35,854 nt of DNA, taken from NCBI GenBank assembly GCA_001642005.1, contig LWCA01000269.1, positions 1 to 35,854 of the forward strand, given 5' to 3'. This DNA is from Intoshia linei (taxonomy: Eukaryota; Animalia; Orthonectida). Both the position numbers and the translations under genes were made by a program. Position 1 is the stretch's first letter; every line of letters begins with the position of its first letter. Below the pieces are notes generated by a model. That model ran no database searches. It worked only from the letters and a program-made list of their open reading frames with translations, and was not told the DNA's origin. This document shows, one piece after another, positions 1 to 35,854 of the stretch.

Positions 1-2
1 AA

Positions 3-194
3 ATCAAAGAACACGACGAACAATGTACCATAAGATCACCTGTTGAAAGATTCTTCGGAAGACTAAAGCAAATTTTCTCAGTTTTTTCTAGGATTTATAG
101 ATATGATCATCAAAATTTCGACATTGATTTCGATAACGCTGTATTGCTCACTAACGAATTTATATGTAAAACTGAATTAACCGAAGATGATTAA
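3..194 (+). mobile_element. C-terminal fragment of a PIF/Harbinger/ISL2EU-like DDE transposase, truncated by the window edge
   Basis: Frame 3 reads IKEHDEQCTIRSPVERFFGRLKQIFSVFSRIYRYDHQNFDIDFDNAVLLTN, matching the R-x-x-VE-x-x-FG-x-LK motif of DDE_Tnp_4-type transposases. Confidence 0.55.
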
Positions 195-589
195 AAATAT
201 CAAAAAAAATTATGGATAAAGAAGACCACGTGACGCAAAAAAGGAAGAAGACGCAAATCAAGTACAGAGAAAATATTAAGAAAAAATTAAAAAATTAAAT
301 TAAATATTTCTATATTTTTTGTATACAAGTATATAAAAGATCGAGCTTTATGCAAAAGACTGTCTTATCAACAAATGTTTAAGTTATATAAATTAGTTTA
401 TTGTTGCTTCACCATCAAATTTTATTTTTATGACTAAATAAATCAATAAAATTTGCGTAATTAATAGACAACCTTGTGGCTATGCATATCATTTCGTTTT
501 ATCTAGTTGGCGTAATAATACCAAATATATTTAGCCTTGTTGTTTTTTATCCATTGTAGTAAATCCGTGAAAAGTATTGGAAATTAGTA

Positions 590-802
590 CAGTCTAAGAC
601 TTAGACTAAGTCCTGATTAACGAAATTAAAAATTCCGTAATTCTATTAATATGGAATTTTAACCATCGTAACACCATAGTTAACGGAATTTAATTTTTTT
701 AAATAAAAAACATTAAATAATCATATTTCTTGTTAATATGAGTTTTTGACTTATACGTGACGAAGCAATATGCACAAAACATGCCCACCCTGACTTAGAC
801 TG
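590..802. mobile_element. Tc1/mariner (Tigger-like) MITE
   Basis: Inverted termini CAGTCTAAGAC...GACTTAGACTG, each flanked by TA (588-589, 803-804). Confidence 0.6.
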
Positions 803-1664
803 TACTATTCATTAATAAGTGTATTAATTTAATAGTACAATTTTTGTACACGTACAAGGCTGGCTGAAATGCTGGCACCAGTATAATTTTTAATAAAGGA
901 CAACATTTTTCGAGCGATATATTGATTTCACATGATAATTTATAATTAGTTATTATTAATTATAAATAAATTTTCTCATTGACTTAATTAAAAGACTCGC
1001 GTAAATTAATCAACTCGTCTTGCGTATAGTAAAGAATGGAGAATCTTAACTAGTAAAGTAAATAACTATTACTATTTTGTATATAAACTCACTACGGGTA
1101 AACTTGTAATTTAAAAAATCTTAACACATCGATTTCATATACAGTCAAACCTATTATTTTCCTGATTAATATTTATTTATAAACCTTATTTACAAATAAT
1201 AATTAACGTCTAAATATTAATAAAATTACCAATTTTTATATTCATAATATTATTTTTAATATTTGCGACCAGCTTTATTCAATACATTCAATTCAACATC
1301 CCTGTACATTGTACATGTGCATGTATATTACACATTGAAACTAGAATATAAAAATTTAGCCTGACAAGGAAAGGCAACAAGTATGTAACCAATGGTTACT
1401 CTATTTTTTAATTCAAGAATTTTCCTTAGTCAATCACATGAAATATAAGGACGAGACCTCAAAAATTTGAGACGTAAATTGTAAACATAGGTACCAGAGC
1501 ATAAAAATGTACACAATTTGTAACTTATTATTAAAAATTTCAAAGTAAGGATGAGCAAAGTAATTAAAAATAGAAAGATAGACGACAATAGGTAAAAGGA
1601 AAAATTTTGTAAATTGAATAACAATAAATGTACATTTAATGTGCAGTAAATACAATAATATTAA

Positions 1665-2384
1665 CTAGTAATTTAATATCTTGTCCATGAATCTGAAAAA
1701 TCGAATAAGTTTATTCATATAAGCCTGGAAAATGACTTCATTTGGGTTTGAATAATTCATTTCCAATTTTTGTATACACTTTTTAACAACAAGAGACTTG
1801 TTATAATAATTGCTTGTCGTAAAATAGTTAAGCATATACTCGAGTACACTTAAATCCCAAATATATTGATATAGTCTATCGGAAGAGTCAAAGGTGGGGC
1901 TTTGCTTAATTAATTGAAACACCTGAGTGTAATTAATGTGAGGCTTTTGCAAAAGACTAAATATAATAGATATTGTGTACCATTTTAGATTTATACAACA
2001 TTGTAACATTGAGGTATATGCACTTTTAAAAAATTCATCGTGTTCCATTACGGGGCCATCAAACATGAACCGAAGTAAATCTTGAGAGAAATTGTTAGAT
2101 TTTAGTCGTATATATTCCACATAATTTCTTAAAGCATCATGATTATATTTTGGTTCAAAAACAGTCGTCAAACTCAATCCTCGAGCATAGTAGTAGTAAC
2201 ATTCTTGACTGTCCAATTTCATTATACGAGTCAATGTTACATTAAATAAACTTTCCAATTGACTGATACAAGTTGCGTTTCTAGTGAATGAAGACCGCAT
2301 CATGCTACTTAAACTGTGTTTTGTGGGCCAAATATTGTTTAATTCAAAAATAGCATCATCGTATTCACTATGTGCCAAAAAAAC
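1665..2384 (-). CDS. INTS8: Integrator complex subunit 8, terminal exon (C-terminal region)
   Basis: Translation ...DSSDRLYQYIWDLSVLEYM...CIQKLEMNYSNPNEVIFQAYMNKLIRFFRFMDK resembles the recalled INTS8 C-terminus (DAMDSYYDYIWDVTILEYL...IGQTELNASNPEEVLQLA...FLQAM). A TAG acceptor lies at 2385; the upstream exon structure is uncertain. Confidence 0.8.
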   Translation of the reverse strand, partial: VFLAHSEYDDAIFELNNIWPTKHSLSSMMRSSFTRNATCISQLESLFNVTLTRIMKLDSQECYYYYARGLSLTTVFEPKYNHDALRNYVEYIRLKSNNFSQDLLRFMFDGPVMEHDEFFKSAYTSMLQCCINLKWYTISIIFSLLQKPHINYTQVFQLIKQSPTFDSSDRLYQYIWDLSVLEYMLNYFTTSNYYNKSLVVKKCIQKLEMNYSNPNEVIFQAYMNKLIRFFRFMDKILNY

Positions 2385-2889
2385 CTATAAAAAATATAGA
2401 AATAGAAAAAATTAATTGATCAGATTAAGACCGGTACGGCCAAAGAAACCCATCAAAAATGTTCAAACTTTTTAGGATTCTTGGCACTACGCAAGTTTTT
2501 ATTTTAAACCTAACAATAACATTCATTTACAATTTATTCTTTTTAGGGGTACATAGATTTGTATACTGTACGTTGGGGTCCGTGACTCGCCGTGATTCGA
2601 ATTATTCCAATTGTCTCAATATGGAAGAAATGTTCCCTTAAATACTCTACTTTTTTATATTTATTTTAAATATAATTTTTTAATTAAAATTTTAAAGGAT
2701 TTTCAAAATCTTTAAAAATTGGGTGACAAAAATGTTCCCTTAAATACTCTACTAAATTTTGGTCGCAGGATCAAGACCGTGGAGAGGGGGTTAAGGGTCA
2801 TATGGCCCGGGACTACTACTATTAATAAATAATGTTGGAAAATTATCGTATATTAAAATTAGTTCCGTGTAAACATGTAAAATTGTTTT

Positions 2890-3400
2890 TCTTACTATAA
2901 TTGATTTTGTTGTCTAACCACTCGTCTTAAGGCATTAAATCAAATTTGTCAATTATTCGATTTATTATCGAAATTTAAAGAATATAGTGATAATCATCTA
3001 ATTGAAAAATGTAATCAATTACAATTGAATTACTCGTCATATTTCAACTACTACCTCACTTAATGATGAAATACTTCTGCTTAAACGAATATTAGGTGTA
3101 AATTTAATGATAGAATATCTCACCTAAAAAAGTTTTCGAAAACATTTTATCATTAAATTTAGAAAACATATTTCCATCTCTTGTTATATCGTTACGTATT
3201 TTTTTGACATTATTCGTATATGTAGCTTCTAATGAGAAAAGTTTCAGTGTGCTGAAGAGGATAAAATCTTACATACGATCTTCAATTAGCCAGAGTCGCG
3301 TGAATGGATTGGCAATATTAAAACTGATAAAGCAAAACTAATTAATTGTTTAGATGTAATAATAAATTTATTAAAAAAAGGCATGCAAAGCATTTAAGTG
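2890..3400 (+). mobile_element. Degenerate hAT transposase remnant (ZMYM1-like dimerization domain)
   Basis: About 3200-3320 reads FLTLFVYVASNEKSFSVLKRIKSYIRSSISQSRVNGLAIL, the hATC motif; frameshifts and stops surround it. Confidence 0.8.
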
Positions 3401-3779
3401 AAACGGTAATATTTATAATATTACTAATTATTGTCTTACTTATATATTGACTTATTGTATATTATATATATCTTATTGACTACTGATGGTGGATCATGTA
3501 AAATTTAAATCCACGGTTTCGGTTTACAGTAAACCGAATTAACATTTTGTATTTATCTTTTTCCAGTTTGAAATCCGAAAATATACATTTTAGTATAAAG
3601 TTAATGATAATGTCATTTACAACATGTTAATAAACTTTTCAATTAAAAAATTAGTTTGACACTTATTTAATTAGAATATTTTTCAAAATCTCTTTTGATT
3701 TCAATTTATAATGAAAAAAAATTTAAATCAATTCAAGATGGAAGTTGCCCTTAAAAACCAAAGTTAAGAATGCAAATCT

Positions 3780-3911
3780 GCAGAACCATCAAATATTACA
3801 TTGCATTTTTAAGTTTTATTTTCTTTATTAATGTTTTCGATCATTAAATCTATTTTTTTGGTAGAAATAAAAATATCCGCCCTCAATATTGTTTACAAAA
3901 AGTCAAGCTAG
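3780..3911 (+). mobile_element. 3' end of a non-autonomous Helitron
   Basis: TATTTTTTTGGTAGAAATAAAAAT..GCCCTC matches 32288-32318, and it ends AGTCAAGCTAG|T like 29873-29884. Confidence 0.5.
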
Positions 3912-4077
3912 TATTTAAAAAAATATGTTTTACAAAATTCTGCGACATCTTTCATTCATAAAAAAAATTTAAGTCATTTGATATTTTCAAGATGTAAATT
4001 TCTAAAAAAGGGTAATTTAGGTTTTAACCCTGAAGACGTTTGCGATAAAACATCACTCTCGAAAAACTGTAATAATA

Positions 4078-4602
4078 ATGAATTTGAAATATAAACTTGG
4101 AATTATGGTTTACAGATCTTCAAAACTTTGAACCAGAAATGAAACCAGTCCTGAACTAACTGAAAAATTCTTAGAGTTAAATAAGATTTGAAATTAGTAA
4201 GACGAATCAAAAAGAAAGGTGTATTTGGATTTATGGGAATTTAAGAATCAAATCTAATTGTGTTTGATAATGTTAAACCAAGCATTATTGCTTTTTCTAC
4301 AACATGGCTTGTAAAAGCTGGATTTTCAGCAGTGGTCGATATTTTTAGTAAGAAGAGATCAAAATTGGATGTGAACAACCGAGGAATAATGCGATTAAGA
4401 TTGAATAAACTAATAGAAATTGATTACGATTCATTGTGCAACAAACACCAATGCCAAAGCAGTCACTAACTAGTATAAATTTAAATAAATAAAGCATTTT
4501 ACTGTAAATAAAAGTAGATATTTTAAGATTTTTTAAGGTGGGCCATGGAATTTTAGGCTAAACTTTATTGGGTCATGGCCTGAAACAGGTTGAGAACCGC
4601 TG
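4078..4602 (+). mobile_element. hAT (Buster/Charlie type) transposase C-terminal remnant with right TIR
   Basis: ORF 4260-4469 (AFSTTWLVKAGFSAVVDIFSKKRSKLDVNNRGIMRLRL...HQCQSSH) is a Buster C-terminus. The TIR GGTTGAGAACCGCTG ends at 4602. Confidence 0.85.
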
Positions 4603-4722
4603 GATTAAAATACTCTCCAAAAATATTGAATTCACAATTTTGGCTAATTTCATAATGGAATCTTCACAGTTCAATGCATTCAATAAAACATTCCATGCAT
4701 AAAAAATTATACGCACCCCATT

Positions 4723-7700
4723 TTAAGCAATAATAAATAAAATAACCTGAAACAAAAGTGACAACAATATCCTCAAAAGTGCAACACAATTACAAGTTTG
4801 TATAAACCTAATAATAAATTGAGAGGTTAGGAATTTTTCAAATTCAACATCCAAAACCATATTAGTACTAGTAATATGTAAAAAATAATTTGAATCAAAA
4901 AAAACATTTTTAGAATACGTTGAATTGAATTGATTATAAATACTTCTAAAAGTATGTTTCTTTTCAGCAGAACTATCATCTGTGACAAGACAAAAAATAA
5001 AAGATTCGCACAATAATCTAGCATTCCTGCGAATATCCATATCTGGAATAATTTTGACTATAGATTCAGTTTTGAAAAGTACAAAAACATCACTGTTCTC
5101 AGATATTCTTGCACAAGTTTTGATGGAAATGCAAAGATTTATAAGATTTTGGATTATAGATGTAAATTTAGTGAACGATGCATAATGTTTATGGTTTTCA
5201 TGAGATGTTTTAAACGTTATTAACATTAGTTTCATGTTGTGCAATAATTTAGAAATATTTCTAGAGGTATCATAATTAAATGCTTCAATACTGTCTACAT
5301 GTGGACCAACGTAGGAAATATCCATAAAATATAATTGACAATAGAAATTTAGTTGGAAAGAATAGAAATGAATTAGCCAATCTAATGACGGGATTTGTGC
5401 ATTAGATCTAAACGAAGATATATATTCATTGAGGGTATTTGGAAATTGAAATATTTTTTTAGTGACGGTAGCATTTTTTAGAATGGCATCCTTAAAAATG
5501 TAGTGTCCACGGTCGAAATCATTCAAGTAATTGTTAAATTGAATGGGAGAAATAAATGCAATATTTTTGATGAACATGTGATGGGATGTGGGTTTCCAAT
5601 GTGAATTTTCTAATGTTAATTTTGTCTCACATTTTTCACTTTTATATATATCAAATCGAATAGTATTCGAAGTTTTAAGTAAATTATTGCCAAGATTGAG
5701 ATGATTCAAAAGTAAATTTCGATGTTCAGAAAATACAGAGGAAGGCAGTATACAGAAATTGCAATGAGCAACGACGCAAATGTAAGTATGTTCGAATCTA
5801 ATAAGTCGAGCCAAATGGTTATGTGACTGTTTAACGAGGGTTTCAACGGCCAACAACAAATGATATACATGATGGAAAAGTCGATTAGACACTAAAATCT
5901 GATTTTTGTATAATAGTAAAGAAGCTAGAGCCAATTTAGAACTAAATTTGTTGTTTATAAGATGATAATATTGTTCGTTCAGTTTAGACAATTTAGTCAG
6001 ATTTTTGTAATCACACAGTTTTTTCCCAATGGGTAAATTTTCCAAAATTTGTATAATTTGCGATTTATCATAGGAAGCAGATAGTTCTGTATTGATGTAA
6101 AAAAGGGGACAGAGTCTGTTTGCACTTTTATCAAACTTTTTTTTGGGAGTTTCCTTTTGAACAGGATTACTACCAATTCGTCGTATTCTATCAATAACCG
6201 ATCTAAGCCTTTTGAGTTGCACAAAATTAGCTCTACGCTTCAAAGCCACTAAAAAATTGCTAATTATTCGATCATTTGAAACATATGTTGTACCTTTAAA
6301 GATTACCGATTTGTTTAAAACCATAGAAAACAGACCCGGAACAAAAATAGGATACTGACAAATGGATAAAAACACATTAAACAAAATAAACTTGTTGGTG
6401 CTTTCAATAGACCACAACTTAGGATAATTCGAAAGGTAATCAATGTTTTCACTTCTTATATTCTCGTCACATTGCATCCTATAAACCAGCCGAATTCTCA
6501 TTGGTAAACTAAAATAGAAACCTTTATCTAAAGAATTTAAAAGTGCTTTTAATAATTGAGTCAAATTTTGCTTAGATATGGCGTCCAACAATTCATTATA
6601 TAAATTTTCCTTTTCAGAGAGTTTTTGCCAAAACGAAAATTTTTCGAGTCTACATTTAATTTGTGACACCTTTTCAATAAATTCATCACCTGTTTCATCA
6701 ATTCGGGTTAAAGACTGAATATTCCATTTACTCTTCATACCTCGTAATTTTTCTAAAATAAAGTCATTGGATTCGTAAAACTGTTTTGCTTTATAATGAG
6801 ACAAATAACAAAATGAAATAATATCAGAAAAAGACAAATTTTCGTAAATATCTTCCTGACATTGAATCAAATCAATTTGATTCAACAATTTAACATAGCA
6901 ATCCAAAGCCAAAACATAATTTTTTCGATAAATATGAAATCTACCAATAGAATCCAAAATAAAATATTGAGAAACTTTAATATTTTGAAAAGTATTGAGA
7001 AATTTAACATTATCGACAACATAATTCACATGCTCGTTTAAAGTGTTGATTAAAACTGTTACAAAAATTCTACTCCAGTCAATTTTATCCATAATTACAT
7101 TTACAGTTTCAGGTGTAAACAAATTATCAACTTGCGAATTCCTCGGTATCCAATCTGAAAAAATATTGTTGGGTCTGTCAAATTTTTTTAAATAATTTGT
7201 AGTAAACTCGTTTTTCCATGTATCAAACATTGACTCTTCCATTTGAATACGCAAATAAAACGACAAGTACACAATTTTTGCACACCTGGCATCTATGTTA
7301 TCAAACTCCCAAAAAGAATCCGACATTTCAATATATTTACTGATCAATGGTATCGTATTTTCCACATCTTTCTTATCAATAGATAAGAGTTTTCCATTTT
7401 CTTGGTATTGTTTCAATTCATTTTTAAATTCTTGACAACATAAACCAAAATTTAAAATATGCTCGGAACCATCAAATACGTTTATTAATCGTTTGCTATA
7501 TTTTTCACTTTTTGATAAGCTCATTCGCAATAAACAACCTACGAGTATTTTCAAGTGAATCGTTTTTAAATACTTGCGCAGAATGTTATAATTCCATTTA
7601 TAATAATCTGCAACGTTTAAAGATAAACCTATTAAGGAATAAAATCTTACTGGCACCTTTTTCCATTTTTTTATTTCTTTTGGTTTCTTGTCCTGTCTCA

Positions 7701-7902
7701 CGATTTCGGAATCATTGAAATAAACTTGCATCATTTCAAGAAATGTTCTACAATATGAAAATGCTGTTTTTTCTTCAATTTGAGGTAAAATGTATGAAAA
7801 ATCATTTGGATTCACTATAAATTCAAGCGTTGTGTAATTTAGAATTTTTTCTAAACGTTCTGCATCCATTTCATAATTATTTTTATTTTTTAATATTAAC
7901 AT
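4723..7902 (-). CDS. 3.1-kb intronless ORF (1059 aa; ATG at 7902 or 7869), probably the large 5' exon of the INTS8-like gene, or a separate helical-repeat protein
   Basis: A long open frame in very AT-rich DNA cannot be chance. It has a TPR-like segment (SIGRFHIYRKNYVLALDCYVKLL) and a phase-0 donor CAG|GTTATT at 4746. It is on the same strand as, and upstream of, the INTS8 terminal exon. Confidence 0.6.
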   Translation of the reverse strand: MLILKNKNNYEMDAERLEKILNYTTLEFIVNPNDFSYILPQIEEKTAFSYCRTFLEMMQVYFNDSEIVRQDKKPKEIKKWKKVPVRFYSLIGLSLNVADYYKWNYNILRKYLKTIHLKILVGCLLRMSLSKSEKYSKRLINVFDGSEHILNFGLCCQEFKNELKQYQENGKLLSIDKKDVENTIPLISKYIEMSDSFWEFDNIDARCAKIVYLSFYLRIQMEESMFDTWKNEFTTNYLKKFDRPNNIFSDWIPRNSQVDNLFTPETVNVIMDKIDWSRIFVTVLINTLNEHVNYVVDNVKFLNTFQNIKVSQYFILDSIGRFHIYRKNYVLALDCYVKLLNQIDLIQCQEDIYENLSFSDIISFCYLSHYKAKQFYESNDFILEKLRGMKSKWNIQSLTRIDETGDEFIEKVSQIKCRLEKFSFWQKLSEKENLYNELLDAISKQNLTQLLKALLNSLDKGFYFSLPMRIRLVYRMQCDENIRSENIDYLSNYPKLWSIESTNKFILFNVFLSICQYPIFVPGLFSMVLNKSVIFKGTTYVSNDRIISNFLVALKRRANFVQLKRLRSVIDRIRRIGSNPVQKETPKKKFDKSANRLCPLFYINTELSASYDKSQIIQILENLPIGKKLCDYKNLTKLSKLNEQYYHLINNKFSSKLALASLLLYKNQILVSNRLFHHVYHLLLAVETLVKQSHNHLARLIRFEHTYICVVAHCNFCILPSSVFSEHRNLLLNHLNLGNNLLKTSNTIRFDIYKSEKCETKLTLENSHWKPTSHHMFIKNIAFISPIQFNNYLNDFDRGHYIFKDAILKNATVTKKIFQFPNTLNEYISSFRSNAQIPSLDWLIHFYSFQLNFYCQLYFMDISYVGPHVDSIEAFNYDTSRNISKLLHNMKLMLITFKTSHENHKHYASFTKFTSIIQNLINLCISIKTCARISENSDVFVLFKTESIVKIIPDMDIRRNARLLCESFIFCLVTDDSSAEKKHTFRSIYNQFNSTYSKNVFFDSNYFLHITSTNMVLDVEFEKFLTSQFIIRFIQTCNCVALLRILLSLLFQVILFIIA

Positions 7903-8503
7903 AACTTTAAATTTATCTTATAATTAACCGTATCTATTTAATTTTATTTTATTAAATATCAAAATTTAAATAAAAATTTTAATTTCATATTGTAAACGCT
8001 TAGAAAATTGTTTAAAGTTTTATTGGACTTTTTATTAATGGAATAGACAATTATTTAAGATAATGGAAATTTTTTGAAAATTTTGAAAATAAATTTTAAA
8101 ATCAGAGAGAAGATTAATGAATCATTAGAAAATCTAAAATTTTCTTCATAGAATCAAAATCTTTCATCATTTTTTTAAATTAGTCATAATCAAGATGTGA
8201 AATTACAAATGCAAAAAATTAACGTTATAAACATAATTAGTTTCAATAAAATTTCAGTTAGTTTAGAATTTCAAGCATAGAACATCCACGGTAACATAAT
8301 TTCATTGTTTATTTATATTAATGTCATGGCAAACAAAATAAAGATGATAATCAGTCATAGTAACTGCACTACATTTGGCAACACTGTTCTATTTAAAAGT
8401 TACATTTTACGTTTAGTTTTATATCAAATTTATTTCAAACTTTACAACCTAAAAAAGTAAGAAAAAAATGAAAAAAGATAAAATTTCAAATTAGATACAT
8501 CAA
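7903..8503. promoter_or_regulatory. Probable bidirectional promoter between the INTS8-like ORF and UAP56
   Basis: 600-bp TE-free gap between divergent start codons, with clustered RGYAAC-like motifs (CGGTAAC about 8289, TAGTAAC about 8358, TGGCAACACTG about 8376). Confidence 0.45.
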
Positions 8504-10274
<1,771 letters not shown>

Positions 10275-10728
10275 TTGTAATATTTATGTAATAAAAATTA
10301 GATTTGTTTTTATTAAAGTTTATAAAATGTATTTTTGTTTTTTAGTTTTAAAAGTTAACCCCAATAAGTCAAATTGTTTGTTTTACACTGCGTGGTAGCA
10401 TTTCTATATTTTGCAACTACTTTTTTCTGTACATTAAGTATATAATACACATTGTGTTGAACCTTTTTTGCATGTTACGATTAAAATTCATTAATTTGAA
10501 TCGTAATGAATTTATCTTCACTATAAGTTATTTTTAATTTTGTTTCGATTTTCGATTAATAAATTAATTTTTAATACTGTTGTTTGTACATTATTGTGTA
10601 ATCGATTGTGCATACTTTCTTGAATAATTTTATTTGAGTTATCACGCCACAAAAATACAAACACTCCTTTGTTAAATTATTGTCGTTCAGTTGTAACGTA
10701 TCAGAAATTATGGTTCATTAGTTAAGTA

Positions 10729-11498
10729 CAGTCAACTCTCTATAACGTGAACTTTTCCAATAATGAACAACAACAAAAAATTTGTTATCATTTACTATGA
10801 AAAAAGTAAATGAATCGTGAACATTCTATACGTGAACGATGAACATAATTTGTCCAAATTAAAGTGAAGTTCTAATTGTTATTCACAATTATTGTATACA
10901 AAACGTGCTTTTTGAAAATTTTTGCAACATGAACAAAAAAAATTTAAAAAAAAGAAAAGATTTAGCTGCATCTACAAAGAAAAAACTAATTTATTTATTT
11001 GATGAAGACAAAGTAGTACACAACGTTTTCTTGCTTTAAAACAACATGTATACAATAAACATTAAAAAAAATAATATATATGAAGAAAATCTAATAATGT
11101 CTGAACTTGAAGACCCAAAAATCTTACCTGTTACCCATTATCATGCTAAAAAATTAGAAACATTTTTAATGATTCATAAACCCAGAAAGATTATCCAATG
11201 TATGGACTTTAATGCAGGAAATAAAGTCTGAAAAATTGGCAGGATCATCAAAAATAACTGATTACTTTGGTTCTACTAAAAAAAAAAAGAAAAGAATTGA
11301 TATAATTATTATAATAATGTTTATTATTTATTTATCTTTGTAAAATTAATGAATAAGTTATCTATTTTTTTGTGATTGTTATAATATCAACTTTAATTTT
11401 ACGGTTACTATGTAAATCAATATTTTGTTTACCATTTCTACTATCATGAATACTCAAATATTCGAGTCCCAAATGTTCACTTGGTAGAGGGTTGACTC
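10729..11498 (+). mobile_element. Non-autonomous pogo/Tigger-like element
   Basis: Left end TA|CAGTCAACTCTCTATAACGTGAAC and right end GTTCACTTGGTAGAGGGTTGACTC|TA, with a decayed internal ORF (11046-11231). Confidence 0.65.
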
Positions 11499-11618
11499 TA
11501 TTGATTCTGCAGGCATCAAAGTAGTAGTGTCATTATCTATGTCAGTGCTGCCCAAATGGTGCACCGACAGTTGAATCTCATTTTTTTTTGATTTATTTAA
11601 TTTATTAGGCAAATTGTA

Positions 11619-12365
11619 AATGGGATTATAAAGCGACTAAGCGTGAACGAAAAAAATGAAATTGTCGGTTTACTAGTTAAAGGAAATAGTACTCTTCAAA
11701 TTTCTTGATGTCTAGACTGGGATCACCGGACTATTAAAAAATGGCTGAATGCCCTATCTAAAGCAAAACGAAAGATTTAAATACGGTCGAAAAAAGGTAG
11801 TGTCACCAAGAAAATTATTTCGAATTAAAAGGATCGTGTCATTATCATTACTTTCCACGAGTTCCAGCATATTCTCGTCTTGTAATGTAATAAATGTGTC
11901 TAAAACAAGTCGCTCTAGGATTTTAAACTCTATTGCATCTGTAAAAGCTTTAAGAAAATCTATTTTGAAACCTGTCCATAAGAAAAAACGAATACAATGG
12001 GGTAAAATCAATTTAAAGACTAACTTCCAAAAGGTTATATTTACTGATGAGGGAAGAGCAACATTAGATGGTTCGGATGGGTGTTGAATAACGTCAAAAT
12101 TTTATCAGTAATATGTCGCCAACAAGGTGGTGGTGTTATGTTTAGGGCAGGTATAATTGGAAATGAAATATTAGGACCATATAAAGTGCCCAGAAGAGTG
12201 AAAATGAATTCGAAGTTGTAATACTTAACATTTTTAAATTGTTACGTTTAGTTACAATGAATTCTTGGAAGAAAACTATCTTTCATGGTTTAATTCGAAA
12301 AGTGAATAATTTAAAAAGAATAGTATTCATGCAGGATAATGAGCCTTTCCATTCATCATCTCTCA
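11619..12365 (+). mobile_element. Tc1-like transposase pseudogene
   Basis: Motifs W...NFQKVIFTDEGRATLDGSDG, RQQGGGVMF.AGIIGNEILGP and IVFMQDNEPFHSS, broken by stops and frameshifts. Confidence 0.9.
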
Positions 12366-12375
12366 CTATTATTAA

Positions 12376-12501
12376 CATTCACATTAGTAGAATGTTCACG
12401 ATTCATTTTTTTTTTCAGTGTAAACTATAACAATTTTTTTTTGTTGTTCATTATTGGAGAAGTTCACGTTATAGAGGGTTTATCTCATAGAGGGTTGACT
12501 G
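12376..12501 (-). mobile_element. Inverted copy of the left end of the 10729 pogo-like element
   Basis: The reverse complement reads CAGTCAACCCTCTAT...ATAACGTGAACTTCTCCAATAATGAACAAC...ATGAATCGTGAACATTCTA, matching 10729-10830, and is flanked by TA. Confidence 0.75.
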
Positions 12502-12899
12502 TATTATATTAATTTACCCCGTAACAGTACTAATATTGTAATTTTCACTTTAGTTTGGTGGAAAAAGTGAAAAGTTCTTTTAAAAAGTGTTTACTTTTGA
12601 GAGTTTACTGTATGCCGTAAAAAAAGTTTATAGAAATGGAGATAACCGAGAAGCAGTTAATTACTCATGGTTAAATAATATATTTAGTAGTTTTCTAAAA
12701 GTGGTGTGGTTTATATAAAAATGATTTAACTAAACTTTAAACTTTTATAACAAAAAAATAATAAAAACGCCACTTAAATTAAGCCTTAATATCCGAATTT
12801 CCAATAAATTAAAAAATGGTTGATTATTAATAGAGAGTAACTATGGTATAATATTAAAAATTTTTGATATTTTAAATTTGAAACAAAAGTATTAAAAGC

Positions 12900-15800
12900 A
12901 TGTCAGATTCATACGATGATTCCGAAAACGATTATGAAAATGGTATACAAAATATTTACAACTAATACAAGTCAAACCCTTTATTAGAAGATAGGCATAA
13001 ACATAAAAAAATTGGGAAAGTTGAGAGCAACATTTGTAAACTAATTTCTGGATTAGCTCATGACACCACTGTAAATCCCGAAAAGTTTTATTTTGAAAAC
13101 ATTATTTTAGAGATCTGAGCACATTTCCAACCTGCAAGTTTTAGTGGATGTATTGGAACACGATTTACCCAGCATGAAAGCAAATATAATGCAACTGATA
13201 TTCCATTTGTATCTATTTTTTTAAATTTTTAATTTTCTGAAATGTTTAGTACATTGAAAAATTGTTTAAAGCTTTCGAGTTATGTTACGCTTATTGGTCT
13301 TTTAAATCTTAAAAATAGCGATTTTGGACAAGACGTAAGTTGTAGAGCCTTGAAACGTGCACGGACCGCAAAATATTTTCTAAATGCGGATGGATGGCAT
13401 GGGCGTAGCTAGTTAAAAAATTTAACGACGAGCCAGTGGGGCGATTAATTAAAAAATGTTTTTTTAACGGGTCGGTGAGAATCGGAAAATATGTATCCAT
13501 GCAGGGCTCTTGCTCTAGCAAATTTGCATTAATTTTGAATTGATATTAACAATACTTTTAGATGATTAAAATGTTTTGCAATAAATTGCAAGAATTTATT
13601 GATAATGGGGATTACAATGATGCCGTTTATGTGGTTCATCTTTTGTTTATTTTAAACTATTTACGCAAAAATTAGATGATTGTTTTGTCTGATTTGGTTA
13701 ATGCTAATGTCATCAATTACAAATCAATTCTTGATTTATTTGAGTCGATTACTAATTTTATCATTACAGATGATTGTAAACAGGTAAAAGTGCATAAACA
13801 AAAATATTAAATATTTAGAATCGTGGTGATTATCTTTTGTACATTATTTTGGTGTCTCTGCCCACAATTGGAAAAACTCTCCACATTAAGGATAGTCTAA
13901 GATTATATTCCTTTTTATCTAATATTGAAGAGTATATGGAGTAAGATTTTCCAATTCAATTTTTAAAATCTGTATTGCAGGTCTCGATCAAGATTAAATT
14001 TGGAATTATTCAGAGTTTGGTCCATTGATTATCTTATTCCAGAGGAGGATGTATTTTATCATTTTTTTTTTGTTTGTTTTACAGTTTGTAGGTTTTGGAT
14101 TGCGTGTGGAATCAAGTGAAATTGTTTTGGAAAAAGGAAAATTGGATCGATGATTTAAATCTTATCGAAAAACCATATTCCAGTTTTACCGTTGAATTAG
14201 ATACCAGCGTACAGCATGATATTGAATCTTTAAAAATAGGAAAAGAAAGGTTTGAGTTTATGTTTGTAAATTTTTATTTTTTAGTGAAACAGTAACTACT
14301 GCAGTTAATTTTATGCATCTGTTTGAACCTAAAAAACTTTTACCAATATCATTCAAAATTTTTGATTCTACCGATGTGGAATCTATGGGAAAGGCGCTCC
14401 CCGGGAATCATTCAATTACAAGATTTATTTTGTCATGGCAAGTTAGATACATTATCAAATCTAATTTTGATAATAAAAAGGCTTGGTATATTTTATGTCT
14501 TTATTTTAATTTATATTTTTTTATTTAGTTCAATTGCATTGGTCAATCAGTTTGATTCTAATGTCAAAATATCACATTATCATATTGTTGTCGAGGTATT
14601 TTTTCAAATTTACAATACAGTAAATCATCTGAATCAAGGTTCTCCAAACGTTTTTCGATGGTACCCCAATTTAAATATATAAACCGTCTGCCCTAAAAAG
14701 TAATAAGTTGTAAGTATATTAAATGATCAACTTAAAGAATAAAAATAAAATGTTCGCGTTCCCCTGCATACCCGGGACCCTAAAATAGACGAAGATTTTT
14801 TGTTGTGATTGACATTTGGGAACACATATCATCTGCCGAAAAATTTAGTTTGTTGCCATTTTGATTAGTCTATATTTTAGATCTTATTTGAAATTTTATT
14901 CTCAGAACACGATTTCGACAGAAATGTGGAAATAATTGTTGCATCTATGATAATTGAAATTTGCAAGTTACAACCAAAGACATTACATCATATAGTATTA
15001 ATAAAATGATAATAGAGTTACAAATTTTAGGTTGCATATTCGGTTCATGATATTATGAATAAAATGAACAATATGAGCATTTCTTGCATTGAAAGGTTTG
15101 AATTGTATAATAATTATTTTTGAGCAACAATTTTTAATTTTTAACCAAACTAAAAAAATTGTGGTTTTAAAATACGACTTTTCAGTGTAAAAATGAATAC
15201 TGGTCAATGTGTACTTTAATTTAGATTTGTAAAATGGTTTGCTCTTCATTTGAATAATTTTCAAGTTAAATGGGAATGGGAAGAATGGATAAAGTTTGTA
15301 ATACCCTCTGAAGAAAGAACCAACTTTACTCTTAGTTATGTGGCCATTAGAGAATTGATTAACAATTTGACAGAGTAATTTTTTCAATTTTAGTAAATTT
15401 AAAAATAGCCTCTCATTTTGTGATAAAATTAACAAAGATTTGTCTCAAGAATATCAAAGTTTAATGATTCAAACAAGAGATTCTGTTGATATTTGTGGTA
15501 TGTATTTTAAAATTGAAAAAATGTAAAATTAACTTTTAAAAATTTTATTTCAGATGAACTTGACGAGGAAAAAATGAAAATTGTTGAAGACATTAAAAAG
15601 AATTTTAGAAATAAAACAGATATGAGTTATTTTAAAAGTCTTGTTAATGATGCTGCTGATTTTGAAACTATTGCTGGTATTTTTGTCACAACGCTATTAC
15701 GCTTTTCAGATAAAACTATATCTTTCACAATATCTGCCATATCAAAGTAATTTAATTAACATGTAAATTTTTTGTAATGTCAATACACAATGTAGATATT

Positions 15801-16559
15801 TTCCAATTTTTAAAATTATCGCTTCTCATGAAAAAGGAGAAAATACAATTTTAAATTCACTTTTTTTCATTTGGAAAAATAATAATCAGGTAAATAATAA
15901 TTATAATAATTATTATTTTGATTTGATAGATAATTGAAATTTTGATTGACAAATTAATCAAAATTGAAGTGTTAACTTGTTTGAATGTAATTACTTATCT
16001 GTTTACAGTTGATCCTAATGAAATGGCCAGGTAATGAATACTTTTTTAATCAATTGAATACTTTTGTAGATTTTATGTATGGCGTATTTTTAATAATTCT
16101 ATTAAAAAAATGATTTGTCATGTAATGTCCCAATATTGTATTTATGAAGCTTGTATAGATGATTACAGTAAATGCATGGTTTTATTTGTAATGTTTATCT
16201 TTATTTTTATGTAGAAAACTAAAGAGGCGTATGTAACTGCCTACGATAGTTTAAATTCTCTATTTATTAGATGCTTTTCGGTAATATCGTAAAAATTAAA
16301 TTGTTTAAATTTGATCTAGCTTTTTAATTACACTCACGAACACGGTGTTCATGTTGATGGGTTTATCGATTATTTGGAATTGCGGTTCAAAAACTTTTTA
16401 AAGCGAGTAATTTATTTTTTTAATTTATATAATCAAATTTAGTACATGCACTATATAGCCTATTTACCTAAAAGTGATATATCAGAATGTCTACAAGATA
16501 ACGAAAAATATTTCAAATATTATGAAACTGTAATGAATTTATTAGATATTAAAATTTAA
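12900..16559 (+). CDS. NCBP1: Nuclear cap-binding protein subunit 1 (CBP80), 22 exons
   Basis: The spliced translation is collinear with recalled NCBP1: N-terminal basic patch [99 protein letters not shown]. It has 21 GT-AG introns in consistent phase. Confidence 0.93.
13343..13511. mobile_element. hAT-type MITE in NCBP1 intron 4
   Basis: GC-rich insert with termini TAGAGCCTTG...CAGGGCTCT; it expands the intron to 227 nt. Confidence 0.6.
14636..14825. mobile_element. hAT-type MITE in NCBP1 intron 11
   Basis: Termini CAAGGTTCTCCAAA...TTTGGGAACAC inside a 284-nt intron. Confidence 0.45.
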
Positions 16560-16572
16560 TACTAATTAATAA

Positions 16573-19500
16573 TTACTCGTCTAATTCAAATTCCAATACT
16601 TTTAATTTTACTTGGTTTTGAGTTTGTATTATCTAAAATAAAAATTTACGTTTTCCAGAAATAGTCTACCCGAAATTGTATTGAAAATTAGGTAAATTAG
16701 TAAAGCATTGTTTTTACTTACAACCCTACAATGTACGACTCATTACAAATTTTGTACACGAGTGATAGCGAATTTAGGCTCGATTTATGATTTTAGATAA
16801 ATTACCTTAAAATACAATTTACATCTTTCAAACAAATATTTCCATTTAATTTTTGTTTTTATGGTATTTTTCAATCCCTCAAAATCTTTAGCCTAATTTT
16901 TATATAAATTTTAACAAAAAATTAATTACCTGGCATTTAAGAATGTTTAGCATTATATAATCACTTAAAAACACACCATTTGTAAATGATCCAGTTTCAT
17001 CAGAAATTGAAATCTATAGAAATGTTTAGAGGTTAATATTTCATTACCGGAAGCATAAATGTTTTTACGGTGTCTCTATTGTCTTCCATATTACAACTAA
17101 GTGAACAGTGGCCATTTATTACTTCATATTTACACATTGAACTATAAATGTTTATCAAATATAAAATGTTAGGTCAGGTTTTCAACCAGGGGCTGATTGG
17201 ATTTCAGGACTAGTAATCGTGAAAATTACATTTTTTTATAAATTAAAATATAAAAATGACAAATATACTGGTCATTGTGAGTTTGCGTATATCGAAACCT
17301 GTAATTCATAGTTTCTTAACCGTTGTGTTAGCACCTCGACGGGTACTATAATTAATTTTAGGGTGCTAGAAAAACTATTTTTATTTTTTACTTTATCTAT
17401 CAAAAATTATAGTGGAATATTTAAATTTTAAGTCAATTTTAATCTGATCAAATACATATTGATGTATTTGATCATGTTCGATATTAAGAGGGTGGTTTTT
17501 AAAAATGTTAATAAAATGCGATTTTTATGTTGAATTTTAAAAAATCATTTTTTTATTTTTTTCTTCATTATACAGATATGAATACAGATTTTTCAGAGCA
17601 CTAGTTCGGTTTTTTGGTCGAAAGTTTACTTTTTGCTTGGGTACACGTCATTTTATATAGAAAAACTAAAAATAATGAAAATTTTTAAATTTGGAAAAAA
17701 GTAGTCACTTTTCACAACCACATGTAGTCCCTGGTCCGCTTAATCTGTCGCTACTGCATATACAATTGAATATATGTATTTACGCCAAAAATTTGACAAA
17801 AAAACATGAATTTGAGACTTATTAAAAGTAGTAGTATTATAAGTTATATATAATATATTATATAATACGATTAACAGTGTGATTCTTTAAATAATTTAAA
17901 AAAAATTTTTTTTAAAATAATCAAAATATTGTTATGAAAGCAAAATTTGATGAATAAGTTGCAACATGCGGCTCGAAACCAAGGGATTATAACTCATTAT
18001 ATAAACTACCATTTAATTTTGATAAAATTTGGAGTTTCAACGTCAATATCAAATCCGGTTAAATTAACAAAAGTTAATCCAAATTTATCAACTTCTTGCC
18101 TTGATAACATCATTTTAATTTCTTTCAGATTGTAAGTTTTTTTAATACTCTCAACTAAATTAAATAAAAGTATTTTTTATTTTATAGTGCATAGTTTTAT
18201 TAATTGAAAAATTAGGAAAGGAGATAGAATTCATATGACGGGTCTACAATTCTAAATTAACACTTGACGTTATAATAATTTTTCGTGGGCCAGAACGGAA
18301 TGTTTTCACTTGAGTACACTACTGGTAGTAGGGCATGGGTTCTTAACCTTTTTCCATTTGGCATCCCTTAATTCAATAAAATTCGATTTGGCACTCCAAA
18401 AATTGCTGATGACACAATTACTGATAATGTTAATAAGCACGCCATTGTCTACTCTCTACGGCCCTGATTATTAATATTTATAGTTATTGATTAGTAGATA
18501 GTAATATTTATAATACATATATATGTATTACCGAATTTTTCATGAGGTATTTCAATCAATGATATTTTATCGATATATTCCCGTAATTTATTTGATATAT
18601 TGCAATCTAATTGGATAATGACAAAATTTAGACAATGTAATATAAAGTGTTTTCTCACTTGATCAAGTCATGATATAAATTTTGTTATTAATTATTTATT
18701 ATATAATAATATAATAATAATTTATTAATAATTATATTTTGTTAAAATTATAAATTGAAAGTGCTGGAAAACCCTTATATTTACAGTAATTTTGTAAATA
18801 GTCATATATTAAATCATACATGGATTTACAATAATCAACGTTTTCGATATTGTATAAGCATAAGAAATGTTGTTTCGTTCATCAAATGTCATTTTAATAT
18901 CATTCAAACATAACACTAATATTTAATCAGGGTTGAAACTATGCTACATCAAGGCCCCTCGTTGCATACAACAAGACATACGTCGCATGACGTTGTTTGT
19001 CAAGGTATTTACGTTTGAGATTTTTAAGGAGGGCAGTCCTAACTTATCTGAAATATATAAATGTATTATCTGTGTATTAATAGTAGTAATAGTAAACACT
19101 GTTCTTTATGAAGATTGAACATACTAAACGTATAAATCACGTTTATTTTTAAAATTTGAAGGGCCTCGAGCAGATAATGTCGGTACAGTACTGTAATGTA
19201 AAATGTACATAATGTATATATTAATGTATACCTGTTTGTTTACACATCCAAAATTCGCTTAATTTTGCATACGATTTACCCCATCTATAAATTAAATTTT
19301 TGGAAAATTATTAAAAATTACAAAGTAATTAATTTAGAATTTCCATTTTCGTCGTAGATTTCAATGCATGTTTTATAAGACAAACTTTCGTAAGTCGAGA
19401 AAACAATTTTCGGTTTTCCCAACTAATTTTTAACAAGTTATAATAATTATAATTATATTCAAATTTACAGTACATAATTAATAATAATAATTGAAACTTG

Positions 19501-22500
19501 CATACTATTGATAGAATATAGTATACATGAGAAGTTCCCAAACTCATTTGGTCTACCCNGATATTTTTCAATTTAAAGTTTTTCTAAATTACTCTTGTAT
19601 GCAATGAAACATTTTTCAAATTTAAATCAAGTATTAATAAAATTATTATACGTTGTGAGTATGGGAACCTGAAAAATGATGTTAAAAAGTAATAATAATT
19701 TAGATTATCTTTATGAGAAATATTGTAAATAAGGTGGATTTTTACTGGTTCAACTTTCTTGAAATAATGTAAATAAGTTACTTACCTCTTTATAATGATA
19801 TTTAACTAAAAAGTTATCTCTCACGGGCCTGGATGCTTTTTCGTAGTGTGAGGGGGGAAACTGGTTTTACCGACTAAATTCCTTAATCCTTGTCGGGAGA
19901 TATGGATTTTGGCAAAGAGCGTTATTAACTCTTCAAAAAAAGGACTTGAAAAAATTTAGGATGTTACTTATAAGAGTAGCATCCACCACTGATAATTAAA
20001 CTTAGCGAAGGGTATGATTAGGGTTTTCTTGGGAAATTATCAGTATTTGAATTTTGGTCGTGAAGAAGCTTTTCAAGTATAAATAAAATAGATTTTTTTT
20101 AATTAGAAAGTTGTAAGATATAATTCTCTAATGAGAACTTTCTAGTATTTCAAGTGACAGAACTTTAAAATTGAAACATGGTAACTTAAATCTTGATGAA
20201 TTTTGATTATTAGTTGAAAAGGAATATCCCATAATGGCAGAGAAGGCCTTAAAAATTCTAATACAATTTTCAACATCCTAATTTTGTGAATTGGGATTTT
20301 CTACATTGACAGCAATTAAGCATAAGAAACGGGCAAAGCTGCTGTCGGTAGAAGAAAAACTTCGTGTATGTGTCTCAAAAACACGTCCAAGAATTAAAAA
20401 CCTTTGTAAAAAGTATCAGGCCCAAATTTCTCATTAAGAAAAAAAAATAAATTTCGTTATTAAAAAATTTATGTTTTTAATATTAGAAGCGTAATTTTTT
20501 AATTAAAAATCAAATTGTTTTATATATGTGACATGCGAAAAAAAATTTTGATTTTAAAAATAAAACATGTCTTAAAATTTTATAAAACAAATTCTGGGAT
20601 ACTTGTTTAAAATCATAAGCAATATAATAAATAGCAACCTCAAAAATATGCATTTTCACGATGAAAATCCCAGATTGCACTTTTTTAAAAAATGAAAATG
20701 GTCATAGAATTTAAAAAAAAGTATAGCTAATACAATTAAATCTAGTGAACACACACTAAAATTTTTAATCTGACAAAGTGATGTCTTCACGGTCAAAAAA
20801 GCAGTTTAGTATTCATTTTTTTTATTTCGAAACTATTTAAATTTGAAATATTATACTGTTAAATCACCATTATATTGAAAAATTAAAAAATATGTATTTG
20901 ATCTTTGGAATTCGTATTGACAGCCTGTCAATGACTTGAACCATTTACAGTGAAAACTAACTATTAAAAATTGTAACTACAATTAGAAAAGCGTCGTCAA
21001 TCAACATTACTCTTAATTATACATATTAAAATTGAAAGATTGGCATTATGCGTAATATTCATTGAGTATAGTTTCACACTTAACCCAAATCGACCCAGAT
21101 ACCATTAGATTTTGACGAGTAAAAATCACAAAAAAGGAATGATTATATTAAAAAGTATATTAATGTTTAACAATTTTTTTTAAAATGCGGTAATATAATG
21201 AGTGAAAGGAATTAATGCTAAACCAACAGTAAAAATACAGCATAGTTATTAACAAAATACATAAATAAAAAGTATACAAATAAATATTTTAACTGTCATA
21301 TACAATTTTAATCTCTAAAAAAATGTACATATATTGGATTTTTGGGTGTAATAATTTGATTAAATATATTATTAAACATCTTACCATAATGTAATATAAA
21401 ATTAGATTTATTCAGTGGAATTTTGATTGCAGGTAAAATAAAAATGTTAAAAACTTATATAAAACATAAAATGTAGACAAAATTACATGCCCAATTAATA
21501 ATTGTTTCACTTGCTTAAAAAAAGAAACAAAATGTCTTGATTGTGAAGACGGATATTATAAATCGCTCGATAAATGTCACAGTATATTAATTAATTTATT
21601 AAATTTTAAATATAAAACTTAGATATTTTTATTTATATGTAAATAAACTTTTTTAGAGTGTCCTATAGGCTGTTCAAACTGCATGAATAGGAATATCTGT
21701 AGTCATTGCCGAGAATTTACATTTTGGGATGATAAATTAAATTACTGCTCTAGTGAATTTATTACTCATACATTATAATTTATATTTTTTTATTTTATGT
21801 ATTCCAACTAAATTTAGGCTGCCCGATTTTTTGTGAATCGTGTCAAACTAAAGTCAAATGTGAAATTTGCATTGAAAAATATTACAAAATTGAAGAAAAC
21901 ATAAAGTGCATTGGTAAACTATGCATTCATAATATTTAACTTATTGTAGCATGCCCCGAATATTGTAGTGATTGCACTTCACCAGAAAATTGTATAGCTT
22001 GTTTTAGCGGATATTTTTTGACTCGAAAATTGCATAAATCATTTTGCAACAGTTATATTTTAATTGCTAAAATTAAATACCATTTAGAGTGTACGAGCAA
22101 CTGTTTATTATGCCTGGATAGAGTTTCATGTATAACATGCAAAAGTGATTATTTTTGGGACAAGTCGGATCAAGTCTGCCAATGTAAGTTGTCTTAATCA
22201 AATGATTAATTAATACGTTTATAGAATAATGCAGTGTTTATTATTTTAGCTTGCGGGTCAAATTGTTTGAAATGTGATGAAACCGTAGGATGTACAAAGT
22301 GTGGTAAAGGGTATATTGTCACAAATAGTGTTTGCCATCGTTTCTTTTATGTTATTTTAATTAATTAATTCTTAGAATGTCCAATATTGCATAAAAGTTT
22401 ATGTGAAAAAATTATGGATAAGACTAGAGGTAGAATTTGGAGAAGCACATCACAATCGTGCATTTGTAATTATGAAATTATAATTTATTAATTTTTTTAT

Positions 22501-25500
22501 ACTAGATTGCCCTGAAAATTGTTTAAGGTGTATATTAGAAGAAAGTGAAATTTTTTGCATTTATACTGAGAATAATATTATTTATTCAGGTTGTAGAAGT
22601 GGCCTCGTTTGGACTTGGAACTATTTATGTGAAAGTAAATTTTAATACTATTTTTATAATTTTTAAGTGTGCAGTGGAATCTCAAGACATTTACTACCAA
22701 CTAAAGAATTTTGTCATCAATGTGATGGTTACTATTATGATGAAAATGAATGTATGCGTAATACTTACTAAAGTAAATAAAATAATAGTTTATAAATATG
22801 TGTCTGTTTGTGTGTAACCATTTATTTTTAAAACTCACAGTCCCATAAATTTAAAATGTACAATATAGTAACAAAAAATAGTTTAGATAAAAAAATAATA
22901 AAAAGTAGTTTTTTTGGGCACAGAAAGTATAATATATTACAGAATTATTTTGAAAATCTGAGAAAAACCAAATCCTAGAATTAAAAAAATTATGATAGCT
23001 ATCAATTAATACATTTATTATACATATACATATGTATGTATAATATACATTGTATATATTGTATAACTTTTTCAAGTTAAAACTCTGTTTTTATGTTATA
23101 TTTTAATATCAATGTCAAGATATAAAAATATATAAGATGTGGTGATGTCAGTTTCAAATTTTATAATGCTATCATCAGTTACCACGAAATTATCATCCTG
23201 ATTATTAATGTTATGTTGTAATAATTTCAATTTCTAATAAAATGTATAATATTAACATATTTTTCAGTTATTATGAATTATTATATATTTTGTATGATTA
23301 TTACAGTGTGTACCATTTAAAACAGTGCACTTAAAAATAAAAAGTTTATCAAAAAAAATTTTGACTGTAACAATTAAATTTGCTTAATAATAAAATTATT
23401 TGGATATTTATCTAAAGTATTTAGGAAAAAGTTAGAAACTTAAAATTATTTAATTTACAATAAATGTTCAAAATGACTACAATCAGATTAGATACATAAA
23501 TCAATGCGTTTAAGGAAATTGTTGTAAACATTAGATAATTCTTGAGTGCTGATTAAGTTAATACTGTTAATGATATTGGTTTTTACGGATTCTATATTTG
23601 AAGGGAAATTTTTATAAATTTTAAATTTTATTGTTCCCCACAAATAAAAATCACATAAAAATAAAAAGACCATATATTTTTTGATATTATTTTTTCGTCG
23701 AATTTATGATTTAACCAATTCATTGATATAAATAAAGTATGGCATGTTTTAAACTCGATTATTAGCTAGACAAGAAATATTCTTTCACTCGTGGTTAACA
23801 TTTCAAAAAATTAATATGAACTTGTTTTTATACAGTTGATTTGTTTTTTATTTCGTCAGTGCACTCATAATATAAAATGTTTTAACAAGTGCACTGTTCT
23901 AAATGGTACACCCTGTATAATAATTTTAGTAATTTTAATTTATAATAGAATGCACTTCATCAACAAATGTAATACTTTCTCCTATTACGTGTGAAAGATG
24001 TATTGGTGGATCAGGAAATTACCATTTGAGAGGCTATCATATAGTTGGAAAATGTTTAAGTAAATTAAAAATTTTTTATAATGTATTAGTAAAATAATTA
24101 ATGTAGTACAGTATTCTCATCACAATTCAATTATTTAACTCGCCATTAATTTCAAATATAAAGTTTTAAGACCATTTTTCAAAATAAATTGTTATTTTGT
24201 ATTTTACAATTTGTATTACAATTTACATTTTATTGCAATTTAACCTTTAAAGGTTTTATCTTCTGTTTCTATAGTTTTAAATTTTCTATCTCGCCAACAT
24301 AGTCTAAATCTCAATAATGGCGAGTTATAGAGAGAATATTGTACATTCTAAATCAGGGGTGTCAGACTGAATTTAGTTGGCGGATCAAATATGAAAAAAA
24401 TTATTAAACAGTTTTAATTAATATAATTAAGAAATAAATAATAACAATAATGTAAAAAAAATAATAAAAAATGAATTTGAAAATGGATAGTTTGAAACCA
24501 TTTGAATTAACTTTATTATTTCGGAATTTTTAATTAAAAAATGAATTTGAAGTTTAAGTTAAATTTGAAAATCAATAGTTACAAAACAATTTGAATTAAC
24601 TTTATTATTCTGTAATTTTTAATTAATAAATAAATTTGAAAATCCATAAATATAAACAAATTCTATTATAACTTTATCATTCCGGAATTTTTAATTAAAA
24701 AATAAATTTGAAAACCGATAGTTACAAAACAGTTTGAATTAACGTTATCATTTCTGAATTTTTAAATAACATGTTAACTGGTGGAAACTCGTTTTAGTGT
24801 GTTTTTTATTTCATCATATTGTGTAAACACTCGTTTTTGCGATTAATAAAATTAATATTACAAATATAAAGCATAGACACCATATTTCAATTATATTATG
24901 TTGTATTTCATTTTTTATTCATTATTCTATTATTTATTTGATGATTATAAATCTCCGATGAGTCTGATCTTGATAATTACAATTTAATGTAAGAGATTTT
25001 AACTGAAGATGAATATGGAAATATGACAAACTCTGTTTCAAAAAAATATATTTTTGAACCTTGTAAATAAACTAATCATAACAATAAATATGTTTATTTT
25101 TCCATCCACTGAAATGGTGACATTTCTAAAACGGTGTCCATTAAATTTTACTCAGTATTTTATGATTTACACAGTATTAATAAAGTTTACTCAGTATTAC
25201 TACTTTACGCAGTATCGTTAATTTTTACACAAATTGTAATAAATTTTTTAACATTTTCGAGCAGCATTTCGAAAAATGAACACTAAAGTGCTTTTTTGAC
25301 CATGAAGAGGTTACTTTTTGAGATTCAAATTTATTGTGTGTTTTAACTAGATATGGACAATCTGTGGTTTTAATCGTGAAAATGAAATTTTTTGAGGTTA
25401 CATTTTATGATAATACTTACTATTTAATAAAAGTCACAGTATGTTTTATAAAATTCTAGGAATTTTTTTATTTTTAAATTAAAGGGTAATTTGGGGTTTT

Positions 25501-28500
25501 GACCCTGAAGATATATCTTTTGTAATTAAAATGTATGATAATGCTCATGATTTTATATATATGTGTATCAGATTTTTTTTAAATTCTAGGTCTCGTTTCA
25601 ATTTATAAACTAACTTTTTAAATCTTCAGTAATAAATTTTTTAAATTTTTTAAACAGTTTTAAATTAAGTATTAAATGATGCTGTATTGATTAAAAATGC
25701 CTTGTAAAACATTTATTCTTTTTTAGTGTATAATTTTATGTAATGGTTGCTACCTGTATTTCCTAACGATTTCTTTTTCATCATCCCGATTTTATAAAAA
25801 AAATTAAAATTTGTGTTTTTCTATAACTATATTTATTTCCTCATAACTAAAATTTGATGCATTAGAAAAAATAGAGTGAAAAATAATTGTGACTACGCGT
25901 AATAATATTTGATACTTTAAATTATTTTAAAAAAATATAAATTATTAATAGTAATAATGAAAAATTATGATATTATTAAATAATTAGATGTTGAATGCTA
26001 TAAGGCTACACCTACACAATGTCAGGTTTGCAATGGTTATTGGTTTAATGCAGGAATTTGTAAAGGTTATAAATTTACTTTTTTATTTTTATTTTATGAA
26101 TGATAATTCCAAAATCAATATTAGATCCCTAAAAATATTGCGCAGTTTATTTAAATACCAGATAGAACCACCCACCTTACTGCAGTGGTATGGACTTTAC
26201 AGTGTAAATTTGATACACAAAATAGTTATGATATTCAAAAAAATAATTTTCCAAATGCTTGTTTTACAAAATTAAAAAAATTTTGTCGAACCCCAGCTAC
26301 ATCACGCATAGAGGGCTCTCGGTACGGTAGATTCAACTCAGTACGTTCGAGTGTATTCTAAATTTTAGATTTCGGTTCTATATATTATAAATTTATTTAA
26401 TGATTAATATACTTTACATATATTTAAACTAGAAACATCATGTCAACAAACTGCAAGCACTATATTAAGCAGACCTGAATGTAATGGATGTGAAAATAGG
26501 ATTTGGATAATTGGTTCTTGTGTTTTAGGTTTTAATTTTCTGTAGTTAATGCGTTAATACATTATAACTGTTTTGCATTGGTATAGTCATATTTTCATTT
26601 GATATGGTCTTGTTTGCATTTGAAATATTATGTTTTAGATAATATCTAATGCAAACAACCATATCAAATGAAAATATAACTATACCAATGCAAAACATCC
26701 ATATAACTCATCTTTATATATATAAAGTAATTTAGTTAGAAATTTACGTCTGTTTATTTATTTTCTGTTTGTTCCAGTTTATTTAAAAAAGTAAGAAAAG
26801 CCAAGTTTTCAAATTCCATCTTTCTAGTACAGTTTTGTGAGGGTAATGTTTTATCAAAATTTATTTTCGAAAAATTGAGTCCATCCAGGTCAAAAACTCT
26901 AATTATCCTTTTTTTAAAATTGAAACCAGTCCTAGACTTATACAAAATAAACTATCTGATAAAGATTTAGTAAATTACGTTTAAGTTTATTTACATTAAA
27001 GTTTCACGATCACAACCAGATTACCCTTTTTTAATAAAAATGAAAATAGTCTTAGAATGTAAAAAAATGACAGCTACTAAACTACGGCCGCGACTTACAA
27101 ATCTATTACAAAGTACACCGGTGATATCTTACAAATTATCATATATCATCAACTTAGATTTTAAATATATACTATCGACTTGTCATTTCTAGATCATGAG
27201 AAACTTATTAACTCATTAACTTAATTTAATAAGCAAATTTTTATAAATGAGTCTATAGTTGAGGAACTCTGCTATATAGCATGTTTAAGTAAGATTTTAT
27301 TATTGACTTCATTTTTTTGGTACACTTGAAAAGTTCGCCATCGACAGGGCTAGGTGCTGATTGTACGAAGTACATAACAGTCAACCTAGTAATAACATAA
27401 ATATATATTAACATAATATATATAAGATGAATTAGCTATGAAAATTAACAATGAAACTTTTCTAGATGTAAATTTTTCTAAAATGACTAATATAATTTTG
27501 AAATTTTTGACTTAAATATTTAATATTGTCGTAATTGTACTGAATTATTTATTATTTAAAATGGTATTATATTATATACATTAACTGTATATTTTATTGC
27601 TTATATCTGTAAGCAAGATTACATATTGTGGTAATCACAGATGTCTTCTTATTCATAATTATTATTATTAATTATTAGGAACAATGTGCGGTGGACCTTG
27701 GAATAATAATTTATCTATTTATTGTTCTCATTCGTGGGTTTATCCGGAGTGTATTGGTAATATTTATATTTTTAAAACAAAATTACAAATAGTAGTTAAT
27801 GATATTACCGTGGAACAAACGATTAATGATAGAACATTTTCAGATAAAGACAGACATTATCTAATTTAGTTTATTTTAGTAATGGAAGTATTCTGTTAAT
27901 CCAAAGTTACCAATAATACACTATGTAATAATTAAAAATATGAGTTGAGGAACTTTTTGTAATGCAATGGCTTATCAACTGAAAAAATGTATTTATTACT
28001 CAAAAAAGAATCTTATTTTTTTTCTATTAAAAATCAATTATAATTATATTATGTATTGAATTTTATAGGGATTTTAGCTTTTTATTATAATAATCATAAC
28101 CTGGTATGTCATTAACATTTTAGGAAAATTTAAAAACAAAAACTTATTTTATATAATTAATAATGATAATTATAGCATTGGATTGCAATAATTTGATATC
28201 ATTAGACACAGAATTAAAATGTACTGCATGTCATAACAGGAAATTCGAAGTCGGTAAAGGATGTTTAGGTATATATTTACGTATATAAAATTGGATATCT
28301 CTTAATGTGTGTCTCAGATTTCATTTCAACTAATTATGCAAATATTATATACAAAAACGTAACAAGGCAGGATATATTATTAAGATTAAAAATAATCTTT
28401 AATATAGACGTTCTCTATTTATATAGTCATGTTTGGACTAAATAAGGACATGTTTGTATTTGATGTAGTCATGTTTGCATTTAATATGGTCATATTTGAA

Positions 28501-31500
28501 TTTGATATAGTCATAATTACTATGATTAATAATAAACATAATGACTATATTATATTCAAATATGACCATATTAAATGCAAACATGACTATATCAAATACA
28601 AATATGACTATATAAATAGAGAATATCTATAATGAAATAATTAAGATTAAAAATAATTAATTCNTTTTTCAACGCCCCCTTGAAAAAATTTTTGACTACG
28701 TCGTATTATATGTATTTAAAAATTTACTCAATAATAATCATTAATCAAATTTTTTTTTTATTCAACTTTAATTTCAAGTGATTATGAAATATTTCCTAGG
28801 ATGACATTAAATATTGATGAAAATTATATCTTTACTTATATAAAACTCTATGTTTGTCTGTCTGTGTGTTATCGTTTATTTAAATAACTAAGAGTCTAAG
28901 AATTTTAACAATTTCATATTTCTATTATAGTTTTTTTTGGAGTGAAAATAAAATAAATTTCAAACTCAGAAACTCACATCTTACAGGTCAAAAACCCCAA
29001 TTATCCTTTTTTTGGAAATCAAACTAGCTTTAAAATTTAAAAAAATATTCACTCTGATACAGATTTTAAAATCATAAATATTATCATAAATTTAAATTTG
29101 AAAAAGCCCAAATACCCTTTTTTTAAAAAATGAAAATTGTCCCAGAATTTTAAAAAAACTTACAAATCATACAGTATCTCCACATTTTACATACAAAAAA
29201 TTTTGATCTCACTAAGTAACCTCTGCACGGTTAAAAAAGCACTTTTATAATTAAAATATGTCTTAGATATAAAAACATTTTAAATACTACATTAGTATTT
29301 TACTAACAACCACCAACCAATTCTGTACAACTTACCTAGATTAGATATATAGATATTTTCTATTTATATAGTCATGTTTGCATTTAATATGGTCATATTT
29401 GAATTTGATATAGTCATAATTACTATGATTAATAATAAACATAATGACTACATTAAATTCAAATATGAGCATATTAAATGCAAACATGACTATATCAAAT
29501 ACAAACATGACTATATAATTAGAGAATATCTCTAACTACATAGTAATAGAAACAGCCTATAATTATCAAATACTCAATTATTCTGTTGTGATTCACAAAT
29601 GACTATACTTTTAGTTTTAATTTCTAAATAATCTTACATTAATTAACAAACAAAATTTTATAATGGGATTTTTAGGGAAATTTTTTTTTACCATATTTTT
29701 AAGGGGTTTTGTAGGAAAACATTTTTTACTAAATATTTTCTAGATGGTTTTTAGTGAAATTTTTTTGATGATATTTTCAAGGTAGTTTTTAGAGAATTTT
29801 TTTTACAATATTTTTATTATTTTATAAAATTTGATATAATTAATGGTTCTTGAATTTAAAAATAAAACAAAAAGTCAAGCTAGTAAATTATAATTCATAT
29901 TTTTCGAATGTATTGCAATGGTGTAATTATAAATGCCAATAAAATTATTGATTTAAAATTAATTAAAATATAATAGACAAATTGCAAAGATAACTCTCAT
30001 GACAGTTTATTAAAATGTGTATAATGTATCAATATATTCATAAATTGATTTTTAATCTTAGCGATTCCATTTATAAAAAAATGAATATTTATAAATTTTA
30101 AAAAGCTTTTAATTTTATTAAAAAATTATTAATCGATTGTTATTACAATTATGTTGTATACCCTTGTTAATATGCCAATCATAGAAATAATTTGATTCTG
30201 TTTGGTATCAACTAAACCAAGATTTTTATAATGGATCAAAGGTTTAGTTAAATAATTTATCAATAATTGCCAGCTTTCTCCAAACGATTGTGTTTTTCTA
30301 AAGGTACATTTTTCTTCACTTCCAAACAAATAATAATTTCTAAATAAAATGCATAATATACATTATTATTGTAATTATTTCAATAAAAATTTGATTATCT
30401 ATTTTTTTATTTAATTTTACACTGGAGTCCAGGGTTTATAATTTTCTTTGTCTCTGTTTTTTTCATTAACTGACAAATTTGAAAACTGTACTAAATTACA
30501 TTGAAATTGAAAAATAATAATTACCTGTATTTCCAACGCAAATTAACTCAAATGCCATTTTAAAGTATTTCAAGGAACCGTAAAGTGTAACATTGACAAA
30601 ATCTTGCACTGAATCACGTATCGTCAAAATAGATGTGTATGATCTGTTTGTCCGATCTTGATTTTAAGATTAGTATTACATATTATTATATAAATATTAT
30701 AATATTGTACAGCAGGGGTCAGCAACCAGTGGCCCACAAAATTACTTTAGTGGTCATTTGAGTAAATATGTAAATTATTTATTTTTAAACTTTTCAATTT
30801 TTATACATTGTTTTAAATATTTTCTATTATAATTAGCTTATTATAATCATTTTAATATTGAATTTTCAGATTTTATTTTTCAATATACTAGAAATTTTTC
30901 TCTTTAATTAAAATTGAAATGTATCATGTGTAAATATTCACAAACGGGGTCCGTATAATTTTTTGGTATAAAAAAATGGCCCACGAGATTAAAAAGGTTT
31001 CCGACCCCTGTAGTACAGTATTCTCTCTATAACTCGTCATTCTTGGGACTTAGAAAAAGTTAAGTAAAAGTAAGAAAAACTATAGAAATAGCAGATAAAA
31101 CCTTAACATTAAAGGCTAAATTAGAATAAAATGTAAATTGTAATAAAAATTGTAAAATTTGTGAATTTTAAAAAATGGTTTTAAAAATTTTTGTTTTCTA
31201 TTTTAATATTTTGGTAAGTTATAGATTAAAATTATTATAATGTTAATATTTCTATAAGGTAATGTATATTACATTAATAATCATTTGGCGAAATTCAGAA
31301 TTGGCATGTTATAGGATGGCGAATTGTGAAGATAATCCTTACTTATATAATATGATTTGTTTGTCTGTGTGGGTTATCGTTTATTTCAATAACTACCAGT
31401 TTTAGAATTTTATAAAGTCCACATTTCTATTACATTTTTTTCCGAGATTGTTAATAAGATAAATGTCAACCTCCCAAACTCACATCTTATGTAAATCTTA

Positions 31501-32935
31501 TTATAAAGCCCAATTGTCATTTTTTTGAAAATCAAACGAGTTCGAGAATTTAAAAAAATATTAATTTCAGTACACTTTAATACGGAATTTAAAATCATAA
31601 ATTTAAATTTAAAAAAAAATATATCTTCATGGCCAAAACTACAAAATACCCTTTTTTAATGAAAACAGACATAAAATTTAAAAAAATTACAGGTGGTACA
31701 GGTGTATCCTGTTAACACACACAATAAATTTCAATCTGAACAAGTGACGCTTTCACGGTCAAAACAGCACTTTAATATTTATATATTTTTTTTGCGAAAT
31801 ATTTTATTAAAACAAAAAATGTGAAATAATTAACTGTCCGAAAAATAAAAATTTTTTAGTATAACTCTTCGTTAAAAATGAATATAGGTCTACATGGTAA
31901 AAAAAGTATTATATTTCTTTCTTATATAAGTCTTTTTTCTTTTTATCTCTCTTTAAAAAAATTAAAACATTGAAAATGACAAAATAAATTTTTATAATTT
32001 TATATTTTTTAGGAATTTATAGTATTTATGACAATTTTTAGGATTGGACTGTTTTTACTTTATTTTTGATATTATACACACATTCTGTCTAATAAATCAA
32101 AAAATGGGATAACAATTATTTTTAAAATTCTTTACACAAATGTTAACAAATCAAAATTAAGATTAAATAATTCACTTTAATGTAAAAAGTAATGTGATTC
32201 CACCTAAAACAAGTTTGGGAATCACTCCTTTAAAGGATTGATAATAGTAAATAATAGTATTTTTAATTTAGATTTTCAACGTGAATTTATTTTTTTGGTA
32301 GAATAAAAATGTGCCCTCGGCAAAGCTAGGTGCTGTTTGTACGTAGTACATAACAGTCAACCTAGTACTGTATATTATAATTATATAATAAACTTTTAAA
32401 TGACTTTTGATGAAATTTTAAATTTAAGACATAAAATAGTGATGATCTTAAAAAATAGAATTTTTTAATATTCAACTTAAAAAAATAATACCATCATTTT
32501 ACAAAAATTTCGTCAGGGCTCCTCATAGAGGGGTATAGGTACAGTAGTTTCAACACTGTTAGAGGATGCATAACTTCTTTCCATTATTTTTAAATGTAAA
32601 ATTATAATTATTCATATTGTCAATAAATGTAATTGTAATAAATAATATATGTTATTAAATTTACTAATTGCAATTAGTAAACAGGAAAATATCAACATAT
32701 TGCATTTGAAATTTACAGTTTAATTTATAAATTGAACAATTACCTTTAGAAGTACATCTAGGATCCTGAACTTTGATTACAATTCCTGTTACACTCTAGA
32801 TATTATAAATGATAAACAATAAAAAATAAAAAATACAACTGATGAATCTTTTGGTGAAATGGAATATAAAGAATGATAAACACCGGTTCGATCCGAATTT
32901 GACAAATTAACAATATTTTTGGAAAACAACGTCAT
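16573..32935 (-). CDS. MEIOB: Meiosis-specific OB-fold ssDNA-binding protein MEIOB; exons 32935-32837, 32795-32744, 30656-30525, 30490-30421, 30339-30162, 19422-19322, 19284-19232, 18915-18820, 18606-18532, 18154-18010, 17141-17048, 17013-16930, 16892-16806, 16632-16573 (about 441 aa)
   Basis: Spliced motifs are collinear with recalled MEIOB: VTGIVI, YTSILTIRDSVQDFVNVTLYG, YKPWTP, LGKPK, IEIYDE..LW, DIKMTFD..TISKTLIIVNP, ISDETGS, KIKWKYLFERCKLYFK. All 13 introns are GT-AG and the exon lengths sum to an intact frame (1326 nt). Confidence 0.9.
20120..20437 (+). mobile_element. hAT (Buster/FAM200/ZBED5-like) transposase C-terminal remnant
   Basis: Reads EYPIMAEKALKILIQFSTS*FCELGFSTLTAIKHKKRAKL...LRVCVSKTRPRIKNLCKKYQAQISH*. 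Confidence 0.85.
20540..20870 (+). mobile_element. Internal fragment of the local Helitron-like repeat family
   Basis: Shares CACAC...AATCTGACAAAGTGATGTCTTCACGGTCAAAAAAGCA with 31717-31770 and 29205-29245. Confidence 0.5.
21323..29993 (+). CDS. Secreted cysteine-rich CxxC (furin-like/VSP-like) repeat protein, about 535 aa; exons 21323-21347, 21406-21432, 21477-21581, 21657-21752, 21818-21913, 21950-22051, 22088-22183, 22250-22339, 22376-22465, 22506-22634, 22668-22757, 23949-24059, 25988-26065, 26162-26350, 26433-26528, 27679-27756, 28176-28268, 29977-29993
   Basis: Signal-peptide-like start MYIYWIFGYLFSGILIA, then repeats such as CPINNCFTC..KCLDCEDGYY..C and CPEYCSDC..NCIACFSGYF..C. Every intron is phase 1 and every internal exon is a multiple of 3. 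The 3' exons (26162 onward) and the stop are less certain. Confidence 0.8.
23304..23915 (-). mobile_element. Internally deleted Tc1/mariner (mariner/maT-like) element
   Basis: About 28-bp TIRs CAGTGTGTACCATTTAAAACAGTGCACTT / AAGTGCACTGTTCTAAATGGTACACCCTG with TA flanks; minus-strand remnant CDFYLWGTIKFKIY...RIDLCI..HFEHLL. Confidence 0.88.
24109..24341. mobile_element. Tigger-like MITE (same family as 31016)
   Basis: TA|CAGTATTCTC...GAGAATATTG|TA with subterminal AACTCGCCATT inverted motifs. Confidence 0.75.
24470..24768. repeat. Minisatellite, about 4 copies of a 71-72 bp unit
   Basis: Recurring AATTTGAAAA..ATAGTT.CAAAACA.TTTGAATTAACTTTATTATT..GGAATTTTTAATTAA, downstream of a hAT-like end CAGGGGTGTC at about 24354. 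Confidence 0.75.
25270..25640 (-). mobile_element. Reverse-orientation fragment of the Helitron-like family
   Basis: AAAGTGCTTTTTTGACCATGAAGAGGTTAC and GGGTAATTTGGGGTTTTGACCCTGAAGAT are reverse complements of motifs in the 28829 and 31336 elements. Confidence 0.55.
26569..26697. repeat. Foldback inverted repeat built from 21-bp subunits (copy 1, diverged)
   Basis: TGTTTTGCATTGGTATAGTCATATTTTCATTTGATATGGT... pairs with ...ACCATATCAAATGAAAATATAACTATACCAATGCAAAACA. Confidence 0.8.
26711..27389 (+). mobile_element. Non-autonomous Helitron
   Basis: A|TC start, subterminal hairpin CTGATTGTAC-GAA-GTACATAACAG, CTAG|T end, no TSD. Confidence 0.75.
28403..28631. repeat. Foldback MITE with 21-bp subrepeat arms (copy 2)
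   Basis: TTCTCTATTTATATAGTCATGTTTG... pairs with ...CAAATATGACTATATAAATAGAGAA around the spacer ATTACTATGATTAATAATAAACATA. Confidence 0.85.
28829..29883 (+). mobile_element. Non-autonomous Helitron carrying a foldback insertion
   Basis: 5' end A|TCTTTACTTATATAA..GTTTGTCTGTCTGTGTG is shared with 31336; it ends GTCAAGCTAG|T. Confidence 0.65.
29348..29534. repeat. Foldback MITE with 21-bp subrepeat arms (copy 3)
   Basis: Same spacer and subunits as copy 2, with fewer units in the left arm. Confidence 0.85.
30713..31010. mobile_element. hAT (Charlie-like) MITE
   Basis: TIRs CAGGGGTCAGCAACC / GGTTTCCGACCCCTG; 8-bp flanks TTGTACAG / TAGTACAG (7/8 identical). Confidence 0.8.
31016..32370. mobile_element. 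Tigger-like MITE (24109 family, inverted) with its right TIR split by a Helitron
   Basis: Starts TA|CAGTATTCTCTCTATAACTCG; the right end reconstitutes as TTGTGAAGATAA[31336-32365]TACTG|TA. Confidence 0.75.
31336..32365 (+). mobile_element. Non-autonomous Helitron
   Basis: A|TC start, hairpin CTGTTTGTAC-GTA-GTACATAACAG, CTAG|T end; removing it restores the host MITE TIR without a TSD. Confidence 0.85.
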
Positions 32936-33520
32936 AAACAAAATAAAAATTTATAATATTACCTGTTAATATTCTTGGCGCGCATATATAATGTATCGCT
33001 AACATGATTATTAAAGTTTATTTTGAATTTTAAAATTTCAATTATTATTTATAATACATTTATTAATGTATTAACTATTTATTGGAATTTTAAAAGTTAT
33101 TTTATAATGAATGTTTAATTTATGCTAAATGAAGAATGTATAATGGGTCAAAACTAATCAAATTAACATAAACGACCAAGTTCCTTGAAACATCCTTTGT
33201 CCTTGTAAATATAATTTTATCCGACTAAAGATATTTGAATTGCTACAAGTATACATGGCAAGATTTGAAATTTTAACATGATTAATCGATAATTAGCCTT
33301 AAAGAATCTCAAGCGTAAGTGATCAGGAAATGCGTACTTGATTTATGTTTGAAGCATTTTTATTTTATACAATGATAAATTGTAAATAATATTAATATCT
33401 ATAAATCGTTAATTATCAGACATGTGTTATGGTTTATCGAAAAATAATTGGCTTGAATTATGATTCAGATCACCACTAAAATATATAGTTCAATCATTAC
33501 TTAAACAATATCAACAAATT

Positions 33521-35049
33521 ATGACAGTTTCGCATTTTTTTGGACTAGTATGGGTCACTATTTATATTAAAAATGATTTTAGATCAATTATTAGGAAATG
33601 ATTTCTAAAGCCTTTCCAGGTAACATTGATTGGCAAAGTTTGAATCTTTATGAAACCATTTCTGCTTATATTTGGTAAATTTTATCAAATGATAAAAATT
33701 AATAATTAGGCTTTACGTGCCGCCAATATTGATTCCCATTGGTATGATTGGAAATATTCTTATCATTTGCGTCATAAACCGCAAGGTTTTTCACCATAGC
33801 ACTACACGAATTTACATGATTACCATTTCCACTCTGGACATTGTTGTGTTGCTGATTGGTTCTTTACCTGAATGGCTAGAAGAATGTCAAGTATTTGTTT
33901 TCAAGGTTTATAAAACGTATCAATGTAACTTTAAACTTTAATTTAAGGAATTGGGCGGAATGGCTTGCAAATTTGAAAAATTCTTTTTTTATACCAGTAG
34001 TGATACCTCAATTTGGATACTAGTGTTATTTGCATTTGACCGTTGTATCGCAGTAATGCATCCCCTTAAAAAGCGAATAATTTGCACCGAGAAAAATACT
34101 GTACGAATCATTATAATTATTTTTGCACTGACAATTTTAAAAAACATTCACGTGTTCTGGACTCGTGGACCTGTATATTCCAAAACAAACAGTACTGTCA
34201 TAGTGAAAATGTGTGGCCAAATCGAGCCTCATTTCGAAAAATTTGTCCGTCCATGGATAGCGTTCACCCTCATAACAATTCTTCCATTTATTACTTTGTT
34301 TATTTGCAATATCCTGATTGTTATTGCATTACAAAGGTCTCAAAAAAAATTTATAAAATCTAAAACTGCACAAATGATAATCAATCGAGTACGCCTTCCA
34401 CCCACCACCGTTCAAAAACCTGAACTAAAAATCACTGAACATACAGAATTATTTCCTAGTAGTAAAATATCAAAAACTTCTTTGGACAGTGCACTCAAAC
34501 TTAATATTTCTACTGTTAAAAACAAAATAAAAAATGATAGAGCTATGGTTTCTATGACGCTGATGGTTTATTTTTTAATTATTGTTAATTTTTAATTTTT
34601 ATAGTGTCTTTCATCATCATTTACATTTTTAATATGTGTGGCTCCAAATATTATCATTCTTATTGGCAAACCCTACTGGAAACATACTAATGCGTACATT
34701 ATTCTCAAGGTTTGTTTTATTATTTCATAATCGACTAAATTCAAAAAAATGAAAATGGTTTAATAATTTAAATATTATTTTTAATTAAAATGTCAAGTAT
34801 AACATTTATTGTCTATTAATAATGTATTATTGATTAACATATAAACATTAACCATTTTTATATGAAAACTAGTATAAACATGTAATTATTTATACATATA
34901 ATATCCATTAATAGGCCATCAACTCTCAAATATCTAATCTCAATTATACGATTGATTTTTTCTTGTACTGTTTTTCTGGAACGAAATTCAGAAAAGAATT
35001 GAGAAACATGTTGTTTGGTAAAAAAAGGAAATCATTTATAACGAGATAA
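33521..35049 (+). CDS. Class A (rhodopsin-like) GPCR, peptide-receptor type; exons 33521-33547, 33595-33674, 33710-33905, 33948-34565, 34605-34709, 34915-35049 (about 386 aa)
   Basis: TM1 PPILIPIGMIGN, TM2 D, TM3 Cys and FDRCIAVMHP, TM5 ILPF..CNILI, TM6 FLICVAP, TM7 NYTIDFFLY followed by G.KFRKEL. The first exon is uncertain. Confidence 0.9.
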
Positions 35050-35318
35050 AATTTTTATAAAATAAATTTATGTGTATATAAATTAACGTTTGCAAGTTGT
35101 AGGTATAAATTGGTATATGGTTTTTATAATTCTTGTTACTTTTTTATTTTACTTGATCCACGTACATCAGTAGATCATTTCATTTATTCGATCGATATCT
35201 AAAGTACACTTAATTCCATTTAATGAAAAATGGGATAATTGATGCATTTAAACTAATTAAATTATAATTTGTGAGTTTATAAAATCAATTTATTTTTTAT
35301 GGTTAATTTCTTGATTTA

Positions 35319-35854
35319 CTAAACAAAACACATTTTTCGTTTGTACTCGTTATTTACTTTGGAATGGTTTTCATTTTCATTTATATGTTGTACATCATTT
35401 TGCAATTCACTACATGTATTTTTTTCAACTCTTAAAAAAAAATTTAATTTACCTGCATTTTCAGTCAAATTGGATTTTATATTAGAGTTTTGTTGTGTCG
35501 AGTTGAAATGTCGCAATCCTTCTTTACTGATATTTTGGTAATGATTCAGGTTATCATTTTTCAATCTGTTATACAATGTATTGTGCAATGTACATTGTAT
35601 AATGTACATATTTTGGTTAATCATTAACCGTTAAAGAAATCATCAAAGTTTTTAAAGTAATTTGAATCATTGCTTTCCACGTTTACTATAATCATCGGGA
35701 AAGAGCCGTCTCCGATATTAATTTTTGTTTTAAATTTTGATGATAATGTTTTTTAATTATTCCAAATTTATCTTGTCTCACTTAGTGTTTCTAGTGTTAG
35801 TGTTCTAAGGATTGGTTTATGTTCATTGACTCTTGTAATTACAGTATCAAAGCT
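35319..35854 (-). CDS. Possible 3' exons of an unidentified minus-strand gene running off the window
   Basis: Several open stretches with coding-like composition and splice-like sites (e.g. ACAG| at about 35567). I could not build a consistent splice path. Confidence 0.3.

What the first reader, a model, noticed from the sequence alone, without database searches (positions are those of the whole stretch)
19423..30161. A complete 18-exon secreted-protein gene nested antisense in a 10.7-kb MEIOB intron
Seen: MEIOB reads ...MIGILTR (donor at 30161, phase 0) and resumes LGKPK (acceptor at 19423, phase 0). This implies a 10,739-nt intron in a locus where most introns are about 35-45 nt. The Cys-rich gene (21323-29993) lies wholly inside it on the other strand and ends about 170 nt from the MEIOB donor. 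Known: MEIOB is meiosis-specific. Inference: convergent transcription could make meiotic and surface/secreted-protein expression mutually exclusive, acting as a life-stage switch. Automated annotation would probably split MEIOB into two genes.
Basis: partly seen in the sequence, partly recalled or inferred. Interest (0 to 1): 0.8.

Follow-up and report, generated by a model that had tools for sequence, protein, structure and literature searches.

The report
Cys-rich gene inside MEIOB intron
In the tiny genome of the parasite Intoshia linei, the meiosis gene MEIOB appears to be split by a transposon-filled intron of about 10.7 kb that holds a cysteine-rich repeat gene on the opposite strand; this is an ordinary host/nested gene pair that the public annotation mis-models, and nothing shows it works as a switch.

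Summary
The window is a whole 35,854-bp contig of the orthonectid Intoshia linei.

- **MEIOB, minus strand.** 14 GT-AG exons (32935 to 16785) chain into one 449-codon reading frame. Exons 1-5 are MEIOB by Pfam (OB_MEIOB_N, 74 bits) and by predicted fold. Exon 5 ends at the claimed donor (30162|30161) and exon 6 starts at 19422.
- **Nested gene, plus strand.** 16 exons (21323-28268; 467 aa, 68 Cys) form a furin/VSP-like repeat gene with a phase-1 start from exon 2 on. The claimed exons 17-18, ending at 29993, could not be verified.

Caveats:
- The C-terminal half of MEIOB has no tool-based homology support. No full-length orthologue could be fetched, and the joined model was not searched.
- Two single Ns (19559, 28664) at repeat edges show the "intron" is a three-piece scaffold. 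The nesting therefore rests on two joins; I put it at about 0.8 real.

The life-stage-switch idea has no evidence. Nested genes are common in animals. Interest is low to moderate.

The parts
16785..32935 (-). MEIOB gene, my 14-exon model with one 449-codon ORF. Exons: 32935-32837, 32795-32744, 30656-30525, 30490-30421, 30339-30162, 19422-19322, 19284-19232, 19190-19098, 19047-18982, 18606-18532, 18154-18010, 17141-17048, 17013-16930, 16892-16785 (stop).
   Evidence: all introns are GT-AG, phases are consistent and the only stop is terminal. The first 177 aa are identical to the public protein P0001; the C-half has 1 stop in frame against 24 and 37 in the other frames. Exon GC is 0.20-0.39, above the short introns at 0.08-0.24.
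30162..32935 (-). MEIOB exons 1-5, the N-terminal OB domain plus the start of the second OB. This equals the public protein OAF69521.1 minus its read-through tail.
   Evidence: identity and accession. (OB_MEIOB_N 9.6e-21, 74 bits). (Atlas model aligns 166 residues to a 466-aa MEIOB cluster; TM 0.71 by query, 0.31 by target). (the only OB_MEIOB_N match in the genome, by an exon-level six-frame scan).
19423..30161 (-). MEIOB intron 5 as assembled, 10,739 nt, phase 0.
   Evidence: Donor AGG|gtatac, acceptor aaaaattag|TTG.
16785..19422 (-). MEIOB exons 6-14, inferred to encode the rest of OB2 and the C-terminal OB. The exon 11/12 junction rebuilds a CxxC-x8-CxxxC motif.
   Evidence: open frame, canonical splice sites. 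No exon-level homology hit. Identity as the MEIOB C-half is inferred.
21323..28268 (+). Nested Cys-rich repeat gene. Exons 1-16: 21323-21347, 21406-21432, 21477-21581, 21657-21752, 21818-21913, 21950-22051, 22088-22183, 22250-22339, 22376-22465, 22506-22634, 22668-22757, 23949-24059, 25988-26065, 26433-26528, 27679-27756, 28176-28268.
   Evidence: 467 aa, no stop, 68 Cys; every exon from exon 2 on starts in phase 1. (weak VSP and Furin-like_2 hits on single exons). (distal exons above chance). (paralogues on 9 other contigs).
19559..19559 (.). Single N marking a scaffold join. Unique MEIOB-side flank on the left; on the right, a repeat copy that lacks its first ~58 nt.
   Evidence: N runs are rare elsewhere. 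(40 other copies start at window 19560-19573, most at 19560/19561). (other copies share about 58 nt further left).
19560..20552 (+). Composite interspersed repeat of about 1 kb. The part 19560-19880 has at least 40 copies; the part 19879-20552 has many copies. It is followed by a second repeat at 20547-20838.
   Evidence: The end of contig C2219 (39846-40248) is 99.5% identical to 19560-19962, with 2 mismatches at 19701 and 19715.
28398..28660 (.). Palindromic MITE-like repeat, with a second copy at 29339-29546. The N at 28664 lies just beyond its right edge.
   Evidence: inverted repeats I1-I5. (1443 first-look candidates in the genome).
28664..28664 (.). Single N marking the second scaffold join, between the repeat edge and unique sequence.
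30657..32743 (-). MEIOB intron 2 (2,087 nt), carrying the same repeat families as intron 5.
   Evidence: families D2, D4-D10; inverted pairs I8, I13, I19..

Best explanation
This is an ordinary host/nested gene pair in Intoshia linei.

MEIOB is transcribed on the minus strand from about 32.9 kb to about 16.8 kb, and its 14 exons splice into a 449-aa protein. Intron 5 falls inside the second OB fold. It has grown to about 10.7 kb because it holds interspersed repeats and one member of a dispersed family of secreted-type Cys-rich repeat genes (one repeat per exon, each starting in phase 1). That nested gene sits on the plus strand behind a 480-nt unique upstream region (20840-21322) that could hold its own promoter.

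The two genes are most likely expressed independently, in different cells or at different times, and the arrangement is a by-product of insertion into an intron rather than a regulatory device.

Shown: exon chains, splice sites, MEIOB identity of the N-half, repeat content, and the truncated public annotation. Inferred: splicing across 30162|19422, MEIOB identity of the C-half, secretion of the nested protein, and independence of expression.
For: - N-half is MEIOB: Pfam OB_MEIOB_N 74 bits; exon hits at consecutive profile positions; Atlas fold match to a 466-aa MEIOB cluster covering only about a third of the target; the only match in the genome by an exon-level scan.
- The public 187-aa protein ends by reading 10 codons into the intron, which means it stops partway into the second OB fold.
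- Nine further exons on the same strand give an open 272-codon frame with eight GT-AG introns. Total length is 449 aa.
- The nested gene has 16 chained exons, each starting in phase 1 from exon 2 on, and paralogues elsewhere.
- Long introns are repeat-rich. The median I. linei intron is 57 bp (PMC6543705).
- Scaffold logic. The assembler placed the two MEIOB halves in correct order and orientation without knowing the gene.
- The C2219 repeat copy differs from the copy in the middle piece at 2 positions, so they look like separate copies, which leaves the MEIOB flank as the partner of the middle piece.
- The right join spans only a ~260-nt MITE.
Against: - There is no transcript evidence for the 30162|19422 junction.
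- No exon of the C-half hits any family, and Pfam REPA_OB_2 and Rep_fac-A_C scans of the genome hit only the RPA1-like loci.
- No full-length MEIOB orthologue could be retrieved for alignment.
- Both ends of the piece that carries the nested gene are scaffold joins at repeat edges.
- Another contig end matches the start of that piece at 99.5%.
Confidence: 0.7

Rival explanations
1. Scaffolding artefact. The 9.1-kb middle piece (19560-28663), which carries the whole verified Cys-rich gene, was threaded between the two MEIOB halves through shared repeats and really lies elsewhere, for example after the end of contig C2219. The true MEIOB intron 5 would then be a few kb of repeats with no nested gene.
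For: - Two single Ns lie exactly at repeat/unique boundaries, while N runs are rare elsewhere (1 run in 148 kb sampled).
- The repeat copy at 19560 lacks its first ~58 nt exactly at the N.
- The last 403 nt of C2219 match 19560-19962 at 99.5% in a dovetail fashion, against about 87-92% for the other copies.
- No second near-identical copy of 19963-20552 is assembled.
Against: - The two mismatches (19701, 19715) indicate that C2219 and the middle piece carry different copies.
- The MITE at the right join is short (~260 nt) and so abundant (1443 candidates) that spurious pair links would not specifically tie these two pieces together.
- The last 30 kb of C2219 holds no Cys-rich repeat exons.
- The scaffold brings the two halves of one gene together in the right order and orientation.
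Confidence: 0.18
2. Broken MEIOB. Insertion of repeats and the Cys-rich gene disrupted MEIOB. The 187-aa N-terminal product, or nothing, is made, and exons 6-14 are a decaying remnant.
For: - The public gene model stops at 187 aa.
- The C-half exons hit no family.
- I. linei is a fast-evolving, gene-poor parasite (background knowledge; PMC6543705).
Against: - The C-half keeps an open 272-codon frame across nine exons with eight canonical introns, where about 22 stops would be expected at the local stop density.
- The exon 11/12 junction preserves a CxxC...CxxxC motif.
- A protein that ends partway into an OB fold is unlikely to be stable (inference).
- Orthonectids reproduce sexually (background knowledge).
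Confidence: 0.07
3. Convergent transcription of the nested gene and MEIOB causes transcriptional interference, so that the meiotic programme and the surface/secreted-protein programme exclude one another.
For: Only the geometry supports it: antisense overlap over at least 7 kb. Transcriptional interference between host and nested genes is documented in other systems (PMC3192792, listed).
Against: - There are no expression data.
- The intron looks passively bloated by repeats.
- The Cys-rich gene is one of a dispersed family, with nothing to tie this copy to meiosis.
- Host/nested pairs are frequent and often co-expressed in mammalian testis, even in single cells (PMC11694760).
Confidence: 0.04

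Closest known systems
Host/nested gene pairs in animal genomes (a gene lying wholly inside an intron of another gene)
   Same: A complete protein-coding gene sits inside one long intron of a host gene. PMC11694760 reports that nested genes sit preferentially in long introns. Here the host intron is also rich in transposable elements.
   Different: The genome is extremely compact (41.6 Mb, median intron 57 bp), so a 10.7-kb intron with a multi-exon guest is unusual for this species. The instance has not been described, and the public annotation hides it.
MEIOB (meiosis-specific with OB domains; paralogue of RPA1)
   Same: The N-terminal OB domain matches Pfam OB_MEIOB_N. The predicted fold is closest to a MEIOB cluster. 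The model is 449 aa, against 466 aa for that cluster's representative.
   Different: It is highly diverged. The second and third OB folds are not recognised exon by exon by REPA_OB_2 or Rep_fac-A_C. The public record holds only 187 aa.
Furin-like / Giardia VSP-like cysteine-rich repeat proteins
   Same: Tandem repeats of about 30-35 aa with CxxC motifs and about 6 Cys each, behind a hydrophobic N-terminus. Single-exon hits to Pfam VSP and Furin-like_2.
   Different: All Pfam hits are below the gathering score. There is one repeat per exon, each starting in phase 1. The distal repeats (exons 12-16) have only 4 Cys and different spacing. No transmembrane or GPI end was identified.

Membership tests
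MEIOB | N-terminal OB domain matching Pfam PF24903 (OB_MEIOB_N) above the gathering score | tested here: met
   P0001 scores 74 bits (cut-off 27), residues 22-140 against profile 7-128; exon-level hits at profile 42-79 and 80-105.
MEIOB | Second and third OB folds (REPA_OB_2-like, and a Rep_fac-A_C-like fold with a zinc ribbon) downstream in the same protein, about 450-470 aa in total | tested here: inconclusive
   The model is 449 aa, with a CxxC-x8-CxxxC motif rebuilt at the exon 11/12 junction. No exon-level Pfam hit and no hit on this contig in the genome scans. The joined model was not searched.
MEIOB | Overall fold closest to MEIOB rather than to RPA1 or POT1 | tested here: met
   the best structural neighbour of the Atlas model of P0001 is a MEIOB cluster (TM 0.71 by query). 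This covers the N-terminal part only. My own single-sequence AlphaFold run was unusable (pLDDT 31).
MEIOB | Meiosis-specific expression, ssDNA binding, partnership with SPATA22 | not testable with these tools
   No expression or biochemical data could be reached.
Host/nested gene pair | The guest gene lies entirely within one intron of the host | tested here: met
   Guest at 21323-28268 (at most 29993), inside intron 19423-30161. This depends on the two scaffold joins at 19559 and 28664.
Host/nested gene pair | The host transcript is spliced across the guest, and both genes are transcribed | not testable with these tools
   No RNA data. No junction-spanning protein exists among the 1.84 billion cluster representatives searched.
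Furin-like / VSP-like Cys-rich repeat proteins | Pfam VSP (PF03302) or Furin-like_2 (PF15913) above the gathering score | tested here: not met
   best single-exon scores are 17.9 bits (cut-off 31.4) and 15.4 bits (cut-off 28). Only single exons were tested.
Furin-like / VSP-like Cys-rich repeat proteins | Tandem CxxC-containing repeats behind a signal peptide | tested here: inconclusive
   The repeats are shown directly. The hydrophobic N-terminus is visible, but no signal-peptide predictor was available.

The most novel reading that the evidence does not exclude
In a drastically compacted parasite genome, the antisense nesting of a surface/secreted Cys-rich gene in MEIOB intron 5 is kept because transcription of one gene blocks the other. 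This would couple entry into meiosis (sexual stage) to shut-off of a stage-specific surface protein.
Probability: 0.04. Interest if true: 0.6.

Novelty: new member of a known kind. Interest (0 to 1): 0.25.

Why it matters
There are three practical consequences.

1. The public Intoshia linei record (OAF69521.1 / A0A177B7G1, 187 aa) is probably the truncated front of a complete 449-aa MEIOB. Inventories of the meiotic toolkit in orthonectids should count the gene as present, not partial.
2. The locus shows that in a 41.6-Mb genome with a 57-bp median intron, individual introns can still balloon to more than 10 kb through repeats and a guest gene. Gene predictors tuned to short introns then break the host gene.
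3. It flags two scaffold joins that need checking before anyone builds biology on the nesting.

None of this opens a new mechanism.

Tried and rejected
- **Fetching full-length MEIOB orthologues to align across the junction.**
  - The exhaustive phmmer search with exon 5 found only the species' own 187-aa protein and a spurious repeat protein.
  - The word search with P0001 found only itself, and its length window of 103-327 aa excludes full-length MEIOB.
  - A PDB sequence search found nothing relevant.
- **Looking up the public gene calls around P0001.** No record was returned.
- **Exon-by-exon Pfam scans of the C-half.** All blank.
- **ESM Atlas on exon 11.** Noise only (NucS_C at 0.87).
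- **tblastn of single exons against the genome's own RPA1-like loci.** Noise only.
- **Single-sequence AlphaFold of P0001.** pLDDT 31, unusable, so no fold search was run.
- **Pfam on repeat-borne ORFs and on the distal Cys exons.** Blank.
- **Target-site-duplication test for the repeat at 19560.** Not possible: its 5' end is missing at the N, and a second repeat abuts its 3' end.
- **The I. linei genome paper.** Not held in the library, so the assembly method is unknown.
- **The joined spliced models (MEIOB 449 aa; Cys-rich 467 aa).** They were built only in a script, to check frame and length.
- **A frame-0 reading of exon 8 that looked more MEIOB-like from memory.** Rejected because it needs a frameshift. 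The canonical splice gives frame 1.
- **My recollection of the human MEIOB sequence.** It suggested matches across the junction and at the C-terminus. It was used as a lead only and is not counted as evidence.
Full report
**Source**

The window is AT-rich (GC about 0.21-0.35). It is the whole contig C1486 of a 41.6-Mb, 3,520-contig assembly. A protein retrieved with exon 5 is OAF69521.1, 'hypothetical protein A3Q56_02691 [Intoshia linei]', UniProt A0A177B7G1, seen on one contig of 35,854 bp. The organism is therefore the orthonectid Intoshia linei. It is not a human contig.

**The MEIOB side of the observation**

On the minus strand the sequence reads ...MIGILTR followed by gtatac at 30162/30161, and ...aaaaattag followed by LGKPK at 19422.

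- The upstream exons are MEIOB. Stop-free pieces at 30499-30663 and 30420-30542 hit Pfam OB_MEIOB_N at consecutive profile positions 42-79 and 80-105.
- The public protein P0001 scores 74 bits against the same family, whose cut-off is 27.
- The ESM Atlas model of P0001 is structurally closest to a 466-aa 'meiosis-specific with OB domain' cluster. TM is 0.71 by query but only 0.31 by target, so P0001 covers roughly the first third of a normal MEIOB.
- An exon-level six-frame scan finds OB_MEIOB_N only once in the genome.

P0001 equals exons 1-5 and then runs ten codons into the intron to a stop.

**The full MEIOB model**

I built a 14-exon model by script from the window file.

- All 13 introns are GT-AG, the phases are consistent, and the result is one 449-codon ORF ending at 16785.
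- Introns measure 41, 2087, 34, 81, 10739, 37, 41, 50, 375, 377, 868, 34 and 37 nt.
- Exons 6-14 carry one stop (the terminal one) in the chosen frame, against 24 and 37 in the other frames. At the local stop density about 22 would be expected in 273 codons.
- Exon GC exceeds the GC of the short introns.
- The exon 11/12 junction rebuilds a CxxC-x8-CxxxC motif of the zinc-ribbon kind found in the C-terminal OB fold of RPA1-type proteins. That comparison is background knowledge.

The weak point is that no tool gave homology for the C-half.

- Exon-by-exon Pfam scans were blank.
- Genome scans with REPA_OB_2 and Rep_fac-A_C hit only two RPA1-like loci on other contigs.
- An Atlas query with exon 11 and tblastn against the RPA1-like loci gave noise.
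- No full-length orthologue could be fetched.

From memory, the human MEIOB sequence lines up across the junction and at the C-terminus, but that is a lead, not evidence.

**The nested gene**

On the plus strand, an ATG at 21323 opens two small exons encoding a hydrophobic N-terminus.

- Fourteen exons follow. Each starts in phase 1 and carries one Cys-rich repeat.
- Nine of them are densely packed (21477-22757, introns 33-75 nt). Five are spread out (23949-28268, introns 367-1928 nt).
- The 16 exons chain into 467 codons with no stop and 68 Cys.
- Single exons give sub-threshold hits to Giardia VSP and Furin-like_2.
- The distal exons are more than chance: 4 qualifying loci against 0.135 expected, none on the opposite strand of the same region, and 0 of 200 simulations reach 4.
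- Paralogous exons at 28-47% identity occur on 9 other contigs. This agrees with other first-stage notes of one-repeat-per-exon Cys-rich genes in this genome.

The proposed terminal exon is 17 nt and lies beyond an N at 28664. Alternatively, read-through of the exon 16 donor reaches a stop at 28286-28288.

**What fills the rest of the interval**

Interspersed repeats fill most of it.

- 19560-20552 is a composite element. Its first part has at least 40 copies.
- 20547-20838 is another repeat family.
- 23295-23940, 24107-24742 and 25276-25613 are further repeat families.
- 28398-28660 and 29339-29546 are copies of a palindromic MITE-like element with more than a thousand first-look candidates in the genome.
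- The same families recur in MEIOB's 2,087-nt intron 2.

The long introns of both genes are therefore repeat-bloated, in a genome whose median intron is 57 bp (PMC6543705).

**Assembly caveat**

The window has two single Ns, at 19559 and 28664. Both lie inside the 10.7-kb interval. In 148 kb sampled from other contigs there was only one N run.

- N19559 sits exactly where a repeat copy begins. Copies elsewhere share a further ~58 nt to the left, and that stretch is missing here.
- N28664 sits a few bases beyond the MITE.

The contig is therefore a three-piece scaffold, and the middle piece (19560-28663) carries the whole verified Cys-rich gene.

The last 403 nt of contig C2219 match 19560-19962 at 99.5%, against about 87-92% for the other copies. 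That is a concrete alternative join.

Four points count against a mis-join.

- The two sequences differ at 19701 and 19715. C2219 and the middle piece therefore appear to carry different copies, which leaves the MEIOB-side flank as the partner of the middle piece.
- The right join spans only a ~260-nt element, and that element is too abundant to create specific false links.
- C2219 holds no Cys-rich exons in its last 30 kb.
- The scaffold unites the two halves of one gene in the correct order and orientation, which the assembler could not have known.

I put the nesting at about 0.8 real. The assembly method could not be read because the genome paper is not held.

**Interpretation**

The best reading is a host/nested pair produced by insertion and repeat accumulation in an intron, with MEIOB spliced across it.

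The switch hypothesis rests on geometry alone. In mouse and human, more than a tenth of genes host a nested gene. Nested genes sit preferentially in long introns, and pairs are often co-expressed in testis, even in single cells (PMC11694760). Mutual exclusion is therefore not the default expectation.

**Verdict**

- The structural interpretation is supported, with an assembly caveat and an unverified C-half.
- The functional interpretation is unsupported.
- This is a new instance of a known kind. Its main value is as an annotation correction for a meiotic gene in an unusual parasite.

Noticed in passing
window 30132-32935 (-): The public protein OAF69521.1 / A0A177B7G1 (187 aa) is a truncated MEIOB model. 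It is identical to exons 1-5 and then reads ten codons into intron 5.
   Followed up: yes
window 19559 and 28664; G000:C2219:39846-40248: Two single Ns mark scaffold joins at repeat edges. The end of another contig is 99.5% identical to the 403 nt that follow the first N.
   Followed up: partly
window 20548-20838 and 25272-25483: Inverted copies of a ~290-nt repeat (pairs I6, I10, I20) bracket exons 1-12 of the Cys-rich gene. Another first-stage note (s1-728678) describes inverted hAT arms around a Cys-rich exon cluster elsewhere in this genome. This is a possible hint of transposon-assisted movement of such clusters, but it could be chance given how many copies there are.
   Followed up: no
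window 20282-20434 (+): The repeat at 19879-20552 contains a 51-aa ORF. From memory it resembles the C-terminal tail of hAT-type transposase-derived proteins. Pfam gave no hit.
   Followed up: partly
window 23295-23940: A ~640-nt high-copy repeat ends 8 nt before the acceptor of Cys-rich exon 12.
   Followed up: no
window 28398-28660 and 29339-29546: A palindromic MITE-like element with more than a thousand first-look candidates genome-wide. The first copy is flanked by a 17-nt direct repeat (28381-28397 and 28641-28657).
   Followed up: partly
G000:C2317:38071-39364 and G000:C2261:23934-27740: Two separate RPA1-like loci, each with REPA_OB_2 and Rep_fac-A_C hits. The species may therefore have two RPA1 paralogues besides MEIOB.
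   Followed up: no
window 33717-34595 (+): ORFs with a rhodopsin-type GPCR look (a DRC motif after a hydrophobic helix), next to the 5' end of MEIOB. Not examined.
   Followed up: no
window 18250-18470 (-), inside MEIOB intron 10: A patch that looks richer in GC than the AT-rich sequence around it, inside a 377-nt intron. Possibly a small repeat or an RNA-derived element. Not examined.
   Followed up: no
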